A stretch of 64,000 nt of DNA from Candidatus Nanosyncoccus sp. (lineage in GTDB: Bacteria; Patescibacteriota; Saccharimonadia; Saccharimonadales; Saccharimonadaceae), in the NCBI GenBank assembly GCA_045546095.1, contig JAZQCE010000010.1, positions 5,712-69,711 on the forward strand, in the 5' to 3' direction. Both the position numbers and the translations under genes were made by a program. Under the pieces are notes generated by a model. The model did no database searches. It was not told where the DNA came from and worked only from the letters and a program-made list of their open reading frames with translations. Positions 1 to 64,000 of the stretch are shown one piece after another; within the stretch, counting starts at the first letter, position 1; every line of letters begins with the position of its first letter.

Positions 1-1044
1 AATACTTTTTTTGTCGTCATTCAGGACAGCGTTCTCAAAAGACAAGTTATCTCCATATCTCAAATAACGAACCCATCCAGCCTGCGGCGTGTGGTCCAGG
101 GGCCCAGCTAGCGCCTGATAAAGTGAAGGCATAACATAGGTTTCACTAGTAGTAGTATCGCTAGTTGTCTGTCCTTGTGCTCTAAAAAATTCTCCATACA
201 TATGCGAAGGCATCAAATTCGTCTCCACGATAGGCAAAATATCAGAAACATGGTTGTTAGCAAAAAAGACTGTATGCAAGTTTTTCAAATTCGCCAAAGG
301 CTCCAAATCAGACACTTCGTTATCATCAATCAAAAGACCAAACAGATTAGCCATGCCGGACAGCGGGCTGAGATCGGTTATCTGATTGTTACTTAGTAAA
401 AGATTCTCCATCTTGGTAGCATTAGCTAGCGGGCTAAGGTCAGTTATCTTATGCCCTTGCAAGTACAACTCCGTGAGCTCTGTCATATTTGCAAGTGGCG
501 AAATGTCCGATATTTGCCCATTTACAGAGGACGAATATCTCGGCGACAATTCTAGATGATACAGCTTTATCAAACCACTCAGTGGCGTAAGATCAGAAAC
601 TTGATGTTCGGATACAGCGAGATAGGTGAGATTAGTCATATTCTGTAACGGAGTAAAATCAGTCACGGCTCCCTTCGTGGCAAAAAATTCGAGATTGGTA
701 AAATTCTCTATACCAGTTAAATCTGTTATTACGCCATCCGTATTACTAAGTCGAACAACGCTAGGTATTTCTGAAACATTCATCGTGGCATAATATGGCA
801 CACTAGAGCAATTATAAGGAGCATAAGATAACCCCTGATTACGGAGCTGGTTATATACTACTTCGCATAGCCTCTTATCATTGAATTCTATTGTTTTTGT
901 GTCCTCAGCAAAGGCCACCGGAGTGAATACTCCACAACTCAGAGCAACAGCAACTGTCGCTACCCCCATCCCAATTATTAATTTTTTTCTAGTTTTTGTC
1001 AGATAACAAAAAACACTACTGCGTGTTTTCATCTTGTTTTCCAT
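1..1044 (-). CDS. Internalin-like leucine-rich-repeat secreted/surface protein, 3' end runs off the window
   Basis: Read manually on the minus strand from ATG at 1044 with no stop to base 1: N-terminal hydrophobic signal (LIIGMGVATVAVALSCG) then 22-aa LRRs such as ISDISPLANMTELTELYLQGHK, ITDLSPLANATKMENLLLSNNQ, ITDLSPLSGMANLFGLLIDDNE. Absent from the ORF track because it is truncated. Confidence 0.9.
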   Translation of the reverse strand, partial: MENKMKTRSSVFCYLTKTRKKLIIGMGVATVAVALSCGVFTPVAFAEDTKTIEFNDKRLCEVVYNQLRNQGLSYAPYNCSSVPYYATMNVSEIPSVVRLSNTDGVITDLTGIENFTNLEFFATKGAVTDFTPLQNMTNLTYLAVSEHQVSDLTPLSGLIKLYHLELSPRYSSSVNGQISDISPLANMTELTELYLQGHKITDLSPLANATKMENLLLSNNQITDLSPLSGMANLFGLLIDDNEVSDLEPLANLKNLHTVFFANNHVSDILPIVETNLMPSHMYGEFFRAQGQTTSDTTTSETYVMPSLYQALAGPLDHTPQAGWVRYLRYGDNLSFENAVLNDDKKSI

Positions 1045-1174
1045 GGTTTGTATGACCTTTCATTTGTTATGTTTATATAGCCGAGAAAACCATGACCAAT
1101 ATCTATATTATATGTCAATCTCAGTATATGTCAACCACCCCAAACCCCTATCCGAAAATATATGGTATAAGACA

Positions 1175-1294
1175 CAATACGCCGTGTTAGTGCAAACCAA
1201 AACCATGGACGTGACTAGGTTATACAAAAGAATAGGCGAATTATCAAAAAGGGACTATAAAGAAATTAGGGACGCTTACCTAAAGCTAATATAA
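1175..1294 (+). pseudogene. C-terminal remnant of a PemK/MazF-family toxin
   Basis: AVLVQTKTMDVTRLYKRIGELSKRDYKEIRDAYLKLI* resembles the PemK C-terminal motif (A-x-L-x-Q-x-R/K-x-x-D-x-x-R-L-x-x-x-I-G-x-L); no PemK N-terminus upstream. Confidence 0.65.
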
Positions 1295-1345
1295 AATATG
1301 CCTCAGTATGACTACTGAGGGTGGGCGGGTAGATCCCGAATATAC
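1292..1345 (-). ncRNA. Putative two-hairpin small RNA convergent on the pemK-like remnant (copy 1)
   Basis: Downstream of a TTGAAA-N17-TATAAT promoter; hairpins CGGG/CCCG (1326-1338) and CCTCAGTA/TACTGAGG (1301-1320); homologous to 6316-6373. Confidence 0.55.
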
Positions 1346-1349
1346 CTTG

Positions 1350-1378
1350 ATTATATCAAACATCACTAGATATTTCAA
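1350..1378 (-). promoter_or_regulatory. sigma70 promoter TTGAAA-N17-TATAAT
   Basis: -35 at 1378-1373, -10 at 1355-1350, spacer exactly 17 nt. Confidence 0.7.
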
Positions 1379-1463
1379 GGCCATTAACTACGAAATCTAT
1401 ATAATACGCACATCTACTGTCAATTTTAGCAAAAAAGAGAGCTTGACATTGTATAATATAACC

Positions 1464-2375
1464 ATGAACGTATTAAAATACGCAAAAGGCGTCGAAAAGC
1501 TTGTCGATCCCATGTTTGTCGGCAAGACTCATTATATGCAAACCAAATTATCCAAAGCACCAGTGTTTTTGCAACGCAAAATCGTCACCGCAGCCTCCAA
1601 AAAAGCCAACAAAATGCCTTTCGTAGTGGAGCCATATTGCACCTTCCTCTTTTACGAAATCCCCGTACCAGAGCGAGTGCAAAAATTCATGCCAGACGGC
1701 TTCACCCCCGCGAGGTCCGCTATATTTGAAGGCGACAAAGCAAAATACTACGGCATAGTCTCGATGTTTCGCATCCATACCAGCGTCTTTTGGGGCGCAC
1801 GCGCCGAATACTACCTTGTCGCCGAAAACACCAAGACCGGCCTACTCAGCTGGATTATGATGGACTACATTTCCGATACCATCAGCTACGACGAAAAACA
1901 CGGCCTCAAATCCCCAGATTGCACTGGCTCCGTCATGACCACTACCTGTGAAGGCGATTTTGTCTGCGAAATGAAAAACGCAGATGGCTCCAAAAAAGTC
2001 GAATGTACCGCCAGCCTTCTTCATTCCAAAATGCGCCCCCTAAACGAACGCCTCTGGATCGAAGGCAACACTTCTATCGCCTACGGTCGTCTCGCCGGCC
2101 AGCCGGATGGCGATCTCTTTTCGCTCACCTTCTACCCCGAGGAAATGAAACAAGCCCTAGATATCCCACTAAAAGACGTTTTCCATTTTCATGCCTCTAC
2201 CTCTACCACAGGCCATTTTGGCGCTGTGCTAGACCGCGTCATCAGTTTTCCTTTTGCCCAGCATATGCTTTCAGACTCGCCAGGCACCCACACCCACTAC
2301 GGCAATGAAGCCGCTCTCCGCAAAGCCGCAGAATCAGTCAAATTCTCTCAGATCAAAACTCTCGGTGGCAAATAA
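1464..2375 (+). CDS. Conserved hypothetical protein (possibly acetoacetate-decarboxylase-like fold)
   Basis: Long ORF; start moved from 1308 to ATG 1464, which lies 6 nt after TGTATAAT. The fold guess is weak. Confidence 0.75.
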   Translation: MNVLKYAKGVEKLVDPMFVGKTHYMQTKLSKAPVFLQRKIVTAASKKANKMPFVVEPYCTFLFYEIPVPERVQKFMPDGFTPARSAIFEGDKAKYYGIVSMFRIHTSVFWGARAEYYLVAENTKTGLLSWIMMDYISDTISYDEKHGLKSPDCTGSVMTTTCEGDFVCEMKNADGSKKVECTASLLHSKMRPLNERLWIEGNTSIAYGRLAGQPDGDLFSLTFYPEEMKQALDIPLKDVFHFHASTSTTGHFGAVLDRVISFPFAQHMLSDSPGTHTHYGNEAALRKAAESVKFSQIKTLGGK

Positions 2376-2428
2376 TCCAACCTACAAATAACCCAGTCCG
2401 CGAAATCAACTCAATCTGCAAAGCTATC

Positions 2429-2923
2429 CTAGTCGCCCAAATATCTTTCCATCCACTCTTTAAATACATCATAATTATTATACGCGTCCGAATCTTCATC
2501 AGCATCCGCTCGAAGCGCCCCTGCCACGTGCCCACGCGAAATTAACGCCACCGACGGGTAATACTTCACCGTATCATGCAGTGAAGATTCCTTTACCTCA
2601 GAAAACATCATCCGGTACGCCAATACGCCCTTTTCTGCCATATATCTAGTCACATACTCGCGCAGCCGATCCGCCGTAGTGCATCCACCCTGATCTACAA
2701 ACACAATAAATGACCTTTCCGCCTGCACTAGCCCCTCATATTCACCAGCATTGATCTCCATAAACTCTGCCCCCTCACCATAATATTCTGCATCTAGAGT
2801 CACCTTTTGTCCTTCAAACCAGCCATTCGTCGCACCAATAAACAACATCACCCCGAGTAGCGCCATTACCAGCACCACAATCAGCCCCAACACCCCCATC
2901 TGTTTCTTTTTCTCTGCGCCCAC
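2429..2923 (-). CDS. Membrane-anchored thioredoxin-fold-like protein
   Basis: N-terminal TM helix; FIVFVDQGGCTTADRL and YYPSVALISRG resemble a thioredoxin fold with a single Cys. Confidence 0.6.
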   Translation of the reverse strand: MGAEKKKQMGVLGLIVVLVMALLGVMLFIGATNGWFEGQKVTLDAEYYGEGAEFMEINAGEYEGLVQAERSFIVFVDQGGCTTADRLREYVTRYMAEKGVLAYRMMFSEVKESSLHDTVKYYPSVALISRGHVAGALRADADEDSDAYNNYDVFKEWMERYLGD

Positions 2924-2924
2924 T

Positions 2925-3626
2925 CTAGTTCTCCGTCAACTCCTCAAAATTAATCTCGTGCATCGGCACCTTATAAAAATCATACACGACCCTACCGTCA
3001 TCGGCGGTTCGTTTAACTTTTATGTTATTATCCCCTTCATAAAACCAATATCCACCCACATCATAAATCTTGGACTCATCCCAGCCAAGCGCCACCAACA
3101 TATTCTTCATCATACCAGAATAACCGCCGCCGCCACACATCAAGAATATGATCTTATCCTTTGGAAACAAGTCTTCTAAAATCTGCATAGACTCTTTATA
3201 GTTTGCCGTATAAGATCCATCCGAATGATGCTGGAAGAGTGTCTTACCAGTATAAGTATCCCCCACCGCTTCTGGGAGCCCTTTCACGTTCACGATATAC
3301 GGAAAAGGCACTACTTCAAATCCATCCACATATCCAGAAAGGTACGAATCTCCACCAATCGCCTCGTAGTTTCCCGGGTCCTTTAGCATTCTAAGGTCTC
3401 GGTATACAGCATCACTCCGATTCAAATATTGATCAATTGTAGATTCATTTACATTCTTATCAATCCCAAGCTCACCTCGCTGCCCCTCGGATAACTCCGG
3501 CGCCGGTAGCTCCGCGAGCCCCTGCTCAGCCGGAAATGCAAATCTGCCCAGCAAAAACGCCCCGACCACCAGTACCACGGCAATAATCGTACTCCACCAA
3601 ACATATTTTTTCATATTTATCTCCAC
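2925..3626 (-). CDS. Membrane-anchored rhodanese-like domain protein
   Basis: N-terminal TM; FLMCGGGGYS active-site-like loop and YDVGGYW motif of rhodanese domains. Confidence 0.7.
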   Translation of the reverse strand: MEINMKKYVWWSTIIAVVLVVGAFLLGRFAFPAEQGLAELPAPELSEGQRGELGIDKNVNESTIDQYLNRSDAVYRDLRMLKDPGNYEAIGGDSYLSGYVDGFEVVPFPYIVNVKGLPEAVGDTYTGKTLFQHHSDGSYTANYKESMQILEDLFPKDKIIFLMCGGGGYSGMMKNMLVALGWDESKIYDVGGYWFYEGDNNIKVKRTADDGRVVYDFYKVPMHEINFEELTEN

Positions 3627-3646
3627 TTAGTTAACCTAATTATAGC

Positions 3647-3713
3647 ATATGACGGGTGGTTGCATGTGTTTTTATGCTGTCAGAAAAACACATGCAACCA
3701 GGACCCGTCATAT
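3647..3713. repeat. Long hairpin / inverted repeat
   Basis: Perfect 16-bp stem GGTTGCATGTGTTTTT (3657-3672) / AAAAACACATGCAACC (3684-3699) plus outer ATATGACGGG/CCCGTCATAT that overlaps the HNH gene stop. Confidence 0.85.
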
Positions 3714-4451
3714 CCCTATAACTCGTTCATTAGGACAATTGGAAAGAATCTGACTGATGGCATCTTTCTCTGCCTCTGTCACCCATAGCGAATATTTGTA
3801 TTTTACCGACACCTGCCTCGCCACATACTGACACCGAAACTTCTTATTCGCCGGCAACCACGTCGCCGCATCACCATCCGATTTTTTCTTGTTTGCCGCC
3901 GCATCCACTGCCAATAAATTCAGCGGGTCCGTAGCTAGTTCATAGCGTTTCTCTGCCGCAAGGTTCTGCGCTCCCTTTTGCCACGCATCAGACAGCGCCA
4001 CCACATGGTCTATCTGTATGCCATTAGAAATCTGCTCTCGCTCTGTATATTTCATATGCTCCCCAGTATACGGCTCGTCATATTCCCCAGCCAGCACATT
4101 GCATCCATCCAGTACCGCCGTCTCACCAAACTCCCGCTTGATGATTTTTTGTCGCAAATTACATCCCTCCACAGTCGGCCACCCATTATAAAATTCTTCA
4201 CGCGAATACCCAGTCTTTGGTGCCCGCCCCTTTACTTCAAGTTTCTCCAAAATCTCTATAGCTAGCGGCTGAGACTCGTCTGCAGGAGCACCACTCGCCT
4301 CGGCCTCCCAATTCTCCGTATCGTATTCCGCCCCCGCGTTTTCCGTAGGTGTAAAAACCGCCTCGTAGCTTTCGGGGTTCACCACCAGCCAAATCAAAGC
4401 CAGAATCAGAGCCGCCCCCACTACCGACAACCTCCGAGCTTTTAGTTTCAT
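3708..4451 (-). CDS. Secreted HNH endonuclease family protein (DUF1524/GmrSD C-terminal-like)
   Basis: N-terminal TM; IQIDHVVALSDAWQKGA, LNLLAVDAAANKKKSD, WLP..CQYVARQ motifs. Confidence 0.85.
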   Translation of the reverse strand: MKLKARRLSVVGAALILALIWLVVNPESYEAVFTPTENAGAEYDTENWEAEASGAPADESQPLAIEILEKLEVKGRAPKTGYSREEFYNGWPTVEGCNLRQKIIKREFGETAVLDGCNVLAGEYDEPYTGEHMKYTEREQISNGIQIDHVVALSDAWQKGAQNLAAEKRYELATDPLNLLAVDAAANKKKSDGDAATWLPANKKFRCQYVARQVSVKYKYSLWVTEAEKDAISQILSNCPNERVIGI

Positions 4452-4469
4452 ACCCTCATTATATCAAAG

Positions 4470-5252
4470 CTAATCTTCTTTTCGCAAAATCTCTGGATTT
4501 AGATGCTCGGTATTAGCTAAATCCTCGCCATCCCCCCGATGCTCCGCCAAAGCTTCCTCATCGGTTGCAGTTTCCGCTACATCATCCTGCACTTTTTCCC
4601 TCTGTGCGGCTAATACCTGAAACAGTTCCGTCAACCCTCGCACACCATATCCGCTCACCGCATATTCAAAATACCCTTTACCGGCCGCCTTCGCGCCCGC
4701 ACGGAGCTCCTCGTATCGCGGGTCAGCCCCCTCTACCTCAGCAATCAATTCTTTCATATCATCGAGAGCCTTAAACGCCCCCTCTACCGACTTTTGCCCA
4801 GACGGCCTATTCACACCTTCACGAAACTCAGCCTCGCTAGCCGCAGCCGCCCCAGCTTCATCCCGCACTTCCCTATATCCTTCTGGCGTATCCACACCCA
4901 AATACTTAAACAAATCTCCAATCGGATCAGCCCTACCACTAGCATCAAACCCTTTTATTTTTTGCACAACAGTCTCCACCCCCATTTCTCGCGCCGCCGC
5001 ATTCAATCCATAATTAATCAATGCTGCCGCGTCAGCAATTCCAGCATTATATTCCGCCCCGGTTTCCTCAGCTCCACCATCTTTTGCCTCTCCATAATAC
5101 TCATTATCCGGATTCGCCACCCCGAGTTTATCACCAGCAAACTCCGGGACACCAGCCTCCATCACTTTCTCAAAATCTTGTTCCGGCGGCACTACTCGCT
5201 CTCTTTCTACTTGTTTGCCAGGGGCTACTTCAAAACTATTATCGTCGTACAT
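4470..5252 (-). CDS. Acidic hypothetical protein
   Basis: 260-aa ORF in operon-like spacing with its neighbours; no recognised motif. Confidence 0.75.
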   Translation of the reverse strand: MYDDNSFEVAPGKQVERERVVPPEQDFEKVMEAGVPEFAGDKLGVANPDNEYYGEAKDGGAEETGAEYNAGIADAAALINYGLNAAAREMGVETVVQKIKGFDASGRADPIGDLFKYLGVDTPEGYREVRDEAGAAAASEAEFREGVNRPSGQKSVEGAFKALDDMKELIAEVEGADPRYEELRAGAKAAGKGYFEYAVSGYGVRGLTELFQVLAAQREKVQDDVAETATDEEALAEHRGDGEDLANTEHLNPEILRKED

Positions 5253-5260
5253 TTTCCTCC

Positions 5261-6241
5261 TTATTCTATGTTTTCTGGTTTTATATTTGAATTAATTAAC
5301 GTATTCAAATGCTCGCTATGCAACACATCTGCATTATAAATCTCCACTTTTGCGTTATATGTTTCAATTAATCCATTTATTTCATTATACAAAGCCTCTA
5401 AAGATTCTTGCCTAGCCACCAGTTCAGCCCTCTGTCCATTAAAATCTTCCTCTGTCTGGAAGCATCCTGCCACATCCGCGCAACTATTAAAACTCACAAT
5501 ATCAGCATTCAGCTGCCCCGCGAGCAGCTCATACTGAGACGTTTTTTGCTCCACCTCATTGCTAATGCTTTCAAGCTCTAGCGCCAAGGCATCCAGCTCA
5601 GCCTGCAACCGATTAAATACTCCAATATATTTATCGTAATAAGCCACCACTTTATCCTGCTCTCTAAAAATCTCCGCATAGTGTCGCTCCAAGGCCTCAG
5701 GCAAATCAGCTATTTCTGTACCCGCCCGCACGTACAACTCTTCCTTTTTCTCATTATCGTCATAAATATCCAACTCTTCACCCAACGCCGTCTGATGTTC
5801 CACCAATACCTCATTTAAAGCCGTCTCCAGCACCTGTCGCGCACCATCATCCATCCGCGCCCACGCTACATGCAACAGCTCATGCGCAGTAGTCAGCTCT
5901 CGTATCCCATCCAGCTCCTCTGAATCTATATTATACACATAGATGCTCTCCCCATCATAGCACCCCAGCACCGCAGTCTCGGTCACACCATCTCTACAAT
6001 TAGCATTAAACTCCTCCCTCTCGCTGAGTACCGGCTGCGATGCGTTAAACAAAAACACACCCTTATCCGTCAAGTTTAGTTCGCCCCTTATCCTCTCCAT
6101 CTCCGCCGACGGCTGATAGGTCACCCCCCGATAATAATCATAAATCCAATCCCTGTTCGCCGCCACCACGGCTCCACCCACAACCAGTACCGCAATTACT
6201 ACCCACCAAATCCATTTTTTACTCGATCTCCTTCTTTCCAT
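5261..6241 (-). CDS. Membrane-anchored protein with HELLH zincin-like motif and C-terminal coiled coil
   Basis: N-terminal TM, AHELLH motif, heptad-rich C-terminus; TATAAT 6 nt before ATG. Confidence 0.75.
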   Translation of the reverse strand: MERRRSSKKWIWWVVIAVLVVGGAVVAANRDWIYDYYRGVTYQPSAEMERIRGELNLTDKGVFLFNASQPVLSEREEFNANCRDGVTETAVLGCYDGESIYVYNIDSEELDGIRELTTAHELLHVAWARMDDGARQVLETALNEVLVEHQTALGEELDIYDDNEKKEELYVRAGTEIADLPEALERHYAEIFREQDKVVAYYDKYIGVFNRLQAELDALALELESISNEVEQKTSQYELLAGQLNADIVSFNSCADVAGCFQTEEDFNGQRAELVARQESLEALYNEINGLIETYNAKVEIYNADVLHSEHLNTLINSNIKPENIE

Positions 6242-6269
6242 ACCTCCATTATACCAAACTCCCCCATCA

Positions 6270-6320
6270 ATTCTAATTATCCAAATAGTTAAAAAGGCAT
6301 TTCATGAATTATATGAGTAA
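6270..6320 (+). pseudogene. Very short C-terminal remnant of a second PemK-like toxin
   Basis: QIVKKAFHELYE* (6282-6320) parallels YKEIRDAYLKLI* at 1294 and is followed by the same convergent RNA/promoter unit. Confidence 0.4.
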
Positions 6321-6373
6321 AAATGTACCCCCGACTTTTCAGAAGGGGGGATTGCGAGTAACCTCGAATATAT
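6316..6373 (-). ncRNA. Putative two-hairpin small RNA (copy 2)
   Basis: Follows a perfect TTGACA-N17-TATAAT; hairpins CGAG/CTCG (6355-6366) and CCCCC/GGGGG (6328-6350); compensatory change relative to copy 1. Confidence 0.55.
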
Positions 6374-6378
6374 TTCAT

Positions 6379-6407
6379 ATTATATCAAGTAGCAAGCATT
6401 TTGTCAA
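6379..6407 (-). promoter_or_regulatory. Consensus sigma70 promoter TTGACA-N17-TATAAT
   Basis: -35 at 6407-6402, -10 at 6384-6379. Confidence 0.8.
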
Positions 6408-6417
6408 TAGAAAGGAT

Positions 6418-6526
6418 AGGTTGGTTATGAATTTAAAGATAAGAATCTTGAATTTCTAAACCAACCTGTTTCCTTAATCCCGTTCACTATTAAAATCTAT
6501 CTCCCGGAACCAAAATAGAAAACATA
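6418..6526 (+). repeat. Cassette boundary repeat R1 (ychF 5' end copy plus element end; palindromic att-like site)
   Basis: AGGTTGGTTATGAATTTAAAGATaaGAATC matches the ychF start (10402-10431); the whole ~110 bp aligns with 8092-8200; inverted arms AGGTTGGTT / AACCAACCT at 6418-6467. Confidence 0.85.
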
Positions 6527-6566
6527 ACGATTTTTATTGCCAAAACAAATGATTTATAATGGTTTC

Positions 6567-6956
6567 ATGTCAAAACCAAGTTATTCAGTTATAGTCCCAA
6601 AAGAGCTTTACCCAAAACCATCAAATCGAGAAATGACTGCTGCCTATATTTTGATTGATTTCTTTAATTCCGATATAAAATTCGTAATCAGAAGCGATAA
6701 TAAAACGCCAGATTTTTTAATTGATAATAAATACTGGGAATTAAAATCTCCTACGGGTAATGGTAAATATAATTTACAGCATGCACTCAGAAATGCTGCT
6801 AAGCAATCAGAAAACGTTATTATTGATGCTAGATTTTCAAAAATTCATATCAATAAAATAAAAAATGAGCTGAATTACCAATTCAAGCACTCTAAAAATA
6901 TAAAGCATCTGCTTTTAATTGATAAGCAGAAAAATGTAGTTGAAATTTCTAGATGA
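6567..6956 (+). CDS. Small PD-(D/E)XK nuclease resembling the tRNA nuclease CdiA C-terminal domain; candidate toxin
   Basis: KTPDFLIDNKYWELKSPTG...LRNAAKQSENVIIDARF motif; ATG 6567 is 6 nt after TATAAT. Family assignment is from recall and needs an HMM check. Confidence 0.75.
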   Translation: MSKPSYSVIVPKELYPKPSNREMTAAYILIDFFNSDIKFVIRSDNKTPDFLIDNKYWELKSPTGNGKYNLQHALRNAAKQSENVIIDARFSKIHINKIKNELNYQFKHSKNIKHLLLIDKQKNVVEISR

Positions 6957-6968
6957 GTACGATATAAT
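6940..6968 (+). promoter_or_regulatory. sigma70 promoter TTGAAA-N17-TATAAT overlapping the nuclease stop codon
   Basis: -35 at 6940-6945 inside the last codons, -10 at 6963-6968. Confidence 0.75.
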
Positions 6969-6974
6969 AAAGAT

Positions 6975-7029
6975 ATCGAAAGTCCGTCAGGCAACGCTGG
7001 ATTGCGTAGGTTCGGGGCTTTCTTTTTTG
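6975..7029 (+). ncRNA. Putative small hairpin RNA (candidate antitoxin)
   Basis: Stem GAAAGTCCG (6978-6986) / CGGGGCTTTC (7013-7022), inner GCAA/TTGC stem, T-run terminator 7023-7028, own promoter. Confidence 0.55.
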
Positions 7030-7044
7030 TGCTATAATGCAACT

Positions 7045-8061
7045 ATGAAGCAGGCTGAAACCACCGATTATTTCAAAATTTTAAGTCCAGATTCTCCAGA
7101 TTGGCTCAAAGATTATATTAATACTAAAGAACTCCAAACCCAAAAATATATCAGTACTACCTGTGGCACACTTTATACCGATTTATTTAGTAGCGATACC
7201 TTTTATTCCAGCTTGGACCACTCCATTGCGGTTGCACTAATTGTCTGGCATTTTACTCACAATAAAAAACAAACTCTTGCTGGGTTGTTTCATGACATTT
7301 CAACTCCTGCCTTCAAACACTGCGTAGATTTTATGAACGGAGATTATCTAAAACAGGAATCTACAGAAGACTTAACTACCGATTTTATTAAAAAATCTCA
7401 GGATGTAATGGATTTACTTAGAGAAGATGATATCAAAATTGCAGAAATCGACAATTATCATATCTATCCAATCGCCGACAACGACACACCAAAATTATCG
7501 GCAGATAGGCTAGAGTATTCATTATCCAATGCGTTATTCACCTATAAAATGTTAGATTTAGAAGAAATTAGAGAGATATACAACGATATAGAAATCGAGC
7601 GAAACGAATCAGGAGAGTCAGAGCTAGGATTCAAAACTAAATCCATCGCTAGAAAGTTTGTCCAAGTTACTAGCAAAATGTCAGTTATCTACCGCGATGA
7701 TAGAACTAGATTCTCCATGCAATTTATTGCAGATATATTAAAAGGGCTAAAAGAAGGCGGTGAAATAACAATAGAAGAATTATACGATAAAAAAGAATCC
7801 GATGTTATTGAGATAATTGAAAAATCAAAATACAAAGATGCCTGGAACATCTGGAAAAAAGCTAAGAAAATCAATATTTCAAAAACTAAACCCGAGGATG
7901 CTTACTATATTCATCAAAAATCCAAAGTACGATATATCGACCCACTTTGTAACGGTGAACGTATGTCTAAAATTTGCAAAATAGCCAAAAATGCCATAGA
8001 CAAAAACCTTTCCTACGATATGAGTAACTATGTCTATCTAGATTTTAAACTCGAAAAATGA
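7045..8061 (+). CDS. HD-domain phosphohydrolase
   Basis: SSLDHSIAVAL...LAGLFHDISTPAFKHCVD...LSADRLEY motifs; start moved to ATG 7045 after TGCTATAAT. Confidence 0.9.
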   Translation: MKQAETTDYFKILSPDSPDWLKDYINTKELQTQKYISTTCGTLYTDLFSSDTFYSSLDHSIAVALIVWHFTHNKKQTLAGLFHDISTPAFKHCVDFMNGDYLKQESTEDLTTDFIKKSQDVMDLLREDDIKIAEIDNYHIYPIADNDTPKLSADRLEYSLSNALFTYKMLDLEEIREIYNDIEIERNESGESELGFKTKSIARKFVQVTSKMSVIYRDDRTRFSMQFIADILKGLKEGGEITIEELYDKKESDVIEIIEKSKYKDAWNIWKKAKKINISKTKPEDAYYIHQKSKVRYIDPLCNGERMSKICKIAKNAIDKNLSYDMSNYVYLDFKLEK

Positions 8062-8076
8062 TATAATCATATCTAT

Positions 8077-8200
8077 AATAACAGATATCACAGGTTGGTT
8101 ATGAATTTAAAGATCGGAATCTTGAATTTTTAAACCAACCCATTTCTTTTATCCCGTTTTCCACAAAAATCCGCCTGCCAAAGCCAAATTGGAAAAACAT
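8077..8200 (+). repeat. Cassette boundary repeat R2
   Basis: 8077-8121 nearly identical to 10388-10431 (1-nt indel); 8092-8200 aligns with R1; palindrome GGTTGGTT...AACCAACC at 8093-8140. Confidence 0.9.
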
Positions 8201-8211
8201 CCATATTAGAA

Positions 8212-8257
8212 CAAAAAGATAGGACTCACCTATTCCGAGGCAAGTCCTATCTTAATA
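8212..8257 (-). ncRNA. Putative small hairpin RNA downstream of the deleted nuclease
   Basis: Perfect 11-bp stem AAGATAGGACT (8216-8226) / AGTCCTATCTT (8243-8253), T-run on the minus strand, own promoter. Confidence 0.55.
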
Positions 8258-8262
8258 ATCTA

Positions 8263-8291
8263 ATTATACCAAAACTACTTCTTAAAATCAA
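8263..8291 (-). promoter_or_regulatory. sigma70 promoter TTGATT-N17-TATAAT overlapping the stop of the deleted nuclease
   Basis: -35 at 8291-8286, -10 at 8268-8263; same register relative to the stop codon as 6940-6968. Confidence 0.7.
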
Positions 8292-8403
8292 CTATTTTCT
8301 TAGTTTTTGTCACAATCTTTAACCTTTCGGTAAATAACAGAATCGTCTTATATTCGTGTTTCTCTAAAATAACACCATTTGGGATAATTTTACCTTTTTT
8401 CAT
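8275..8403 (-). pseudogene. Internally deleted paralog of the CdiA_C-like nuclease (42 aa)
   Basis: MKKGKIIPNGVILEKHEYKTILLFTE|RLKIVTKTKKIVDFKK*: the N- and C-terminal parts align by eye with the two ends of the 6567-6956 protein; the catalytic PD..ELK core is absent. Confidence 0.6.
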
Positions 8404-8590
8404 GCGAGGCATTATAACTAATCCACTCTACTTTTTCAACCCCCCTACCCACAATATGATCTAATGCAAACATCGAAACTTTTGCGGGACACAGTATGTA
8501 GCGAGCGCGAGGACCGAATATTTACATTTTTATTTTTTAATGTATAATAAGTATGAAAAGTATAACCAGTTATACTTTAAGGAAGCGTGC

Positions 8591-8791
8591 ATGAAAAATA
8601 AATTTGTAGGTATAGCCAAAGTTGGTGAAAAAGGACAAATTGTTATTCCAAAAGAAGCAAGAGAAATGTTTGATATTAAATCTGGTGATTCTATCATCGT
8701 TCTTTGTGATAAACAAAAAGGAATTGCTTTATTGAAAGCAGATGCAATTGAAGATTTATCGGATAAAGTATTTCCTAAGGAAGAAAGATAA
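8591..8791 (+). CDS. AbrB/MazE/SpoVT-family DNA-binding protein
   Basis: AKVGEKGQIVIPKEAREMFDIKSGD signature; start moved to ATG 8591. Confidence 0.9.
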   Translation: MKNKFVGIAKVGEKGQIVIPKEAREMFDIKSGDSIIVLCDKQKGIALLKADAIEDLSDKVFPKEER

Positions 8792-9513
8792 TGATAGCAA
8801 TAGAAACAAAAAATTTAACCAAAAAGTTTAAAGACAAAACAGCAGTAAATGGGGTCGATTTGAGCATCAAACAAGGAGAGCTATTTGCACTATTAGGAAC
8901 AAATGGCGCCGGTAAAACTACAATAATAAAAATTTTATCAGGATTGATATTACCAACATCTGGGAATATTAAAATTGAAAACATGGATATGAAAAAAGAT
9001 GTATTTAAGATAAAAGAAATCTTAAATGTATCACCACAAGAAACTGCTATTGCACCAAATTTAACAGTAAAAGAAAATTTAGAATTTATGGCAGGAGTTT
9101 ATCAAATAAAAGATAAAGAAAGAAAGATTAATGAACTTGTTAAGGAGTTTAAGCTTGATGAAGTTTTAAATAAAAGAGCTAAAACTTTGTCAGGCGGATG
9201 GCAAAGAAAAGTATCAATAGCAATTAGTTTAATAAATGATCCTAAAATACTATTTTTAGATGAACCAACATTAGGATTAGATGTTATTGCTAGAAAAAGG
9301 TTATGGAAAGTGATTGAAGGATTAAAAGGTAAAATTACTATTATTTTAACTACTCATTACATGGAAGAAGCAGAAAGCTTATCTGATAGAATTGGTATCA
9401 TGGCAAAGGGCAACATCGTTGAAGTTGGAACCGCTAAAGAATTAATTAAGAAGACTAAAGCAAAAAACTTTGAAGATGCATTTGTAGCAATCGCAACTGA
9501 AGGTGAGCTATAG
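8791..9513 (+). CDS. ABC transporter ATP-binding protein (ABC-2 type)
   Basis: Walker A GTNGAGKTT, LSGG signature, Walker B ILFLDEPT, TTHYMEE. Confidence 0.95.
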   Translation: MIAIETKNLTKKFKDKTAVNGVDLSIKQGELFALLGTNGAGKTTIIKILSGLILPTSGNIKIENMDMKKDVFKIKEILNVSPQETAIAPNLTVKENLEFMAGVYQIKDKERKINELVKEFKLDEVLNKRAKTLSGGWQRKVSIAISLINDPKILFLDEPTLGLDVIARKRLWKVIEGLKGKITIILTTHYMEEAESLSDRIGIMAKGNIVEVGTAKELIKKTKAKNFEDAFVAIATEGEL

Positions 9514-10244
9514 TGAGAATGTTAAATTTCGCCAAGAGAAACTTTAAAGAATTAATAAGAGATCCTTTAAGTTTAATATTTGAAATCGCTTTGCCATTAT
9601 TTTTATTATTTATATTTCAACAATTTGATATACCAGCAGAAAACTACAAATTAGAAAATTTTACTCCAGGAATTATAGTATTTGGTTTTTCATTTATAAC
9701 TTTATTTACTGCTACTTTAATTGCAAAAGACAGAACATCATCATTTTTAATTAGATTAGGTACATCGCCAATGAAGTCGAGCGATTATATTTTAGGATAC
9801 ATAATATCACTAATTCCAATCATAATAATCCAAAATGTATTATTCTTTTCACTAGCAGTTATTTTGGGACTAAACTTTACTATAAACATATTTTTTACAA
9901 TTATCGTATCTATAATAGTTTCAATATTATTTATTTCATTAGGTATATTAATTGGAAGTTTAGTCAGTGAAAAAGGAACTGGTGGGTTAGGAAGTGTAAT
10001 AGTTCAATTAGTATGTTTTACAAGCGGTATGTATTTTCCAAATGATAAAATTGGAGATGTATTTGGTTTTATATGCAGAATCTTACCATTTGAAAGTTGT
10101 TTAAATATAATAAAAAGTGTATTAAACAATAATCTAAATGCAATATCACTGGAAAATATAATAGTATTTTTAATATATACGATTGGAATTTTGATTTTAT
10201 CAATTATTGTATTCAAAAAGAGAATGATAAGTGACAATAAGTGA
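9513..10244 (+). CDS. ABC-2 type transporter permease
   Basis: Six hydrophobic segments, FTSGMYFP motif, translationally coupled to the ATPase. Confidence 0.9.
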   Translation: MRMLNFAKRNFKELIRDPLSLIFEIALPLFLLFIFQQFDIPAENYKLENFTPGIIVFGFSFITLFTATLIAKDRTSSFLIRLGTSPMKSSDYILGYIISLIPIIIIQNVLFFSLAVILGLNFTINIFFTIIVSIIVSILFISLGILIGSLVSEKGTGGLGSVIVQLVCFTSGMYFPNDKIGDVFGFICRILPFESCLNIIKSVLNNNLNAISLENIIVFLIYTIGILILSIIVFKKRMISDNK

Positions 10245-10387
10245 TTGGAAAGTTTTTCAAAGTATTCTCGAATAATCAAACCAACTCCATCATAACAAAC
10301 TGAACAAATACCCCACCCGCAGTTTGCCTTGCACAAACTTTATCATATCTAATGTTATACACCAAAATATGCTATAATTATACCAGC

Positions 10388-10431
10388 AATAACAGATATA
10401 CAGGTTGGTTATGAATTTAAAGATCGGAATC
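10388..10431 (+). repeat. Cassette boundary repeat R3 (the functional ychF start)
   Basis: AATAACAGATATACAGGTTGGTTATGAATTTAAAGATCGGAATC; diverges from R1/R2 right after GAATC. Confidence 0.9.
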
Positions 10432-11526
10432 GTTGGGTTGCCCAATGTCGGCAAATCCACATTGTTTAATGCTCTCACAAACGCTGGCGCCCTCGCTGCC
10501 AACTATCCTTTTGCTACCATCGAGCCAAACGTCGGCATTGTCCCGGTACCAGATGAGCGGCTAGACATCCTCGCCAAAATGTACGAGACCGACAAAATCG
10601 TCCCAGCTACTGTCGAGTTCGTCGACATTGCTGGCCTCGTCGCAGGCGCCTCAAAAGGCGAGGGGCTCGGCAATAAATTCCTTGCCCACATCCGTGAATG
10701 CCAAGCTATCTGCCATGTGGTCCGCGCCTTCAAAAACGACGACATCCTCCGTGCCGACCAAAAACTCGTCGATGATATTGTAGCGCAAGCCAAGGACGAC
10801 ATAGACATCATTAACTTAGAGCTACAGCTCGCCGACGAAGAAACCAAAGCCAAAATCGCCGCCAAACGCAAAAAAGACCCTGGGGACGAATTCATCCCCT
10901 ACCTCACCGACAAGCCCGTCATCTATATGTTCAATGTAGACGAAAAAGGCCTCACCGACAATGACCTACAACAAAAACTAACAGAAGTCGCAAGAAATGC
11001 GCAGTCGAGGGACATAAAGGCAATACTTGCCGAAGGCAATTTTGCCGCCGAAGGGGCGAAGCGAGGTGATAAAATTTCTAATTTATCACCTCGCGAAGCT
11101 CCCGAGACGTGCATTTCTTGCGACTCAAACTGTATTTTTGTTGATGCCAAACTCGAAGAGGAGATGTCCGGCATGGACCGCAATGAGCGCAAAGAGTTCT
11201 TGGAGAGTTACGGGGTAAAAGAAGATGCACTCGGCGAATTAATCAAGGCCGCCTATGACGTCCTCGGTCTCCAATCCTTCCTCACCGCCGGCAAGAAAGA
11301 ATGCCGCGCCTGGACCATCAAAAAAGGCTCTACAGCACCCCAAGCCGCCGGTACTATCCATACCGATTTTGAACGCGGTTTCATCGCTGCAAATGTCTGT
11401 AAATACGCCGACTTAGCAAGACTCGGCTCCGAGAAAGCCGTCCGCGAGGCCGGCCTCCTCCGCACCGAGGGCAAGACTTACGTCATGCAAGACGGCGACG
11501 TTGTCGAATTCCGTTTCAACGTATAA
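10411..11526 (+). CDS. ychF: Redox-regulated ATPase YchF (with in-frame hairpin insertion)
   Basis: GIVGLPNVGKST, NYPFATIEPN, FVDIAGLV, TGS domain IHTDFERGFI, YVMQDGD. Confidence 0.97.
   Translation: MNLKIGIVGLPNVGKSTLFNALTNAGALAANYPFATIEPNVGIVPVPDERLDILAKMYETDKIVPATVEFVDIAGLVAGASKGEGLGNKFLAHIRECQAICHVVRAFKNDDILRADQKLVDDIVAQAKDDIDIINLELQLADEETKAKIAAKRKKDPGDEFIPYLTDKPVIYMFNVDEKGLTDNDLQQKLTEVARNAQSRDIKAILAEGNFAAEGAKRGDKISNLSPREAPETCISCDSNCIFVDAKLEEEMSGMDRNERKEFLESYGVKEDALGELIKAAYDVLGLQSFLTAGKKECRAWTIKKGSTAPQAAGTIHTDFERGFIAANVCKYADLARLGSEKAVREAGLLRTEGKTYVMQDGDVVEFRFNV
10986..11125. repeat. Hairpin element family C, copy in ychF
   Basis: Arms AGTCGCAAGAAATGC / GCATTTCTTGCGACT; core TCGAGGGACATAAAGGCAA...GCCGAAGGGGCGAAGC shared with 36082 and 40266. 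Confidence 0.85.
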
Positions 11527-11558
11527 TATCTTAGCGTCCAACAGGCAAAACAAGTTGC

Positions 11559-12164
11559 CTATTCCGAATCACTCTTTTCTACCGTTACGTATTTTTCGTT
11601 CACCCAGACCACTCCATCCTGATCCGTCTCAAATCCATCCGCATCCTTTATATAAGCCCCCTCTATTAAATCTTCTGCAAATTCTTCCGCATTAAAACCA
11701 TACCAATCTCCGTTTACCCCATTACTATCATACCGATAAACGGCGCCGTCGTACGCAATATTAATTATACTTTCATCACCACCAGTATCGACAATCACAT
11801 TAGGCGCATCATTTTTACTAGTCACGCGTGGGTCTGTTCGAACATTTGGTCCTCCATGCAAAGTCACAGATTCGACGTTCTCAATCGTCTCAATTCTATC
11901 CTGCGTTCTTTCATTTTCCATAACTTCAGACGTAGAGCAATTAGTTGCGAGTACCGCCCCCGTTATCGCTATCGCCGCAAACGCCGCCATAGCCAGAGTC
12001 TTGGCTTTCTTCGTCATGACTAAGTCAGCTTTTTCTGATTTCTTTACTGCCTCATACCGCCTAGTTCTCCGCTTCTCTATTTCATCAAAATCATCGTCCA
12101 TGTGTTCCCAACCAGTCGCCCGTCCACCATCAAAACCACCGTTCCCTTTCTCAAAATTATTCAT
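11559..12164 (-). CDS. Hypothetical membrane-anchored protein
   Basis: 201-aa ORF with a central TM (LAMAAFAAIAITGAVLA). Confidence 0.7.
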   Translation of the reverse strand: MNNFEKGNGGFDGGRATGWEHMDDDFDEIEKRRTRRYEAVKKSEKADLVMTKKAKTLAMAAFAAIAITGAVLATNCSTSEVMENERTQDRIETIENVESVTLHGGPNVRTDPRVTSKNDAPNVIVDTGGDESIINIAYDGAVYRYDSNGVNGDWYGFNAEEFAEDLIEGAYIKDADGFETDQDGVVWVNEKYVTVEKSDSE

Positions 12165-12369
12165 TTTCCTCCTTCAAAACCATTTCGCGTGCTATTTTTT
12201 CTGCATCTATGTTATATTTTTCCAATAATTCCGTTAATCCTTCATCGCTCGGATCTGCTAACCACCTCTGAAAATCGTCCTCCGCCTCTTCTGGCAAAGC
12301 CCCTAATAATTCCTTAGTTATTTTTTTTGTTATCTCTTCAGGTGCCTCCATTTTCCTCCTTTCTTTCAT
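12157..12369 (-). CDS. Small acidic hypothetical protein
   Basis: Coupled to the next gene; the likely start is the downstream MEAPEE after an AGGAGG. Confidence 0.6.
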   Translation of the reverse strand: MKERRKMEAPEEITKKITKELLGALPEEAEDDFQRWLADPSDEGLTELLEKYNIDAEKIAREMVLKEENE

Positions 12370-12396
12370 TATATCATGTTCTTAAAAATACTAGGA

Positions 12397-13383
12397 CTAG
12401 ACTACCGCAAACCAATCCTTCACCGCAAAATCCTCTCCCATTACCTCTGCCACCGCAAGCAAGGGATTCAACTCTCTATATTCTGGTCGCATTTTGAGAA
12501 AACACTCCGCCGCGAATTTCATTTGCCGCAGTTTCTCCCGCGTAATTGCGGCCAACCCCCCTCCAGCAAAATCCGACCGCCGGTACTTCACCTCGGTAAA
12601 ATAAATTTTCTCCTCTCGCACGCTCACAATGTCAATTTCACATAGTTTCGTTTTAAAATTTCTTGCTACGATTCTATGCCCTGCTGCTTCTAGATACCGG
12701 CATACCGCCGCCTCTCCCCTTACACCAATCTGCGTAGTATTTTTATGCACACCTGCATCTCTAGACCACACCCAGTCTAAATCCTCGCCATCTCTTTCTG
12801 CAATTTCATGCACGATTTTGAGAAACCTCCGGTGCTCCGGGCAAACCCCATGTTCTACCAGCATCCTCCGGTGCAGCTCCGTCCCATACCCCATATGTCG
12901 TTCAAACCCATACACAGGATATTTTTCGGACAATTCCACCATATAGTTATCTCGCGCGGTCTTTGCCACTATCGACGCCGCCGAAATTTCCTTGATCAGG
13001 TTATCCCCCTTGATAAGGGTAGTCGTATACTCGCCAAGCCTAGTATCCGCCAAAAAATTAATATTCCCATCGATTATAATCTCAGAGAAGTGCGCGTGCT
13101 GGTCTTTTACCTGCGCCACAGCCCGCCGGGTCGCTAGCCTAAGCCCCGCGATTATCCCCATGGTATCCAGCTCCTCTGCCGCCACCCAGCCGAGCCCTAC
13201 TATAGATACATCACAAATCGCATCCGCCATCGCACTACGCTTCTTTGCCGAAAGCTTTTTTGAGTCTTTCAGCTCATCATACCATTCTAGCTCTCTAGCG
13301 TTCTCTGGCAACACTACCGCGCCCACGACAAGCGGCCCCGCCAGGGGGCCGCGTCCTACTTCATCGATTCCTAGTATCGCCAT
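12397..13383 (-). CDS. rnhB: Ribonuclease HII fused to a YraN-family nuclease
   Basis: GIDEVGRGPLAGP, LKDSKKL, IIDGN, ISAASIVAK; C-terminal GEAAVCRYL..RNF..EIDIV..FTEVKYR is YraN-like. Confidence 0.9.
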   Translation of the reverse strand: MAILGIDEVGRGPLAGPLVVGAVVLPENARELEWYDELKDSKKLSAKKRSAMADAICDVSIVGLGWVAAEELDTMGIIAGLRLATRRAVAQVKDQHAHFSEIIIDGNINFLADTRLGEYTTTLIKGDNLIKEISAASIVAKTARDNYMVELSEKYPVYGFERHMGYGTELHRRMLVEHGVCPEHRRFLKIVHEIAERDGEDLDWVWSRDAGVHKNTTQIGVRGEAAVCRYLEAAGHRIVARNFKTKLCEIDIVSVREEKIYFTEVKYRRSDFAGGGLAAITREKLRQMKFAAECFLKMRPEYRELNPLLAVAEVMGEDFAVKDWFAVV

Positions 13384-13883
13384 TAGGCTTTCTCTGCAGG
13401 CTCAGCCTCTGCCGGCTTTGCCTCTTCAGGTGTCACTTCCTCGGTCTTATCTTCCTTCGTCTCTTCAGCTACTGGGGCTTCCGCTGGAGCCTCTTCTTCT
13501 GCTACCGTCACATCATTTACTGCTGCGCGGTCAAAATCTTTGCTAGCAAGACGCGCCGATTTACCAGAGCGCTGGCGGAGATACGATAGATTATTGCGAC
13601 GAACCTTCGCACGCTTGGTAATCTCAATCTTTTCTACCAACGGAGAATGTACCAGATACGACTTCTCCACACCTACGCCAGAAGTCACCTTGCGCACCAC
13701 AATCCGCTCGGTGTGTGAATTCTTGCGATCTACCCGAATCACTACCCCCTCAAACGTCTGCAAGCGAAACTTACTACCTTCTTTAATCTTCTGGGTGACT
13801 TTCACGGTATCACCCGAGCGCACATCCACTACGGCTTTCTTCTTCTGCGCATCACCAATCTGTTTTAGAATCGAAAAACTCAT
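13383..13883 (-). CDS. rplS: 50S ribosomal protein L19 with acidic C-terminal tail
   Basis: GDTVKV..KIKEG..RLQTFEGVVI, GVGVEK, KVRRNNLSYLR. Confidence 0.97.
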   Translation of the reverse strand: MSFSILKQIGDAQKKKAVVDVRSGDTVKVTQKIKEGSKFRLQTFEGVVIRVDRKNSHTERIVVRKVTSGVGVEKSYLVHSPLVEKIEITKRAKVRRNNLSYLRQRSGKSARLASKDFDRAAVNDVTVAEEEAPAEAPVAEETKEDKTEEVTPEEAKPAEAEPAEKA

Positions 13884-13932
13884 ATTTTTACCTTTTATTT
13901 AATCAATTACACTATATTTTATCATAGTTACT

Positions 13933-14511
13933 CTAGTTTTTCAAGGCTAATCTGATTCTTTCTTCCACTGGGAGCGAAGTATCCACCTTCTCCAATGCTA
14001 GTGTCGCCTCCTTCAACGGGAAACCTAGTGCGATTAAAGCATCTAGAGCTTCGTCTGGCTCGTCATTCTTATGCGCATACTTTGCCTCAGTCGCTCCATA
14101 ATGCGACGGTATGCCCACCTTATCGCTAAGATCCACTATTACCCGCTCTGCCGACTTTTTGCCTACACCCGCCGCCTTAGAGATAAACGCCGCATCAGCA
14201 TTCGCAATCGCATTTCTCACCTCCTCCGCCTCCGCCAATGACAAAATCGCAATCGCCGCCTTTGGCCCTATACCCTGCACACTAATCAGCAGTTCAAAAA
14301 TCTTCTTCGCCGCAAGACTAGAAAATCCATATAGCTCCTCCGAATTCTCTTTCACTGCATGATAAGTAAAAAACTTCCTGTCTTCATTTAGCGCCACCGT
14401 CTCAAAATCCGGCACCGGCACCAGCATCTCATACCCCACCCCACCGACATCGATAATAATACCGTTGTTACCAAATTTTTCCTCAATCTTGCCTCTGAGA
14501 TGCGCTATCAT
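13933..14511 (-). CDS. ruvA: Holliday junction branch migration protein RuvA
   Basis: MIAHLRG, DVGGVGYE, LYGF, LISVQGIGPK, GVGKKSAER; start moved to ATG 14511. Confidence 0.95.
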   Translation of the reverse strand: MIAHLRGKIEEKFGNNGIIIDVGGVGYEMLVPVPDFETVALNEDRKFFTYHAVKENSEELYGFSSLAAKKIFELLISVQGIGPKAAIAILSLAEAEEVRNAIANADAAFISKAAGVGKKSAERVIVDLSDKVGIPSHYGATEAKYAHKNDEPDEALDALIALGFPLKEATLALEKVDTSLPVEERIRLALKN

Positions 14512-14666
14512 ATCTCCTATTTTAACACAAAACCCGTCCCACCTTCTCAAAAAAGCCCCGGGCAACCACAATCTCGTCCTCCGCAGCCTGTAGTGGCCCC
14601 TCAGGAAATTACGGCACTACCTAACCCAGGCTTCCAAGAGCCCTAAAGTTCGCGTTCTAGACCACC

Positions 14667-16634
14667 CTAGGCGCCAGGCGCCACTACACAGCGGACTATC
14701 CACCCGCAATACTTGCCGCTGTAGTCGTTGGTACCAGGGTTAACGTAAGAGCTGCTGAAGTTCAGGCTATAGGCGTAGCTACGACTGTACGCCGTAGACG
14801 ACCAAAAGAACCCGTACGAGCCCCTATTGTAAAGCGAAGCACCGTTAACGTTGCCGGAGTACACAAAGTTATTAGGGAACTGACGCCAGTAGGTACTCAT
14901 GGTAGCGCTAGTGACGCTGTTAGTACTAGAGCTTGCACCGGTACCACCCATCATAGTGTCTAAGTAGGAGAAGCCACCACTTGTCTTACCGCCTTTAGTT
15001 CCGGTGCCATTACCACCATATGGTAAGTGCCAATTAGCTGGGCAGAGGTCGCCTGCAGCCACTACATTTGAGCCTGTGCTATATGTTCCTCTACCGGCCG
15101 TAGCAGAGTACCAGTTGTAGTAGTTTCCGTAGGAGTAGAGGTTGGCGTCAGTGGACATGTTTTGTGTGGTAGAGTAGAAAACACGGTTGGCGGTATTGTC
15201 GGTGCGAAGGCGGGATTGGTCGTCACAAGCGGCGGAGTTATCAGTACACCAGCCGTTAGGAGCAGTGTCAGCATTATAGGCTACGTTTGATGTGGCAGAG
15301 AGGGTATTATGGGTCTCAGCATCTGCATAGTTATGTTTGAGAGTGACAGTGGGGTTAGTAGCATCATTGTCGTTTAGCGGGTTATTGGTATTGGTGGTGG
15401 TGAGAGTAGTGGGGACAGTGTTTGCGTCTTCCTGATGGTTATCTGCTAGCCTGAGGTTCTCTATCATCCAGCAGTTACCATCACTGAGTTTTGCGATAGC
15501 ATAAGTATCACCATCACGGTCGTCTGTGAGGGCAGTGATACTAGAGAGATTAGCAGTAAGGGCACCGGTTTCAATGTTATAGTTTGCAGCTGTAAGTTTG
15601 TTACAGGCAGTTGTGGCGTCTGATTGCATAGAGCCTGTGCTCTTTACCCATACAGCATAGAGAGAGAGGCCGTTAGCGGTGGTACCCGTAGGTACCGTTA
15701 TGTCTTCATTAGGTCCATAGAAGTGGGCGTTCTGGTTAGTGGCATAGTCGTAGGCGTCAGACCAGCCGGCGAAACCATAACCGTCTCTAGAGAAGTTGGA
15801 GGCATAAAGGGCGACACTAGCTCCATCGCTGCTTACTGATTGACAGCCCATGGTGCCTACAGCCGTACTCGCATTGGCAAAGTAATTAATACAGCCCTGG
15901 GTAGGGGTTTGGGGCGAGAGTGGTTCTTCGCTCGCTGGGTGGACTAGGGTGTATTTGACTTTACCTTCATATGTACCAGCAGGCTGAGTCCGGCTCACAT
16001 AGGCAGCATAGGTGGTAGTGACTCTAGACCCTGTAGAGGCTGGACCTACATCAGTACCAGAGTTTTTGTAAGCTACTCTAGTGTATTTGCTAGGGATATT
16101 GGTGTAATTAGAGAAATCTGGATCACCTGTCTCTTTTTCTGTATCTTCCGTAGAGCCTGCTACTATAGGTGTGTATGTGCCAGATACTGCGCCTATCTTC
16201 ATTGCCCAGTTGGAGGTGTCACCTGATGTGGCTGTACCAGTTACTATATTGGTACTGGCATCTAGGTTACTGTCTTTGAGATAAGTATTACCAATTACTT
16301 CCTCACTATACCCTACTGCGTAGATAGAGAATCCTTCTGCATCATTACAGAAAGCTTTGAGGGTAGTCTGTCCTATACCGTCTGGATAGTAATCACTCCC
16401 ACCAGAATATACACCATTAGGAATAGTAGCTGTATGGGCAGTATCTAGCGTAGACTCTAGCGAGCAAGTAGCTGCTACAGTGATAGATGTGGTGGTGACG
16501 GCGGTATCTGTATCTGCGTTAGCCCTAGTACTAGTGAGTATTGCGCCTGATGCTAATACGCTACATATCAGTGCTAAGACTATCGCACTCCACGCACGCT
16601 CAGCCGTTTTCTCTTCTTGGTTGTGCACGCCCAT
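14667..16634 (-). CDS. Secreted FISUMP (Fib_succ_major) domain protein with DGR-like C-terminal region (paralog 1)
   Basis: Signal-like N-terminus, Listeria/Bacteroides-repeat-like GYGFAGW..LYAVW, D.RD...Y.IAKLSDGNCWMIENL, YGNYYNWYSATAG, CPANWHLP, FWSST..VRC. Confidence 0.85.
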   Translation of the reverse strand: MGVHNQEEKTAERAWSAIVLALICSVLASGAILTSTRANADTDTAVTTTSITVAATCSLESTLDTAHTATIPNGVYSGGSDYYPDGIGQTTLKAFCNDAEGFSIYAVGYSEEVIGNTYLKDSNLDASTNIVTGTATSGDTSNWAMKIGAVSGTYTPIVAGSTEDTEKETGDPDFSNYTNIPSKYTRVAYKNSGTDVGPASTGSRVTTTYAAYVSRTQPAGTYEGKVKYTLVHPASEEPLSPQTPTQGCINYFANASTAVGTMGCQSVSSDGASVALYASNFSRDGYGFAGWSDAYDYATNQNAHFYGPNEDITVPTGTTANGLSLYAVWVKSTGSMQSDATTACNKLTAANYNIETGALTANLSSITALTDDRDGDTYAIAKLSDGNCWMIENLRLADNHQEDANTVPTTLTTTNTNNPLNDNDATNPTVTLKHNYADAETHNTLSATSNVAYNADTAPNGWCTDNSAACDDQSRLRTDNTANRVFYSTTQNMSTDANLYSYGNYYNWYSATAGRGTYSTGSNVVAAGDLCPANWHLPYGGNGTGTKGGKTSGGFSYLDTMMGGTGASSSTNSVTSATMSTYWRQFPNNFVYSGNVNGASLYNRGSYGFFWSSTAYSRSYAYSLNFSSSYVNPGTNDYSGKYCGWIVRCVVAPGA

Positions 16635-16738
16635 TTATATTATTTCCTTTATTTATCTATGAATATTATATAATACTTATTCTTTTCTAGTTATATCATA
16701 GCATACTTTTGGCAAAATCCATAACCGTTTTACCCACT

Positions 16739-17263
16739 TCACGACCTTTTCTTCCGCGAATTAGAAAACTTATAATCCCCATTATTCCCCTGCTGGTGGA
16801 GAAAACTACACGTAATCGCGACTGCTAGTGCATCTGCCGCATCATCCGGCTTTGGTTTCTTTTCTAGTCCCAGATGCACCCGCACCATTTCCTCTATCTG
16901 CGGCTTCGTAGCAGCACCATAGCCCGTGAGCGACATCTTTATCTGATTAGGCGAATACTCATACACCGGCACTCCGCGCTGCGCCGCCACCAGCAGCACC
17001 ACGCCTCGCGCTTCTGCCACCGCTATCCCGGTCGTTACGTTTTTTGAAAAAAACAGCTTCTCCACCGCCACCACTTCGGGCTTGCATTCATCAAACACCT
17101 GCACCAGGGAATCGTATAATTCCAACAGCCGCGCCGGCAGCGGCGCATCCACCTCCGTCGTCACCGCCCCAAAATCTAGCGCCCTCGCCCCCGCCCGAGA
17201 AGTCGCCTGTATCAATCCAAAGCCACAAATCCCAATCCCCGGATCAATCCCTAGTATACGCAT
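16739..17263 (-). CDS. ruvC: Crossover junction endodeoxyribonuclease RuvC
   Basis: ILGIDPG, AVEKLFF, EARGV, EYSPNQIK, DDAADALAVA. Confidence 0.97.
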   Translation of the reverse strand: MRILGIDPGIGICGFGLIQATSRAGARALDFGAVTTEVDAPLPARLLELYDSLVQVFDECKPEVVAVEKLFFSKNVTTGIAVAEARGVVLLVAAQRGVPVYEYSPNQIKMSLTGYGAATKPQIEEMVRVHLGLEKKPKPDDAADALAVAITCSFLHQQGNNGDYKFSNSRKKRS

Positions 17264-17276
17264 ATAATATATTATA

Positions 17277-17466
17277 ACGCTTGAAGAGTCTTTTTGTTAG
17301 CATAATGAGATTTAGACCAGATTTCTAAATTGTAAGTTTTGCAACTCGACAACGAAAAAATCTCCCCTAGCGAACTTTAGTTTGCGAATAAGGAGATTTT
17401 TTCTTGACTCGTGTTGCAAGTTTTACAATTTAGAAGTCCGAGCTAACAAAAAGACTCTTCAAGCGT
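17277..17466. repeat. 190-bp nested palindrome filling the radA-ruvC intergenic space
   Basis: Perfect 25-bp inverted repeat 17277-17301 / 17442-17466 enclosing an imperfect long stem 17320-17438. Confidence 0.9.
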
Positions 17467-18818
17467 CACTTTACATACCTTATCAGCGTACTCCTCAGGT
17501 CTTTGGCCGGGATTACGAATTTGTCGCGCACGGTAGCTGGCCCAATCGCATGGAGGAACCCCAGCTTTTTCGCCTCTGCAATTCTCTGGTCTGCCCGAAA
17601 AGCCGAGCGTATCTCGCCACCGAGCCCCACCTCACCAAACACTACGTATTCTTCACCCAGCTTCCTCCCCGCTACCGCCGACGCTATTGCCATACATACC
17701 GCAAGATCCGCTGCCGAATCATTCAGCTTCATCCCCCCTACCACATTCACAAAAATATCTTTATCTGCTAGCTTCAGCTTCGTCCGACGCTCCAGCACCG
17801 CAATTAATAGATTTAGCCGGTTCATATCAAACCCACTCGCCGTCCGCTTGGGATAGCCAAAATTTGTCTTCGTCGCGAGCGCCTGTATCTCTACCAGTAT
17901 CGGCCGATTCCCCTCTAAGGTCGCCAGTATCACCGAGCCATCCGTATTAGTCCGCTCTGCGAGTAATGCCGCCGATGGGTTTTGCACTTCCCGGAGCCCC
18001 GACGATGACATCTCAAATATCGCCACCTCGTTAGTAGAGCCAAATCGGTTTTTTACTGCTCGCACTGTCTTGAACCCACCATATCTATCCCCCTCAAAAT
18101 TCAGCACCACATCTACCAAGTGCTCCAATACTTTCGGCCCAGCCAAGGTGCCCTCTTTCGTCACGTGCCCCACGATAATTACAGCTGTATCCGTAGCTTT
18201 CGCCGCCCGGATAATCAAATTCCCACAATTCGTCACTTGCGACACCGTCCCCGGCGCCGACGATATCTCGTCCATCGCAAGAGTCTGAATAGAATCCACT
18301 ATCACGAGATCAAACTCGCCAGTCTCTATCGTCTTGGCGATATCATTAGCCGAAGTAGACGCCGCAAAGGATAATCGCTCACTCTCTGCCCCAAGTCTCA
18401 CCGCGCGAAGCTTCACCTGCCCCGCTGATTCCTCGCCAGAAACATACAGCACATTATGCGTCTTCGCTACCACTGCACATATTTGCATCAAGATCGTAGA
18501 CTTACCAATCCCTGGCTGCCCAGCGAGTAGCGACACCGACCCCATCAATATCCCACCCCCGATCACCACATCCAAATCAGCAAACTCCGTAGAAAGCCTA
18601 GCCTTGGCATCCGACGGCACTATAGTAGAAATTTTCACAAAATCTAGCTTTTTACCCGAAGCCTTGCCTTTGGCTAGGGCCGACTTACCTCCGACATTCA
18701 CAGCATCTAGCACCTGCTCTACCAGCGAATTCCAAGCTTGACAGTTCGTACACTGCCCCACCCATTTCGCATACACAGCACCGCACTGCTGGCAAACAAA
18801 CTGACTCTTGTTCTTCAT
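17466..18818 (-). CDS. radA: DNA repair protein RadA/Sms
   Basis: C4 zinc finger (CQQCG..CTNC), GQPGIGKST, KNRFG, GEVGLGGE. Confidence 0.97.
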   Translation of the reverse strand: MKNKSQFVCQQCGAVYAKWVGQCTNCQAWNSLVEQVLDAVNVGGKSALAKGKASGKKLDFVKISTIVPSDAKARLSTEFADLDVVIGGGILMGSVSLLAGQPGIGKSTILMQICAVVAKTHNVLYVSGEESAGQVKLRAVRLGAESERLSFAASTSANDIAKTIETGEFDLVIVDSIQTLAMDEISSAPGTVSQVTNCGNLIIRAAKATDTAVIIVGHVTKEGTLAGPKVLEHLVDVVLNFEGDRYGGFKTVRAVKNRFGSTNEVAIFEMSSSGLREVQNPSAALLAERTNTDGSVILATLEGNRPILVEIQALATKTNFGYPKRTASGFDMNRLNLLIAVLERRTKLKLADKDIFVNVVGGMKLNDSAADLAVCMAIASAVAGRKLGEEYVVFGEVGLGGEIRSAFRADQRIAEAKKLGFLHAIGPATVRDKFVIPAKDLRSTLIRYVK

Positions 18819-18831
18819 ATCACCTATTATA

Positions 18832-21800
18832 TCATAGGCGAGGGGCTAGTTCCTTGTGGTACACCATGTCCAAACTATTGTTTTCAGAATTATCGTTGCC
18901 ACTCTCAGGTGCTTTGATATCCTCGCCCCACATATAGAGTGAAGGATCATAATTGATTATTTCAGCCGGAATGACCGAGTTCGCACCTGTAGCCGCACCA
19001 TATGTCCGTTTCGGATCGACCTTACCAGCAATCACTGCACCGTTTATAATTAATTGCCGCGAATTTACCCCAGCATCAACATCATCAGAATCTGCACATG
19101 TTTTGACAGTATCGTCAGCGATCAGTAGCGCATCAATCCTATTCACCCTACAATTAATATTAATATTCTGCTTCGCATAAATCACCAATTTTGGCATCTC
19201 ACTATATTTGGTATATCCGTCGTCATAAATCAAATCACCATCAATTGTGATATCTTCAGTAGAATACACTACCTGTATTGTACTTTTTGCTACGGTATTT
19301 CCGCCCAAAGTCAGACTACTATTGCCACCATTGTAAAAGTAAACATTGTTCTCCTTAATTTTTGCCGCATCGTTTAGCGCCACCGTACCACTCACATTGG
19401 CTTTGTCGTCATATATATACTTAGCAAGAATCACATCCTTATCACCAGTCGCATTACTAGCCGTAGCAGCGCTACCAAGCGAGCCCAGATATGCAGTAGA
19501 TTCGTGGCATAGCCCACTCGCAGGGAGATTGGCAAACGTCAACGGGCTACGCTTGCAAAACGAATCAGCAGCGGTACTACCACCAGGTTGCTCGGCCAAA
19601 GGGTCATTATTATTTTTGCCACCCAGAGGGTTTGGCACAAGCGTTCCATCTTTATTTGCGCCATACCCCATACTCGCCCCACTACCAAACATCTTTATAG
19701 CACCACTAGAAATCACCCCCAGCTCACCCCAAGAGCCAAAGATATAATTCTCATCATAGCTTCCTATTATTCTGTAGTTATTGAATCCGGCCAAATGCCT
19801 CTTGCGCGTGATAGGGGTATCTATACCTCCATTCGAATACACGTTGCCACCCCACACTTGCAAGCTAGGCTTCTTTGCCACTTTATAGCATGCACGAGTA
19901 GAATACGCCCAAGACCCCTCATCCGTCTCATCATAAGCTGTCTGACTCATATTTGTGTCATCTTTGCTATCTATCGGATACACAGCCGACCGTACACATA
20001 TTTCCGTACCAGCTGGTACGTCTGGGATATTCACCATGATGGGCTGCATCGGTAGTGTATCTCCATCCTTTTTATTCAATGGGTTCAGCGTCACCTTTCT
20101 TGCTGGAGTCCATCGACACGTGTCACCAAAGCAGAGCTCTAGCTTATATTTCGCATTGGGCACCCAAGTAGCATACGTGTCTTCAAGTTCACCGTTCGGG
20201 CGCGGTTTTGTAATGAGTTTGATCCTAAAAGAACCAAAACTACCAGCTATAAATGTATCGCCAGACTCATTTGCTATCTCAGTTTCGTTTATAAAATTAT
20301 AGGGTACCTTTGCACTAGCGACCATAGACCTAGAAGTTGTATCCACATTACCCTTATTATTGTCTAATTTTACTAGGCGCCATTTTTGCGCCAAAGTTCC
20401 ATTCGAATCATAAATTTGTACATTAGCACCAGAGTCACTACTACCATTCGCCACATCCATAGCCTTATTATTGGACCCCGAGCAAGACGAGAAAAAGCTA
20501 AAAGTACCATCTCCATTATTAATCACTCGCCATTTCTGCGCACAGGTCCCATTAGAAGTATACATACCGATATTCGTTCCATTATTCAAATTCTGCGCGC
20601 TCAAATCCAACACCAACCCAGTGGCAGGATTCACAATCGTATAAGTACCATCACTATTTTTATCAAAACGCCAAGTTTGCGCCAATGTCCCATTGTTCCA
20701 ATAAATCTGCACGTTGGTGCCATTCCCAGCACTTCCCGTACCGCCAGCAATATCAATAGCGACACTATCAGACAGCGCCGACTGCACAGTATATTCGCCA
20801 TCAAACTCCTTATTGTACTCTTCAAAACTTACTTGCCCAGGCGTTGTTTTGGTAGTAAAATTCAGATTCGTAAGCGCTCTCTGATCTAGGCTGTAGCCTA
20901 CGTCGTCTTTTCCAACCTCCACCCGTATTTTCTCTCTTTCGGATCGCGGCGTCGTAGAACCTGGTTCATAAACATAGTTAGAAAGAAATGTGTACGTGCT
21001 CGTACCCGACCCGTCGTCCTTGCGCTTCTGGACACTAAACGCATTACGCCAATCCCCCATACCGGCATTCTTATACAAATTAAACATGCTTCCCAGCGTC
21101 CCCTCTCTATTTATTTCGTTTTGTGGAAAAACAGTCCCGCCATCTATCTGCATTTTTTGAGGAATCAAACCATACGTATACTGCAATACAGGATTATATG
21201 TAGCCCTATAATAAAGTGTGTCGCCCGGCTTCGCATACACTTCGCGTTGGAAATTCTGATACTTATCTATGCTAGCATTACGCACCTTAATATTAATAAA
21301 AGATGTATCGCTAGACGGCTTTGCTGGATCCTCCGGAATGTCCATATTTGCAGGATCATCAGGCTGAGCGTTGCCTAGCGCCGCTACACATGTAGTGAGT
21401 AATACTTCAGAAACACTTGGCTTCGGATGAAACGTCAGCGTCTCACATACAGTCTGGCCAGGGAATAGCTTGTTTTCCAAAACGTCAGTGTAAACAAGCC
21501 TGGGATTACCCCATGAAAAGTCTTCTGTAGCTCCCGAAACCAAAGTCTCAGATGTGACTGTATCAAGATTAGATGTACGCTCAATGCTATAAGTAGCGCC
21601 CTTCTTTCCCTCATCCCTCTTCAGCTGGTGCCAAAACTTAGCCGTACATCCATTCACTGGATCACAGTCCTTTATAAAATGCGTTACCTTCTTTGTAGAT
21701 TGCGTCCAGCCAGTCTCTTTTTTCTTATCATCTTGTATTGCACCCCACTCTGAATCCACTTCTGCTACTTGAGAGTTGGCGGAGTACTTATCAACTTCTT

Positions 21801-22404
21801 CCATACCATCCCAATAGCAAAAACCCCATACATCTCCAGGAATATAGTTTGGCACTGGTGCCCCCGGATAATCATGCATATATGCCTTCTGATACGCTAC
21901 TAAAGCTTCGTTCTCAAACCCATAACGTTCTATCATATATGGTCCCACCCACTGATTACCCCCCGGAATATTTCTAGTCACGTACGGAGCCCAACCAGGT
22001 TTATTATTAGCATTCAAGGTCATCCAGTGCCCATACATAGCTGTATTAAAATCACCATTACCCAAATTAGCTCCAAACACATTCGCTCCAAAATGCCAAA
22101 AACCTCCACCTTTATCTAAATGCTGTGAACATTCAGCGGGTATACCGACATTAAGAATATTCAACGTATTTGGAAAATACGGAAAATAAGTTGTAGAATC
22201 CACACTATATTGAGCCTTATAAAAGCCCCAGGAGACTCCTGCGCAGTCTATAGTAAAACCATATGAACATCCACCACCGGGCCCACCACTAGAAGCTCCA
22301 CCAGTACCAGTTCCAATCCAAGCCGAAGCATCGCCTACACAAAAGGAACCGCTCAAAAACAGCCCAAATATAAACGCAAAAACAGAACAAACTAGTCGTT
22401 TCAT
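18832..22404 (-). CDS. Giant secreted protein with an inserted RICIN-type beta-trefoil lectin domain
   Basis: Signal peptide; QxW repeats (AQTWRF, AQKWRV, AQKWRL); middle and C-terminal regions paralogous to 23564-26629. Confidence 0.85.
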   Translation of the reverse strand: MKRLVCSVFAFIFGLFLSGSFCVGDASAWIGTGTGGASSGGPGGGCSYGFTIDCAGVSWGFYKAQYSVDSTTYFPYFPNTLNILNVGIPAECSQHLDKGGGFWHFGANVFGANLGNGDFNTAMYGHWMTLNANNKPGWAPYVTRNIPGGNQWVGPYMIERYGFENEALVAYQKAYMHDYPGAPVPNYIPGDVWGFCYWDGMEEVDKYSANSQVAEVDSEWGAIQDDKKKETGWTQSTKKVTHFIKDCDPVNGCTAKFWHQLKRDEGKKGATYSIERTSNLDTVTSETLVSGATEDFSWGNPRLVYTDVLENKLFPGQTVCETLTFHPKPSVSEVLLTTCVAALGNAQPDDPANMDIPEDPAKPSSDTSFINIKVRNASIDKYQNFQREVYAKPGDTLYYRATYNPVLQYTYGLIPQKMQIDGGTVFPQNEINREGTLGSMFNLYKNAGMGDWRNAFSVQKRKDDGSGTSTYTFLSNYVYEPGSTTPRSEREKIRVEVGKDDVGYSLDQRALTNLNFTTKTTPGQVSFEEYNKEFDGEYTVQSALSDSVAIDIAGGTGSAGNGTNVQIYWNNGTLAQTWRFDKNSDGTYTIVNPATGLVLDLSAQNLNNGTNIGMYTSNGTCAQKWRVINNGDGTFSFFSSCSGSNNKAMDVANGSSDSGANVQIYDSNGTLAQKWRLVKLDNNKGNVDTTSRSMVASAKVPYNFINETEIANESGDTFIAGSFGSFRIKLITKPRPNGELEDTYATWVPNAKYKLELCFGDTCRWTPARKVTLNPLNKKDGDTLPMQPIMVNIPDVPAGTEICVRSAVYPIDSKDDTNMSQTAYDETDEGSWAYSTRACYKVAKKPSLQVWGGNVYSNGGIDTPITRKRHLAGFNNYRIIGSYDENYIFGSWGELGVISSGAIKMFGSGASMGYGANKDGTLVPNPLGGKNNNDPLAEQPGGSTAADSFCKRSPLTFANLPASGLCHESTAYLGSLGSAATASNATGDKDVILAKYIYDDKANVSGTVALNDAAKIKENNVYFYNGGNSSLTLGGNTVAKSTIQVVYSTEDITIDGDLIYDDGYTKYSEMPKLVIYAKQNININCRVNRIDALLIADDTVKTCADSDDVDAGVNSRQLIINGAVIAGKVDPKRTYGAATGANSVIPAEIINYDPSLYMWGEDIKAPESGNDNSENNSLDMVYHKELAPRL

Positions 22405-22964
22405 TGCATGTTCTCCTCTAATAACTTTTTATCAACCTTGGACTTTTCGTCAACAAGCTTCTTGTAACGCTCTGCATTAGCGGTATCTCCAAACGAATTA
22501 TACATATCATACAAAACCCCATAATAATACAGCTCGTTATTCTCGTTCACCAAACTAGAAACACTGTCCAAAATCTCCAGTGCCTGCTTTATGTCTTTAT
22601 AATTATCATAAACATAATATGCATACTCGATAGCTAAATATAATTTAAACTCTCCCGATGAAGACTCTACCGCCGATGTATATTCTTTTATGGCTTCATC
22701 TACCCCAAAACCAGGCTCAGTCCCAACTTTTTTCTCAATGGAATCAGCATATATCATTGCCCTTGTAGATTCAGCGATGGGTCCATCCCACCCTTCCATT
22801 TCATTCGCTACGTCTTCGTTGACCTCATTTTCGAAAGAAACCTCTTTCTTCTCAGGCATCGAAACCACGAAAATCGCAACCACCAATCCAACAATCAACA
22901 ACACCAACACAGCCAAGACTCCTACAAGAACCCCATTCCCCTTTTGTGTGCGCCTCTTTTCCAT
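22401..22964 (-). CDS. Membrane-anchored helical (TPR-like) protein
   Basis: N-terminal TM, alpha-helical repeat-like C-terminus; coupled to the giant protein gene. Confidence 0.7.
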   Translation of the reverse strand: MEKRRTQKGNGVLVGVLAVLVLLIVGLVVAIFVVSMPEKKEVSFENEVNEDVANEMEGWDGPIAESTRAMIYADSIEKKVGTEPGFGVDEAIKEYTSAVESSSGEFKLYLAIEYAYYVYDNYKDIKQALEILDSVSSLVNENNELYYYGVLYDMYNSFGDTANAERYKKLVDEKSKVDKKLLEENMQ

Positions 22965-23061
22965 ACTTATTATATTAACACAACCTTTTTGAAAAAACCA
23001 GCAAAATTACAAAAAACATAAAAATTTTGCATTTTATTTTTTCTTATGCTAAAATCGAGTT

Positions 23062-23580
23062 ATGCGGCGGAAGAATTGTTGTGGTGCTACCAACAAAAAG
23101 CTAATCATTATCCTCTGCTTTTTGATACTTGTAATTTCTTGCCTGATTGTATCTATCATCCTAGTAAACTGGCGCTCAAAATCCAGCACCCCGAGCATCA
23201 ACGATTGCACTATCCACGAAGAATCCTATGATATCGCAGATTGTATAAAAACCAACTATGAAATTGACGACAGCCTAGAAAATCTCCTGGCAAGCTATCG
23301 CGTCGCCATCACGCAATCTATTACAGAAGGCAAAACCTACACGGCAGCAAACCTAATAGCTTCTAGAGCCAACTTTTTTATCTCACTGGGCCAATGCGAT
23401 GAAGCCCTGCGACTTCTGGACGGTGAAGACCTGACTAGCTACGACGCCCAAGCCAAAAGTTATATCTACTCCAAAGCCCTAGACGCCAGCACAGAATGCG
23501 GCAATGAGGCCGCACAGTCCAAATGGGATACTCTATTAATAACCAACAATCAGGAGATAAAAAATGCAATCGGCACATAA
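23062..23580 (+). CDS. Membrane-anchored helical (TPR-like) protein
   Basis: N-terminal TM; mirror-image counterpart of 22401-22964; TTGCAT-N17-TAAAAT promoter just upstream. Confidence 0.7.
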   Translation: MRRKNCCGATNKKLIIILCFLILVISCLIVSIILVNWRSKSSTPSINDCTIHEESYDIADCIKTNYEIDDSLENLLASYRVAITQSITEGKTYTAANLIASRANFFISLGQCDEALRLLDGEDLTSYDAQAKSYIYSKALDASTECGNEAAQSKWDTLLITNNQEIKNAIGT

Positions 23581-26500
23581 AATCCTAATCAGTAGCTTAA
23601 TCGTCCTCGGTATCACACTTATCCCCTGTAATACATCCGTCTGGGCCGGTGATTACACCGGCAACGAAACAGGCGGCACAGAAACTGACTGCGGTTTTCC
23701 CCAAGCCTATCTACAAGTTTGTAGTGACGGCGCAGGCGGAGCCAGCTGGCACATCTATAGCACCAGCACCTATAGCGGCCCTACTTATGGCGAATTTGAC
23801 GGAGATATTTTGACTGGCGGTATTACCGTACGCGACATCAAAAGAGCTTGCGCCAAAAGCAACTTCGACTACTACGTCGCCTACGGCTGGGATGGCCGCC
23901 GAGATGGACCTGGCTCAGGGTTTGTACACTGGGGCCCCGCTCAGTGGAATAGAGGAGTCATAGCCGGTGCCCAATACAACAGTAGAGGAGCCCTTGGCAA
24001 AAACGATGCTATCGCAAAAATGGAAGACGGCACTATCACCGACGGTCAGAGGATCACCCAGAGCGCAGCCGAAGCCGTACACAAAGCCCAAATGGGCACC
24101 TCCAGCATCCCCGGCTCTACCGGTTTCTTTTGTTCGCCCTATCGCAAAAACCTAGACAAATTCTCTGGCCGTATCCGAATTGCAGAAGTAAACGGTGGCT
24201 GGAACGATATCGCCAGCAACAAGAAAACCAGCACCAGTTGGCAACAATCCGCAAAAAAGGTCATCCATTTTATCAACAACTGCGACCCCGTAAACGGCTG
24301 CACGGCCAAATTCTGGCATGCGCTAAAAAGAGATTCCGGTACAGGCAGTGTCACCTATACTATTAAAAGAACATCAAACTATAGCTCTGTCAGCTCTGGT
24401 ACTCTAGCCTCCCAAAAAACTGAAAAATTTACAAGCGGAAATTCCAAGACCGTCCTCACGGACGCTCACGACAAAAAACTTTTTCCCGGCCAAGTCGTCT
24501 GCGAGACCCTCACCTTCAAACCAAAACCAAATGCATCTAATGTTACCCTCACCGCCTGTATTGCTGCGCTAGGCAACGCTCAGCCCGGCGACCCCTCTAA
24601 TCCCGACACACCAGAAAACCCAAACACTAACTCGGGTGACACTTCTTTTATCAATATCAAAGTACGCAACGCAGCCGTAGCCAGATACGATAATTACCAA
24701 CGTGAAGTATATGCCAAGCCAGGCGATTTACTAGCCTATCGTGCGACTTACAATCCCAGATTACAATATACATACAGCCTAAAGCCGCAAAAAATGCAAA
24801 TCAATGGCGGCACAATCTACCCCAGATCTGGCATCAACACCTCGGCCACGCTCGGAGCCCTATTCAATCTGCACAAAGCCTCGACGACGCCCAATTGGAA
24901 CAACGCATTTAGCGTTCAAAGAAGTAGAAACAACTCCGCATACACTCTTGTCTCCAACCATCCCAACACAGTCGGCTCCACCGCCAAAGTCACGACAATT
25001 CCAGACTTCGTAATAGTTACAGCCAACGACGTAGGATCCAGCATAAACGAAAAAGCCATCACCAACCTCGTCACAGCCACCAAAACCACCCCTTCCCAAG
25101 TGACCTTCACCAAACACGATAACTCCTCCGAAGACCTAAGAGCCAACGTCTCTACCGCCTCAAAATCACAAACCGCCTCCGCCAAGGTCCCCTTCAATTT
25201 TGAAAACACTACCGAGATAGACGGAACCACTGGGACCACCCTAAATGCAGGCGAGGTCAAGGCTTTAAATGTCAAACTAATCACCAGCCCCCGCCAAAAC
25301 AACACCCTGAACGGTAGATACGCCACCAAAGTACCAGGTGCTTTGTACAAACTAGAAATCTGCCGTGACAATTCCTGTACCTGGACTAGTGCCAAATCGA
25401 CCACACTTAACTCCGCCGGCAACGCCGCTGGTAGCAATATCTCTCAACCCTACAGCATCAACATTCCTGACGCACCAGCCGGCACTAAGCTTTGTTTCCG
25501 CTCAGCAGTTTACCCCAAAAACAGCGGCACCGACACTAATCTCCTTGCCAATTACTATAACTCAAGCGACAATAACTCCTGGGCCTATTCATCACAAGTC
25601 TGCTACGACATAGTGAAAAAACCTAGTCTCCAAGTTTGGGGTGGCAACATCTACACAAATGGAAGCATCACCACCTCCGTCACCATCAAAAACAACCTCA
25701 GTGGCTATACAAACCACAGCCTAGAAGGCTCCAGTAGCGACAATTATGTCTTTGGCTCTTGGGGGGAATTAGGTGTAATCGCTAACGGCATCGTCAGAGG
25801 CTTCGCCAGTGGAGCTAGCACAGGATACAGCGCCCACCGCAGCGGTACACTCGTTCCCAACCCACTTGGTGGCATAAATAACAATAGCCCCCTTGCCAGC
25901 AACCCCGGTGGGACGAGAAAAACCTCGCTTTGCAATCTCAGCCCTCTCACTTTTGCCAATTCCCCATGCACGCCCAATACTGCAGGATCACTCATGAGTT
26001 TCACAATTACCAGTGGCACTAATAGCGACAAGTCAGCCATTATCGACAAATACATTTACAACGAAGTGAACACTCACGGCATCGTTACGCTAAACGACCC
26101 CACCAAACAAAAAACCGATAGCGTGTATTACTACGGCAGCAACTTAGGGCTAACCCTACCAAGTTCCACAATCGCAAAAGCCACTACCCAAGTCGTCCAC
26201 TCCACGAGAGACATTTCTATTACTGGCGACCTGACATACGAGGGGCCATACAACAACTACGACCAAATGCCAAAACTCGTTATCTACGCCGAAAACAACA
26301 TCAATATTGCCTGCAATGTAAACAGAATCGATGCTATCATCATTGCCGAAAAAACCGTCAAGACCTGTAGTGACTCTACCGACTTAAACTCTATAGCAAA
26401 TTCTAGACAACTGCTCATTAATGGTACAATCATTGCCGGCTCCTTAGAGCCCAACCGCACTTATGGTGCAGCCACAGGCGCAAATTCAATCGTCCCAGCG

Positions 26501-26629
26501 GAAATTATCAACTTTGATTCTTCCCTTTATATGTGGGGTTCTAACGAAAGCTCTACCACTAGTAGTGAAACCACAGCTGCCCCCGACCTATACAACACAT
26601 ATAGAAAAGAACTCTCCCCCCGTTACTAA
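23564..26629 (+). CDS. Giant secreted protein, paralog of 18832-22404 without the RICIN domain
   Basis: Shared blocks HFI..CDPVNGCTAKFWH, REVYAKPGD, KKPSLQVWGGN, YGAATGANS.PAEIIN, EL.PR. Confidence 0.85.
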   Translation: MQSAHKILISSLIVLGITLIPCNTSVWAGDYTGNETGGTETDCGFPQAYLQVCSDGAGGASWHIYSTSTYSGPTYGEFDGDILTGGITVRDIKRACAKSNFDYYVAYGWDGRRDGPGSGFVHWGPAQWNRGVIAGAQYNSRGALGKNDAIAKMEDGTITDGQRITQSAAEAVHKAQMGTSSIPGSTGFFCSPYRKNLDKFSGRIRIAEVNGGWNDIASNKKTSTSWQQSAKKVIHFINNCDPVNGCTAKFWHALKRDSGTGSVTYTIKRTSNYSSVSSGTLASQKTEKFTSGNSKTVLTDAHDKKLFPGQVVCETLTFKPKPNASNVTLTACIAALGNAQPGDPSNPDTPENPNTNSGDTSFINIKVRNAAVARYDNYQREVYAKPGDLLAYRATYNPRLQYTYSLKPQKMQINGGTIYPRSGINTSATLGALFNLHKASTTPNWNNAFSVQRSRNNSAYTLVSNHPNTVGSTAKVTTIPDFVIVTANDVGSSINEKAITNLVTATKTTPSQVTFTKHDNSSEDLRANVSTASKSQTASAKVPFNFENTTEIDGTTGTTLNAGEVKALNVKLITSPRQNNTLNGRYATKVPGALYKLEICRDNSCTWTSAKSTTLNSAGNAAGSNISQPYSINIPDAPAGTKLCFRSAVYPKNSGTDTNLLANYYNSSDNNSWAYSSQVCYDIVKKPSLQVWGGNIYTNGSITTSVTIKNNLSGYTNHSLEGSSSDNYVFGSWGELGVIANGIVRGFASGASTGYSAHRSGTLVPNPLGGINNNSPLASNPGGTRKTSLCNLSPLTFANSPCTPNTAGSLMSFTITSGTNSDKSAIIDKYIYNEVNTHGIVTLNDPTKQKTDSVYYYGSNLGLTLPSSTIAKATTQVVHSTRDISITGDLTYEGPYNNYDQMPKLVIYAENNINIACNVNRIDAIIIAEKTVKTCSDSTDLNSIANSRQLLINGTIIAGSLEPNRTYGAATGANSIVPAEIINFDSSLYMWGSNESSTTSSETTAAPDLYNTYRKELSPRY

Positions 26630-26640
26630 ACCACAAGGCC

Positions 26641-27882
26641 TCAGGCAAACGCCTCTCTAAACCACTGGTCCGCCGGACCCGCAGTCATCAGAATTACCAG
26701 ATACTCGTCATCGACATATTGATGCAACTTATTTGCCAAATCATCCCCCAGCTCAGCCGGCTCGGCAATATTTGCATCACCCATCTCTTGAATCAAATCT
26801 TCCGGGGTCAATATCTCTAGGTCTGGGTCCTCCCTAGTCAAATACGTCGGAAGCCAATAAACTTTCTCCGCCCCGAAAAAAGCGTCTTTATATCCACTTT
26901 TCACTTCATGCTGTCTAGAATTTTGGTGTGGCTGATACAATACCACTACACCCTTTTTGCCAAGACGCTTCGCTTCGTCTTTGGCCACATTCAAAGTTGC
27001 AGCGATTTCCTCTGGGTGATGCGCATAATCCGTATATACCCCGTCACAAATTCTTTCAAATCTTCTCCCTACACCAGGAAATTCGTTTACTATCTTTATC
27101 AATTCTTTTTTACGCATACCTAGCCCATCCGGCAACATACTCGCAATAGCCTCTACCGCCAATCCCGCATCTTTTCGCCTAGCCTCACCAGCCAAATCAA
27201 TCTCACCCGCATCAATGCCCCAAATCGACTCATCTCTCCCGTCAATCACTCGCTCACTCTGTGCCATAAACTGCGAAAAAGCCGATTCGTACTCTTGCTT
27301 TGTTTTATAAATATCTGGATGATCGTAGCTAACGCAAGTAATCACGGACACCCACGGATGGAATTTTAGAAAGTTCCGATCATACTCATCCGCCTCATAT
27401 ACAAAATACTTGTCGCCCTCCTGATATCTGCCACTAGGAGCAAAACCTAGAGTCGTCCCCACAATATAAGCCACCGGAAGCCCTAGTTTCAAAGCTACCC
27501 AAACTATCATCGCTGTAGTCGTAGTTTTACCATGAGTCCCAGCCACCGCTATCATTTTTAGATCCAATTTCTCTACCAGATACGCTGTAAAATCATCTCG
27601 TTTTGTGTATTTAATTCCAGCTTTTTTTGCCATTATGAGTTCTGCATGAGTTTCTGGCAAAGCCGAAGTATAGACAAACCAATCTACGCCTTCTTTTAAC
27701 TTTTCATTTAAAAACTCACCATCTTGCTTGCCTATAGAGACTTCAATTCCCGCCTCTACCAATTCATGATAAATCGCCCCTTCAAAAAGATCGGAGCCTA
27801 CCACCTCTAAGCCAGCCTGTTTTGCCATCAAAGCCAACGGCCCCATCCCCGTCCCAGATATTCCAGATATATATACTTTCAT
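26641..27882 (-). CDS. murC: UDP-N-acetylmuramate--L-alanine ligase (Mur ligase)
   Basis: ISGISGTGM, AVAGTHGKTTTT, YEADEYDRNFL, GVGRRFE, DYAHHPEE. Confidence 0.85.
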   Translation of the reverse strand: MKVYISGISGTGMGPLALMAKQAGLEVVGSDLFEGAIYHELVEAGIEVSIGKQDGEFLNEKLKEGVDWFVYTSALPETHAELIMAKKAGIKYTKRDDFTAYLVEKLDLKMIAVAGTHGKTTTTAMIVWVALKLGLPVAYIVGTTLGFAPSGRYQEGDKYFVYEADEYDRNFLKFHPWVSVITCVSYDHPDIYKTKQEYESAFSQFMAQSERVIDGRDESIWGIDAGEIDLAGEARRKDAGLAVEAIASMLPDGLGMRKKELIKIVNEFPGVGRRFERICDGVYTDYAHHPEEIAATLNVAKDEAKRLGKKGVVVLYQPHQNSRQHEVKSGYKDAFFGAEKVYWLPTYLTREDPDLEILTPEDLIQEMGDANIAEPAELGDDLANKLHQYVDDEYLVILMTAGPADQWFREAFA

Positions 27883-27884
27883 GA

Positions 27885-27898
27885 TATAATATATTATA
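27885..27898. promoter_or_regulatory. Palindromic double -10 box TATAATATATTATA serving divergent murC and tsaE
   Basis: Self-complementary 14-mer in an 18-bp intergenic gap; a TATAAT lies 10 nt before each ATG. Confidence 0.6.
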
Positions 27899-27900
27899 CA

Positions 27901-28323
27901 ATGATTATAAGTTCAGAACAAGAGATGCTCGATTTCGGGACCGCCTTCGCCAAATCCTTATGCAAAGGCTCCGCGTCAAAAAAAACAGCTATAGTTATTG
28001 AGCTAGTCGGCGACGTCGGCACCGGCAAAACCACTTTTACCCGTGGCCTAGCCAAAGGCCTCGGCATCAAAGAACCCGTCACCAGCCCCAGTTTTACTAT
28101 TTCCAAAGCCTACGCCATTCCTTCTGGCGGAAGTCTTATCCACTACGATTTTTACCGCCTATCCGACCCAGGCCTCATGGTTGAAGATCTAGAAGAAGCA
28201 CTGAGCACACCCAGCAATATTGTAGTCATCGAATGGGGCGGCTCAATAGCTAGCATTCTCCCGCAAGATCACACCAAGATCACTATCAAATACACTCCAG
28301 AAGGGAGAAAAATCACACTATGA
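27901..28323 (+). CDS. tsaE: tRNA threonylcarbamoyladenosine biosynthesis ATPase TsaE
   Basis: LVGDVGTGKTTF, VTSPSF, HYDFYRL, VIEWG. Confidence 0.95.
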   Translation: MIISSEQEMLDFGTAFAKSLCKGSASKKTAIVIELVGDVGTGKTTFTRGLAKGLGIKEPVTSPSFTISKAYAIPSGGSLIHYDFYRLSDPGLMVEDLEEALSTPSNIVVIEWGGSIASILPQDHTKITIKYTPEGRKITL

Positions 28324-28652
28324 ATCTATACTTAGACACCAGCACACCCGAAACAATCTTACGATTAGACGACAAAGAATATAAATATACTTTCGACAAT
28401 CGTCTTGCCGAAAAACTTCTGGACTTCATCCAGAGCAAACTATCCGAAAACCACAAGACCTGGCAAGATATCTCCAAAATCACTTTTATGTCCGGCCCAG
28501 GCTCTTTCACCGGCCTTAGAATCGGAGCCAGTATAGTAAACACTCTGTCTCACGAATTAGCTATTCCTCTCTACGACCATCACGGCACCAAACACCCAAT
28601 CATCATTCCTGACTACGGCCGCGGAGCCAATATTACCAAACCGCGCAAATAA
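28320..28652 (+). CDS. tsaB: Short TsaB-like protein
   Basis: LYLDTS, GPGSFTGLRIG; only 110 aa. Confidence 0.85.
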   Translation: MNLYLDTSTPETILRLDDKEYKYTFDNRLAEKLLDFIQSKLSENHKTWQDISKITFMSGPGSFTGLRIGASIVNTLSHELAIPLYDHHGTKHPIIIPDYGRGANITKPRK

Positions 28653-29774
28653 TTATTTGCGCTCAGTGTGTCGCTTGATTAAGGAGTGTGACAAAATCAC
28701 TACAAACATTGCCGATACTACCACCACTACACCAAATACAGTAGCCATAATAATATGTCCCTTCGTACCATCAGGGCGAAACACCTTGCTCTCCCCCAGC
28801 GGTGCCACATAATCAGGGTTAGTCGGGTCGTACGCTACCTGCACACCATCCGCCCCAGCCACCTGCGTCGGCATCACATTCAAATTCATATTGCCTAAGC
28901 GTATCTTAAACACCGAGCCATCAGAATCCCTATCTGCGTGAAAAATCCGAATTATCACTCCTTCATCCTTTTTGACCTGAATACCACTATAAGCGTACTC
29001 TTCATTCTGAATTGCAGTATACACCTCGCCCTTCTCGTTTATCATGAATCTACCCGTAGAAGCGCTATGTATCCCACCCATATCGATTGCGAGCTCCGAC
29101 CCCACAAACACAAAGGTATCATCATCAGCAGTTATCTCAAAATTCTCACCCCCACTAGCCGTCACAGTGAAAGGTACCGCAAAATTCATAGTAAATAATC
29201 GGTTGTGCTCATTTGTGTTTGCTTTGTCACCAGCACTAAATTTAATCTCGTCTAATGGATAAAAGCTATCATCGTTGTAAGAAAACTCTGGAGCGCCATT
29301 CGTCTCATAATTTAATTTCAGCGTCCCCGAATATTCCTTGCTTTTACCGTCTATAGTGCCAAACCACCTAGACATATCAAGTCCACGATTAGACAGCAAT
29401 CTCCCCCCCACCGCTACAGGCAAATAGCTCTCGTCAAGATTATATTCTACCAACCCCTGCTCAATTTCATCATATCTGTAGCCGCAATCACTCCATTCAA
29501 ACTGCCGCGAAGCCGCGACCTTATTCGCGTCACTACCATATAGATTAGCGCAATCATCCGATCTTTGATCATAATACACCACTGGCAAGTCTATACTCGT
29601 ACCATCCGTCACACCAGCACTAGCGAGTATCGCCTCTGGCTCACGCGCAATAATTTCTTTATCAATATCCGTGACGGCAGTAGATAATCCATAAAAGGAA
29701 AAAAACATACCTATCCCGAATATAGCCAGCGCCGTTATAGTAAGTATTTGCGTTTTCTTCTGTTGTTTTTTCAT
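28653..29774 (-). CDS. Fibro-slime/PA14-like domain membrane protein
   Basis: N- and C-terminal TMs; FEITADDDTFVFV..LAIDMGGIH matches the fibro-slime motif. Confidence 0.75.
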   Translation of the reverse strand: MKKQQKKTQILTITALAIFGIGMFFSFYGLSTAVTDIDKEIIAREPEAILASAGVTDGTSIDLPVVYYDQRSDDCANLYGSDANKVAASRQFEWSDCGYRYDEIEQGLVEYNLDESYLPVAVGGRLLSNRGLDMSRWFGTIDGKSKEYSGTLKLNYETNGAPEFSYNDDSFYPLDEIKFSAGDKANTNEHNRLFTMNFAVPFTVTASGGENFEITADDDTFVFVGSELAIDMGGIHSASTGRFMINEKGEVYTAIQNEEYAYSGIQVKKDEGVIIRIFHADRDSDGSVFKIRLGNMNLNVMPTQVAGADGVQVAYDPTNPDYVAPLGESKVFRPDGTKGHIIMATVFGVVVVVSAMFVVILSHSLIKRHTERK

Positions 29775-29823
29775 ATTTCGCCTTCTAACTAAAGTATAAC
29801 TTTTTTGCCAAAAATAATCAACA

Positions 29824-30207
29824 TTATTCTTTTGGTATACCCAAATGTTCGTCCGTCAATACTCCCTCCGCAAAAGGTTTTTCATAATTATCGACCGCCT
29901 CCACTTCATAGTTCAAATTCTTCAAATACTCTTCTAGAACTTCCATGCTCATCTTGCCCGTCTTGTCCAATTTATACTCCAGCTCTTTTTCCTCCTCATC
30001 TTCTATCTCTTTTTCGTCCGGCAAATAGCCTGGACGTGAACGGTCTAGATAAATATCGCCAGAATTATGATACACCATCAAAGAAACTCCAGTTGTCACT
30101 ATAGCAATAAACACTGCCACCACCCCCAATATGACTAAATTTAGTCCACCTTTCCTTAGTTTTTTCTTTTCTGGCTGCTTCTCAAGCTCGGATGACATTT
30201 CTTGCAT
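29824..30207 (-). CDS. Hypothetical membrane protein
   Basis: One TM; YLDRSRPG motif; coupled to the upstream gene. Confidence 0.7.
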   Translation of the reverse strand: MQEMSSELEKQPEKKKLRKGGLNLVILGVVAVFIAIVTTGVSLMVYHNSGDIYLDRSRPGYLPDEKEIEDEEEKELEYKLDKTGKMSMEVLEEYLKNLNYEVEAVDNYEKPFAEGVLTDEHLGIPKE

Positions 30208-30710
30208 TACAATTTCCCCTTCAACCGGTTAGCGAGCTTAACGTGCTCTGATAGTAAATTTCGTATCTTTAATGTATCCTGCTCTACTGCCTTTCGTTTT
30301 TGTCGTACTTTCACGAGTTCATTATAAAACTTTTCGGGCTCTGTCTTACAATCCATCAGCACCAGCTCTTCCAAATCCTGCTGATAACTCACAAAATCAT
30401 TCGCAAACAAAATCTTTGCATCGGCAAATTTGTTTTGATTCTCCACTAGCGCAGGCGTAGAGAGATTGTTTTCTACCAACCTTACGTTTAGGGGCGTAAT
30501 ATAATCCGACAGAATCGTCTCGTAATACCCTCCCAGATACACCCTGGCTCTCGAATCAGCTTTCTGTACATTTTTTAGATTATCTCGCATTGATTCGCAG
30601 TGATCCATTATTGCGTTTTTTTGGTTATCCGAAATCGCATTCACAGGCATCGGAGCCAGGCAAAGCAGCATAATCACAACCACACAAGAAATCGACCTCT
30701 TTATTGTCAT
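30207..30710 (-). CDS. Hypothetical secreted coiled-coil protein
   Basis: Signal peptide, helical body. Confidence 0.7.
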   Translation of the reverse strand: MTIKRSISCVVVIMLLCLAPMPVNAISDNQKNAIMDHCESMRDNLKNVQKADSRARVYLGGYYETILSDYITPLNVRLVENNLSTPALVENQNKFADAKILFANDFVSYQQDLEELVLMDCKTEPEKFYNELVKVRQKRKAVEQDTLKIRNLLSEHVKLANRLKGKL

Positions 30711-30781
30711 ATCTTTATTTTATCATAAAAAATATCGGGGGCTGCAATTTAGTTATTTCTCGGCGTTAAAATTACGCCAAG

Positions 30782-30860
30782 ATAAAAATTACAACATCCA
30801 GCCTATTTTTGCTCGGCGTAACAAGTTCGCTCGCAAAAATGGTGGTGTTGTAATTTTTAT
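30782..30860. repeat. Long imperfect hairpin downstream of lepA
   Basis: ATAAAAATTACAACA...ATTTTTGC / GCAAAAAT...TGTTGTAATTTTTAT. Confidence 0.75.
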
Positions 30861-30903
30861 ATGGGTAATTTTATATGCCTCGAAATAATCTAAATTGCAA
30901 CCC

Positions 30904-32769
30904 TCAGTCCCTCTTTAACATAACCGTAAAAGCTTCTGACGGAATGTCGATTTTGCCAAATCGCTTCATTCGTGCTTTACCGCGTTTTTGCTTCGCAAGT
31001 AGCTTGGCCTTGCGATCTCTATCACCTGTGTGGATTTTTACCGTCACATCTTTGCGATACGCACCAATTGTCTCCCGCGCGATAATTCTCGCCCCAATCG
31101 CCGCTTGCAGAGCCACTTCAAAATTCTGACGGGGAATTACGCCTTTCAGCTTCTTCGTCACTTCCCGGCCAATCGCATCTGCCTCACTTCTGTGTGCCAT
31201 CACCGAAAGCGCGTCCATCCGCGTCCCAGCTATTATAAAGTCCACTCTCACTAGGTCTTCAGGCCGATAACCATCTAATTCATAATTAAACGAAGCGTAT
31301 CCACTTGTCGCAGATTTTAGCTGATCATAAAAATCAGTCAACAGATTTGCCATCGGCGCTTCAAAATCAATCACCGCTCGTTCTTCTATATAGCTAAGAT
31401 TCGTCTGATGTCCTCGTTTTTCATTGATTAGATTCAGTACATTACCAATCATCGGCTTCGGTACAATTATCTCTCCCTTTACCCACGGCTCGCGAATTTC
31501 TGCGATTTCCGACACATCCGGCAAATCCGCCGCAGATTTTATCTCACGGACTTCACCGTTCGCCATCACGATTTCATAATTTGTACTCGGATTAGTCACG
31601 ATTAAATCTAATCCAAATTCTCGTTCCAGCCGCTCCTTGATAATATCCATATGGAGTAGCCCCAAAAACCCGATTCTCAGACCAAACCCGAGGATCGGCG
31701 AATTTTCCGGCTCAAATTTTAGTGCTGAATCCGACAAGCTCAATTTTTCCACCGCCTCTTTTAAATCTTTGTATTGATCGTTTGATACAGGGAAAAACCC
31801 TGCATACACAAACGGCAATACATTCTTGTATCCGGGCAGTGGTGTGTCAGCTGGTTTTTTTACCAACGTCACCGTATCACCCACCTTCGCCTCGCTAGTT
31901 GTTTTTAGATTGGTCACAATATAGCCAATCTCTCCCGCAGATAGTCGCTCTCTTGGCGTCATCTTTGGTGTCAAAATCCCGACTTCCAATGCTAACCCCT
32001 TCGTCTCTGCTGCCATCATCCGAATCTCTGCCCCCTTAGGGATCTCTCCGTCAAACACCCTCACATATAGCACCACCCCCCGATAATCGTCAAAATATGA
32101 ATCAAAGATCAACGCTCTAGTGGTCACAGCAGGCCCAACACCATCTTTTCTCGGGCTGCGTTCTCGACCCCTGTCGCCACAGGGGTCGAGCCGCTCATCC
32201 TCGCCTTGCCAGGCTCCGGAGGCCCTTCGAAAAGAGGTGCTTGGGCCTGCCGCCACTACCGCATCTAATATTTGCTCCACATTTTTACCCGTCTTACCGG
32301 AGACTTCTATAATGTCAGATCGTTTGCACCCGAGCAGATTCATAATCTGCGCCGCTACTGATTCGGTATCTGCCGCCGGCAAATCAATTTTGTTTATCAC
32401 CGGAATAATTGTGAGGTCTTGTTCTAATGCCAGATACACATTCGCGAGCGTCTGCGCCTGAATCCCCTGCGTGGCATCCACCACCAGTACCGCCGACTCC
32501 ACCGCCTGCAATGACCGACTCACCTCATAGCTAAAATCCACGTGTCCTGGCGTATCGATTAAATTCAGAGTATACCCTTTCCACTGCATCGTTACCGGAG
32601 CCAGTTTAATCGTAATCCCTTTCTCACGTTCTAGCTCCATTGAATCTAGCAGCTGCGATTGCATCTCACGTTTGCTCACCGTCCCCGTGAGCTCCATCAT
32701 CCGGTCCGCAATCGTACTTTTCCCGTGATCAATGTGTGCAATGATACAAAAATTCCGAATCTTTTCCAT
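30904..32769 (-). CDS. lepA: Translation elongation factor 4 (with in-frame hairpin insertion)
   Basis: IRNFCIIAHIDHGKST, LIDTPGHVDF, GFLGLLHMDI, IPRQNFEVALQA. Confidence 0.97.
   Translation of the reverse strand: MEKIRNFCIIAHIDHGKSTIADRMMELTGTVSKREMQSQLLDSMELEREKGITIKLAPVTMQWKGYTLNLIDTPGHVDFSYEVSRSLQAVESAVLVVDATQGIQAQTLANVYLALEQDLTIIPVINKIDLPAADTESVAAQIMNLLGCKRSDIIEVSGKTGKNVEQILDAVVAAGPSTSFRRASGAWQGEDERLDPCGDRGRERSPRKDGVGPAVTTRALIFDSYFDDYRGVVLYVRVFDGEIPKGAEIRMMAAETKGLALEVGILTPKMTPRERLSAGEIGYIVTNLKTTSEAKVGDTVTLVKKPADTPLPGYKNVLPFVYAGFFPVSNDQYKDLKEAVEKLSLSDSALKFEPENSPILGFGLRIGFLGLLHMDIIKERLEREFGLDLIVTNPSTNYEIVMANGEVREIKSAADLPDVSEIAEIREPWVKGEIIVPKPMIGNVLNLINEKRGHQTNLSYIEERAVIDFEAPMANLLTDFYDQLKSATSGYASFNYELDGYRPEDLVRVDFIIAGTRMDALSVMAHRSEADAIGREVTKKLKGVIPRQNFEVALQAAIGARIIARETIGAYRKDVTVKIHTGDRDRKAKLLAKQKRGKARMKRFGKIDIPSEAFTVMLKRD
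32129..32250. repeat. Hairpin element family B, copy in lepA
   Basis: Arms GCAGGCCCAACACCATCTTTTC / GAAAAGAGGTGCTTGGGCCTGC; core aligns with 57364-57482. Confidence 0.85.
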
Positions 32770-32794
32770 ATTTCTATATTATATAATATTTTCG

Positions 32795-33841
32795 TTATTT
32801 CGTAAAATAATCAATCCCCATCGCTCGCTTAACCTCGCCCAAGGTCTGATCTGCTATTTCGTTGGCTCTTTTTGTACCTTTCTCTAGTATTGCCATTAGT
32901 TCTGCCTCAGGTCTCGCCGCAAACTCTTCTCGCTTTTCACGAATCGGGCCTAGCTCGGCGACAAGTACATCACAAAGAAACTTTTTTACTCTACCATCAC
33001 CTATTCCGCCTTTAGCATAGGCATTTTCTAGCTCATCTAGATTCTGAAATTCTGGATAAAATTCTTTAAACGACTCCTCGGTACAAAAAGCCTCAAGATA
33101 TGTGAATAACACATTCCCCTCCAGCACACCCGGAGCATCAATTTCTCGCGGGAAAGTCACAATACTATTTACCTTTTTCTTGATTGTTGCCGAATCGTCA
33201 GACAAATAAATACAGTTCCCTATGGACTTACTCATTTTCTCGTTGCCATCCGTCCCTGGAAGCCTCAGGCTCGCCTTGTTAGATGGCAAAATCGCCTGGC
33301 ATTCTACTAATACATCTTTTTTGTAAATCCGGTTAAACGCTCGCACAATTTCGCGTGTCTGTTCTAGCATCGGCTCCTGGTCCTCGCCTACTGGCACCTC
33401 GTTCGCCTTAAACGCCGTAATATCGGCAGCTTGGCTAATCGGATAATTGATAAATCCTATCGGCACTGATCGGCCAAAGTCTTTCGTCGCGATTTCATTT
33501 TTCACAGTCGGGTTTCGCACCACCCGGCTATAAGAAACAAAATTCATATAATACGCAGTCAGCTCCGGCAAAGCCCGCACACCAGACTGTACAAAAAACG
33601 TGACTTTCTCTGGGTCTAGCCCCACAGCCAGATAGTCTAGCAACACCTCTCGCACACTATTTCGAATTTTTTCAGGGTTTTCTGCATTGTCCGTGAGCGC
33701 CTGTGCATCCGCAATCATCACATAAAATGCGTCATACCCCCCAGCATTTTGCAAAGCCACTCGCCCTTTTAGGCTACCCACATAATGCCCGATATGTAGC
33801 CGCCCAGTCGGTCTGTCTCCAGTTAATATTATTTTCTTCAT
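32795..33841 (-). CDS. trpS: Tryptophan--tRNA ligase
   Basis: GDRPTGRLHIGH, YPISQAADI, VPVGEDQ, KMSKS. Confidence 0.97.
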   Translation of the reverse strand: MKKIILTGDRPTGRLHIGHYVGSLKGRVALQNAGGYDAFYVMIADAQALTDNAENPEKIRNSVREVLLDYLAVGLDPEKVTFFVQSGVRALPELTAYYMNFVSYSRVVRNPTVKNEIATKDFGRSVPIGFINYPISQAADITAFKANEVPVGEDQEPMLEQTREIVRAFNRIYKKDVLVECQAILPSNKASLRLPGTDGNEKMSKSIGNCIYLSDDSATIKKKVNSIVTFPREIDAPGVLEGNVLFTYLEAFCTEESFKEFYPEFQNLDELENAYAKGGIGDGRVKKFLCDVLVAELGPIREKREEFAARPEAELMAILEKGTKRANEIADQTLGEVKRAMGIDYFTK

Positions 33842-33861
33842 AATCGTTCCTCCGATTATTT

Positions 33862-36033
33862 TTAGTTTACACCTTTCATTGTTAAACTAAGTTTACCATG
33901 ATCGAGCGCAATTAGCTTCACTTTCACCACGTCACCCACGTGTAGTACCTCGTCTACCGACTTTAGCCGCTTATCACTGATCTGCGAAATGTGAAGCATT
34001 CCATCGGTCCCTGGCAATATCTCTACAAACGCTCCAAAATCTTTAATCGACACCACCTTACCTTCATAGACTTTACCTACCTCTGGCTCCTCGGTCAGCG
34101 ACTTCACCCATTCTAGAGCTTTCTTTATCTTTTCTGGGTCCTTGCCCGAAATCGTCACGAGCCCCGTATCCTCAATATCTACCTCAGCACCAGTCTCGGT
34201 AGTAATTTTGTTAATCATTTCACCACCTTTACCAATCACGGCACCAATCTTGTCTGGATTAATCATTAATTTCTCAATCTGGGGTGCATATTTGGAAATT
34301 TCTTTTCTCGGCTCTGCGATTACTTTCTTGATATGATCTAGAATAAACATCCGCCCAGCATGACTTTGCTTCAAAGCTTTTTCCATTATTTCTACTGGCA
34401 GCCCATGCACCTTCATATCCATCTGAAGCGCTGTAATTCCCTGATCTGTACCCGTCACCTTGAAATCCATATCTCCAGCAAAATCCTCTGCATCCATCAA
34501 ATCGGTTAGCACATAAGCCTTATCTATATCATCTACGGTAATGTCAGCACCCTTTGGCACATCCACCATCAGCCCCATAGCAACACCACTCACCGGCCGC
34601 GCCAAAGGCACACCTGCATCCATCAAAGCCATGCACGATGAACAAGTCGCCGCCATCGAGGTGGAGCCGTTCTGCGACATTATCTCAGTCACACTGCGGA
34701 TGGCGTATGGAAAGTCTTCTTCGCTCGGGAGCACCGGAATTAGTGCTCGCTCTGCCAAGTATCCATGCCCGATTTCGCGTCGCCCCGGCGACCCCATTCG
34801 ACCCGGCTCACCTACAGTATATGGCGGTGCATTATAATGATGCATATAGCGCCGTTTACCGTCGGTCACCTCCATTGTATCTACATCCTGCGAATAGGAT
34901 AGTGGTGCCAGCGTCACAATGTTCATCGCCTGCGTCACGCCACGAGTAAACAGCGATGACCCATGTGTCCTCGGCAAAATCCCTACCTGGGAGGATAGCG
35001 GCCTCACTTCGTCTAGCTTCCTACCATCCGGACGTACACCCTCCTCCACGATTCCGCGCCGCACCTCCTTGTGCACCGCCAGCTCAAAAGCCTGATCATA
35101 TACGTCCCGCAAATTCTCGTCATACCATTCTACTTTTTCATTATCAGTCTCACCTTTACCATGAGTCAAAGCAAACTCATCGTGCATTGCGTATTTAATA
35201 TCGTCTAGGATATGCGCTCTTTCCATCACATTGCCACGCACCTTTGAGCCAAACTTCCCAGCCGTCCATTCAGCCACTTCTTTTGTCACTTCTTCATCCG
35301 GCAGTACCAGCTCATATTCTTGCCTTGGCGCAGCTACTTGCTTTGCTAGCTCCCTTTGCAAATCTAGCACCGGCTGCACCTTGTCTACGGCCCAGTGCAT
35401 CGCCTCGATAATCATATCCTCTGGCACTTCATTCGCGCCAGCCTCCACCATTACTACTTTACCATCTTTACAAGCCACTACGAGGTCTAGCGGAGATTTC
35501 TCACGCTCTTCGGGGCCGAGGAATCCCTTAAAATCGCCCCCAATTCTGCCAATTCTAATCCCAGCAATTGGCCCATCAAACGGCACGCCTGCGTTCATCA
35601 GCGCCGCCGAGGCCGCAATCATCGCCACACAATCTGGCCGAAAAGCCGGATCTAGTGACAATACCGTACACACCACTTGCACCTCTTGCCGATATCCCTT
35701 CGGGAAAAGTGGCCGAATCGGCCGATCTATCAACCGCCCCACTAGCACAGCTTCATCAGCCGGCTTGCCTTCCCGCTTTATAAACCTAGAACCACTAATT
35801 TTGCCTGCAGCATAAAATTTCTCCTCATATCCAATAGATAAAGGGAAGAAATCTTGCACCACCGGTTTGGTCCCCACGACCACCGACCCTAGCACCACGG
35901 TATCCCCATAGGTCACTAGCACCGAGGATGTCGCACGAAACCCAACCCTATTCACCTCTAACGTCAGCTCACGTCCTAACCACTCCGTAGAAAGCCTCAC
36001 CGTCTTTTTACCATTAGGGTTAATAATGTCCAT
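33862..36033 (-). CDS. pnp: Polyribonucleotide nucleotidyltransferase
   Basis: RFIKREG, LIDRPIRPLF, GHGYLAERAL, DMDFKV, KH and S1 domains; start moved to ATG 36033. Confidence 0.97.
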   Translation of the reverse strand: MDIINPNGKKTVRLSTEWLGRELTLEVNRVGFRATSSVLVTYGDTVVLGSVVVGTKPVVQDFFPLSIGYEEKFYAAGKISGSRFIKREGKPADEAVLVGRLIDRPIRPLFPKGYRQEVQVVCTVLSLDPAFRPDCVAMIAASAALMNAGVPFDGPIAGIRIGRIGGDFKGFLGPEEREKSPLDLVVACKDGKVVMVEAGANEVPEDMIIEAMHWAVDKVQPVLDLQRELAKQVAAPRQEYELVLPDEEVTKEVAEWTAGKFGSKVRGNVMERAHILDDIKYAMHDEFALTHGKGETDNEKVEWYDENLRDVYDQAFELAVHKEVRRGIVEEGVRPDGRKLDEVRPLSSQVGILPRTHGSSLFTRGVTQAMNIVTLAPLSYSQDVDTMEVTDGKRRYMHHYNAPPYTVGEPGRMGSPGRREIGHGYLAERALIPVLPSEEDFPYAIRSVTEIMSQNGSTSMAATCSSCMALMDAGVPLARPVSGVAMGLMVDVPKGADITVDDIDKAYVLTDLMDAEDFAGDMDFKVTGTDQGITALQMDMKVHGLPVEIMEKALKQSHAGRMFILDHIKKVIAEPRKEISKYAPQIEKLMINPDKIGAVIGKGGEMINKITTETGAEVDIEDTGLVTISGKDPEKIKKALEWVKSLTEEPEVGKVYEGKVVSIKDFGAFVEILPGTDGMLHISQISDKRLKSVDEVLHVGDVVKVKLIALDHGKLSLTMKGVN

Positions 36034-36081
36034 AAAAATTATCCTTTCTGGGAAAACCTCAGATATTGTTAGCCAAACACT

Positions 36082-36213
36082 AGTAATTGCTAAAACATAA
36101 CGTCGAGGGACATAAAGACAAAATCTCTGATTTTGTCGCCGAAGGGGCAAAGCTTTTGTGTAAATTTATTATCACATCGCGGAGCTCCCAAGACGTATGT
36201 TTTAGCAATTACT
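36082..36213. repeat. Hairpin element family C, copy upstream of pnp
   Basis: Arms AGTAATTGCTAAAACATA(A)CGTC / GACGTATGTTTTAGCAATTACT; family C core. Confidence 0.85.
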
Positions 36214-36362
36214 TTTTTAGCAAGCAATATCTGCCGTCTTCCCAATTGTTAATGTCGTATTTATTATACCAAGGCTTGCCAAATTAAGCAAAGTATGCTA
36301 TAATAAGCGTATGCGTTGTTTTGCATGTTTTCGCAACCGTCATACTAGAGAAAAGGAAAAGC

Positions 36363-36932
36363 ATGAGCAATTTTACCACAGTCGCAGAAGCAATGGCCAG
36401 AAAAATCAATTTTGAGGAGGAATGCAAAAATGGCATTGGTCGCCTGACCATCACGGGGCTCTCGTTCCCAGAAAACAAGACGTTCTATCCGCTCGACAAA
36501 ATCTGGAGCAGTATCCGCAAGCGCAACGCCGAGGCCTACGGGGTTTACACCACCGCAGTTTTTTCTTCGCCTAGCGCAGGAGTCATTCATGGGGAATTTT
36601 ACCCCAATCACGCCAACATCGACGAAGATGCTGCCGAGCAATATACCAAGCGTTTCGAGGATACCTTTTCCCTCCAGATTCTACTCTTCGCGGATGCCAT
36701 CATCAGCTTTCTTATGGATTACGAGCTAGGCTACACCGCCTATTGCAAATATCTCGAGAAAGCCGCTGGCAACCCCTCCCCCGAAGAATGCGGCTCCATC
36801 ATCGACGCATTTCTTCGTCGCTATCGTTTCAAGACCGACGAAGACGACGCCGAAAAAAGACGCCGTGAAGAACGCAGCCGGATGATCATGAACGCAAAAC
36901 TCATGGAATTCGCCTCGCTGATAGGATTCTAG
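36363..36932 (+). CDS. Hypothetical protein
   Basis: 190-aa ORF from ATG 36363, followed by a terminator. Confidence 0.7.
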   Translation: MSNFTTVAEAMARKINFEEECKNGIGRLTITGLSFPENKTFYPLDKIWSSIRKRNAEAYGVYTTAVFSSPSAGVIHGEFYPNHANIDEDAAEQYTKRFEDTFSLQILLFADAIISFLMDYELGYTAYCKYLEKAAGNPSPEECGSIIDAFLRRYRFKTDEDDAEKRRREERSRMIMNAKLMEFASLIGF

Positions 36933-36953
36933 CCATTCTGGCCTTCTTCTGCA

Positions 36954-36981
36954 AAAACCCGCCTAACTCTAGGCGGGTTTT
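36954..36981. terminator. Intrinsic terminator
   Basis: AAAAACCCGCCTA-ACTC-TAGGCGGGTTTT stem flanked by A and T runs. Confidence 0.8.
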
Positions 36982-37005
36982 ACTCTAGCTTGCCAAAAAA
37001 ACATT

Positions 37006-37129
37006 TCAGGAAGTAAATTTTGAGCAAGATACGAGGCAGCATTGAGCAACGCAAAGGAGACGTACTTAGCGTACGTCTCCTGCGTAGCGGAAATGCTAAC
37101 AAAGTAGCTTGCCAAAATTTACTTCCTGA
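37006..37129. repeat. Hairpin element family D, overlapping the rpsO stop codon
   Basis: Arms TCAGGAAGTAAATTTTG.GCAAG / CTTGCCAAAATTTACTTCCTGA; inner GGAGACGTAC/GTACGTCTCC stem. Confidence 0.85.
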
Positions 37130-37385
37130 GGCCGAGCTTGCTGATGGTTTTCTTATACAGCTCAAAATCAGTCTTCTCTAGGTATTTTAGCAACTTCTTG
37201 CGTTTTCCTACCATCTGGATTAAACCTCTTTTGGCCATAAAGTCATGTTTGTTCTTCTTCACGTGCTCAGTCACTTCGTGAATGCGCTCCGTGAGAATAG
37301 AAACTTGTACTTCAGGAGAACCAACATCCGCCTTACTCCGGGCGACCTTGGCAATAGCCTTGCTCTTATTCTCTTTTGTTATCAT
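37119..37385 (-). CDS. rpsO: 30S ribosomal protein S15
   Basis: DVGSPEVQVSILT, KHDFMAKRGL, YL....LGLRK. Confidence 0.97.
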   Translation of the reverse strand: MITKENKSKAIAKVARSKADVGSPEVQVSILTERIHEVTEHVKKNKHDFMAKRGLIQMVGKRKKLLKYLEKTDFELYKKTISKLGLRK

Positions 37386-37470
37386 TGCCCCATTATATCA
37401 CACTCTCTCCTATCTGTGAACCCCTTGAAGCATGAAAACCAGATCCGCCGTGTTGAGAAGACGATTCACA

Positions 37471-38988
37471 TTACTCACCCACCAGGCATCTCATGCTGAA
37501 GCCGCCGCTGCGACCGAAGTGGTTGTATGGGCCAACGCTCGAAGAATCTACATTTAAACCATTCATATAGTAGCGATCGTCGTAGGTAGAAGACCACCAG
37601 CCGCCTCTGCTACCCTGATCGTACGCCGAGCTATTATAGTAGCTACCCGACAGAGGGGTAGACAGATTATACTGAAAGCTATTAGAGTTTGTAGCATCGC
37701 TGCTATATTTATCGGCAAGAGCCTTATATTCGCCAAAATAGTAACCTGTAGGCATCCGCCAGTTTGCTGGGCAGATATCTTGAGAGGCATCAATAAGGGT
37801 GTCTGGCACGTCTACACCACTACCACCTGCATAGCAGTAGGTACTGGCAGAAGCAGCACAGAAGTTATAATAAATACCTACCTTAGCTTGACCACTCGTA
37901 GCAGCTGGACCATAGGATGTCACGAGGGTATCTTTGCTGGCGTTATTGATGCGAGGCTGGATATAGCTATCGTTATTATTAAAGTTTGTTGCCACATTAG
38001 CTACTGCGACATTACTCCAACCAGCATTACCACCAGCATTACCACCGTTTAGGAGATTAGTAATGGCAGCAGCCGTGGCATTAGTATTGGTTTCATTCAT
38101 GTTGGCTGCTGTGGTGGAATCAGTAGGATCTAGAGCTAGGTTGTCTAACATCCAGCAATTACCGTCTGCAAGTCTAGCGGCTTTATATGTCTGGCCATCA
38201 CGAGAATCAGTAAGGGTATAGACTTGGTTTTCTGGCAAATCTTGTGAACAATAGGTTACATCCTGAAGAGTGGTAGCGGTATCTAGAGATTTAGGGACAA
38301 TAGGTTTAGCCGCATCCGCTGGATGCACCAATGTATATATCACCTTCCCACTATATGTACCTGCAGGTTGGGTCTGAGAGATATATGCTGCATAGGTAGT
38401 AGTCAGCTCTGCACCAGTAGCAGTAGTATTACTACTAGGTATATCAGTAGCAGAGTCTCTATGCGCTACCTTTACATAGTCACTAGGCACTATGCTGTAA
38501 TTGTTATAGCCATTGTCTAATTCTAGGGCATAGGTAGCAGATGCGTTAGTAGCTAGCTTCATAGCCCAATTGGATGTATTACCAGATTCTGCTATGCCAG
38601 TATCTATGTTTCCTATGGCTGCTGGTGTGCCTACTAGCTTAGTACTATTAGTTCCTCCTACTTCTTCTCCCGTATATCCCGCAGCATAGATGGCAAAGCC
38701 ATTATTATCGTTACAAAAGGCTTTGAGGGTGGTAGTACCAATATTATCTTGATAGGTACCATTAGTGATTTCTGCTGTATGTGAATCCATACTAGTACCA
38801 CTCATGGTGCAGGATACTGGGACGGTGATGGTGATGTCGTCTACGATGTCGTCGGCATGAGTTTTAGCAGAGCCTAGCAAGACACTAGCGCATAATGTAG
38901 CCACTAGCAGCCCACCAGCTATCAGATATCCCACTGGTTTTCCATCGACTCCCGTATATTCTACTGGTTCTTTACTAATCACCACCAA
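37471..38988 (-). CDS. Secreted FISUMP-domain protein with DGR-like C-terminal region (paralog 2)
   Basis: Shares the N-domain IGxTTLKAFCND..GF.IYA with paralog 1; DSRDGQTY..LADGNCWM, CPANWRMP, WWSST..MRC. Confidence 0.85.
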   Translation of the reverse strand: MVVISKEPVEYTGVDGKPVGYLIAGGLLVATLCASVLLGSAKTHADDIVDDITITVPVSCTMSGTSMDSHTAEITNGTYQDNIGTTTLKAFCNDNNGFAIYAAGYTGEEVGGTNSTKLVGTPAAIGNIDTGIAESGNTSNWAMKLATNASATYALELDNGYNNYSIVPSDYVKVAHRDSATDIPSSNTTATGAELTTTYAAYISQTQPAGTYSGKVIYTLVHPADAAKPIVPKSLDTATTLQDVTYCSQDLPENQVYTLTDSRDGQTYKAARLADGNCWMLDNLALDPTDSTTAANMNETNTNATAAAITNLLNGGNAGGNAGWSNVAVANVATNFNNNDSYIQPRINNASKDTLVTSYGPAATSGQAKVGIYYNFCAASASTYCYAGGSGVDVPDTLIDASQDICPANWRMPTGYYFGEYKALADKYSSDATNSNSFQYNLSTPLSGSYYNSSAYDQGSRGGWWSSTYDDRYYMNGLNVDSSSVGPYNHFGRSGGFSMRCLVGE

Positions 38989-39127
38989 GGCAGATTTTTT
39001 GTCACCTTATGTCTTATATCAGATTTTATGCTATATTTCTTTTTGTGTAGCATATATAACCTTTCAACTTAGTTAAGTCCATTATAGCACACATTTTTCA
39101 TAATGCTAATGTTTTTTAAGAATCGTG

Positions 39128-40252
39128 CTACAAAATCTTCTGGAGCTCAGCCTTGTACGCCTCTACCCCCGGCTGGTCAAACGGATTCACGCCAAACAGC
39201 TTAGCGCTCATCGCACAGGAAAGCTCAAAGAAATAAATCAACTCACCAAACCCTATCTCGTCATAGCTTGCCACGCCAAGCGAAAGTACCGGTATCCCAC
39301 CAGCGGCGTGAGCGGTTTTTACCGCCTGCACCACTTTGGCATTCATTTCGTCCGTAGGATAATCGATGATGGTCTCCCATAGGTTTCGCCGCCCGTCCTG
39401 CATAAACTGCCCCAACGAATGCAAATCCGTAGAATAAATCACCGACGCCGGCAGTACACCCTGCCGATTCTTTCCCTCGGACTCGCCAAACAATTGCTTC
39501 AGCCATTCATTAAAATACGCCGTAGACGGTTCAAAACTAGCAAAGACTTCCGTATCGTACCCTTTCTGCCCTAGCTCATATCGCATCCAGGCATACTTCG
39601 TAGCTGGCTCCACCGTAGATTCCACCGCTCCAGCTGCTCCCTCGAGCAGCTTGTCTACATTCACGCCTGCAACCGCCATTGGCAAAAGCCCCACCGCCGA
39701 AAGCACTGAATACCGCCCACCAATATTATCTGGCACCACAAGCATCGTGTATCCTGCCGCTACCGCTTCGTCGTGCAAAGCACCCTGTTTCTTATCTGTG
39801 GTAGCATAAATCCGACTTGCCGCTTCCTCTTCGCCGTATTTTTCGATTAATTTTTTCTTAAATTCACCAAAAGCAATCGCCGGCTCCAGGGTAGTCCCAG
39901 ATTTCGAAATCACATTCACGGAGAAGTCATGATCCCCCACCTTTTCTAGTGCCCGCTCGAGCTCCCGTCTAGAAAGCGAATTCCCTGCATAGATTATTTT
40001 CGTCTCCGATTTGGGATGTAATGCCTCAATGACCGCCCGATGCCCCAAGTACGACCCCCCGATTCCAATACACACCAAATATTCACTCTCTTCCTGTATT
40101 TTCTTCGCAGCCTCCTTAATCCGCACGAACTCACCCATATCAAATTTCTTCGGCAAAGCAAACCACCCGCCCATCTTATCGCGAGCAATTTCCTTTAGTA
40201 TCTCCGCAGTTTTTACTTCATCTATTTGTGGACTAAAATTCACTGTTATCAT
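39128..40252 (-). CDS. pgi: Glucose-6-phosphate isomerase (short form)
   Basis: IGIGGSYLG, SKSGTTLE, IGGRYSVLS, QLFGESEGK, NPFDQPGVEAYK; start taken at ATG 40252 after TATAAT. Confidence 0.95.
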   Translation of the reverse strand: MITVNFSPQIDEVKTAEILKEIARDKMGGWFALPKKFDMGEFVRIKEAAKKIQEESEYLVCIGIGGSYLGHRAVIEALHPKSETKIIYAGNSLSRRELERALEKVGDHDFSVNVISKSGTTLEPAIAFGEFKKKLIEKYGEEEAASRIYATTDKKQGALHDEAVAAGYTMLVVPDNIGGRYSVLSAVGLLPMAVAGVNVDKLLEGAAGAVESTVEPATKYAWMRYELGQKGYDTEVFASFEPSTAYFNEWLKQLFGESEGKNRQGVLPASVIYSTDLHSLGQFMQDGRRNLWETIIDYPTDEMNAKVVQAVKTAHAAGGIPVLSLGVASYDEIGFGELIYFFELSCAMSAKLFGVNPFDQPGVEAYKAELQKIL

Positions 40253-40265
40253 AACGTTATTATAC

Positions 40266-40405
40266 AAGACTTGCGCAAAATCGTAAAATCGAGGAACATA
40301 AAGGCAAAATCTCAGATTTTGCCGCCGAAGGGGCGAAGCTTTTGTGTAAAATTTCTAATTTACACAAAAGCGAAGCTTCCGAGGTTTACGATTTGCGCAA
40401 GTCTT
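40266..40405. repeat. Hairpin element family C, between the pgi and tRNA-Leu promoters
   Basis: Arms AAGACTTGCGCAAA(A)TCGTAAA / TTTACGATTTGCGCAAGTCTT; family C core. Confidence 0.85.
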
Positions 40406-40429
40406 ACAGATATGCTATGATTACACTGT

Positions 40430-40516
40430 GCCCGAGTGGCGGAATTGGTAGACGCGCTAGCTTCAGGTGCTAGTGGTAGCAATACCGTACAGGTTCAAGT
40501 CCTGCCTCGGGCACCA
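40430..40516 (+). tRNA. tRNA-Leu(CAG)
   Basis: Cloverleaf, long variable arm, anticodon loop TTCAGGT, encoded CCA. Confidence 0.95.
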
Positions 40517-40659
40517 AGGAGACGAACAAAAATCCAGAATTTATTCTGGATTTTTTAAGATGACGCAGGTGCCTTAGCCGGCGAAGCCGGCATCGCACCA
40601 TAAAAGTAAATATGCATCTGCATATTTACTTTTATGATATTCGTAGGCAGAAAACTAGA

Positions 40660-43092
40660 TTATTTCAGAGCCTTTATTACCGCATCGCGATCATTTTTTA
40701 TCAACCTGAGCCTCGCGGCGATTTCTTTTTCGCCAATTTCTATCGCTCGAGCCAGAGCTGGCTCATCTTTCATCGGCAAGAAGAAATCCTTCCACGCCTC
40801 AAATTCGCTCTCCGTCCTGATAATATTAGCAGTGTACCGCGGGTACGCATCCAACGACTTATCCCCCATGACTTTCCTCAAGGACTCCCAATTCTTTACC
40901 AGCCACCGCCATGTCATCTCTCGTGACTTTGAATTCCTAAACAACCTTACAAACAGATAAATCTGATCCTGCAACTTCACAATCTCTTTTTTATCGAGCA
41001 ACCCCACTGCCTTTTTTAATACTTTCTCATCCTTCGTTAGCGTCACCGCTATACGCAGGTCTGCCTTAATCTCTGGATCGGCAATCTGCTGATATGCCCG
41101 GATATACTCATCAAACACCGAGCCATCCAAATAAATTTTAGCGTCCAAAATATCGGCTCGTATTTCCGAATCCAAGCTCTCGTAATTTCTGTCGTACATC
41201 TCTGCCAGTTTTTGCAAATTTTCGGTGTCTTCCGCATAGAAATCCAGCCCAAGCAGTATCGCCCGAAGACGCAAGGTATTTTCATCATCACCATCTCGCG
41301 TCGTCAAGCCAATTTCCGAAAGTTTCGGCTGCACCAAGTTCCCCACAAACTCTTTCAGTTTCTTTTCTTCTTCCGACCCAGGCTCCACGAAAATCTTTAG
41401 TTGCCCAATAATTACCGCCACGATTTCCCACACCGACGCACTATCCTCATCCTTAAACTTCTCTACCAAAGGCAATAGCGATGCCGAATCAGCCAGCTTC
41501 GTCCGCGCCGTGAGAGACCTATCAATTAAAAGTCTCAGTTTTTCTTCCAGCCCCAGCTTATCAAAATTCCGAAGCCGCTCTTCAAATTCAGCCTCACTCA
41601 AATTCAATACATAGTGCCCACTCATATCCTCTGTCACTTCCGGCACCATCCATTCCGTCTCCGGCATTTCAGGCGAATCCAGCAAAAACCGCTTCTGTGT
41701 GTATTTCTCAAATTCATCATCACCCGTAATCACCGGATACCCCGGCTTGTCAATAAACCCGTGCATTAGCTCACCCACATCAAACTCCGCATACTCCGAC
41801 AAAGCATTCCACAGGTCATCACCGACCGTATTTTTATATTTATATTTTTCAAAATATTTTCGTAAGCCTTTACAAAATTCATCCCAGCCCATCAAGCGAA
41901 TTAGCATCAGCATCAAATGTGCTCCTTTAGAATACACAATCGCACCATCAAATAATGTCGCTATCTCCGCCGGGTCATGTACCTCCTGATGCACCGACTG
42001 CACATCTGTATAAGCATCCCGCACCAAGGCCGAGAAACAATCACCCGTGAAAAAACCTTCCCAAATCTTAAACTCAGGATATGCATAATCAGACGCAAAA
42101 TATTCCATCACGCTGGCAAACGACTCATTTAACCACAAGTCATCCCACCATTCCATTGTCACGAGATCCCCAAACCACTGATGCGACAACTCATGTGCTA
42201 CCGTAAGCGAAACCGATTTTTTCGTCTCTATTGTCGCACTTTTGCCCACCAACATCATTGATTCCCGATAGGTCACCAGCCCCCAGTTCTCCATCGCTCC
42301 TGCCTCAAAATCCGGCAACGCTATCTGGTCTAATTTCTCCAGAGGATAAGGCACTCCAAAATTATCGTCATAAAACTCTAGCGACTTTGCCGCAATCTCA
42401 TTAGCAAAATCCACCGAATCCACATCCTGCGCCAACGAACAATAAGTTGTAATCTTCGTCCCATGCGCATTAGTCACACTCTTGCCATGAAATTTCCCAA
42501 TCACCCATGCCAGCAGATAAGTGCTCATTCGTGGCGTCGGCTGAAAAGTTTTTGAAAAAGCGCCATCGAGGACCGTAAGCTCGGCCGAACGGCCTCGAGT
42601 GTGTCCGAGATGGTGCTTTTCAAAAACTTCAGGTGTGTTGGCGATAATCAAGTCGTCTTTGTCTGGCGTTGTGATCGATAGCTCAAACACCGCTTTGGCC
42701 GCGGGCTCGTCGATACACGGGAAAGCCTCGCAAGCATAATGGCTTTCAAATTGCGTCGCCACTATCGTCTCCGTATGCCCCTCGTATTCATAAGTAGAAA
42801 GATACGCCCCCTGCATATTTTCATTCAAAGTGCCATTATAATCTATGGTTATTTCTCTTTCCCCAAGTGGTACCTTGCGGATCTCCAAGACCCCCCCGTC
42901 TGTCACGAACTCAGATTCCTTACCATCGACCAACACCCCATCAATCTTTAGACCCACCGCATGGAATTTCACCGTCTCCACCATGGCCTCACCAGTCACA
43001 GTCACCATTCCGCCAATCGTCTTGGTCTCTTTATCAATAAACAAATCAAGCGTATATTTTTCCGGTTTAAAATAATCAAGTAATCTCTCCAT
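40660..43092 (-). CDS. pepN: M1 family aminopeptidase N (with in-frame hairpin insertion)
   Basis: ATQFE, AFPCIDEP, GAMENWG, HELSHQWFG..LWLNESF. Confidence 0.95.
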   Translation of the reverse strand: MERLLDYFKPEKYTLDLFIDKETKTIGGMVTVTGEAMVETVKFHAVGLKIDGVLVDGKESEFVTDGGVLEIRKVPLGEREITIDYNGTLNENMQGAYLSTYEYEGHTETIVATQFESHYACEAFPCIDEPAAKAVFELSITTPDKDDLIIANTPEVFEKHHLGHTRGRSAELTVLDGAFSKTFQPTPRMSTYLLAWVIGKFHGKSVTNAHGTKITTYCSLAQDVDSVDFANEIAAKSLEFYDDNFGVPYPLEKLDQIALPDFEAGAMENWGLVTYRESMMLVGKSATIETKKSVSLTVAHELSHQWFGDLVTMEWWDDLWLNESFASVMEYFASDYAYPEFKIWEGFFTGDCFSALVRDAYTDVQSVHQEVHDPAEIATLFDGAIVYSKGAHLMLMLIRLMGWDEFCKGLRKYFEKYKYKNTVGDDLWNALSEYAEFDVGELMHGFIDKPGYPVITGDDEFEKYTQKRFLLDSPEMPETEWMVPEVTEDMSGHYVLNLSEAEFEERLRNFDKLGLEEKLRLLIDRSLTARTKLADSASLLPLVEKFKDEDSASVWEIVAVIIGQLKIFVEPGSEEEKKLKEFVGNLVQPKLSEIGLTTRDGDDENTLRLRAILLGLDFYAEDTENLQKLAEMYDRNYESLDSEIRADILDAKIYLDGSVFDEYIRAYQQIADPEIKADLRIAVTLTKDEKVLKKAVGLLDKKEIVKLQDQIYLFVRLFRNSKSREMTWRWLVKNWESLRKVMGDKSLDAYPRYTANIIRTESEFEAWKDFFLPMKDEPALARAIEIGEKEIAARLRLIKNDRDAVIKALK
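42541..42632. repeat. Hairpin element family A, copy in pepN
   Basis: Core GGACCGTAAGCTCGGCCGAACGGCCTCGAGTGTGTCC (42570-42606) with copy-specific arms. Confidence 0.85.
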
Positions 43093-43109
43093 GTTCTCCT
43101 TTCAGGGCT

Positions 43110-45035
43110 TTAATGTAGTTTGGCGGTTTCTGGTAAAGTCGTGGATTTCAAAATCGGCTCGAGATCGGCTTCTTCAAGTGTTTCATGCGTCAATAATTCT
43201 TCCGCCAGTTTATCTAGCACAGCTTTATTAGCCCTTAACACTGCTTCTGCCCGCTTTGCTGCCTCGTCAGAAAGTTTCTTGATTTCTGCATCTATGACCT
43301 CAGCAGTCTTTTCCGAATATGGCTTACCAGTAGTAATAGTATAATATCCTGTCGCCTCGGATGGGAACACCAAGTTACGAGTACCATCCCCCATGCCCTC
43401 TTCTATGATCATCGACTTAGCGAGCTCTGCTACATTTTGCAAATCAGAAGATGCCCCAGTAGTAATCGCATCTTTACCAAAAATCAACTTCTCAGCCATA
43501 CGTCCACCCATTGCCCGAGCGAGAATATCTTTTAACTCATAAATATTTTTATAACTCCTATCCTCAGGCGGCAAAAACCATGTCACACCACCTGTCCGAC
43601 CTCGCGGAATAATCGTCACCTTATGCACTGGATCAGAATCCGGCAATACGTGCCCCACAATCGCATGCCCAGCTTCATGATAGGCCGTAATTTTACGCTC
43701 TTTTTCATTCATCATTTTACTCTTTCGCTCCGGCCCAATCGCCACTCTTTCAAAAGCTTCGGTCAAATCACTATTAGAAATCGCCTTGTGCCCTTCACGT
43801 GCTGCTGTAATTGCAGCCTCATTTGCAATATTCGCTAGATCCGCACCAGACGATCCAGCCGTCTTTTTGGCCATCGATTCCAAATCCACATCACCCTCTA
43901 CTGGCTTACCCTTAAAGTGTACTTTCAAAATTTCCAATCTATCTTTTCGCTCCGGCAAAGTCACATTTACGTGTCTATCAAACCGCCCTGGACGAAGTAG
44001 AGCCTTGTCTAGCATATCCACACGGTTCGTCGCCGCCATCACGATTACACCAGAATCATTATCAAACCCATCCATTTCTACCAAAATCTGATTCAGCGTC
44101 TGCTCGTCTTCACGCCCAGCACCACCACGCGCATCACGCTTATGCGCCACCGCATCGATTTCATCGATAAAAATTATAGACGGAGCGTTCTTCTTAGCCT
44201 TAGAGAATAAGTCTCGCACTCGGCTAGCACCCACACCCACAAACATTTCTGCAAATTCCGACCCAGAAATAGAGAAGAATGGGACATTTGCTTCACCTGC
44301 CACGGCTCGCGCCATCAGAGTCTTACCAGTACCCGGCTCTCCCGCAAGCAATACCCCACGCGGGATTTTTGCTCCTAATTTTTCGTATTTTTTTGGCGAC
44401 TTCAAGAAATCCACAATCTCTGTCAAATCTTGTTTCGCGGCCTCATTACCCGCCACATCCTTAAAAGATACTTTTTTCTTGTCTGGCCCATATAGTCTAG
44501 CCTTCGCCTTACCGAATCCCATCGACTGATTATTGGCGGAATTCGCCTGCTTCATCATCCAGACAAAGAACCCTACAATGATAATAATCGGAAATACCGT
44601 CAAAGCCACTTCGAGTACAATCCCCCACGTATTCACCTCTTCCTTATATTCAATTATAGGATATTTCCCTTCACAAGTAGTCAGCTCTTCCCCTTCTAGA
44701 CCTTCACAATGATTTACCAAACCCTGATCATACAGAGTCCCCGCAGAATCCTTTCTTGATGTCTCCGTAGCTTCTTTTTCGCCTTTTAGGGTGACATCTA
44801 CGGTATTACCCGTAACTGTAATTTTCTCAATATTTCCATTCGGATCGTTAGCCCGCTGGACCACTTCCGAAATCGGAACCTCAGTTTTTTCTATACCACC
44901 ACGATTCAAGTTTGCGACAATCAGCGCGGCAAAACAAATCAAAATAAACGTAAACAACAAACTCCGCACCATATTCGATTTTTCGTTTTGTGCCTGCCCG
45001 CCTCGGACTGGCTTTTTTTGTGCACTTTCTGCCAC
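43110..45035 (-). CDS. ftsH: ATP-dependent zinc metalloprotease FtsH
   Basis: Two TMs, [22 protein letters not shown]. Confidence 0.97.
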
Positions 45036-45140
45036 TATTTCCTCCTTATTATAAACATATCAATATTAGCATCTTTCACATACATCTATTTTATCACGAC
45101 TTCCCCTATTTTTTAAAAATGTGCTATAATAATATCACGT

Positions 45141-45216
45141 CTGGGTGTGGCGCAGTTGGTAGCGCGCGACTTTTGGGAAGTCGAGGCCGCTGGTTCAAGT
45201 CCAGTCACCCAGACCA
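45141..45216 (+). tRNA. tRNA-Pro(TGG)
   Basis: Cloverleaf, anticodon loop TTTGGGA, CCA end. Confidence 0.95.
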
Positions 45217-45227
45217 TTTTTATATCC

Positions 45228-45304
45228 CTGGGATTGGCGCAGCCTGGTAGCGCGCGGCATTCGGGATGCCGAGGTCAGGAGTTCAAATCTCCTATCCCAG
45301 ACCA
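45228..45304 (+). tRNA. tRNA-Pro(CGG)
   Basis: Cloverleaf, anticodon loop TTCGGGA, CCA end. Confidence 0.95.
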
Positions 45305-45308
45305 CGCT

Positions 45309-45385
45309 CGGGGCTTGGCGCAGCCTGGTAGCGCGCACGCATGGGGTGCGTGAGGTCAGGAGTTCAAATCTCCTAGCCCCGACCA
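45309..45385 (+). tRNA. tRNA-Pro(GGG)
   Basis: Cloverleaf, anticodon loop ATGGGGT, CCA end. Confidence 0.95.
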
Positions 45386-45603
45386 CTAGTTATTGCTAAT
45401 AATAGATTGCCTCATCGCCTTCCTAAAGTTATATTCAAAGGAAGAGAAACAACTGTTCTTCCCCTGTCTGACATCGCGAGTAGCCGTTTATATGAGCACG
45501 ATACCAACTTCTCGGATTTCAAAGACTTCTCAATCTTTACCCACCCCGGATTCAGGAAAAACAAAGAGTAGAGGCAGGAGCACAGACAGGTAAAAAAACT
45601 CAG

Positions 45604-47958
45604 CTACGAACCCGCGACGCACCTAATACTGTTGCCGCCGTACTTACTGTCGCCACTGGTACCTGGAGAGACAACCGTGCTACTCAGATCCAGTTTGTAG
45701 CTATAGTTGTCATCATACGCAGTAGACGACCAATAGCCTCCGCTGCTGCCCCTAAGGTAGGCAGACGACCTAAAGAAGCGGCCGGAGTAGAGGAAGTTAT
45801 TCGGGAACTGGCGGAGTCTGTTACTCGTTACTGCGCCAGTAGGTGTAGAGGATGAATTCATGTCAGCGTTAGATCCATCCATAGAAGCGCTGAGGTTGGA
45901 GAAGCCTTTGCTAGCGATGCCGTTACCTGTGCTCCTACCATAAGGTAATCTCCAGCCCTTCGGGCAGATAGAAGTGTTTACTGTCTCTGAAGTCTTACTA
46001 TTAGAGTCTGTAGCGGTAGGGCCACTATAGTAGGTAGTATTTGCCATTGCAGCTGCCCAGGTATAATAGTTACCATAGCCATAGGTGTTATTGTCGCCTG
46101 TAGAGCTGGCTACAGTAGATTGGGTATTGAAGTTGTTGTAACGAGGCATCCGGAAGCCGGCATGGCTAGTTTGTGAGATATCTATTGTAGCTGTACCGCT
46201 CTGAGTACCAGCATAGTAAAGTGAGTTTGGCTCGGTAGGATTAGTAGCGGAGCTAGTACTACCCGTAAAGTTCGCCGTCTCTGGCTCGGCTAGACCTTTG
46301 AAATTACCATAAGTCGCATCTGTATGGTATCCTTGGGCGAGATTACCAGTAGAATTATCCGAGTTGGTGTATTCTAATCTTAAATTATCCGTCATCCAAC
46401 AGTTACCGTCTGTGAGTCTGGCTACGGTGTAGATATTAGTATCTCTCGTGTCTTGGAGAGCAATGAAGGAGTCTAGAGTGATGCTGGGATGGTTCTCCGT
46501 AGCGAAGGATACGCCACTGTTTGAGTTTGTGTCTGTCTTATAGGTAATCTTGGTAAGGTTATTAGTACACTCAGTCTCGCCAAAGGTCTGCATGGTGTAG
46601 GTGGTGGATTTAGGTAGCCATACGGCATAGAGCCTGAGGCCCCCGGTGCTATACTGGCCAGCCGTAATAGTAAGTCTTTCATTCGGGCCATAGACTTTGC
46701 CAGCGGCAGTGGCGTTCGCAAAGTTTGTGGTAAAGTTCGCATCGTCTGGGTCTAGCTGCATCGTGCTCCAGCCAAGAAAGCCGTAGTCTGTACGGTAGAA
46801 GTTGGGAGCGTGAAGATAACCAACAGCCGTGGCGGTAGAGTATACGCTCTGGTTGCTCATGGCAGCAATGTTGCCGCTGACTACGGGGCCAGTAGCGCCG
46901 TTGCTACTGTAGCAGATGTAATTACCTGGGCAGTCTGTCCATTGGGCGTAGAGGGTAATGGTGCTGCCTACGGCTGCGAGGTCGGTGACTTGTTGCTCAT
47001 TGGTATAGGAAGTGCCGGTGCCGTCTTGTTTGGTGTTCCAGCCGGCGAAATAGTAGCCAGATGGGGGAGTGAATCCGACAGAGTTGAGATTGGCAGAGAC
47101 CCCCTCATAAAAGACCTGGTCTTGCATAGTACCAGTGCCAGAAAGAGTAGTGCCATTAAAGATGCTGGCAGGATTAAAACTGACTCTATATGAAATACAA
47201 GCGTCAGCCATGGTAGTGTAATAGACGATAGTACCATCCTGATTGCTATTATTGATGTCTGGTATGAGCTTGTAAGTGCCTAGAGGCATAGAGCTATTCA
47301 TAGCTACGCCATAGTAGAGGGAGAATTCATCATTAATGTCTGTGGTACTAGGTGTAGGGAGAGGAGATTTAATAGTAGCGACAGTGCCTCCTAGAGCTGG
47401 GACTGGGGAGAAGGTAGAGCTAGCGATGGGAGCTGTATCATCTGCATTATAGTAATAGCCCCAGGTATTGGCAGAGCTATTTAGGGCAGTACTACCAGAT
47501 ACTGGGGAGAAGTAAGTGCCTACAGTATTATTGCTGCTGTTACCATTTAGGTAGAGATTGTTATCATCTACTGATGCGGATACAGCGAAATTATAGCCTG
47601 AGCGACATGTGGTAGAGACGATGATTTGGTCTTTACTGATAGCAGTGCTGATGCCAGTAGTAGGGTCGCTGCCGGCGGTAGAGATGTTGATGTTCTGGGC
47701 ACCAGAAGAGGTGACGGTGAGAGAATCAGCGGCTGACACTGGAGCGACTAGAAATGTGCTTATCGTAAGCACAAAAACAAGCCCGGTAAAAGCACCAGCA
47801 GCTTTACCTATAATAGGCATACACGAACTGACGTTCGAGAGGTCATGCTCTTTAATTGCCTGATGGCTGTCTCGGACCACTAGGCAGAGCCCACTGCTAG
47901 TGCTTTTACTAGGCTTATTTTTAACTAAACTTGCGAGATGATTAAATAAATAAAACAA
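45604..47958 (-). CDS. Secreted FISUMP-domain protein with Listeria/Bacteroides repeats and DGR-like C-terminus (paralog 3); start uncertain
   Basis: GYYFAGWNT..ITLYAQW repeat, DTRDTNIY..LTDGNCWM, YGNYYTWAAAMA, CPKGWRLP, YWSST..IRC. Confidence 0.85.
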   Translation of the reverse strand: MFYLFNHLASLVKNKPSKSTSSGLCLVVRDSHQAIKEHDLSNVSSCMPIIGKAAGAFTGLVFVLTISTFLVAPVSAADSLTVTSSGAQNINISTAGSDPTTGISTAISKDQIIVSTTCRSGYNFAVSASVDDNNLYLNGNSSNNTVGTYFSPVSGSTALNSSANTWGYYYNADDTAPIASSTFSPVPALGGTVATIKSPLPTPSTTDINDEFSLYYGVAMNSSMPLGTYKLIPDINNSNQDGTIVYYTTMADACISYRVSFNPASIFNGTTLSGTGTMQDQVFYEGVSANLNSVGFTPPSGYYFAGWNTKQDGTGTSYTNEQQVTDLAAVGSTITLYAQWTDCPGNYICYSSNGATGPVVSGNIAAMSNQSVYSTATAVGYLHAPNFYRTDYGFLGWSTMQLDPDDANFTTNFANATAAGKVYGPNERLTITAGQYSTGGLRLYAVWLPKSTTYTMQTFGETECTNNLTKITYKTDTNSNSGVSFATENHPSITLDSFIALQDTRDTNIYTVARLTDGNCWMTDNLRLEYTNSDNSTGNLAQGYHTDATYGNFKGLAEPETANFTGSTSSATNPTEPNSLYYAGTQSGTATIDISQTSHAGFRMPRYNNFNTQSTVASSTGDNNTYGYGNYYTWAAAMANTTYYSGPTATDSNSKTSETVNTSICPKGWRLPYGRSTGNGIASKGFSNLSASMDGSNADMNSSSTPTGAVTSNRLRQFPNNFLYSGRFFRSSAYLRGSSGGYWSSTAYDDNYSYKLDLSSTVVSPGTSGDSKYGGNSIRCVAGS

Positions 47959-48056
47959 CGTACGACCTTTTCATGCCTTTTAACTTTTATTCTTGTAATT
48001 AATTATACACATATACCCCCCTCCCGCAAGTCTTGACTTTTATAAAAAACATAACC

Positions 48057-50246
48057 TCACTCAAACACCGGCAAATCGTCCGGAAACGGGTCAAAATCCG
48101 ACTCCCCAAAATCATCAGCAAAATCCGTAAACCCATCGCCGTCACGATCACGATACCCCGCCGAGCCAGCCCCCATCCCGTACGGATCATACCCGAGCTC
48201 CATCAAAAACCTAGACGGCATATTATAATTCCTATCACCAAACGAAAACCGACTCGCCGCATAAGTCAAAAACAACTTCCGCATCGCCCGCGTCATCCCT
48301 ACATATGCTAGCCTCCGCTCTTCTTCTAGCTCCGCCGGATCATCTATGCACCTTGAACTCGGAAACAGCCCCTCTTCCATCCCTACAATAAACACTACTG
48401 GAAATTCCAACCCCTTTGCAGCATGCAGCGTCATTAAGGTCACAGAATTCGCCTCACTGCTCTCATCCACCGACGACATCAAAGTCGCATCCGCCAAAAA
48501 CTCCTCCAGCGTGTCATATTCAGCCGCATTCGTCGCTAGTACATCCAAGTTCCGCATCCGCTCTTCTGCCGCCGGTGTTCCATCATCCGTCAATGTCTTG
48601 AAGTCAAAATACTCTACAATTCGCCTTACGATTTCGCCCGAGTTTTCTACAGCTTTTAAATCAACCGGATCGGTCCTATTCGGGACCGTAAGCTTGGCCG
48701 AGCGGCCCTTGAGCGTGTCCCGAGTAGGACCATCCGGTTGATTTTGTATCCCCCTGATAAACCCAGTCAACTTCCTCAAAGCATTTTTCGCCTTAGCAGA
48801 ATTCAATACCTCCAGCAGATCCGCATCCAGCAGCGGGTTCTCACCCTTCATCACGTCCATTGCAGACAAAATCTTGTTTAGTGACACCTCACCAATCCCT
48901 GAAAGCACATTAGATACCACACGCGCCAGACTAACCGTATCTCGCTGATTTTGAATCACCTTTAATATCGCCAGCACGTCCTTCACTTCCTTGCGATCAT
49001 AGAATCTCACCCCGCCCACAATTTTATATGGTATATGCATCCCCATAAACGCTTTTTCAAAATTATACGACTGTGCATTCGTCCGATAAAGCACCGCAAA
49101 ATCACTAAAATCCGGATATTTCTTTTGCAAATTCAGGATTGTGAGCGCCACATAATTCGCTTCCTGCGCTTCATCACGCAGATTCTCAATATCCACCGGC
49201 TCACCATCCTCTATCTCCGTAAATAGAGTTTTTTCGGTCCGGGTTTTATTTTGATTAATGATTTTCTGCGAAGCCCGCAAAATATTCCCCGTAGAACGAT
49301 AGTTCTGCTCCAACTTGATTACCTTAGCCCCCGGAAAATCCTTTTCAAAATTCAAAATATTCGTAAAATCCGCTCCCCGCCATGAATAAATAGACTGCCA
49401 ATCGTCCCCCACCACACAAATATTTCGTTTTTCATTTACCAAAAGTTTTACAATATTATATTGCACGACATTAGTATCTTGATATTCATCAATCAGGATA
49501 TGTTTGAATCTTTTCTGCCATTTTTTTCTCACCTCAGAATGTTTTTGCAGCAGTTCTAATTCTTTCAAAAGCAAATCGTCAAAATCCAGCGCCCCTGCCT
49601 TTTCTTTTTCTACTTCATATTTCGCAAAAATTTTGGCAATTTTTTGTTGGTTTGGATAAATCGCTTTCGCCGCGTAGTCATCCGGCCCATTCCCCTGATT
49701 CTTTTCACTCGAGATAATCGACTGAATCGATTTTGGTTTCAAGTTTTTATTATCTGTAAACTTCAAATCTTTAATAATTCGCCGAATTAGCGATACCTGG
49801 TCGTCCATGTCATAAATCACAAAATTCCGATCCAGCCCTGCCGCATCCGCCTCAATTCGGAGTATCCGCACCGCAATACCGTGGAACGTCCCCATATAAG
49901 GCATGAAGCTACGGGGCGGCTCTTGGGGATTTGCGGGCAATTCCAAAAACGCTTCACTCGGGACCGTAAGCTCGGCCGAACGGCCTTGAGTGTGTCCCGA
50001 GTGAAGTGTTTTAGAATTGCCCACCAACCGCCACAGCCTCCCCCGCATCTCTCTCGCCGCCTTATTAGTAAACGTCACTGCGAGGATATCCGACGGCCGC
50101 ACACCATGAGCAATCAGATTAGCAATGCGGTGTGTTAAAGTTTTCGTTTTCCCAGATCCAGCTCCCGCCAATATCAACACTGGCCCCGTTAGGCACTCTA
50201 CCGCCTCCTTTTGCCGCGGATTCAATCCCTCCAAAATTTCATTCAT
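48057..50246 (-). CDS. pcrA: ATP-dependent DNA helicase PcrA/UvrD (two in-frame hairpin insertions)
   Basis: LAGAGSGKT, TFTNKAA, IDEYQD, QNYRST, TLHAAKGLEF, EERRLAYVGMTRA. Confidence 0.97.
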   Translation of the reverse strand: MNEILEGLNPRQKEAVECLTGPVLILAGAGSGKTKTLTHRIANLIAHGVRPSDILAVTFTNKAAREMRGRLWRLVGNSKTLHSGHTQGRSAELTVPSEAFLELPANPQEPPRSFMPYMGTFHGIAVRILRIEADAAGLDRNFVIYDMDDQVSLIRRIIKDLKFTDNKNLKPKSIQSIISSEKNQGNGPDDYAAKAIYPNQQKIAKIFAKYEVEKEKAGALDFDDLLLKELELLQKHSEVRKKWQKRFKHILIDEYQDTNVVQYNIVKLLVNEKRNICVVGDDWQSIYSWRGADFTNILNFEKDFPGAKVIKLEQNYRSTGNILRASQKIINQNKTRTEKTLFTEIEDGEPVDIENLRDEAQEANYVALTILNLQKKYPDFSDFAVLYRTNAQSYNFEKAFMGMHIPYKIVGGVRFYDRKEVKDVLAILKVIQNQRDTVSLARVVSNVLSGIGEVSLNKILSAMDVMKGENPLLDADLLEVLNSAKAKNALRKLTGFIRGIQNQPDGPTRDTLKGRSAKLTVPNRTDPVDLKAVENSGEIVRRIVEYFDFKTLTDDGTPAAEERMRNLDVLATNAAEYDTLEEFLADATLMSSVDESSEANSVTLMTLHAAKGLEFPVVFIVGMEEGLFPSSRCIDDPAELEEERRLAYVGMTRAMRKLFLTYAASRFSFGDRNYNMPSRFLMELGYDPYGMGAGSAGYRDRDGDGFTDFADDFGESDFDPFPDDLPVFE
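48657..48745. repeat. Hairpin element family A, pcrA copy 2
   Basis: Arms AAATCAACCGGAT(C)GGTCCTATTCGGGAC / GTCCCGAGTAGGACCATCCGGTTGATTT. Confidence 0.85.
49935..50022. repeat. Hairpin element family A, pcrA copy 1
   Basis: Arms GGGCAATTCCAAAAACGCTTCACTCGGGAC / GTCCCGAGTGAAGTGTTTTAGAATTGCCC. Confidence 0.85.
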
Positions 50247-50344
50247 TATCCTATTATATCAAACATCCAAAAAACAAACACTCATAATAAAAAGAGGCTC
50301 TTTGGGCCTTGATAGCCCCAAGCCTAACCGCCATAGCAAAAAGC

Positions 50345-50373
50345 TTGACAAGCCCAAACCTAAGCATTATAAT
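50345..50373 (+). promoter_or_regulatory. Consensus sigma70 promoter TTGACA-N17-TATAAT
   Basis: -35 at 50345-50350, -10 at 50368-50373; no ORF downstream. Confidence 0.75.
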
Positions 50374-50378
50374 AAAAC

Positions 50379-50447
50379 TAGGTGGTGTAGCTCCAGAAAC
50401 TACACCAATGGGTTGGGTTAAGCCGTCACTTACGGCTTAACTTTTTT
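50379..50447 (+). ncRNA. Putative orphan two-hairpin small RNA
   Basis: Hairpin GGTGTAG/CTACACC (50384-50406), then an 11-bp terminator stem (50417-50441) and a T-run. Confidence 0.45.
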
Positions 50448-50647
50448 CTTCGGCTACCTCGCCGTAATGAGAGCTTTACGGTTATTTGAATTCGCCATAG
50501 CGAAAACTTTAATCCCATCTGCCTCCTTTCCGAGCTTCTGACATATCTGGAATAGTGGTTTACTGAAGCTCCACATCCGCACGAATATGCTATGGCAAAA
50601 TTCCTACTGAGCCAAGCCAAACCTCACTAAACCCCAAAGCCAACCCG
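50408..50647 (-). ncRNA. Putative structured RNA of about 200-240 nt (6S-like rod or diverged SRP RNA)
   Basis: TTGAAA-N17-TAGAGT promoter; stems 50488-50501/50589-50603 and 50532-50538/50565-50571 separated by a bubble; no credible ORF. Confidence 0.4.
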
Positions 50648-50713
50648 ACGCTACTCTATCGCGCAGCCTCAAAAATTTCAACCCCTAGCCACGTATCTCA
50701 AAGCATGAGTATT

Positions 50714-52264
50714 CTAGATTCCGGTCAGCGGCACTATATCTGCACCCAGATGCCTCAGTCGTGCTGCAAAATCTTGATACCCACGATTAATTGGATAAAC
50801 ATTGCGCAAAATCGATTTCCCTGGTGCCGCAAGCATGCCAATCAGCACCACTACCGCTGGACGCAAAGCCTGCGGCGCGACCAATTCCGTCGGCCTCCAA
50901 TTTGTCGGCCCCTCAATATACACACGATGCGCGTCGAGCAACTCTACCTTGGCATTCAAATTCGCAAGCTCCGTAATATACACCGCCCGATTCTCGAACA
51001 CCCAGTCATGAATCAATGTCCTCCCCTTCGCCACAGCTGCAATTACCGAGAAAAACGGCAAATTATCAATATTTAGCCCCGGGAAAGGCATTGGATGAAT
51101 TTTGTCCACCGGCGCCACCAAATCAGACTTCTTTATTGCGAGGTCCACCAATCTGGTCCGCCCATTAGCCGAAGCATACTCTGGCGACTTTTCAAATTTT
51201 GCATTCATACTTTTTAGCACTTCCAGCTCGACTTCCAAAAACTCTATCGGCGCACGCCTCAAAGTAATCTCCGACTTCGTCACTAGTGCCGCAGCGATGA
51301 AGCTCATCGCCTCAATCGGATCCTCAGAAATATTATAATCCACATCAAGGTCGATTTGCGGACGCCCCCGCACCCTCAGAGTAGTCGTACCAACACCAGA
51401 AATTTTGACCCCCATCTTTTCCAAAAAGAAACAAACATCCTGCACCATATAGTTAGGAGAAGCCCCCACAATCACTGTTTCTCCTGGCGCAAGTGCAGCC
51501 GCCATCAACACATTTTCAGTAACCGTATCGCCACGCTCAGTCAAAACAATATAACGTCCATCACTCTTCTTTAGTGTCTTTTGATCTACAGACACCTCAT
51601 AAAATCCAGGATTTTTTTCTGCATCTACTTTTAGCCCAAACTGCTCCAAGGCCTTGAGATGTGGCTCCACTGTCCTAGTCCCTAGCGAGCATCCACCAGC
51701 ATAAGGTATCTGAAACTGACGATAGCGATGTAGTAGTGGCCCCAAAAACATAATGATTGATCGCGTACGGCGCGCCGCTTCGACATCCATCTCGTCTAAC
51801 TTCAATTCGCGTGGTGATATAATTTCCAGGTCGCGCCTGCGATTTGTCCAACGGCATTTGACTCCGATAGACTCCAAAACTTCTATAATCCTAAAAACCT
51901 CTTCTATTCGTGCGATGCGTCTAAGAGTAGTCTTCCCAGTGTTTAGTAAAGACGCACAAAGCAAAGCTACCGCTGCATTTTTCGATGTATTAATCGTGAT
52001 TTCACCAGAAAGTTCCTTCCCACCAATAATCCGGAAACTCTGCGAGGCAGAGTCATTAATAGAGAGAATTTGCTTACCCAAAGCCTCCGAGAGCTTCTTT
52101 ATCATCTCTAACGATACATTCTGCCCGCCCTTCTCGATGCGGTGTATCGCCGACTGGCTCGACCCCACTGCCTCGGCTAACTCACCCTGAGTCCAGCCTT
52201 TTTCGAGCCGCATATGCTCTACGGTTTCACCAATAACTTGCTGATATGTCTTTGCTTTTGCCAT
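50714..52264 (-). CDS. murA: UDP-N-acetylglucosamine 1-carboxyvinyltransferase with N-terminal XRE HTH
   Basis: WTQGELAEAVGSSQSAIHRIEKG HTH; SKNAAV, GGCSLGTRT, LRPAVVVL EPT motifs. Confidence 0.92.
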   Translation of the reverse strand: MAKAKTYQQVIGETVEHMRLEKGWTQGELAEAVGSSQSAIHRIEKGGQNVSLEMIKKLSEALGKQILSINDSASQSFRIIGGKELSGEITINTSKNAAVALLCASLLNTGKTTLRRIARIEEVFRIIEVLESIGVKCRWTNRRRDLEIISPRELKLDEMDVEAARRTRSIIMFLGPLLHRYRQFQIPYAGGCSLGTRTVEPHLKALEQFGLKVDAEKNPGFYEVSVDQKTLKKSDGRYIVLTERGDTVTENVLMAAALAPGETVIVGASPNYMVQDVCFFLEKMGVKISGVGTTTLRVRGRPQIDLDVDYNISEDPIEAMSFIAAALVTKSEITLRRAPIEFLEVELEVLKSMNAKFEKSPEYASANGRTRLVDLAIKKSDLVAPVDKIHPMPFPGLNIDNLPFFSVIAAVAKGRTLIHDWVFENRAVYITELANLNAKVELLDAHRVYIEGPTNWRPTELVAPQALRPAVVVLIGMLAAPGKSILRNVYPINRGYQDFAARLRHLGADIVPLTGI

Positions 52265-52296
52265 AGATTGATTATATCACAATATGCATATTTGTA

Positions 52297-52453
52297 AACA
52301 CAAATAGCATGTTTTTCGGGACCGTAAGCTTGGCCCGACCGTCGAAGGAGACGAGACTGCAGAAAGTTCACTTTCTGCAGCGAGCCGACGCTCAACGGGC
52401 GACTCAAAGAGTCGAGCGGCCTTGAGCGTGTCCCGAAAAACATCCATTTGTGT
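52297..52453. repeat. Hairpin element family A, long form, between divergent murA and pgk
   Basis: Same termini as the short copies plus an internal segment of about 75 bp; arms AACACAAATAGCATGTTTTTCGGGAC / GTCCCGAAAAACATCCATTTGTGTT. Confidence 0.85.
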
Positions 52454-52467
52454 TATAATACGGCTAT

Positions 52468-53520
52468 ATGAAAACAATCCGAGATTTAGACATCAAAGAC
52501 AAAACCATCCTGGTCCGCGTAGATTACAATGTACCCCTAAAAGACGACCAAGTCGAGAGCGACCTCCGCATTCGCGCTAGTCTCCCTACTATTAGATACC
52601 TTCTAGAGCACGGCGCCAAGCGCATTGTCCTCATCTCTCACCTCGGCCGCCCAGAAGGCAAAGAAAATCCAGCCTTCACTCTTTCTCCAGTCGCCAAAAC
52701 CCTCCGCAAATTACTAAAAGACGTCAAAGTCGGCTTTTACCCTCTACCAAAGCCAGGAAGCAAAATCGCAATCCCCACAGATGTCAAAGTGGCCCTACTC
52801 GAAAACCTACGCTTCGACCCAGGTGAAGAAGCAAATTCCCCCGATTTTATCAAGAATATAGTATATTCCGTAGAGGCCGACGCCTTCGTCCAGGATGGCT
52901 TTGCCGTAATCCATCGCGCACACGCTTCTACCGCTGCCGTCACGGACATTCTCCCCACATATGCCGGCTTGCTCTTAGAAAAAGAAATTACCAATCTAGA
53001 AGCCGCTACCAAAAACCCATCAAAGCCAGTCCTCCTCATTATCGGTGGAGCCAAAGTCGACGACAAGCAGCCCTTAATCGACAAATTCACAAGTTTAGCC
53101 GACCATATCTATGTTGGTGGCAAAATCGCCGCCGATGGGTATAAATCAGACAACCCCAAAATTATCGTAGCCTCCGATTTTGACGAAGACACCGAAAGTC
53201 GCAAGCTAGATATCGGCCCACTCTCCACTGGCGAGCTAGCCGGCCTCATCACCGACGCAAACACCATCATCTGGAATGGTTTGCTAGGTAAAGCTGAAGA
53301 TTCCGCCTATGCCACTGCCTCTACCATTGCCGCAGAATTGATTGGCGAGAAAAAAGGCGCCACTACTATCATTTGCGGTGGCGACACTACCGGTTTCGTC
53401 GAAAACCTCATGCAAAATCATCCATCGCTAGAATATTCACTAGTCTCCACCGGTGGCGGCGCAGCTCTCGAATTCTTGCTTGGCAAAAAACTGCCAGGAT
53501 TGGAATCTATCAAGAAATAG
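52468..53520 (+). CDS. pgk: Phosphoglycerate kinase
   Basis: LVRVDYNVP, SHLGRP, LLENLRF, IGGAKVDDK, STGGGA.LEFL. Confidence 0.97.
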   Translation: MKTIRDLDIKDKTILVRVDYNVPLKDDQVESDLRIRASLPTIRYLLEHGAKRIVLISHLGRPEGKENPAFTLSPVAKTLRKLLKDVKVGFYPLPKPGSKIAIPTDVKVALLENLRFDPGEEANSPDFIKNIVYSVEADAFVQDGFAVIHRAHASTAAVTDILPTYAGLLLEKEITNLEAATKNPSKPVLLIIGGAKVDDKQPLIDKFTSLADHIYVGGKIAADGYKSDNPKIIVASDFDEDTESRKLDIGPLSTGELAGLITDANTIIWNGLLGKAEDSAYATASTIAAELIGEKKGATTIICGGDTTGFVENLMQNHPSLEYSLVSTGGGAALEFLLGKKLPGLESIKK

Positions 53521-53543
53521 TCCTCCACTAAAAGGCGATAATC

Positions 53544-54974
53544 CTATACCTTTCGAACTCTAATGGTATCCGTCCCGACCTTATTCTTGTCACCAGACAC
53601 AATCACCGTCGTCAAATCTTTTTTGCCATCGCGAGTCTGCAAATACCCAGACTTCTTTAGCTCCACAGCTAGAGCATAGCCAAATTCCGGCGAGTATGGT
53701 CGCACAAACGCCGAGTTCGCGTAGATAAGCGCCAACTGGTTTGCCACACGAGGATTAGAAGTAACGGACACAATAGGCAAATTCGGTCTCTGCGCTGCTA
53801 TCGCCATAGCCGTCGCCCCAGACGCAGTCTGGCAAACCATAACATCAGCCTCTATTTTTTCTGCCAATCTCGCTGCAGCATACGATATCGCATCATAAGC
53901 TACCGAATCCCCCTCTGGCAATCGTGACATCGGTGCAATCCTAGAATGATTCTGTGTGTAGAGGATAATTTTCTTCATTTCCTTCACCGTCTCTAATGGG
54001 TATTTGCCATTTGCGGTCTCGTCAGATAGCATCACCACATCTGCCCCCTGGACCACCGCCGTAGCTACATCCGAAGCTTCCGCCCTAGTCGGCTCTGGGT
54101 TCTCCACCATTGATGACAGCATCTGCGTCGCCACAATACAAAGCTTCGCATGAGCTCGGCAAAGCGCAATTAGTTTCCTTTGCACTATTGGCACTACTTC
54201 TGCACCAGCTTCCACAGCCATATCCCCACGCGCCACCATAATTCCATCGGCAGCCTTTACGATTTCTTCCAGATTTTTTTCGGTTTCAGTCGCTTTCTTA
54301 GTTTCAATTTTTGCAATAACTTTTGCCGTCGAGCCAAGAGACAGCAGTATTTGTTTTAATTTCAAAACATCCTGCGCCGTCTGCACAAAACTCAGAGCCA
54401 CATAATCATAGTCTGAGTTAGCTCCGTATTCAATATCAGCTAAATCTTTTTTTGTCAAAATATCACCGCCAAAATCAGTGTCGGGGAGGTTTAATCCTTT
54501 TTTAGACATGATAAAGCCCTCGTTCAAAACCTTAATTTTGATCGCCGTATCAGAGACAATCTCCATAACTTCGGCTTTAATTTTGCCATCAAATAATGAC
54601 ACCGGCTCACCCACTTTGACTTTCGCTACCAAATTATATTGTATAGGTACTGTCATTCCACCATCATGCTCAAATTCTTTCGATTCCAACACCAACTCAT
54701 CGCCCACGTGTAAATCTAAATGATTGCCTTTAAGCATCCCCAAACGAATTTTTGGCCCCTGCAAATCCTGCAATATAGCCACACTGCGTCCTTTCTTTGC
54801 AGCAGCCGCTCGAATCCATTTTATCTGCTGATCGCGCTCCTCGTTCGAGCCATGAGAACAATTCAATCGACAACCGTTTACGCCAGCCATTATTACCTCT
54901 TCAATTTTTTCTGCTGTGTTTGTCGACGGCCCAATTGTAGCCAAAATTTTTGTTCTCTTAAATAGTCTGCTCAT
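53544..54974 (-). CDS. pyk: Pyruvate kinase
   Basis: TKILATIGP, DLQGPKIR, AKIET, MVARGDM, ATQMLSSM. Confidence 0.97.
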   Translation of the reverse strand: MSRLFKRTKILATIGPSTNTAEKIEEVIMAGVNGCRLNCSHGSNEERDQQIKWIRAAAAKKGRSVAILQDLQGPKIRLGMLKGNHLDLHVGDELVLESKEFEHDGGMTVPIQYNLVAKVKVGEPVSLFDGKIKAEVMEIVSDTAIKIKVLNEGFIMSKKGLNLPDTDFGGDILTKKDLADIEYGANSDYDYVALSFVQTAQDVLKLKQILLSLGSTAKVIAKIETKKATETEKNLEEIVKAADGIMVARGDMAVEAGAEVVPIVQRKLIALCRAHAKLCIVATQMLSSMVENPEPTRAEASDVATAVVQGADVVMLSDETANGKYPLETVKEMKKIILYTQNHSRIAPMSRLPEGDSVAYDAISYAAARLAEKIEADVMVCQTASGATAMAIAAQRPNLPIVSVTSNPRVANQLALIYANSAFVRPYSPEFGYALAVELKKSGYLQTRDGKKDLTTVIVSGDKNKVGTDTIRVRKV

Positions 54975-55021
54975 ATATATCTATATTACCATAAGTTTTA
55001 TTTTTATGATAATATAAGCTT

Positions 55022-55513
55022 ATGGCAAGCACAAAAACCAAAACCAAAATCACCCTTCCTAAGTCCAGCCAGCGACGTAGATATCGCGCCCATGCTCAAA
55101 AAGATTATTCTACCAAAGCACGCAAATTCGTCCTCATTCTTATACCGGCTCTAGTCGTCATTATTGTTTTTTCTGTTATCTGTGCCAATATTTTTAATCC
55201 TGAACACCAAATTAAATCCAAACTCGAAGCACTCGCCACCAACCACTACGAAAACATTATCTATGAAAAACTCGTCACCTCTAGCAATTATTCTGGCGAC
55301 CCCGAGACCGCTCTGTCGCGCAACAAAGACAGGGGGCTCCCATCCTACACCCTCCGCCAATTATTGCTCGAAGACCAAGTCAAGACAGCAGACGCCGCCG
55401 AATATCTATTAAAATACTGTGACGAAAACGCCACAACGGTCAAATTCTACCCAGAGCCTCCATACGAGCGAACTTCCTACCGCGTAGAGTACACCTATTC
55501 TTGCAATTTCTAA
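55022..55513 (+). CDS. Hypothetical single-pass membrane protein
   Basis: Basic N-terminus, one TM, C-terminal Cys pair. Confidence 0.7.
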   Translation: MASTKTKTKITLPKSSQRRRYRAHAQKDYSTKARKFVLILIPALVVIIVFSVICANIFNPEHQIKSKLEALATNHYENIIYEKLVTSSNYSGDPETALSRNKDRGLPSYTLRQLLLEDQVKTADAAEYLLKYCDENATTVKFYPEPPYERTSYRVEYTYSCNF

Positions 55514-55549
55514 TATTTTTTGTTATTATATATCATATATAAATAGGCT

Positions 55550-55624
55550 GGCCTCTTAGTATAACGGTTAGTACATCGGGTTTTCATCCCGACAACGCGG
55601 GTTCGACTCCCGCAGAGGTCACCA
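55550..55624 (+). tRNA. tRNA-Glu(TTC)
   Basis: Cloverleaf, anticodon loop TTTTCAT, CCA end. Confidence 0.93.
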
Positions 55625-55774
55625 TAATTTAAAAGAAGACCCAAAGGGTCTTATTTTAAATTATGACGGTCTTTGCGGGAGGCGAAACCGCAAAGCGGGT
55701 TCGCCCTTTCAAGGAAATGAGTGAAAAAGAAAAAATTATTTTTCTTTTTCCGAATGACGCAGAAAGGAAAGAAT

Positions 55775-55862
55775 TTTACGAAGTAAAATTCTTGCTCCCG
55801 CGTGAAACAAACTCCCGCATTTACGAAGTAAAATTCTTGCTCCCGCGTGAAGCAAACTCCCG

Positions 55863-55863
<1 letters not shown>
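55775..55863 (+). repeat. 45-bp-period tandem duplication abutting the ligA stop
   Basis: TTTACGAAGTAAAATTCTTGCTCCCGCGTGAA(A/G)CAAACTCCCGC at 55775-55818 and 55820-55863. Confidence 0.9.
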
Positions 55864-59083
<3,220 letters not shown>

Positions 59084-59103
<20 letters not shown>

Positions 59104-59974
59104 GTTCTAATCTCTCTATCCTCTTCTCAATCGGAGGATGCGAAGAGAAAAGATTATTAAAGAACCCTTTTCGTAAAGGATCATTGATATACATAGCCTC
59201 CGTGGCAATATTCTGACTCTTCATCGGCTGTGAATGCGACTGCAACTTCTTTAATGCAGAAATCATACCTTCTGGATACCGAGTAATATTTACCGCCGAT
59301 GCATCTGCTAAAAATTCTCTCTGCCGCGACACCGCCATCTGCGCAATACTGGCAAACACAGGTGCTAGCACCGCCACGACGATTAATAACACATAAGCCA
59401 CCGGGCTACCCTCATTATCCCGACGCCTATCGCCATAGAACATCATTCTAAAAGCCAGATCAGAAATCAACCCTATCACACACACCAACCCAAAAACAAT
59501 CATCGACACCCTAATATCATAATTTTTCACATGCGACATCTCATGCGCCATCACCGCCGTAAGCTCCTTATCATCCATGATGTTTATGAGGCCAGTAGTA
59601 GCCGCCACCGAAGAGTGCTTAGGGTCGCGCCCCGTAGCAAAAGCATTCGGCGCCTGGTCATCAATAATGTACACCTTCGGCATCGGCAGCCCAGTCGTAA
59701 TCGACAAATTCTCTACAATATTATAAAATCTAGGGTTGTCTTTTTTCGTGATTTCCCTTGCACCGGTCATCGCCATCGCAAGCGACGAAGATGCATAATA
59801 TTGAATCACCGCATAGATTATAGCCGCCACCGTCGTCCACACAGCGATCCACGGATCATTATAAATCCATGCAAAGACTCCCGCAATCGCACCAATCAAA
59901 ATCACAAACCCGATTATAATATATACAGTCCGACGTTTGTTTTCTGCAATTTGTTTATACATTTCTTCCCTCAA
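59084..59974 (-). CDS. htpX: Zinc metalloprotease HtpX (M48)
   Basis: PNAFATG, VMAHEMSHV, SRQREFLAD, LFSSHPPIEKRI. Confidence 0.95.
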
Positions 59975-60005
59975 GCTGGAAGCCTAGCATACGCTAGGCT
60001 TCAAA

Positions 60006-60584
60006 CTAAAATTTAACGTCTGGTGCCTTCTCAATCTTGGCTTTTTCACCTTCAGCCACCTCAAAGTAATCACGAGTCTTAAAATGCCCGACCATGTTAT
60101 TCACGATATTAACTGGGAAAGTCTTAATCCTGGTATTCAAATCCTTAGCTCCAGCATTGTAAAACCTACGTGCGGCCTGAATTTTATCCTCAGTATCCTG
60201 AAGCTGTGTTTGCAAAGTCTGAAAATTCGTATTAGCCTTTAATTCTGGGTAAGCCTCAGCAATTGCAAAAATCCGACTAAGCGCACCCTGCATTGCATTT
60301 TCTGCCTCAGCCGCCTGTTTTACAGTCTTTGCACCCATAGATGCAGTGCGGGCCTCGGTCACCATCTGGAAAGTCTCTTTCTCGTGCTTAGCATAGCCTT
60401 TTACAGTCTCCACCACATTTGGAATCAAATCTGCACGGTATTTCATCTGTACCGTGATATCCGACCACGCCTCATTCACACGCTCGTTTAGTTTGACTAA
60501 TCCGTTGTAGATCCCTGCAAATACTATCACCAATAGTACTACTACCACTACAACAATAATCGCCACAATTCCACCTGTTGACAT
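60006..60584 (-). CDS. lemA: LemA family protein
   Basis: N-terminal TM, AWSDI..Q..YRADLIPN, EAYPELKA, ARRFYN. Confidence 0.95.
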   Translation of the reverse strand: MSTGGIVAIIVVVVVVLLVIVFAGIYNGLVKLNERVNEAWSDITVQMKYRADLIPNVVETVKGYAKHEKETFQMVTEARTASMGAKTVKQAAEAENAMQGALSRIFAIAEAYPELKANTNFQTLQTQLQDTEDKIQAARRFYNAGAKDLNTRIKTFPVNIVNNMVGHFKTRDYFEVAEGEKAKIEKAPDVKF

Positions 60585-60664
60585 ATATATCTCCTTTTAA
60601 TTATGTATCAATTATAACAAATTTACACCAAAACTCAAAATATATGCTATAATTAGTTCATTGT

Positions 60665-60741
60665 GCGAGCGTAGCTCAGTTGTTTAGAGCGCTTCCTTGC
60701 CAAGGAAGAGGTCGAGAGTTAGAGTCTCTTCGCTCGCACCA
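60665..60741 (+). tRNA. tRNA-Gly(GCC) with non-canonical D/T-loop elbow
   Basis: Cloverleaf, anticodon loop TTGCCAA, CCA end; D-loop AGTTGTTTA and T-loop TTAGAGT. Confidence 0.9.
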
Positions 60742-60773
60742 CATCAAAATCGAGACCCAGATGGGTCTATTTT

Positions 60774-61589
60774 TTATCTCATCTTGTTCATCGTGTCAGC
60801 AATGAGCTCCGTCTCGTCCACTTCGTATCTTCGCGGATGATGTTTGCCGTCAATTTTGCCCTCGCGATATTCATTTACTACAGCCACATATTCCGCCGTG
60901 ATCACGCTTGTCGGCAAAGCAAATACGGCAATCCCCGCTATCGCCGAAATCGTCGTAATCATCTTACCAAATTCTGTCTGCGGCACAATATCGCCATACC
61001 CAATCGTCGCAAGCGTCATCACTGCCCAATACAAAGCATCCAGAAAATTCGGGAACAGTTCCGGCTCTTCATTAAACATCACCGCCGCCACCATGAATAT
61101 ATAAATTGCGGCTAGCGACGCCACGAATAACAGTGGTCTCGCCGCACGTTTGAGCACAATCTTAATTAATTGCAAGCTACGCGAATGCTGAAAAACCCTC
61201 ACCACATGGAGCAATCTCGCCACCCTCAGCAATCTAAAACCGCTATTTATACCAGTCGATACAGACAAAATCACCAACAAATCTACAAGCGCCAAAGGCG
61301 AAAATGGATATCTGGCAAAGCTCCAAGGCGAATGGTTTTCGTAATGATAGTCTGCCGTTATGAGCCGCATTAAGTAATCTAATACAAATACGATTGTACA
61401 TATAACATTTATCAGCATCAAAGGCCACGTTCTTTCATCATGGAACATTAGCGGAGCAAAGCTCATCAATGTGACCACCACCATCATACGATCATAATAC
61501 TTGCTCGCTTCATGGTTTTTGGACAAAGGCTCAATAATATCAAAAACCCACTTACGCCAATCATTTCTTTTCTGTATTCGTTCTACCAT
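60774..61589 (-). CDS. Potassium channel / ion transporter
   Basis: S4-like FRLLRVARLL and selectivity filter TLATIGYGD. Confidence 0.92.
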   Translation of the reverse strand: MVERIQKRNDWRKWVFDIIEPLSKNHEASKYYDRMMVVVTLMSFAPLMFHDERTWPLMLINVICTIVFVLDYLMRLITADYHYENHSPWSFARYPFSPLALVDLLVILSVSTGINSGFRLLRVARLLHVVRVFQHSRSLQLIKIVLKRAARPLLFVASLAAIYIFMVAAVMFNEEPELFPNFLDALYWAVMTLATIGYGDIVPQTEFGKMITTISAIAGIAVFALPTSVITAEYVAVVNEYREGKIDGKHHPRRYEVDETELIADTMNKMR

Positions 61590-61638
61590 AATCTTTAAAT
61601 TAATTATACCACATTGTCCTTATGTTATAATCGTTAAT

Positions 61639-62571
61639 ATGAGTTGGCTCATTTTTGTCGCCATAGCAGTATTCTTTGATGCAATTCGCATTTTTACGGA
61701 TAATTATATTTCCGATGTTCATTTTAAAGGTCGCGACGTAGCCGCACAGAAACTTTTTTCCGCCTATGTTAAACCTATTTTAGCCGTCGTGGTTCTTTTT
61801 ATTACTGGTTTCAATATAGCAGATTTTGACACCACCACCATTATTTTACTTATCTCATCTGGTTTTCTCCTTAGCATCGCAGACGTCGCCTACTATTACG
61901 CTCTAGGCATTGAAGACTCCACCAATATTGGTATTTTTATCCAGCTCGCCCCAGTACTTTATTTAGTCCTCGGCTGGATGTTTCTCGGAGACGTCTTCTC
62001 GCCCATACAGCTTCTAGCCATAGCCATCATCCTAATCGCCCCCGTAATGATTGTACTTACGTCTAGAAAGCGCAGCCGCAAAGTCAAACTAAAAGCAGTA
62101 GCTCTCGCTTTTACCTACGTTTTTATCTCTGTCATCGCAAATCTCATCTATGTCAAAGCCAACTCCGAAACTCTAGACCTAAACACAATCATCCAAGAAG
62201 TGTCATTTGTCATCATGGGCACCGGCATTATGGATTTTGTCCTTATGTACACCATGCCAAACTGGCGCAGTCGTTTCCGTCGTGTCCAAAAAACCAGCAA
62301 AAATAAGGTTCTTATCCCCTTAGCCGTTAGCCTAACCGCTGGCACCATCAAAAACTACGCCTACCGCACGGCACTCGTCGTAGCTCCAGCAGTCGCACTT
62401 GCTTCTGCCGCCTCCGACTCTGTCGAACCAATCGTAATATTCTTTATGGGGCTGGTACTTACCCTTATCTGGCCCAAATTCGGTCGCGAAAAACTCGACA
62501 AAAAGACCGTCATAGTCCACCTCGTTGCCACAATCCTTGTAGTGATTGGCATCTTCCTCATGCAGTTGTAA
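61639..62571 (+). CDS. EamA/DMT family transporter
   Basis: About ten TMs in two repeats; start moved to ATG 61639 after TGTTATAAT. Confidence 0.85.
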   Translation: MSWLIFVAIAVFFDAIRIFTDNYISDVHFKGRDVAAQKLFSAYVKPILAVVVLFITGFNIADFDTTTIILLISSGFLLSIADVAYYYALGIEDSTNIGIFIQLAPVLYLVLGWMFLGDVFSPIQLLAIAIILIAPVMIVLTSRKRSRKVKLKAVALAFTYVFISVIANLIYVKANSETLDLNTIIQEVSFVIMGTGIMDFVLMYTMPNWRSRFRRVQKTSKNKVLIPLAVSLTAGTIKNYAYRTALVVAPAVALASAASDSVEPIVIFFMGLVLTLIWPKFGREKLDKKTVIVHLVATILVVIGIFLMQL

Positions 62572-62597
62572 ATGTAATATGATATAATGAAATAGGT

Positions 62598-62671
62598 GGC
62601 GCTTTGGCGGAGTGGTTACGCAGCGGTCTGCAAAACCGCGTACACCGGTTCAATTCCGGTAGGCGCCTCCA
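62598..62671 (+). tRNA. tRNA-Cys(GCA)
   Basis: Cloverleaf, anticodon loop CTGCAAA, U73, CCA end. Confidence 0.95.
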
Positions 62672-62758
62672 ATCCAGTAGGAGCCGATATTAATCCAGAA
62701 TAAATTCTGGATTTTTTGAGGCGACGCCCTGGATTCTTTTTACGCAGTAAAAGGCCTT

Positions 62759-63730
62759 TTATTCCGGTATTTTTAGTAGAGGCTCTTTGACATTTGATAG
62801 TTTCTTGGCTTTTTCAACCAAGGCGTTTATCTGCATTTCGTGCTCCTTGGCGTCATCAGGAGTATACGCTTCTTTCTCGCGCATCAAATCGCCTGTAAAA
62901 CCTGTGCCTCGAGCCGCTTCCCAAAAATACTCCCCACAATTCACATCGTCATGATACCAAGGTTTCTTAGACAAATTGTAATGCAGTAGCTTTGCACCTC
63001 TCGAATTCTCCCCCTCTGGCTGGCAATTCCATTCTTTACCGAGGTGTTTTATTTTACCCTTCAAAATCACATTCAAATAATCCTGGTCTGGCGCCACCAA
63101 GTCAGCATCGAGTTTGATAAGATCCGTCATTTTAGTGATGTAATGTAGCTTTCTCAATTTCTTTAAATCCATTAGTAATACGCCAGAATTGACATACTCT
63201 TTGGCTGGAACCCCTAAGCCATTCTCGACATACTTCACAAATTCCGGTACCATTGCCACTTTCGGGTCTACCCGCGCAGCAATCGCATCATCTCCTAGCT
63301 CAACGTCAAACAATTCACCAATGTCCCCTCGAAGTATAGTGTCACTATCAATATAGATCCCCTTTTCGTATTGCAAAAATATTCTCGCGATAAACGCTCG
63401 ATAATAATATACTGCCCTTGCAAAGAAGTCCCCCGAGCCACTACGCTTTGCGCAGTATCGCACGATTATTTGCATATACAAATTATACTTCATCTTATGG
63501 AATTCAATAGCGCAGTTTCTTGTCACCAAATTCCTTAGCCTCAGCCGATTTCGCCATCCCAGTTTATCATACATCACAATCACCCTATAATTCCGCTCTG
63601 GATTCGTATGTTTCATTAACGAATTGATGCAAGCCGCTGCATACTTAGCGTAATCATCCGTAATCGTGATAAACACAGGTACGACCTTAGTTTTTTTGAA
63701 CGGGTTCATCCCCGTATTGAATATACTCAT
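62759..63730 (-). CDS. Glycosyltransferase family 8 protein
   Basis: YIDSDTIL DxD, YVNSGVLLMDL, DQDYLN, LHY..KPW. Confidence 0.92.
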   Translation of the reverse strand: MSIFNTGMNPFKKTKVVPVFITITDDYAKYAAACINSLMKHTNPERNYRVIVMYDKLGWRNRLRLRNLVTRNCAIEFHKMKYNLYMQIIVRYCAKRSGSGDFFARAVYYYRAFIARIFLQYEKGIYIDSDTILRGDIGELFDVELGDDAIAARVDPKVAMVPEFVKYVENGLGVPAKEYVNSGVLLMDLKKLRKLHYITKMTDLIKLDADLVAPDQDYLNVILKGKIKHLGKEWNCQPEGENSRGAKLLHYNLSKKPWYHDDVNCGEYFWEAARGTGFTGDLMREKEAYTPDDAKEHEMQINALVEKAKKLSNVKEPLLKIPE

Positions 63731-64000
63731 TTAATCTATTTTATCATTCTTTTGCAAATATTCAAAATATGCATAAGTACTATGCCGGCTGTTCTTTTTC
63801 ATACTCTCATATGCTTTTTCTGCCAGCATCGCCCGGTTTTCCGCCTCGCTTTTATCTTTGTCTGGATAAAAAGGTCCGTCCACGTATACTGTCATTCGCG
63901 GCAAATCACGCTTTTTATCTTTTCGCTTTTGATAGGTTGTAGTCATAGTAAAAATTGGCAAATCATTTCGCGCCGCATATTTAAATGATTTATCCCCTGC
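63731..64000 (-). CDS. 3' end of a probable lysophospholipid acyltransferase family protein (partial)
   Basis: Open from the window edge: SFKYAARNDLPIFTMTTTY..TVYVDGPFYP; abuts the GT8 start. Confidence 0.55.
   Translation of the reverse strand, partial: AGDKSFKYAARNDLPIFTMTTTYQKRKDKKRDLPRMTVYVDGPFYPDKDKSEAENRAMLAEKAYESMKKNSRHSTYAYFEYLQKNDKID

Follow-up and report, generated by a model that had tools for sequence, protein, structure and literature searches.

A CdiA_C-fold nuclease and an adjoining hairpin RNA as a candidate type III-like toxin-antitoxin module in Saccharibacteria

The 64,000-nucleotide stretch of Candidatus Nanosyncoccus DNA analysed here (the window) appears to possess a self-contained module of ~0.5 kb with two genes, a predicted basic 129-aa PD-ExK endonuclease and a hairpin RNA. 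From its sequence and its relatives, this module is somewhat probably a toxin-antitoxin system of type III-like character, in which the toxin has a new fold and the antitoxin is one hairpin without repeats. The nuclease mRNA, probably leaderless, would be produced from a promoter which ends 6 nt upstream of the ATG. A second, near-consensus promoter would start transcription ~2 nt 5' of an irregular hairpin of roughly 50 nt, and this transcript would end at the U-run. The possession of its own promoter would place the hairpin RNA in excess, and the nuclease mRNA would include the same RNA at its 3' end. The RNA most likely binds the nuclease directly and inactivates it, as a pseudo-substrate or as a blocker of the active site. 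If RNA synthesis were stopped by loss of the module or by phage shut-off, the nuclease would be freed and would cut tRNA or another structured RNA. An earlier sequence-only reading had proposed a new RNA-antitoxin module built on the CdiA_C fold; its genetic part was borne out by the comparisons given below, while its functional part, which includes abortive infection and stabilisation of the cassette, stays inferential. That the RNA is transcribed, that the nuclease is toxic, that the one binds and inhibits the other directly, and that the pair serves in addiction or defence is likewise inferred only.

Nuclease gene and predicted fold

The presumed toxin is a stand-alone nuclease ORF of 129 aa on the plus strand (6567..6956; ATG 6567, TGA 6954-6956). 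The -10 box of its promoter, TATAAT (6555..6560, plus strand), was read from the sequence, and the start of transcription is placed from it. As this box ends 6 nt 5' of the ATG, the nuclease mRNA is predicted to be leaderless or nearly so. A TATAAT-like box was also found ~5-9 nt upstream of the start codon in most homologous loci.

The sequence-only reading had assigned this 129-aa ORF to the PD-(D/E)XK type with a CdiA_C fold, and domain, residue and fold analyses all agreed with it. In the HMM search, the protein matched PF18451 (CdiA_C, Pfam) with an E value of 2.9e-18 and 66.2 bits over model positions 1-81 of 81, the gathering cut-off of this family being 26.6 bits. PF18451 is present in all 115 homologues of the nuclease. 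Residue conservation analysis of 33 nuclease homologues showed that E22, D49, E58, K60, Q80, S81, D87, R89 and K92 are invariant. The AF2 model of the nuclease had a pLDDT of 88.9, and Foldseek with this model gave 4g6v_A as the sole PDB fold match (E 1.5e-6, TM 0.70; next match at E 0.1). The profile of the nuclease family compared with 4g6v gave an E value of 0.02, with the acidic and lysine motif positions aligned. The PDB searched with the single nuclease sequence returned no relative, and 4G6V was reached only by the profile and fold searches. The PD-ExK type with the fold of CdiA-CT(Bp1026b) is confirmed for the nuclease as a modelled structure. The protein is basic (pI 9.7), and among the best 150 cluster representatives nearly all homologues are 120-140 aa long. 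In all, the proteins fall into 556 clusters. Comparison of the nuclease and of the HD protein encoded downstream with PADLOC and NCBIfam gave nothing useful.

The only solved relative is CdiA-CT(II)/CdiI of B. pseudomallei 1026b (4G6V), and the PD-(D/E)XK-type fold is common to both. The CdiA-CT of this strain is a toxin which binds and cleaves structured RNA; it is a tRNase which binds tRNA 1:1 and cleaves the acceptor stem of tRNA-Ala (PMC9086364). Unlike this relative, the nuclease described here is free-standing and predicted to be cytoplasmic, without a CdiA filament, entry domain or secretion partner. It is not the C-terminal part of some large protein that is secreted or delivered, but a 129-aa ORF with its own promoter, and a small RNA gene is found in the place of a CdiI-like immunity gene.

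The hairpin RNA and its embedded promoter

The predicted small RNA of about 52-54 nt (6975..7028, plus strand) was delimited by a covariance model and by covariation, and its transcript ends are approximate predictions. It is preceded by a putative promoter which starts inside the nuclease ORF. The -35 box TTGAAA (6940..6945, plus strand) is within the nuclease codons for V-E-I and the -10 box TATAAT (6963..6968, plus strand) follows after a spacer of 17 nt, with the stop codon inside the spacer. This TTGAAA-17-TATAAT arrangement (6940-6968) has a promoter score of 11/12. The RNA is composed of an outer stem (G6978-C6985/G7015-C7022), a conserved internal loop (GUCAGGCA / AGGUUCG), an inner stem (6994-6997/7004-7007), a UGGAUU loop and a U-run (T-run in DNA) at 7023-7028. 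The hairpin probably also ends the nuclease mRNA. The gene downstream of the RNA starts with the ATG at 7045 and has its own TGcTATAAT at 7030-7038. All these elements had been picked out in the sequence-only reading, from the ORF, the TTGAAA in V-E-I and the 17-nt spacer with the stop to the TATAAT, the stem-loop with its T-run and the separate -10 of the next gene, and each was recovered at its position.

Within the window alone, the promoter and the hairpin are no better than chance. The AT-rich island possesses 26 promoter-like sites against 22.5 +/- 4.3 in shuffles, and the hairpin fold of -18.7 kcal/mol has a z of only -1.83, with 11 of 200 shuffles as stable. The significance of both therefore comes entirely from the comparative data.

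The same hairpin was found in ~70 of the 80 homologous loci, and there the RNA of the R1 type is situated within ~20-50 nt of the nuclease stop. In genomes of the order, nuclease and RNA are adjacent. The R1 covariance model matches 6976-7026 with 76.3 bits and an E value of 7e-20. In the model-fitted alignment, 96% of cells are paired over 12 pairs, which was equalled by none of 500 shuffles, and slid controls gave only 21-54% paired. Compensatory changes were observed in 11 of the 12 base pairs, with 41 to 95 compensatory cells. The RNA is conserved more than the protein, with 98% RNA identity where protein identity is 63-67%. Almost the whole RNA is internally paired; its conserved bases are those of the internal loop, and the apical loop is variable. 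At seven loci the hairpin has no U-run and is followed by a separate terminator.

The promoter is conserved as well. A TTGnnn-16..18-TAnnnT pattern is found at a fixed place in 65 of 80 loci, with TTGnnn at -14 to -23 from the stop, and in 37 of 41 loci exactly 7 nt separate the end of the -10 box from the position where the RNA model begins. The conservation footprint in the stretch from the ORF end to the RNA covers only the TTG, TG and TA...T positions. At one locus (L009) the TTG in the ORF is lost and a complete promoter is situated 3' of the stop. The RNA gene is inverted at five loci, and these copies possess their own TTGACA-17-TATAAT-like promoters. The proposal that homologues keep both the embedded promoter and the downstream hairpin was thus upheld.

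Several other identities of the RNA were considered. A scan of 6200-10600 on both strands against Rfam 15 at E <= 1 gave no family match. A guide RNA, as in OMEGA/TnpB, was ruled out because the ends of the RNA are fixed and none of its segments is variable. Mimicry of a tRNA acceptor/T-arm minihelix, judged on geometry only, was not supported, since 5-7 unpaired nt lie between the stems on the 3' side. An antisense ORF of 55 aa (6875-7042) over the RNA was also rejected because it is closed by a stop (TAA) in related RNAs of the GAAGG type and because the region evolves by compensatory pair changes.

Alternative readings and known systems

Among the alternatives, the one that survives best, though it is rather unlikely, takes the RNA as a cofactor, as a substrate or as the functional product. 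The RNA would then not be an inhibitor: it would join the nuclease in an active ribonucleoprotein, or be matured or turned over by it, and the pair need not be a toxin-antitoxin system. The point it raises against an antitoxin is that the nuclease could require the RNA and not be blocked by it. The strict linkage and co-diversification fit an active complex equally well, and tight linkage by itself is enough to make RNA and nuclease diverge together. The nuclease is also basic and of an RNA-binding type, and the solved relative binds structured RNA 1:1 (PMC9086364). On the other hand, the nuclease is most closely related to a lethal toxin, the ends of the RNA are fixed and it has no variable segment usable as a guide, and the patchy, mobile distribution resembles that of selfish or defence modules. 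RNA genes and their promoters also persist beside dead or core-deleted nucleases, which is harder to explain if the RNA works only with the enzyme.

The pattern of loss was analysed across the loci. A broken nuclease beside an intact RNA was observed in ~10 loci, and no clean case of an intact nuclease without RNA was found. The locus L037 was considered as such a case and was ruled out, as an IS insertion is present at its ORF/RNA junction. The excess of broken nucleases over broken RNAs has the direction predicted by the antitoxin reading. It is only suggestive, because the ORF, a target for mutation 4 to 8 times as large, would give roughly the same excess (our own estimate, P about 0.1-0.35). 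Distant nuclease homologues share the architecture and have different hairpins, and two contigs of the source genome, C22 and C24, carry paralogues of this kind. The paralogue on contig C15 of the same genome showed no clear RNA. At L091 the RNA is present as a tandem duplicate, the only such locus.

An action of the RNA by base pairing, either as a type I-like antitoxin of the nuclease mRNA or as a trans-acting sRNA of the 3'-UTR type, is improbable. DapZ and MicL of enterobacteria are 3'-UTR-derived sRNAs with a promoter late in the ORF and a terminator common with the mRNA, and RNAs of this type act on other mRNAs by Hfq-dependent base pairing. The promoter in the upstream ORF and the terminator shared with the mRNA give the RNA described here this same known layout. 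In a few convergent loci the RNA would also be antisense to read-through transcripts of the nuclease. In most loci, however, it is on the same strand as the toxin and sense to its transcript, and the complementarity to the toxin mRNA which defines type I was not found. The duplex energy of the RNA with the first 90 nt of the nuclease mRNA region equals that of shuffled RNAs (mean z -0.19, 44 loci), that is, without excess complementarity to the mRNA 5' region. This RNA differs from the DapZ/MicL type in being a closed hairpin, nearly all paired, with its conserved bases in the internal loop and a variable apical loop, and in travelling with one particular nuclease gene without an antisense match. 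Since antisense complementarity to the nuclease mRNA is lacking, an action directed at the protein would be simplest.

It is very improbable that a protein, either the HD protein encoded downstream or an immunity protein encoded elsewhere, neutralises the nuclease and that the hairpin plays no part in immunity. The usual inhibitors of CdiA-CT toxins are CdiI proteins (PMC9086364), and an HD-like gene is situated 3' of the RNA in the window, with a match to HD at E 0.03 which is below threshold. This HD-like family was found at only 3 of 81 loci, and the HD protein was ruled out as a partner because it is not conserved next to the nuclease. Of the 81 loci, only 8 share the commonest immediate neighbour, and only 14 have a member of the largest family of neighbours within 4 kb. 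Genes upstream and downstream of the module are otherwise unrelated and are found in either orientation. No conserved protein partner or downstream immunity gene was found in the 81 loci. The sequence-only reading had noted no small immunity ORF, and in agreement no credible partner ORF of at least 20 aa was found in 6440-7060 and no small ORF is conserved in the module.

There is only a slight chance that the hairpin is nothing but the intrinsic terminator of the nuclease gene with a chance promoter match in AT-rich DNA: the U-run directly 3' of the stem and the window-alone values (promoter count at shuffle expectation, fold z -1.83) would fit it, but the terminator-only reading is already contradicted by the comparative data, namely the covariation, an RNA more conserved than the protein with a conserved internal loop, a promoter kept at the fixed 7-nt spacing, inverted copies with their own promoters, copies without a U-run followed by a separate terminator, and the tandem duplicate at one locus, all of which bear out the earlier view that the hairpin is more than a terminator.

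The toxin-antitoxin reading was compared with the established type III systems ToxIN, CptIN and TenpIN. The features in common are a nuclease gene tightly linked to a gene for a small structured non-coding RNA, an expression logic which provides the RNA in excess, a cognate RNA variant for each toxin subfamily, a mobile and patchy distribution, and disarmed toxins which retain the RNA (PMC12283969, PMC8860590). The nuclease was found in 25 of 301 genomes of the order, and its mobile contexts include cassettes without an integrase, IS elements and, in 8 loci, a Replic_Relax gene immediately upstream. Such patchiness and mobility are typical of modules of the toxin-antitoxin kind. No established type III system has this toxin fold, this gene order or an RNA without repeats, which counts against this reading. 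Type III toxins are homologous ToxN/CptN/TenpN endoRNases, whereas the nuclease described here has an unrelated PD-ExK fold; it showed no sign of ToxN/CptN/TenpN membership, with CdiA_C as the sole domain, 4g6v as the sole fold match and no PADLOC match. Type III antitoxins are tandem repeats upstream of the toxin, with a terminator between, which are cut into units by the toxin. The RNA of this module, in contrast, is a single hairpin situated downstream or even on the other strand; it possesses a promoter and a terminator of its own and does not evidently need to be processed.

A precedent for a non-ToxN toxin with an RNA antitoxin is AbiF(Cd)/RCd22 of Clostridioides difficile. [quoted passage not shown] The RNA of that system (abiF motifs) and its position differ from those described here, and the nuclease of this module has no PADLOC match. 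A search of the literature found no described CdiA_C/RNA pair and no RNA antitoxin of Saccharibacteria.

To our knowledge, the only toxins neutralised directly by RNA are those of the homologous ToxN, CptN and TenpN families and the recent AbiF. If the toxin-antitoxin reading is true, a polymorphic-toxin nuclease fold which is normally blocked by protein would have been domesticated with an RNA antidote, in a minimal single-hairpin architecture of ~0.5 kb. A wider range of toxin folds and RNA designs would therefore be counted as type III. It would also give the first handle on toxin-antitoxin or defence biology in the ultra-small episymbiotic Saccharibacteria, for which a 50-nt RNA may be a cheaper antidote than a protein. 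The RNA would represent a new family which covaries clearly and whose protein partner can be tested, and orthogonal pairs of nuclease and RNA inhibitor could serve as tools. A wider proposal, to which we give slightly less than an even chance, is that the module belongs to a large undescribed superfamily in Saccharibacteria and other Patescibacteria. Its members would be free-standing toxins of the CdiA-CT fold, each checked by a single unprocessed pseudo-substrate hairpin made from an embedded promoter. The superfamily would comprise hundreds of subfamilies with cognate hairpins and several orthogonal pairs in one 0.8-Mb genome, and orphan or disarmed copies with RNA only could immunise against incoming modules.

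Cassette boundaries and a second, disarmed module in the window

The nuclease-RNA module and the HD gene together form cassette 1. Its left boundary repeat (6406..6522, plus strand; repeats D1, D2 and I6) includes a palindrome with 23-nt arms, the left arm of which copies the 5' end of ychF. The 23-mer of this boundary repeat has 3 occurrences against 0 expected. A further boundary repeat, identified by repeat analysis, separates cassette 1 from cassette 2 (8080..8196, plus strand). The third copy of the core is the true 5' end of ychF (10400..10431, plus strand), the ychF ORF being at 10405-11526.

A second module was observed on the minus strand at 8213-8439. Its TTGAAA-17-TATAAT promoter (8411..8439, minus strand) is an 11/12 site. 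The remnant ORF of a paralogous nuclease (8275..8403, minus strand), read from the sequence, has 42 aa; an in-frame deletion has removed the catalytic core, so that the N-terminal 29 aa run directly into the C-terminal ~13-16 aa. Intact versions of 129-134 aa with termini identical to the remnant are present at the metagenome loci L110, L111 and L112, and match the family profile with E ~1e-29. The C-terminus of the remnant itself gave a weak match to this profile. The embedded promoter of the second small RNA (8263..8291, minus strand) is composed of a TTGATT (8291-8286) within the last codons of the remnant ORF, a 17-nt spacer with the stop codon TAG, and TGgTATAAT with the -10 at 8268-8263. 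The same layout is repeated in L109-L112. The second small RNA, a variant hairpin (8213..8256, minus strand; terminator-like match 8253-8216, inverted repeat I5), possesses an 11-bp outer stem (8253-8243/8226-8216), the interior UGCCUCGGAAUAGGUG and a U-run. In this module the nuclease core is lost in frame, and both promoters and the RNA are retained. No relatives of the second RNA came up when 121 genomes from the same family were searched by BLAST, and an exact-pattern scan of metagenome contigs did find them. At L110 the interior of the RNA is identical, the outer stem is compensated, and the RNA is situated 3' of an intact nuclease.

The nuclease and the downstream hairpin in the window

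The nuclease gene (6567-6956, +) has 129 codons and is preceded by a TATAAT box (6555-6560, +) which ends 6 nt before the ATG. The protein matched Pfam CdiA_C (PF18451) across the full model with an E-value of 2.9e-18. In an alignment of 33 homologues, E22, P-D49, E58-L-K60, Q80-S81, D87 and R89 were invariant, and this set represents a PD...ExK nuclease signature. The sole significant solved relative of its AlphaFold2 model (pLDDT 88.9) was 4G6V chain A (E 1.5e-6, TM 0.70), the CdiA-CT toxin from Burkholderia pseudomallei 1026b; the next structure match reached only E 0.1. 4G6V was also reached by sequence with the nuclease family profile (E 0.02). The B. pseudomallei 1026b toxin is a PD-(D/E)XK tRNase which binds tRNA 1:1 and cleaves tRNA-Ala in the acceptor stem, and it is inhibited by a CdiI protein touching the active site (PMC9086364). 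The nuclease of the window is basic, with a pI of 9.7 (family median 10.1). Its close relatives number more than 100, the named ones all belonging to Candidatus Saccharibacteria. The family profile collected 556 clusters (50% identity) at E <= 1e-10, with a size of 120-140 aa almost throughout.

When ORFs up to 4 kb away from the nuclease gene in both directions were clustered across 81 loci, no conserved protein neighbour emerged, the largest family being present in 14 loci. The neighbours vary in orientation and identity. The commonest immediate one, a Replic_Relax protein, was found in 8 of the 81 loci, and the HD-like gene located 3' of the RNA in the window recurs at only 3. The absence of a small immunity ORF, as noted in the sequence-only reading, was borne out, as no conserved small ORF was found inside the module formed by the nuclease and RNA genes.

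The promoter of the RNA is composed of a -35 box, TTGAAA (6940-6945, +), inside the nuclease codons V-E-I, a 17-nt spacer containing the TGA stop and a -10 box, TATAAT (6963-6968, +). It is followed by an irregular hairpin closed by a T6 run (7023-7028, +), and the next gene (ATG at 7045) is preceded by a separate TGcTATAAT. Thus all the sequence features of the sequence-only reading are present, its domain call agrees with the profile search, and the observation is confirmed. Taken alone, the promoter and hairpin of the window prove nothing. The surrounding 30%-GC island contains 26 promoter-like sites against 22.5 +/- 4.3 in shuffled sequence, the folding energy of the hairpin is unremarkable (z -1.83), and the hairpin matched no Rfam family.

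Conservation of the RNA gene and its promoter

A scan of species-representative genomes yielded 80 homologous loci, most of them from metagenome-assembled genomes, with nuclease identities ranging between about 40% and 95%. Downstream of the stop codon, the sequence is kept far better than protein identity predicts. The RNA is 98% identical where the proteins share 63-67%, and still 80-88% identical at 55-60% protein identity. In a hand-checked seed alignment of 28 distinct RNA sequences, two helices totalling 12 base pairs were paired in 96.4% of cells, and 41 cells showed compensatory double changes. The observed covariation score was reached by none of 500 shuffles, and pairing fell to 21-54% when the partner was slid by 1-3 columns. 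The internal loop has conserved unpaired bases (...CAGGCA / AGGUUC...) and the apical loop is variable in length and sequence. R1, a covariance model built from this seed and quickly calibrated, so that its E-values are rough, detected the element directly 3' of the nuclease gene at about 70 of 80 loci. Compensatory changes occurred at 11 of the 12 pairs among 53 distinct R1 matches, in an alignment which is model-fitted and so favours pairing.

In 65 of the 80 loci there is a TTGnnn-16..18-TAnnnT promoter whose -35 box precedes the stop-codon end by 14-23 nt. The distance from the end of the -10 box to the first R1 position is exactly 7 nt in 37 of 41 loci, so transcription is predicted to start about 2 nt before the stem. 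Only the TTG, the extended -10 TG and the TA...T positions are conserved between ORF end and RNA, the spacer and discriminator being variable. In one locus (L009) the TTG is gone from the last codons, and a complete TTGTCA-17-TACAAT is present after the stop instead.

Five loci (L050, L061, L068, L069, L074) and genome G076 have the RNA on the strand opposite to the nuclease gene and convergent with it, each copy with its own TTGACA-type -35 and a -10 at the same distance. In seven loci (L049, L055, L057, L060, L062, L065, L067) the hairpin lacks a U-run and is followed by a separate canonical terminator. One locus (L091, G269:C3) possesses two identical tandem RNA copies about 20-125 nt 3' of the nuclease stop, each with a U-run, which recalls the repeat arrays of type III antitoxins. 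The conserved promoter, the opposite-strand copies, the separate terminators and this duplication exclude, as a general explanation, that the hairpin is only the terminator of the nuclease gene. In the common co-directional layout it probably terminates the nuclease mRNA as well. A small RNA gene coupled to the nuclease is well supported, and we hold this with high confidence.

Damaged modules and diversified pairs

A second module on the reverse strand (8439-8213, -) has the same architecture as that at 6567-7028. It is composed of a promoter (8439-8411, -), a 42-codon remnant ORF (8403-8275, -) with TTGATT in its last codons (8291-8286, -), a 17-nt spacer holding the stop, a TGgTATAAT (-10 at 8268-8263, -) a hairpin with an 11-bp stem (8253-8216, -) and a U-run. 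An exact-pattern scan of metagenome contigs found the interior of this hairpin in four loci, in one of which (L110) the outer stem is altered by compensated changes. Three of the four encode an intact 129-134-aa nuclease (family profile match about 1e-29), which starts ...MKKGKIIPNGVILEKHEYKTILLFTE and finishes ...LKIVTKTKKIVEFKK. The 42-codon ORF of the window consists of the MKKGKIIPNGVILEKHEYKTILLFTE and LKIVTKTKKIVEFKK ends fused in frame; the entire catalytic core is deleted, and both promoters and the RNA are intact.

Among the 80 loci, stops, frameshifts or a large 5' deletion clearly disrupt six nuclease genes, and in another two about 14 N-terminal residues are missing. Each of the eight adjoins a well-scoring or recognisable RNA. 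Extra RNA copies lie beside heavily decayed nuclease remnants in L003 and L015, and genome G120 kept the RNA beside a 52-codon remnant. The sole apparently intact nuclease without RNA (L037, where none was detectable) is explained by an IS insertion at the ORF/RNA junction which replaced the nuclease C-terminus. This IS element (L037 4360-6100) carries HTH and rve-type transposase ORFs and lies exactly at the junction.

Among 301 genomes of the same order, 25 possess the nuclease and 14 an R1-type RNA, which adjoins a nuclease or its remnant wherever the assembly permits a check. Distant nucleases beyond the reach of R1 show a -35 in the last codons, a -10, about 10 nt and then a hairpin composed of outer stem, internal loop, short inner stem and U-run, with differing sequences. 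The 832-kb genome of the window has three further, more distant paralogues. Two of them (C22:43177-43542 and C24:15905-16201) have an embedded promoter and a variant hairpin RNA, and the third (C15:25977-26327) shows no clear RNA; a strong promoter and another small ORF come after it. Hairpins of another subtype (interior ...AAGAUACUGAAUUGAAUCAAG...), which accompany distant nuclease subfamilies in other loci, lie directly behind the first, cognate RNA (L028, L030, L031) or form extra RNA genes; in L029 the hairpin is on the opposite strand, about 200-320 nt downstream. Over the 330 nt that follow the first nuclease gene no nuclease of this subtype was visible, so the hairpins may be orphan RNAs.

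Possible mode of action and genomic setting

RNA-antitoxin function is the best explanation of the pairing; it is unproven, and on the comparative data we lean only slightly towards it. On the simplest reading, the basic nuclease, as a binder of structured RNA, would be kept inactive through direct binding by its cognate hairpin. Its own strong promoter would supply this hairpin in excess, and the toxin mRNA would carry it at the 3' end as well. A cofactor or substrate role of the RNA in an active ribonucleoprotein is the main rival explanation. The asymmetry of broken nucleases and kept RNAs has the sign that protection by the RNA against the nuclease would predict; by our own estimate it is not significant by itself, because the ORF is a several-fold larger mutational target. 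Antisense control is unlikely, since in most loci the RNA runs in the same sense as the nuclease transcript, and it showed no excess complementarity to the start of the nuclease mRNA (mean z -0.19). A guide role was ruled out, as the RNA has fixed ends and no variable stretch.

The proposed action follows type III toxin-antitoxin logic. Known type III toxins are the homologous ToxN/CptN/TenpN, and their antitoxins are upstream tandem repeats processed by the toxin (PMC12283969, PMC8860590). The module shares the logic and differs in the family-defining traits of fold, repeats and gene order, so it is filed as working like type III and is not assigned to any known type III family. The AbiF/RCd22 system demonstrates neutralisation of a non-ToxN toxin by an RNA that lacks repeats (bioRxiv 10.1101/2025.04.15.648962). 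Searches of Rfam, PADLOC, NCBIfam and the literature turned up no description of the nuclease/RNA pairing.

The module is situated in an AT-rich island (about 30% GC vs about 49%) formed by two integrase-less cassettes stacked at the ychF start (6406-10431). The cargo of cassette 1 is the nuclease-RNA module and the HD-like gene; that of cassette 2 is the disarmed module, an AbrB/MazE-like gene (8540-8791) and an ABC transporter (8791-10244). Both cassettes start with a copy of the first 7 ychF codons, embedded in an imperfect palindrome (23-nt arms, about 50 bp) within a 117-nt repeat (6406-6522 and 8080-8196); the third copy of the core is the real ychF start (10400-10431). Each also brings a replacement ychF promoter (8035-8088 resembles 10346-10399). 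The core also flanks the module or cassettes in 11 related loci. Three tyrosine recombinase genes are present in the genome, and none was found on the contig of the window. Elsewhere the module lies after a Replic_Relax gene or near IS elements. A role in stabilising these elements, or in defence, is plausible.

In many genes (6555-6567, 7030-7047, 8403-8416 and homologous loci) the end of the -10 box and the start codon are 5-9 nt apart and a Shine-Dalgarno sequence is absent, which suggests that leaderless mRNAs are widespread in the lineage. Within 6270-6407, the minus strand has a perfect TTGACA-17-TGnTATAAT promoter (6407-6379) and, after it, a small T-run hairpin (6345-6328); together they converge on the end of a short plus-strand frame. 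Toxin/RNA pairs may recur more broadly in this genome. The gene at 3708-4451 (-), shortly before the island, encodes a protein that is secreted or membrane-anchored and has an HNH nuclease domain of the GmrSD_C/DUF1524 type (E 5e-18).

Follow-up and report, generated by a model that had tools for sequence, protein, structure and literature searches.

A decayed CdiA_C-family nuclease gene that keeps its promoters and a hairpin RNA in Candidatus Nanosyncoccus: a probable remnant of a protein-toxin/RNA-antitoxin module

The window analysed here is a 64,000-nucleotide stretch of contig JAZQCE010000010.1 (assembly GCA_045546095.1, Candidatus Nanosyncoccus sp.), which belongs to a genome of 832 kb in 27 contigs that is 98% complete. 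All genomes compared are MAGs, and the relatives come from Candidatus Saccharibacteria/Ca. Nanosyncoccus MAGs obtained from the guts of sheep, goat, buffalo, and deer. On the minus strand, between positions 8439 and 8212, the window carries the two ends of a nuclease gene joined into a short reading frame, flanked and overlapped by promoters and followed by a hairpin; on the plus strand lies an intact paralog that served as the comparator of the earlier note on this DNA. The features discussed below are the following.

8411–8439, minus strand: the remnant gene's own promoter, TTGAAA-17-TATAAT (11/12), with 7 nt between the end of the -10 box and the ATG
8275–8403, minus strand: the remnant ORF, 42 codons in frame, MKKGKIIPNGVILEKHEYKTILLFTE-R-LKIVTKTKKIVDFKK, with TAG at 8277–8275, joining nuclease residues 1–26 to residues 112–126
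8324–8325, minus strand: the deletion junction, 8325/8324 (GAAA/GGTT), at which 252 nt (84 codons) are absent relative to the intact orthologs
8263–8291, minus strand: the embedded promoter, TTGATT-17-TATAAT (10/12), with a TGn extended -10 and the stop codon inside the spacer
8212–8256, minus strand: a predicted small RNA of ~45 nt, with its putative start at A8256, 7 nt past the -10 box, and a T-run at 8217–8213
8080–8196: the cassette-end repeat R2, which duplicates the start region of ychF and adjoins the remnant module
6567–6956, plus strand: the intact PF18451 nuclease paralog (Pfam E 2.9e-18), of a different lineage from the remnant
6940–7026, plus strand: the comparator's embedded promoter (6940–6968) and a hairpin RNA of a different class (~6975–7026)

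The unannotated 42-aa ORF to which the earlier note had drawn attention is indeed present at 8403–8275 and ends in a TAG stop. An alternative reading of 45 aa would begin at 8412, and since that start falls within the -10 box, the 42-aa version is the sensible product and the longer one is unlikely to be used. The mRNA of the remnant gene is probably leaderless because of the short distance between the -10 box and the ATG, and the same GGGGTTGAA...TATAAT layout that precedes the remnant is found upstream of all intact paralogs and orthologs.

As the earlier note had proposed, full-length relatives of both halves could be found and the deletion mapped against them. The N-terminus of the remnant matches an ortholog in genome G025 at 25/26 residues (E 1e-16) and its C-terminus matches the same protein at 15/15 (E 3e-7); that ortholog is recognized by PF18451 at 1.8e-12 (47.7 bits, cut-off 26.6), and a paralog on contig C22 of the source genome itself also matches both ends (6e-11 and 0.005). 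In genomes G160 and G168, the intact genes are 90–97% identical in DNA to the two halves, which lie exactly 252 nt apart there. The position of the junction is unique in the DNA alignment, with the fusion codon AGG (R) taking its A from ATG (M27) and its GG from TGG (W111). What has been lost is residues 27–111 of the ortholog, including the near-invariant D, E-x-K, and Q-S, which bears out the earlier description of a nuclease whose catalytic core is deleted; the HE motif at the N-terminus and the last beta-strand are all that remains. A microhomology-mediated origin of the deletion was considered and rejected, the breakpoint being unique and the only flanking repeat (GAAATGG...GAAGTGG, 7 nt) being imperfect and offset by 251 instead of 252 nt.

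The deletion looks recent: the N-terminal part differs from G160 and G168 by one substitution in 79 nt. Every difference between the C-terminal part and the orthologs is synonymous. The deletion could also represent a strain variant or an assembly artefact. That the resulting mini-ORF stays in frame is probably a matter of chance, since an independent deletion of the same gene in genome G224 is out of frame. The 42-aa product gives no Pfam match, so the PF18451 HMM does not recognize it, and the catalytic residues D, ExK, and QS lie inside the 252 nt that are gone; going by its sequence, the remnant is a derivative of a PF18451 member and not itself a member.

The earlier note had regarded the locus as a second copy of the 6567 gene whose two ends match the two ends of that protein. 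The kinship holds at the level of the family, PF18451, and by way of the G025 ortholog and the C22 paralog; the direct match does not, as BLASTP finds none between the remnant and the 6567–6956 protein and a MAFFT alignment gives 17% identity. The remnant comes from a different nuclease lineage, ~33% identical to that of 6567–6956, and is in this sense not a second copy. Because the proteins have diverged to this extent and the two RNAs are unalignable, it appears unlikely that the RNA of the remnant would cross-neutralize the 6567 nuclease. Besides the remnant, the source genome holds four intact PF18451 genes, each accompanied by a hairpin of another sequence class, and many further PF18451 genes are present in its relatives within the genus.

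The intact relatives are stand-alone PF18451 (CdiA_C, PD-(D/E)xK) ORFs of 126–147 aa in which the catalytic E/D/ExK/QS set is near-invariant, being kept at ≥90%. A profile search against the PDB retrieved 4G6V_A (E 2.7e-6), which a single-sequence search of the PDB, giving no match, did not. The AF2 model of an intact ortholog (pLDDT 82.8) has a fold similar to that of 4G6V chain A, which was the top match in Foldseek (4g6v_A, E 3.3e-6, TM 0.64/0.61). Distant relatives in phages occur as C-terminal toxin domains of MuF/minor-capsid proteins, and PF18451 domains are listed as tRNases in a review table (PMC9990079).

Both promoters of the remnant are intact, and the strings quoted in the earlier note were exact, namely TTGATT-17-TATAAT at 8291–8263 and, for the comparator, TTGAAA-17-TATAAT at 6940–6968 (11/12). 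The predicted ~45-nt RNA would fold into a perfect stem of 16 bp (8253–8216), not the 11 bp counted previously, with the apical sequence CUCGGAAUAG; its MFE is -23.4 kcal/mol, with a z of -7.05 against shuffles. The hairpin is identical to that of the intact orthologs in G160, G168, and G025 (0/38 substitutions), whereas the flanks differ by 5–25%. Within this hairpin class, which numbers 22 copies, four pairs covary with both sides changed, 98.8% of the cells are paired, and the apical 10 nt (CUCGGAAUAG) as well as one U.G wobble are invariant. Given the covarying pairs, the invariant apex and wobble, and the absence of substitutions between diverged flanks, the structure of the RNA is under selection; as a counterpoint, covariation would also be expected of a terminator hairpin. 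The TAGGT that the earlier note had seen in both RNA loops turned out to be a coincidence: at the remnant, part of it belongs to the 3' strand of the stem, and the corresponding letters of relatives are TAGGC or TAGAT. An Rfam search of positions 5500–9500 (E ≤ 1) gave no meaningful match, and PADLOC gave no matches. A strict scan of the entire 832 kb for a promoter followed by a hairpin and a T-run returned six units only, four of which are CdiA_C modules, the deleted copy included, and because the scan is that specific, the layout at the remnant is not attributable to chance.

The suggestion of the earlier note that the embedded promoter is a trait of the family proved well founded. In a set of 70 non-redundant family genes from ~35 genomes, a sigma-70-like promoter of ≥9/12 was found between -45 and +25 of the stop codon in 61 genes, as compared to 162 of 1475 background ORFs of the source genome (11%; Fisher p 5e-45); at ≥10/12 the counts are 43/70 and 42/1475 (p 2e-41). 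The -35 boxes fall into codon-phased registers, at -20 (23 genes), -14 (17), and -11 (10), with their TTGA encoded as xTT-GAx over a hydrophobic-acidic residue pair. The -10 box either spans the stop codon or lies beyond it, and genes of the -20 register draw the TG of their extended -10 from the TGA stop. There follows a hairpin of 40–55 nt with a T-run, typically with two stems, outer and inner, on either side of an asymmetric internal loop. Most of the nine genes that lack a site of ≥9/12 have a promoter slightly further downstream, a weaker promoter, or an RNA on the opposite strand. In a second set, the combination of promoter and hairpin was seen in 35 of 36 loci. Two tandem RNA units occur in rare relatives only (L043, L029), and at some loci the first terminator is followed by a second, a third, or a convergent RNA, each with a -10 of its own.

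The partner of the nuclease appears to be this RNA and not a protein. No protein neighbour is conserved across the 70 family loci, the largest flanking cluster (18/70) being a large multicopy surface protein that is unrelated, and a conserved protein antidote was rejected as a candidate on the ground that no flanking ORF is constant. The similarity between the RNAs tracks the identity between the nucleases (Mantel r 0.48, 0/2000 permutations). A type I (antisense) mode of action was likewise rejected, as cognate RNA–mRNA pairs are no more complementary than non-cognate ones: RNAduplex gives -17.5 kcal/mol for cognate and -17.0 for non-cognate pairs over the 5' 60 nt, and -27.4 and -27.5 over the whole CDS, with a median cognate rank of 23.5–27 of 54.

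The manner in which these modules decay was followed by searching 369 congeneric genomes for each hairpin class. The class of the remnant is present once per genome in all 22 cases, and in 12 of them an intact nuclease lies directly upstream. In G263 the start codon of the nuclease is out of frame in an A-run, possibly through an assembly error, and in G095 and G340 the hairpin is fused behind the RNA of another module. Seven of the 22 hairpins stand without a working nuclease, and this by seven different lesions: the 252-nt in-frame deletion in the genome of the window (G000); a different internal deletion in G224, which leaves a 30-aa product; the absence of the 5' half of the gene in G181; a residue of the last eight codons in G196, adjoined by a transposase-like remnant; a frameshift with a 3' deletion in G251; and the disappearance of the gene without trace in G150 and G167, whose RNAs are 100% and 97% identical. 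The RNA class of the neighbouring 6567 module shows a similar picture. It comprises 23 hairpins, two of which are at contig ends and not judgeable; the nuclease is intact in ~10 cases, interrupted by a premature stop in one and by a frameshift in another, and truncated in three, whereas five hairpins are free-standing orphans and two sit in tandem behind other modules. About 11 of 21 hairpins in this class lack an intact nuclease.

The reverse is almost never seen. Nearly all of the 70 family genes have a hairpin RNA; in L069, the single clear exception, G/L/A stand in place of the catalytic E/D/E. A possible counter-example is L115, an intact-looking nuclease that is 98% identical and in which the last codons and the RNA have been replaced; it lies at a contig end. 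Such an asymmetry is what a toxin–antidote pair predicts, because losing the antidote first is lethal and losing the toxin first is harmless, and loss of the nuclease with retention of the RNA, almost never the other way round, is the genetic signature of an antidote.

The explanation that best accommodates these results, to which we assign a probability of about 60%, is that 8212–8439 (minus strand) is a remnant, with the toxin dead and the antidote alive, of a protein-toxin/RNA-antitoxin module that occurs commonly in the genus and in which a nuclease would be inhibited by an RNA in a type-III-like manner. The intact module would consist of a stand-alone PD-(D/E)xK nuclease of ~126 aa from the CdiA_C family, presumably toxic, as its closest studied relative is a tRNase toxin, and of a ~45-nt hairpin RNA that would be transcribed at the 3' end of the nuclease mRNA by read-through. 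A separate output of the same RNA would come from the strong promoter in the last codons of the nuclease gene, so that the RNA would always exceed the protein. Given the lack of an antisense signal and the parallel divergence of RNA and protein, the hairpin may be expected to bind and block its cognate nuclease, as a type-III-like pseudo-substrate or inhibitor. At the remnant locus, a single in-frame deletion would have taken out the catalytic core, and both promoters and the RNA would remain because decay can be survived only if the toxin goes first. The source genome holds one hairpin of this class and, at 98% completeness, no intact nuclease with an RNA of the matching class, which makes the RNA of the remnant an orphan; a cognate nuclease could be hidden in the missing part of the genome. 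As a present-day benefit, the orphan may confer protection against incoming modules of the same class.

In the earlier note, the loss of the toxin with retention of the RNA was taken as what the domestication of an addiction module predicts. The recurrence of the pattern in both RNA classes agrees with that, but at the remnant locus alone selection for the orphan RNA ("domestication") and a recent, survivable decay are indistinguishable, and the intact RNA found there could reflect recency instead of selection, given how little the N-terminal part has diverged. The genus-wide picture favours some selection on the orphans, because in G150 and G167 the gene has gone and the RNA has been kept and because orphans keep or regain promoters, as in G167, where TTGCGA-17-TATAAT has a new -35 box, and in G094 (TTGTCA-17-TATAAT). 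A more far-reaching possibility, which we put forward tentatively and regard as doubtful, is that orphan hairpins are selected as RNA "immunity genes", such that Saccharibacteria would maintain libraries of ~45-nt antidote RNAs against incoming cognate PD-(D/E)xK nucleases. The orphans would then often be stacked in cassette arrays, e.g. at the ychF start, and the cognate nucleases would arrive on mobile cassettes, on phages, or from neighbours.

Since about a third to half of the hairpins lack a nuclease and nucleases almost never lack the RNA, one might also suppose that the RNA is the primary functional element, either a regulatory sRNA or an RNA that is processed or used by the nuclease, with the orphans working alone and the nuclease as a dispensable accessory. 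The orphan hairpins that keep their -10 boxes and sit in arrays, as well as the invariant apical 10 nt, fit this supposition. We consider it rather unlikely, as the nearest characterized relative of the nuclease is a growth-inhibiting tRNase that requires an immunity protein, for which there is no protein partner here, as the RNA classes diverge together with the nucleases instead of being conserved for a common cellular target, and as the one clear case of a nuclease without RNA is catalytically dead by its residues.

It is also quite improbable that the locus is a plain decaying pseudogene in which nothing is functional, the hairpin being an intrinsic terminator and the promoter hexamers a by-product of conserved C-terminal codons. 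The T-run after the hairpin, the recent look of the deletion, and a -35 box whose TTGA comes from the codons of a conserved hydrophobic-acidic pair (xTT GAx) are all in line with such a relic. Coding does not, however, explain a -10 box after or across the stop codon, and the spacing of 16–18 nt is kept in 61/70 genes; gene-less orphan hairpins keep or regain promoters (G167, G094), additional RNAs, preceded by a -10 of their own, lie beyond the first terminator, and a terminator needs neither the invariant loop nor the wobble pair. Moreover, the orphans of G150 and G000 are identical over 56 nt of RNA, whereas the adjacent DNA is ~81–87% identical.

A role of the hairpin at the level of DNA, as an integron attC-like recombination or end structure of the mobile cassettes at the ychF start, is suggested by the position of the module next to the cassette-end repeat R2, by a motif (TTCCAWTTTGG...) that follows many modules in other genomes, and by the imperfect hairpins of most classes. 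It is nonetheless very improbable in view of the unrelated DNA downstream of many modules and orphans (e.g. G167, G251), of the consensus promoter before and the T-run after every hairpin, and of the hairpin class tracking the lineage of the nuclease and not the cassette end. Hardly credible is, finally, that the 42-aa fusion peptide is the selected product, e.g. a dominant-negative fragment acting on related nucleases, with the RNA incidental. In favour of such a peptide are the preserved reading frame, an intact and strong leaderless promoter, and the purely synonymous C-terminal differences. Against it, a deletion stays in frame by chance in 1 of 3 cases, the one in G224 shifts the frame and yields 30 aa, no comparable peptide is left by five other lesions, and a recent deletion is expected to show synonymous change only.

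The preferred reading, a decayed nuclease module with a surviving RNA antidote, can be set against several known systems. The intact relatives share with CdiA-CT(II) of Burkholderia pseudomallei 1026b (PDB 4G6V) the domain family, the fold, and the conserved acidic residues of PD-(D/E)xK. In contrast to CdiA-CT(II)/CdiI, the domain is a stand-alone protein of ~126–140 aa without a delivery region, which is probably leaderless and cytoplasmic, and neither a CdiI-like nor any other conserved protein neighbour accompanies it, the small RNA being its only constant partner; the 8403–8275 copy moreover lacks the core of the domain. The fusion to a delivery protein and the following immunity gene that mark CDI are replaced here by stand-alone ORFs with no conserved flanking ORF.

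The likeness to type III TA systems (ToxIN, CptIN, TenpIN) consists in a nuclease toxin with an adjacent structured RNA that is on the same strand and not antisense, in a terminator that sets the stoichiometry, and in the co-divergence of cognate RNA and protein. That co-divergence, together with the one-sided decay, lends indirect support to a putative neutralization of the nuclease by direct binding of the RNA, as in type III systems. The modules differ from these in that the toxin has a PD-(D/E)xK fold and is not ToxN/AbiQ-like, that the RNA is a single hairpin and not a tandem-repeat array upstream of the toxin gene, and that it lies downstream with its own promoter in the last codons of the toxin, whereas the type III RNA lies upstream behind a shared promoter.

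Antitoxins that persist without their toxin and act in immunity or against addiction include orphan cdiI/rhsI modules and the chromosomal ccd that protects against plasmid ccd. They resemble the orphan and tandem RNAs described here in that the antidote is kept after the loss of the toxin, often in arrays within variable, cassette-like regions; they differ in that the antidote here would be an RNA of ~45 nt and not a protein. In structural terms the remnant locus corresponds to such an orphan antitoxin, with the hairpin and both promoters intact and no cognate toxin gene in the 98% complete genome. The sRNAs DapZ and MicL derive from 3'-UTRs, with a promoter inside the upstream coding region, and act by Hfq-dependent pairing on trans targets. 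Like the hairpin RNAs, they have a promoter embedded in the 3' part of a coding region and share the terminator of the mRNA, but here the class of the RNA varies with the nuclease next to it, and no antisense signal towards the cognate mRNA is seen.

The literature that was searched, to which most subscription journals did not belong, holds no description of this nuclease–RNA module. If the preferred reading is true, a nuclease domain of polymorphic toxins that is normally controlled by a protein would be restrained by a 45-nt RNA with a promoter in the last codons of the toxin. From the three known families of type III TA the module differs in each of four respects, namely the fold of the toxin, the RNA being a single hairpin, the order of the genes, and the placement of the promoter. 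On the more far-reaching and doubtful reading, in which orphan hairpins serve as RNA immunity genes, they would form an RNA analogue of orphan-immunity islands and would rest on a class of toxin/RNA-antitoxin that is undescribed in the literature searched. The locus at 8212–8439 is itself a degenerate member of the family, and its value is that of an anchor for a pattern that recurs independently throughout the genus. Among comparative arguments for the hairpin RNA as the antidote of a new, RNA-controlled kind of nuclease toxin, this pattern is so far the strongest, and the disarmed copy provides natural-experiment evidence that extends across hundreds of uncultivated genomes. It also bears on the question of how ultra-small symbionts with genomes of 0.8 Mb afford several addiction or defence modules, the antidote taking up ~80 bp including its promoter.

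The start of the ychF gene (AGGTTGGTTATGAATTTAAAGATNNGAATC) is present in three copies in the window, R1 (6385-6530), R2 (8060-8205) and R3 (10370-10500), of which R1 and R2 have approximately 80 bp more in common beyond the ychF start, while an upstream promoter region is common to R2 and R3. These repeats flank two cassettes of low GC content, one at 6418-8092 and the other at 8093-10410, both of them insertions into the 5' end of ychF. At the same ychF site in the related genomes G025 and G160 there is a cassette of about 1 kb, the sole cargo of which is an intact nuclease-RNA module. Additional features of the window are the following:

6407-6379 (-), perfect promoter TTGACA-17-TATAAT, within 6270-6407
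6345-6328 (-), terminator-like hairpin downstream of that promoter
7045-8061 (+), cassette cargo: protein of 338 aa, weakly matching an HD domain
8466-8525 (+), hairpin-RNA-like sequence with a weak promoter at 8433-8460
8591-10244 (+), cassette cargo: small AbrB/MazE-fold protein (PF04014) overlapping an ABC-transporter ATPase, plus a permease

The five nuclease-family copies of this genome (window 8403 and 6567; contigs C22, C15 and C24) all have a -10 box lying 6-7 nt before the ATG, and a Shine-Dalgarno sequence is absent from all five, which implies that their mRNAs are probably leaderless. A conserved GGGGGTTGAA -35 context lies upstream. The segment at 6270-6407 (-), which the earlier note had tied to a PemK-like remnant, may be another promoter-driven small RNA located beside a toxin gene.

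The 8466-8525 sequence is similar to another hairpin-RNA class (GAAG...CAGUAUG...GCGAGGAC), with stems that are eroded and a folding no better than that of shuffled sequences (z +0.48), and has the look of an orphan RNA in decay, placed back-to-back with the promoter of the remnant nuclease gene. At the corresponding position in G155, G224, G160 and G168 there is an intact orphan RNA of the class found at 6975-7026. Relatives also carry extra hairpin-RNA genes as small arrays without nucleases, in which tandem genes, each with its own -10 box, follow the first terminator of the module (among loci L042, L034, L045, L025, L016, L043, L029 and L083 of G150); some are oriented towards the module or away from it (L016, L083), and in L043 and L029 they take the form of two tandem repeat units.

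The only family member without the promoter-hairpin unit downstream is L069 (G023:C2:44782-46594), which seems to be a paralog that has lost its activity and lacks the RNA, because its catalytic residues are substituted (HE to HG, PD to PL, WExK to WALK) and its DNA surroundings are higher in GC. The nuclease of L115 (CAMVEA010000038.1, contig end) is 98% identical to its G025 ortholog, but unrelated sequence replaces the last codons, the embedded promoter and the RNA just short of the contig end. Either the assembly is broken at this point, or L115 is a rare case of an intact nuclease that has no RNA.

Four further loci are likely pseudogenes with the RNA retained, and their lesions include an A8 run that puts the start codon out of frame in G263 (L111), a CAG-to-TAG change 9 codons before the end in G188 (L156), a frameshift in G337 (L166) and an in-frame TAG in L023. 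In the hairpin class of the window's own remnant (window 8253-8216; alignment A3, 21 genomes), four stem pairs covary, and stem pair 14-29, a U.G wobble, and the 10-nt apex CUCGGAAUAG are invariant; such sequence-specific features are not needed by a plain terminator.

Follow-up and report, generated by a model that had tools for sequence, protein, structure and literature searches.

How did a palindromic DNA element come to lie inside the G domain of YchF, and what becomes of it when the gene is expressed? The locus is part of a stretch of 64,000 nucleotides (the window) from a contig of Candidatus Nanosyncoccus sp. An earlier note on this DNA described a "family C" hairpin inserted in frame in ychF. 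It left two readings side by side, a peptide tolerated in a surface loop, like those that the RPEs of Rickettsia add to proteins, and an RNA segment that is removed or bypassed during expression.

The host protein and the hairpin in its loop

The only long ORF at the site (10405/10411-11526, + strand) encodes the ribosome-binding ATPase YchF, with 371 amino acids if translation starts at the ATG at 10411 and 373 if it starts at the TTG at 10405. The protein has two Pfam domains, MMR_HSR1 (PF01926) and YchF-GTPase_C (PF06071), and matches Haemophilus influenzae YchF (PDB 1JAL) with an E-value of 4e-95. Its model also matches solved YchF structures, namely 8KIE (E = 1e-33, TM 0.74), 1JAL and 2DBY. 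A G domain with the NxxE form of the G4 motif and a C-terminal TGS domain place it in the YchF/OLA1 family. The G4 motif, NVDE, is located immediately upstream of the insert, and the element sits, as first described, in the G domain directly ahead of CIFVDAKLE. The frame is open through the element and the ORF reads ...KLTEV ARNAQSRDIKAILAEGNFAAEGAKRGDKISNLSPREAPETCISCDS NCIFVDAKLE.... The original estimate of about 45 extra residues was close without being exact, since the hairpin itself spans about 47 codons while the net gain over the empty alleles of 329 amino acids is 42 codons.

The features of the element are collected in Table 1. Both stems recognized earlier are perfect: the outer arms are inverted repeats of 15 nt and the inner ones, at 11061-11073 and 11082-11094, are inverted repeats of 13 nt, each pair being 100% complementary. 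In the conserved core, a basal helix (TCGAGGGAC / CTCCCGAGAC) with GA bulges is arranged around three hairpins, A, B and C. The long form of hairpin A occurs in four of the 31 paralogs and in the closest ychF allele (L061), and in no others. The hairpin B motif served as the query of the pattern scan described below. Among the ychF orthologs, hairpin C has two stem pairs with double changes. Folded as RNA, a 160-nt stretch containing the element reaches -79.4 kcal/mol, compared with -38.6 +/- 3.6 kcal/mol for 200 dinucleotide shuffles (z = -11.5), none of which folds as well as the native stretch.

Table 1. Host gene, parts of the family C element and further family C copies in the window
Feature	Position	Strand	Remarks
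ychF, ribosome-binding ATPase YchF (host gene)	10411..11526	+	ORF list, Pfam, PDB and fold matches
Family C palindromic element, whole hairpin, 140 nt	10986..11125	+	YchF residues ~192-239 of 371
Outer stem, left arm, copy-specific, AGTCGCAAGAAATGC	10986..11000	+	encodes ..VARNA..
Outer stem, right arm, GCATTTCTTGCGACT	11111..11125	+	encodes ..CISCD..
Conserved family C core, 104 nt	11005..11108	+	alignment of 31 copies
Hairpin A, long variant	11019..11046	+	extra 7-8 nt at the tip relative to most copies
Hairpin B, GCCGAAGGGGC	11047..11057	+	encodes AEGA; most invariant family C motif
Hairpin C, 13-bp perfect stem GCGAGGTGATAAA / TTTATCACCTCGC, 8-nt loop	11061..11094	+	
Second family C copy (C10:41813-41907)	36102..36196	+	upstream region of the polynucleotide phosphorylase gene
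Third family C copy (C10:46000-46094)	40289..40383	+	intergenic, 22 nt from an ORF end

The insert site is the connection from the helix that follows G4 to the strand that leads to G5, and in 1JAL, the H. influenzae protein, it falls between residues 227 and 236. From the known topology of G domains, the loop end of this strand would lie far from the nucleotide pocket. AlphaFold predicts a confident host fold around a low-confidence insert. With an alignment of 80 diverse metagenomic YchF sequences, the mean pLDDT is 84, with values of 89-96 in the flanks and 44-60 in the insert, while a shallow alignment of near-identical Saccharibacteria sequences gives a pLDDT of 44. In the model, helix 184-195 of the host simply continues as far as residue 208, and residues 241-244 form the CIFV strand. 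Judged from the reading frame and the predicted fold, the insert is most likely translated as a disordered extra loop that the protein tolerates. Peptides encoded by it include DIKAILAEGNFAAEGAK, GDKISNLSPR and ISNLSPR.

Every coding copy of family C is stop-free and in frame, although this evidence for frame keeping is partly circular because the alleles were retrieved as full-length proteins. The allele studied here (genome G000) and L061 share two length changes, a hairpin A tip that is 7 nt longer and a left arm that is 1 nt shorter, which together restore the frame. Between the two changes, the first 20 nt or so of the core are read in another frame, as SRDIKAILAEGNF instead of SEHKGKISDF, and the usual frame is restored before AAEGA. 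Such a pair of indels would not be needed if the element were excised or bypassed, which favours translation. In the message, a hairpin of -79 kcal/mol could hinder translation or be a target of RNase III.

Family C in this genome and in related bacteria

The name family C refers to a true repeat family, with about 31 copies at 70-91% identity (BLAST) in a host genome of 0.83 Mb that is 98% complete. The core is conserved across the 31 aligned copies and varies in length from 92 to 104 nt. In the outer stem, conservation is loose in the inner part (..TTCGCnAnCAT..), and the outermost 6-12 bp differ in every copy and are still complementary. In the outer stems of 41 copies there are 785 Watson-Crick pairs, 20 G.T and 11 A.C mismatches and 37 mismatches of other kinds; the 20 to 11 ratio, examined as a sign of the strand that folds, is not decisive. 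Some copies have a conserved 1-nt bulge in the stem, and some paralogs have arms in common (GTCGCAAGAAATGCG in ychF, GCACAAGTAATGCG in aspS and GTCGCAAGG at C15:3985).

Most copies are intergenic, often at a distance of 12-40 nt from an ORF end. Five of the 31 lie in frame within genes, namely ychF, dus (tRNA-dihydrouridine synthase), aspS, xth and polA. The copies in ychF, dus, aspS and xth are all in the sense orientation and are read in one common frame (..KGKISDFAAEGA..DKISN..), with the shared peptide ..KGKISDFAAEGAxxxDKISNxSxxEASE.., while the polA copy is antisense. The distribution among relatives is narrow: 31 copies in this genome, one in G005 and none in 39 other relatives. When the GTDB representatives are scanned with the hairpin B pattern, family C is confined to contigs of gut Saccharibacteria, the one exception being a contig of 2.3 kb under the name Croceicoccus, probably the result of mis-binning. 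The relatives from metagenomes bear the label Candidatus Saccharibacteria or Candidatus Nanosyncoccus, and their sources are guts, those of ruminants among them. In other species 44 copies were found, of which 16 are within ORFs, and all 16 of these have the sense orientation and the frame seen here. Four of the six frames of the consensus element are open, which makes the openness of the coding copies (p about 0.02) weak evidence. The literature searched contains no paper on palindromic or MITE-like repeats inside genes of Saccharibacteria or Patescibacteria.

The orientation of the copies bears on whether the element acts as DNA or as RNA. Of the 31 copies in this genome, 28 have the sense strand of family C on the strand that is locally rich in C, as do 41 of the 44 copies in other species. 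The GC skew keeps a single sign along entire contigs and 61% of the ORFs of at least 250 amino acids are on the G-rich strand, so the skew resembles a replication asymmetry; the G-rich strand is presumably the leading strand. Intergenic copies are sense, antisense, convergent or divergent with respect to their neighbours, in no consistent pattern. On these counts the orientation of family C tracks a replication-type strand asymmetry and not transcription. The genes with coding copies are on the C-rich strand in 16 of 16 cases elsewhere and in four of five here, which amounts to about eight of nine independent sites where 39% would be expected. Stop codons do not explain the sense excess of the coding copies, because the antisense frames are equally open. 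Two signs of a functional RNA, an orientation fixed by transcription and G.U intermediates, were looked for in family C and were not seen. The element would be kept as DNA and not as RNA, because its orientation ignores transcription and G.U intermediates are nearly absent.

Occupancy and history of the YchF loop

Most YchF proteins of the genus, in a comparison of 41 related genomes, have 329 amino acids and no insert. Their genes mostly appear as two abutting alignment blocks with an open frame of about 329-337 amino acids, and the empty site reads ..KLKDLVKPAEA|IFVNAKLE... The allele in the window exceeds the empty ones by 42 codons (126 nt). The insertion reading would fall if orthologs that lack the hairpin DNA carried a homologous peptide of the same length, and the ortholog alignment reveals no such peptide in them: their loop has 21 residues, against 63 in the window. 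The earlier proposal of a tolerated, RPE-like peptide in a surface loop is thus supported by the empty orthologs, the kept frame and the predicted fold.

The same place is used by other hairpins. In the sister species G005, G006 and G015, ychF has inserts of other hairpin families at this position, and these families are also present in the genome studied here, in about 25 and 5 copies. A wider survey took in the best 120 clusters of YchF homologs in the protein collection. Thirty of these clusters are empty, 19 have family C with site and frame unchanged, 38 have a family that encodes ..EPRNDGRERSGEQK.., and four further families account for 10, 7, 6 and 2. The remaining seven are nested or chimeric, have apparent deletion footprints (for example ..NEIHGKH|SSQA..) or are untypable. 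In other lineages, the YchF loop has thus been filled by six or more hairpin families besides family C. All length variation of YchF is confined to this one loop, which has 21 residues when empty and 46-83 when filled in the 110 measurable clusters; the flanks on its two sides are 173 and 130 residues long in 109 of the 110. In 80 of the 110, the loop is filled with 25-60 extra residues. Neither the other families in this loop nor the privacy of each outer stem had been mentioned in the earlier note.

Other genes with family C offer further views of the junctions. At the dus, xth and polA sites, other families are present in relatives, and none of the 24 relatives examined has an insert at the aspS site. 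All three net gains that could be fixed are multiples of three nucleotides (ychF 126, aspS 132 and dus 135). In dus, the gain of 135 nt is exactly the core plus both arms, with no duplication, and in aspS it falls about 5 nt short of that sum. The xth loop is too divergent for its junction boundaries to be placed. In several ychF alleles, the right arm ..VKPAT(NC)IFV resembles ..VKPAEAIFV of the empty site, and the gain is the core plus one arm. The stem of these alleles seems to consist in part of host codons and an inverted copy of them. An inverted target duplication, with one arm always being host sequence, was considered as a general rule and rejected, as dus gained both arms and aspS nearly both. 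The copy in the window itself has arms in which the host loop can no longer be recognized.

At the DNA level, the window copy was aligned with ten more ychF alleles that have family C. All ten have the same fold, even though their outer stems differ from one allele to another (GTCGCAAGAAATGCG, GGTAGCAGGCTTGCAG, TGTAAAAAACTTACAA and GGTGGCGGGCTTGCAA). In this 11-sequence alignment, 94.3% of the paired cells are complementary, compared with 84.5% in shuffles and 35-44% in slid controls. Double changes are found at 21 of 45 pairs, compared with 10.9 +/- 1.8 in shuffles and 3-5 in slid controls. Counted by cell, 57 are changed on both sides and three on one side.

The history of the insertion is less uniform than that of the fold. 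In the tree of the cores, seven of the 11 ychF copies, the window's among them, group with the polA copy (SH-aLRT 91) and the other four are nearby, a topology of low resolution that fits a single ancestral insertion in ychF. The tree of YchF with the insert masked has support on 14 of 114 branches, with the insert types scattered over it, and the supported branches require at least three changes of the family C state. One pair of sister alleles, P0039 and P0004 (99% support), has family B and family C, respectively. Since at least three changes are forced and sister alleles have different families, turnover or recombination at the site is fast relative to the divergence of the protein. Some of the apparently orthologous ychF copies may therefore stem from independent insertion events or from recombination, and the argument for co-variation in place would then be weaker.

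Origin and persistence of the insert

Family C invites comparison with several known systems. RPEs (Ogata et al. 2000), as outlined in PMC10969869, are palindromic repeats of about 150 bp that are found in frame in many metabolic genes, encode a conserved peptide and are compatible with the fold of their hosts. Like RPE-1 to RPE-10, family C is a palindrome in the range of 100-150 bp that occurs in many copies and in frame in unrelated housekeeping genes. It also shares with them a recurrent peptide, one preferred frame, fold-compatible places, a host-dependent bacterial host with a small genome and the lack of a known transposase. The host is different, however, being a member of the Saccharibacteria/Patescibacteria and not Rickettsia. 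Private co-varying outer stems, an orientation that follows a replication-type strand asymmetry, and the occupation of one loop by several families, with nested, chimeric and footprint alleles, also set family C apart from RPEs as that account describes them. Family C is best regarded, by its features, as an analogue of RPEs and not as a member.

How such a repeat moves, and whether its transcript is read, can be weighed against three other explanations. A classical MITE or REP could have been moved in trans by a DDE or a Y1 HUH/RAYT transposase, with the different arms coming from different source copies. Family C is indeed limited to one lineage and multi-copy, which suggests a burst, its strand bias is like that expected from single-strand transposition of IS200/IS605 and REP elements, and the arms common to the ychF, aspS and C15:3985 copies agree with a source-copy origin. 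REP, BIME and REPIN sequences are likewise short multi-copy hairpin repeats with an orientation bias, in which the DNA hairpin is the functional unit. REPs are extragenic, though, and are paired with a RAYT (Y1 HUH) gene, whereas family C is partly genic, with five of its 31 copies in this genome and 16 of the 44 in other species inside ORFs. A search for the Y1_Tnp family (PF01797) found no member in this genome or in 24 of 25 genomes of the genus, and six control genomes were positive. The family C core, a three-hairpin junction of about 100 nt, is also unlike the REP stem-loop of 20-40 nt. Bacterial MITEs such as Correia/NEMIS, ERIC, BOX and RUP are closer in size, being non-autonomous elements of about 100-200 bp with inverted ends and occasional in-frame fusions. 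MITEs end in conserved inverted repeats and create target-site duplications, both matching a parent IS, in contrast to the copy-specific termini of family C, and we know of no parent element for it. In the nine copies with an ungapped stem end, which are the informative ones, the flanking direct repeats are 0-2 nt long, at the level of chance, and no target-site duplication was found. Because there is no Y1 transposase in this genome, no duplication in the nine informative copies and no conservation of the termini, family C falls outside REP/RAYT systems and classical MITEs, and movement by such a transposase is unlikely.

Removal at the level of RNA, by excision from the message or by ribosomes that skip the element, would give a mature YchF without the 42-47 residues. 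The hairpin is very stable, its structure is conserved with co-variation, and it is a discrete module whose loss leaves the frame intact. A scan of positions 10000-12000 against Rfam 15 gave no match at E<=1, however, and 140 nt is far below the size of group I and group II introns. Bypass of the kind known from T4 gene 60 also involves a structured non-host segment inside an ORF, but the family C segment is open and in frame, and neither a take-off stop nor matched take-off and landing codons flank the hairpin. The stop-free, in-frame coding copies, the indel pairs that restore the frame in ychF, the orientation by replication strand and not by transcription, and the near absence of G.U intermediates all argue against removal, which leaves it with very little credibility. 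Somewhat better placed, and still improbable, is co-option, in which the peptide or the mRNA hairpin would be useful to YchF, as a partner loop or in the control of expression, and would be selected by the host. In its favour, about 19 diverged YchF clusters have family C, the peptide (..HKGKISDFAAEGAKRGDKISNLSPREASE..) varies little among them and the frame is always kept. The same peptide, though, is found in unrelated enzymes (dus, aspS, xth and others), and very close YchF alleles have unrelated families or an empty site, as P0039 with family B and P0004 with family C illustrate. Constancy of the peptide is accounted for by the pairing constraint on the DNA. Moreover, the peptide itself is not conserved where this genome reads the start of the core in another frame, and the insert is predicted to be disordered.

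We consider it probable that the element is a selfish or neutral, RPE-like DNA hairpin in the YchF loop that is read through, with arms maintained by template switching and a spread tied to the replication strand. A non-autonomous hairpin repeat of gut and rumen Saccharibacteria has entered the short loop from helix to strand in YchF and adds 42 codons. The ribosome would read through the insert, and YchF would tolerate the product as a poorly ordered excursion at its surface. The DNA would survive only at sites where frame and fold permit it, and what is maintained would be the palindrome in the DNA rather than a peptide or an RNA. Each copy has the conserved three-hairpin core and a private outer stem. 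During replication, template switching at the inverted repeats would copy one arm onto the other, while spread and turnover would be tied to the replication strand and would need no transposase encoded here.

Template switching at imperfect inverted repeats, an error of replication, is known to homogenize their arms and can extend them (PMC7202029, PMC8604942, PMC8794818). It is probably what keeps the arms of family C perfect, as it would yield the perfect private stems, the paired changes of the arms and the link to the replication strand alike. It explains how complementary arms can change in one step and how stems can extend into the flanks. As a general mutational process, it does not explain the arrival of the core at new loci. 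The repeated use of the same loops could reflect a filter for permissive loops or an attraction to hairpins that are already resident. The basal helix motif TCGAGG.../...CCGAGA is common to family C and to the family that encodes ..NDGRER.., which hints at a superfamily with a common module for recognition or folding. A more tentative extension of the preferred reading, and a rather doubtful one, is that a superfamily of transposase-less hairpins with this basal helix spreads by replication-coupled, strand-specific copying that homes to hairpins or hairpin-prone loops. In that case different families would overwrite a permissive loop, such as the one in YchF, time and again by insertion, nesting, core swap and deletion, and template switching would rebuild the arms.

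Few proteins of the genus are as conserved as YchF (about 90% identity), yet one loop of five residues in it is host to at least seven hairpin families that look unrelated. The reuse of this loop is a natural map of the tolerance of a universal ATPase for large insertions, and it adds the candidate phyla radiation to Rickettsia as a group in which selfish DNA occurs within protein genes. For annotation, the lesson is that an insert of this kind should be mistaken neither for an assembly error nor for a new domain. The near absence of one-sided stem changes provides a natural test between concerted evolution of the arms, by template switching, and stepwise compensation. A dedicated mechanism of mobility, if one exists, would be new to description, and, if the superfamily reading is true, these hairpins would represent a mode of mobility and of protein-loop evolution that has not been described for bacteria.

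Alleles of the YchF loop and length of the protein

In related lineages, the loop of YchF that carries the family C hairpin is occupied by at least six other hairpin families (YchF homolog clusters P0002-P0120 and loci L032-L034). One allele, P0057, with 391 aa, has a nested insert, while P0115 and P0026 are composite or chimeric, the latter combining a left arm from family C with a core from a different family. Apparent deletion footprints are seen at the same loop in P0079/P0082, which read ..NEIHGKHSSQA.., and in P0055, P0032 and P0088.

YchF of this genus is also short, having 329 aa without the insert, whereas the E. coli and H. influenzae proteins have 363 aa. The truncated part is the helical (coiled-coil) domain, residues ~150 to 195, which is about 30 residues longer in relatives of the same order outside the genus. 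Just 5′ of the ychF start lies the end of a low-GC island, with a GC content of 0.28-0.36 compared with ~0.46 elsewhere, in which ABC-transporter genes are located.

Other coding sites and their strand

In sister species, the family C sites in dus, xth and polA contain hairpins of different families (loci L140, L141, L072-L074, L232, L238 and L240), and at the aspS site no insert was present in any of the 24 relatives examined. The sole family C copy of the sister-species genome G005 is located within a 443-aa open frame, and its peptide resembles the ychF insert.

Nearly all family C copies within genes, at about eight of nine independent sites, lie in genes encoded by the C-rich strand, although this strand carries just 39% of long ORFs. 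The element is as open in its antisense frames as in its sense frames. The C-rich strand is presumably the lagging strand, so that the genes hosting family C would be oriented head-on with replication.

Family C and associated features (G000, source genome; C, contig; window, the stretch analyzed)
Feature	Location
dus site	G000 C15:24401-24498
xth site	G000 C3:51020-51121
polA site	G000 C24:6331-6438
Sole copy in sister genome	G005:C29:1994-2085
Intergenic copies with TATAAT-like hexamer in right flank (examples)	G000 C12:4817, C27:18291, C21:57287, C3:54336, C19:2119
Low-GC island	window 6000-10300
ABC-transporter genes	window 8791-10244

Intergenic copies and limits of the family

Several intergenic copies in the source genome have a TATAAT-like hexamer ~10-25 nt 3′ of the element, in the right flank. 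Such copies either tend to lie directly 5′ of promoters or contribute to them.

One copy was found in a 2345 bp contig (L125, CAYRLC010000208.1) binned as 'uncultured Croceicoccus sp.'. Since every other family C match is from Saccharibacteria, this contig is probably mis-binned.

The heterogeneous ..GAGCCCCGTRACGACGGGCGCGAG.. hairpin family (22 loci, source genome) and family C have a basal helix motif in common (TTCGAGGAGCAT ... GTTCCGAGAA against TCGAGGGACAT ... GCTCCCGAGA). This common motif suggests that the two families belong to a single superfamily whose apical modules are exchangeable.

Follow-up and report, generated by a model that had tools for sequence, protein, structure and literature searches.

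A GC-rich palindromic repeat carried in frame by lepA and ligA of a Saccharibacteria genome resembles RPE and REPIN elements

Introduction

RPEs are palindromic repeats of ~100-150 bp that occur in dozens of copies in a reduced, host-dependent genome and have no transposase of their own; many copies lie in frame in unrelated housekeeping genes, which they do not inactivate (PMC10969869). The same source describes each RPE family as encoding a conserved peptide (Ogata et al. 2000, as summarised in PMC10969869). REPs and REPINs with their RAYTs, and the CGTC-tagged REPs, are described by Di Nocera et al. 2013 (PMC3733652). These hairpin repeats are preserved as structure, and pairs of them fold into larger stem-loops. 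Some lie within ORFs, notably those of replication and repair genes, they persist for long at orthologous sites, and the CGTC REPs have no dedicated transposase (PMC3733652).

Here we describe palindromes that share these features, apart from the conserved peptide. They belong to a gut/rumen genus of Saccharibacteria whose records are named Candidatus Nanosyncoccus. Two copies, in lepA and ligA, lie in a window of 64,000 nucleotides, the whole stretch of DNA that was analysed. Full-text literature searches found no description of elements of this kind in Saccharibacteria.

Results

The elements in lepA and ligA share one fold

The lepA gene (EF4, 621 aa, recognised from its open reading frame and translation) occupies 30904-32769 on the minus strand. 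When its product was aligned with E. coli EF4 (3CB4) using phmmer, the alignment broke into residues 1-174 and 209-618, and hence the extra residues replace the 6-residue linker that joins domains I and II. The insert is a palindromic element of family B (subfamily B1), 122 bases long, at 32129-32250; covariance model R1 matched it with 104 bits at 32123-32263. The model orientation is the plus strand, i.e. antisense to lepA. The element begins with GCAGGCCCAAC at 32129 and finishes with GGGCCTGC at 32250, exactly where a sequence-only reading of the window had placed it. The 5' arm of its outer stem (GCAGGCCCAACACCATCTTTTCTCGGG, 32129-32155, plus strand) pairs with the 3' arm (CCCTTCGAAAAGAGGTGCTTGGGCCTGC, 32223-32250, plus strand), with two conserved 1-nt bulges. 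Two hairpins follow on the same strand between the arms. Hairpin P2 (32157-32195) has the inner stem CTCGACCCCTG (32163-32173) / CAGGGGTCGAG (32180-32190) and the apical sequence TCGCCA (32174-32179), a CGCC tetraloop closed by T-A. Hairpin P3 (32199-32219) consists of GCCT-TGCC-AGGC at 32203-32214 between the conserved flanks CTC and TCCGGA, and its stem covaries (GCCT/AGGC to GCGC/GCGC). Folded as DNA and compared with shuffles, the two strands of the lepA element gave z = -8.9 and -8.6. The insert is in frame and reads ...GPSTSF...SPRKDGVGP...

The ligA gene (NAD-dependent DNA ligase, 702 aa; 55863-57971, minus strand) carries a second B1 element at 57364-57482 on the plus strand, likewise antisense to the gene and matched by the covariance model with 115.7 bits. 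Residue 204 of the query corresponds to residue 167 of E. coli LigA (2OWO), where the PDB alignment picks up again. Hairpin P2 of this copy (57397-57423, plus strand) is GCCGTCACCCG-TCGCCA-CGGGGACGGC, with TCGCCA at 57408-57413. The z scores of the DNA fold against shuffles were -6.9 and -7.6 for the two strands, and the in-frame translation is ...RSTSF...RPEKDGAGL...

The two inserts (~120 nt) are homologous and can be aligned end to end, as the sequence-only reading had held. It had also pointed to compensatory pairs, and indeed ~4 pairs of the inner stem are changed on both sides. Both copies share a three-way junction made of the long outer stem, the TCGCCA-tipped hairpin and the small second hairpin. 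An STSF/KDG peptide read in frame in both genes had been noted as well. Both inserts are in frame, but the common peptides are encoded solely by the outer arms, and because of 1-nt indels the cores are read in different frames.

The junction is conserved while the arms vary freely in sequence

Covariation is strong in larger alignments too. In two independent sets of copies, 94.7% and 93.4% of cells were paired, compared with 69-70% in shuffles and 36-59% in slid controls, and double changes were found at 30 of 34 and 27 of 34 pairs. The apical TCGCCA, which had been taken to be invariant, is so only within the subfamily. It is the commonest form of the loop (18/35 and 23/41 copies), but sister subfamilies have TCGTCA, TCGTTA or CCGTCG. 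The P3 region CTCGC..TGCC..GCTCCG was near-invariant in 37 copies from other genomes, drawn from many MAGs. The whole unit, a three-way junction, measures ~120-140 nt, has variable ends and includes an outer stem of 20-30 bp. Within the outer arms 82-93% of cells were paired while the sequence was essentially unconserved (mean top-base frequency 0.45), and the termini are the least conserved part of the element. Short pairing extensions often reach from the outer arms into host codons. In obg, one arm and the host flank are tandemly duplicated.

Genomic context and distribution of the family

Searches of the 0.83-Mb (832-kb) genome with nhmmer/HMM gave 42 matches at ~36 loci. Of these matches, 33 fall within long open frames; the other 9, at 7 loci, are intergenic. 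Two of the 33, C25:19875 and C25:21070, lie upstream of the true start, and moving them gives a closer count of ~27 intragenic and 9 intergenic loci. The copies are mostly intragenic, in loops and linkers, and otherwise occupy short spacers between housekeeping genes. Element-bearing genes include lepA, ligA, obg and apparent aminoacyl-tRNA synthetase genes. None of them is split or frame-shifted, and every intragenic copy is in frame. Intergenic copies are as conserved as intragenic ones.

Of 19 genomes from the genus, 17 contain the family; none of 12 sister genera in the order does. Copy number per genome ranged from 0 (G002 and G018) and one (G008) to at least 34. Outside the scan set, true matches came from Saccharibacteria/Nanosyncoccus MAGs only. 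Carriage by phages was considered and rejected, since none of the eight viral contigs that share the 19-mer fits the covariance model.

Copies multiply, persist, flip and nest

The lepA copy and C25:19865 have an identical 88-nt core and different arms, a sign of recent copying. Identical cores at unrelated loci and the wide range of copy numbers show that the family has multiplied. Species differ by the presence or absence of entire palindromes; the copy-free genome G002 lacks the whole palindrome at most sites, ligA among them. Other copies have stayed in place: of ~33 copies in other MAGs, 15 sit at positions that are occupied here too, and 4 of 14 compared at shared sites are flipped. Two lepA genes of equal length carry the element in opposite orientations; apart from the few hundred bases that surround it, they are ~99% identical. 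In LepA and LigA, the same loops are occupied by palindromes that differ from species to species.

At orthologous sites the unpaired core was 89-98% identical, compared with 67-77% for the coding flanks. At the lepA site the values were 98% and 77%, elsewhere 0.89-0.97 and 0.67-0.76; ligA of a sheep-gut MAG, with the element at the same site, gave 89% for the core and 76% for the flanks. Such conservation suggests either that resident copies are under purifying selection or that active copies refresh them repeatedly. It is unexpected of decaying selfish DNA and counts against the reading favoured below.

Composite copies carry nested modules of 72-76 nt. These interrupt the P2 tetraloop in two distinct host subfamilies, and family A has such modules in its inner loop; they are flanked by GTCG or GTC(T)G. 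The invariant loop had been put forward as a possible protein recognition site, and the exact placement of other modules within the TCGCCA loop lends indirect support to the hairpin loop as a recognition or target site. Fifteen comparisons of filled and empty sites, with a flank identity of ~75%, showed neither target-site duplications nor fixed ends for primary insertions, and no insertion event in progress was caught among the genomes compared. Two simple schemes were discarded and a third was not supported. A fixed cassette boundary for core exchange does not agree with the limit of high identity, which differs between the lepA and ligA ortholog pairs. A host-derived arm with an inverted target duplication fails as a general rule, since G002 lacks both arms at most sites. 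A single origin of the lepA copy is not supported by the LepA tree, which forces at least 2 changes (9 being most parsimonious), although this tree is weak and recombination is evident.

Candidates for a mobilising enzyme

PF01797 (RAYT / IS200/IS605-type Y1 HUH transposase) had no match in any of 21 genomes of the genus, whereas control genomes matched. Thus any enzyme that mobilises the palindromes is not a RAYT or IS200-type Y1 transposase. Genes found here and not in the copy-free G002 include a reverse transcriptase (RVT_1), a phage integrase, and prophage and restriction-modification genes. The reverse transcriptase, which we take to be of the DGR type from its IGNLTSQ and YVDD motifs, was rejected as mobiliser, since the sole enzyme of this kind does not follow copy number: G011, with 23 copies, and G012, with 16, both lack it. 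Neither a mobilising enzyme nor a parent IS was found for the element.

The constraint lies on the nucleic acid

Pairs are ~92-93% Watson-Crick. On the model strand G:T pairs (GT/TG) numbered 17 against 22 A:C pairs (AC/CA), and 17 against 27 in the second set; in the mRNA sense the counts were 18 and 17. The two strands of the lepA and ligA copies are equally foldable, and copies occur in both orientations, also inside genes. Relative to host genes, orientation is biased, 17 versus 7 for anchored copies and 26 versus 7 when nine nested pieces are included; a comparison of element orientation with local GC skew was uninformative. All six reading frames are used across the family. Stop codons are depleted, 63% of frames being stop-free compared with 30% in shuffles. 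Both strands of the lepA element were searched against Rfam 15, and the only hit was a chance match of 12.7 bits (E = 6.4).

Since six frames are used and the lepA and ligA cores are read in different frames, the constraint is on the nucleic acid and not on the peptide, as had been proposed from the two copies alone. What is constrained is the ability of either DNA strand to fold by Watson-Crick pairing, together with the bases left unpaired in the junction and loops. Watson-Crick pairing without an excess of G:U, both orientations, the flip in lepA, intact frames and depleted stops make this constraint look like that of DNA, not RNA. The data fit translated DNA-level palindromes.

Discussion

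The inserts in lepA and ligA are best explained as copies of a non-autonomous, GC-rich, RPE/REPIN-like palindromic DNA repeat specific to this genus, a reading to which we assign a probability of roughly 0.6. Each copy consists of a conserved three-way junction, with its two hairpins, that is closed by an outer stem whose sequence is arbitrary. Intragenic copies would be translated as tolerated loop insertions of ~40 aa, the stop-free, in-frame copies presumably being the survivors of selection. The fold may act as DNA, either as a single-strand hairpin or as a cruciform, and could be recognised by a trans-acting protein through its conserved unpaired bases. The hairpin apex, with GTCG-containing loops such as TCGCCA, is a candidate site of cutting or insertion by that machinery, given that it is precisely here that other modules are nested.

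A bolder, Russian-doll version of this scheme, in which structure-defined palindromes may form a new kind of mobile or maintained DNA, is put forward tentatively and has three parts; we rate it as rather improbable. The sole sequence-constrained parts would be the unpaired bases of the three-way junction. The palindromes would insert into hairpin apices, and accept insertions there, by means of a structure-specific enzyme other than a RAYT. Finally, they would be actively kept intact at resident sites in essential genes, in-place inversion being tolerated; this part draws on a core more conserved than the genes around it and on arms that are free in sequence yet always paired.

Alternatively, the copies might not be mainly selfish, and a host protein might bind the folded or duplex core of a domesticated, beneficial DNA site. 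Roles in nucleoid organisation, replication or repair control, recombination or DNA uptake could be imagined, much like what has been suggested for REP/BIME and, in the "mutualist" view, for REPINs. The conservation of the core above the coding flanks, the near-invariance of the unpaired junction and loop bases across 37 copies, the many sites common to several species and the symmetry of the constraint between strands are all in line with this idea. However, the element is dispensable, as two genomes of the genus are copy-free and one has a single copy; copy number varies from none to at least 34, identical cores at unrelated loci speak of recent copying, coding regions are an odd location for a binding site, and no candidate binding protein was identified. 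We therefore regard domestication as improbable, though worth keeping in mind.

A functional mRNA structure, such as a cis-regulatory fold, a ribozyme or an intron-like or bypassed intervening sequence, was the leaning of the sequence-only reading, which had suggested a search for spliced lepA transcripts. Strong covariation combined with the conservation of unpaired bases is what one classically expects of structured RNA, the predicted folds are very stable and orientation is biased relative to host genes. Nevertheless, there is no Rfam match, G:U does not exceed A:C on either strand or in the mRNA sense, and intragenic copies take both orientations, including at one and the same site of two lepA genes that are almost identical. 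Intergenic copies occur as well. All intragenic copies keep the frame and are purged of stops, which would be needless under excision or bypass. The RNA-level reading is thus not supported, and we consider it quite unlikely.

Still less can be said for palindromes that arise locally, by template switching or hairpin-primed synthesis at fragile loops. Outer arms that are locus-specific and often reach into host codons, different palindromes in the same LepA and LigA loops and the tandem duplication in obg would suit such a process. It cannot, however, yield identical 88-nt cores at unrelated loci or one core consensus in dozens of MAGs, and the absence of both arms from most sites in G002 means that neither arm is host-derived. 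As the sole origin, local generation is refuted; it may still contribute to arm turnover. Least credible of all is a ~40-aa module (STSF...KDG) that adds function to LepA, LigA and other proteins, for although the lepA and ligA arms encode similar peptides and RPEs were first described as encoding conserved ones (PMC10969869), frame usage largely refutes it, one nucleotide family being read in all six frames and lepA and ligA differing in frame over the core, and orthologous copies retain nucleotides rather than residues in their stems while intergenic copies are equally conserved.

A mobile, RPE/REPIN-like DNA repeat has several implications. Saccharibacteria genomes are among the smallest and most streamlined known, and one genus still tolerates dozens of palindromes of 120-140 bp within essential genes, lepA, ligA and obg among them. 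The reading of one DNA in six frames is a natural experiment that separates nucleic-acid from protein constraint. Textbook covariation in an element that looks like DNA calls for caution in covariation-based RNA discovery. Protein loops in uncultivated bacteria are inflated and diversified in this way, which affects annotation and structure prediction. The family points to a structure-specific DNA-handling activity that targets hairpin apices in a lineage that has no RAYTs. Should selection act on the core at resident sites, the view of selfish repeats taken over from RPEs would have to be revised, and if the three-part scheme above is true, the palindromes would be either an addictive element or the DNA-level counterpart of a conserved functional RNA.

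Among known systems, RPEs are matched in that a multi-copy palindrome lies in frame in unrelated ORFs (42 matches, 33 in long open frames, no gene disrupted). Unlike RPEs, the family is read in six frames and not as one conserved peptide, what is conserved in it is an internal three-way junction whose loops are invariant, set between arms without sequence conservation, its modules nest in hairpin loops and its copies flip in place. Moreover, the phylum here is Patescibacteria, and the likeness to RPEs is one of form and placement. REPs are single hairpins of 20-40 bp with an unpaired GTAG or CGTC tag (PMC3733652), whereas the present unit of ~120-140 nt has no conserved terminal tag, and the RAYT gene is missing from all 21 genomes searched. 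Classical MITEs (Correia, ERIC, Nezha and others) are likewise small, non-autonomous, multi-copy and structured, and can give in-frame fusions. They are defined by conserved terminal inverted repeats and target-site duplications that match a parent IS; here, the arms are paired but free in sequence. Integron attC sites are imperfect palindromes of free sequence in which the folded single-strand structure and a few extrahelical or unpaired bases are conserved. Their recombinase recognises the folded structure, an analogy of principle only, and they lie between gene cassettes beside an integron integrase (intI) and bear R/L boxes, whereas the copies here are in genes or short spacers. Yeast mitochondrial GC clusters and byp elements are GC-rich hairpin modules that spread in an AT-richer, compact genome and land in coding sequence. 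GC clusters are much shorter than the elements described here, and byp elements are skipped by the ribosome; the present copies, being in frame and stop-free, are probably translated instead. Taken together, the element is an RPE/REPIN-like in-frame palindrome of a known kind, with a conserved three-armed core and unusual behaviour.

Inserts in lepA and ligA

The lepA gene (window 30904-32769, minus strand, 621 aa) carries a family B element, a palindromic repeat of ~120-140 nt, at 32129-32250. This palindrome is exactly the insert reported in the sequence-only reading, and its sister lies at 57364-57482 in ligA (55863-57971, minus strand, 702 aa). The two inserts aligned end to end, confirming their homology. 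The inner stems quoted earlier and the TCGCCA loop were found in both, with about four inner-stem pairs changed on both sides between them. Folding of single-stranded DNA gave the same three-way junction from both strands of each copy, with z values of -8.9/-8.6 for the two strands in lepA and -6.9/-7.6 in ligA (0/200 shuffles folded as well in either case). In LepA, the additional residues take the place of the 6-residue linker joining domains I and II in E. coli EF4; the LigA insert lies within the nucleotidyltransferase domain, directly ahead of the position equivalent to residue 167 of 2OWO. In lepA of G002, another genome of the genus, the linker corresponding to 32129-32250 contains a short hairpin with TTCTCGG / CCGAGAG feet and no core, which may be a leftover from core loss.

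Architecture and distribution of family B

BLAST and iterated nhmmer yielded 42 matches in this genome (832 kb, 27 contigs), or ~36 loci after merging of composites. All copies share a single architecture: a 20-30-bp outer stem in which two 1-nt bulges are conserved, the junction CGG(G/A)..GCG, a hairpin (P2) with a CGYY tetraloop, a second hairpin (P3) and the closing motif CTCGAA. The loop, previously described as invariant, is TCGCCA within subfamily B1, that of the lepA and ligA copies; other subfamilies carry TCGTCA or TCGTTA. No Rfam family matched family B. A covariance model trained on 13 copies detected it in 17 of 19 genus genomes, at 0 to at least 34 copies per genome, and gave no match in 12 further genera of this order. 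When 185,579 species genomes were scanned with a 19-mer and then with the model, true matches were restricted to Saccharibacteria MAGs; 8 viral contigs gave none. Element-bearing records are named Candidatus Nanosyncoccus or Saccharibacteria and come from gut samples, among them those of sheep, goat, buffalo, yak and roe deer; the near relatives of the LepA studied here carry the source name Candidatus Saccharibacteria. Among the contigs of the bin, C8 consists of N only, and C17 (1.5 kb), which codes for a Ty1-copia-type protein (gag-pre-integrase / rve / Pol_BBD), is probably plant (feed) contamination.

Covariation and sequence conservation

Covariation was analyzed in 35 copies from 17 genus genomes and in 41 copies from other MAGs. 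Standard pairs filled 94.7% of cells in the first set (69.1% in shuffles) and 93.4% in the second (70.5%), and 30/34 and 27/34 pairs, respectively, were changed on both sides. The observed pairing was reached by 0/500 shuffles in each set, and sliding the 3' partners by 1-3 columns lowered it to 36-59% across both. Covariation is strong in these larger alignments, and the claim first made from two copies therefore stands. Among 37 B1 copies, unpaired bases and hairpin feet are near-invariant (consensus ..CGCGTC..CC.gTCGCCAcgGG..GCGCT...CTCGC..TGCC..GCTCCG.A), whereas the sequence of the outer arms is essentially unconserved (mean top-base frequency 0.45).

Copying and persistence of the elements

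The G002 genome, examined whole, contains no family B copy. At most sites the entire palindrome is absent there, both arms included, and therefore neither arm is host sequence. The lepA copy shares an identical 88-nt core with an intergenic copy (C25:19865), their arms being several compensated substitutions apart. The palindrome in the LepA linker differs between species, as does that in the LigA loop, and 15 of ~33 copies from other MAGs sit at sites occupied in this genome too; many insertion sites are old or hot. Where subfamily and orientation agree at one site, conservation of the core greatly exceeds that of the coding flanks: 98% against 77% for the whole gene in lepA (compared with locus L081), and 0.89 against 0.76 for ligA (L140), 0.97 against 0.71 for C21:58231 (L179), 0.92 against 0.67 for C22:130045 (L132) and 0.90 against 0.73 for C6:2664 (L191). 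In the same five pairs the outer arms are wholly replaced with pairing kept. We infer that the arms drift neutrally under the pairing limit, that protein function constrains the flanks, and that a reader of nucleotides constrains the unpaired core. Core conservation could reflect purifying selection on resident copies; it could also stem from repeated refreshment from active copies.

An obg-like gene (C22:12888-14408) has two family B copies, and both of their sites are likewise occupied in G011, a further genome of the genus. By the first copy (C22:~13900-14000), one arm and ~11 nt of host flank are tandemly duplicated, and the peptide DGYSR(V/A)LLAD is present twice.

Modules nested in hairpin loops

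Six composite loci of this genome (C6:17369-17595, C6:16809-17035, C21:42855-43081, C27:22083-22307, C3:3090-3319 and C3:39694-39923) contain a 72-76-nt module that splits the P2 tetraloop at its midpoint, with the junction CCCGTCG / module / TCGTCACGGG. GTCG / GTC(T)G flanks each module. Two host subfamilies are involved, as are two types of module, both with GTCGAC as left junction. Some copies from other MAGs also have additional bases in the P2 loop. A second palindromic family, family A (core TCGGGACCGTAAGCTYGGCCGARCGGCCTTGAGYGTGTCCCGA, long locus-specific outer stems), occurs at window 42555-42609, 48680-48723, 49931-50027 and 52316-52436, in frame once in ORF 40660..43092 and twice in ORF 48057..50246. 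In the composite at 52316-52436 the inner GGCC-GARC-GGCC loop is broken by ~80 nt related to the module that family B composites contain. Since modules are nested in both the P2 tetraloop and the family A inner loop, hairpin apices are preferred insertion points. This nesting is the best support, though indirect, for the earlier suggestion that the invariant loop could be a recognition site.

Further repeats were seen in the window. A 79-nt direct repeat (36089-36167 and 40275-40353, 86% identical; also 11039-11062) overlaps two ORFs, 33862..36150 and 39128..40267, at their 5' ends, includes ATTTTGCCGCCGAAGGGGCGAAGC and may be a common leader or promoter element. Three ~60-nt tandem tRNA-like units spaced by 81-88 nt (45157-45385) are probably a tRNA gene cluster.

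Probable selection on the DNA fold

All six frames are used by the 24 anchored intragenic copies (antisense to the model 9, 7, 1; sense 3, 1, 3), and the core reading frame differs between lepA and ligA, in agreement with the sequence-only reading that nucleic-acid structure is selected rather than peptide. Across copies, stop codons are absent from 63% of the six frames, compared to 30% in composition-matched shuffles (sd ~3%). Pairs are 92-93% Watson-Crick. Selection on RNA from one strand is expected to leave an excess of G:U, but G:T is not commoner than A:C (17 vs 22 and 17 vs 27; 18 vs 17 in the outer arms, mRNA sense). Both orientations are present within genes, and orientation is flipped in 4/14 same-site comparisons between species. 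Two lepA genes from different metagenomes (P0009 and P0072), both 1851 nt, have the element at the same site but oppositely oriented. They are ~99% identical outside a few hundred bases around it, with an identity dip at nt ~300-660 that spans the flipped element and reaches upstream; the dip just upstream suggests that the allele came in by homologous recombination. The target of selection appears to be the DNA fold; it is not the peptide and is probably not RNA either. That the insert is an intervening sequence or a structured element of the mRNA is very improbable: no gene is split by a family B copy, an integrity unneeded under RNA-level excision or ribosomal bypass, and the nine matches outside long ORFs lie in intergenic spacers whose flanking genes are adjacent in G002.

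Mobilization and relation to known repeats

All 21 genus genomes lack a Y1/RAYT transposase. A reverse transcriptase, a phage integrase and a prophage are among the genes that this genome has and G002 does not. The reverse transcriptase was rejected as mobilizer, being missing from two copy-rich genomes. Its gene (C24:16974-19144; RVT_1, IGNLTSQ and YVDD motifs), found in 16/21 genus genomes, adjoins an HTH-like ORF, and the enzyme is presumably DGR-like.

We favor, at a probability of roughly 0.6, the reading of family B as a DNA-level RPE/REPIN-like repeat: its folded DNA would be recognized by a trans-acting protein, and the insert would be translated as a tolerated loop. The main rival, an unlikely one, is that family B is a host-beneficial DNA site. 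Full-text searches of the literature gave no account of such elements in Saccharibacteria. The closest known systems are RPEs and REP/REPINs, including CGTC-tagged REPs. RPEs behave in the same way as family B, but conserved peptides are part of their description (PMC10969869). REP/REPINs and CGTC-tagged REPs resemble family B in that structure alone is conserved and some copies lie inside repair genes; however, their size is much smaller, and REPs of the GTAG type depend on RAYTs (PMC3733652).
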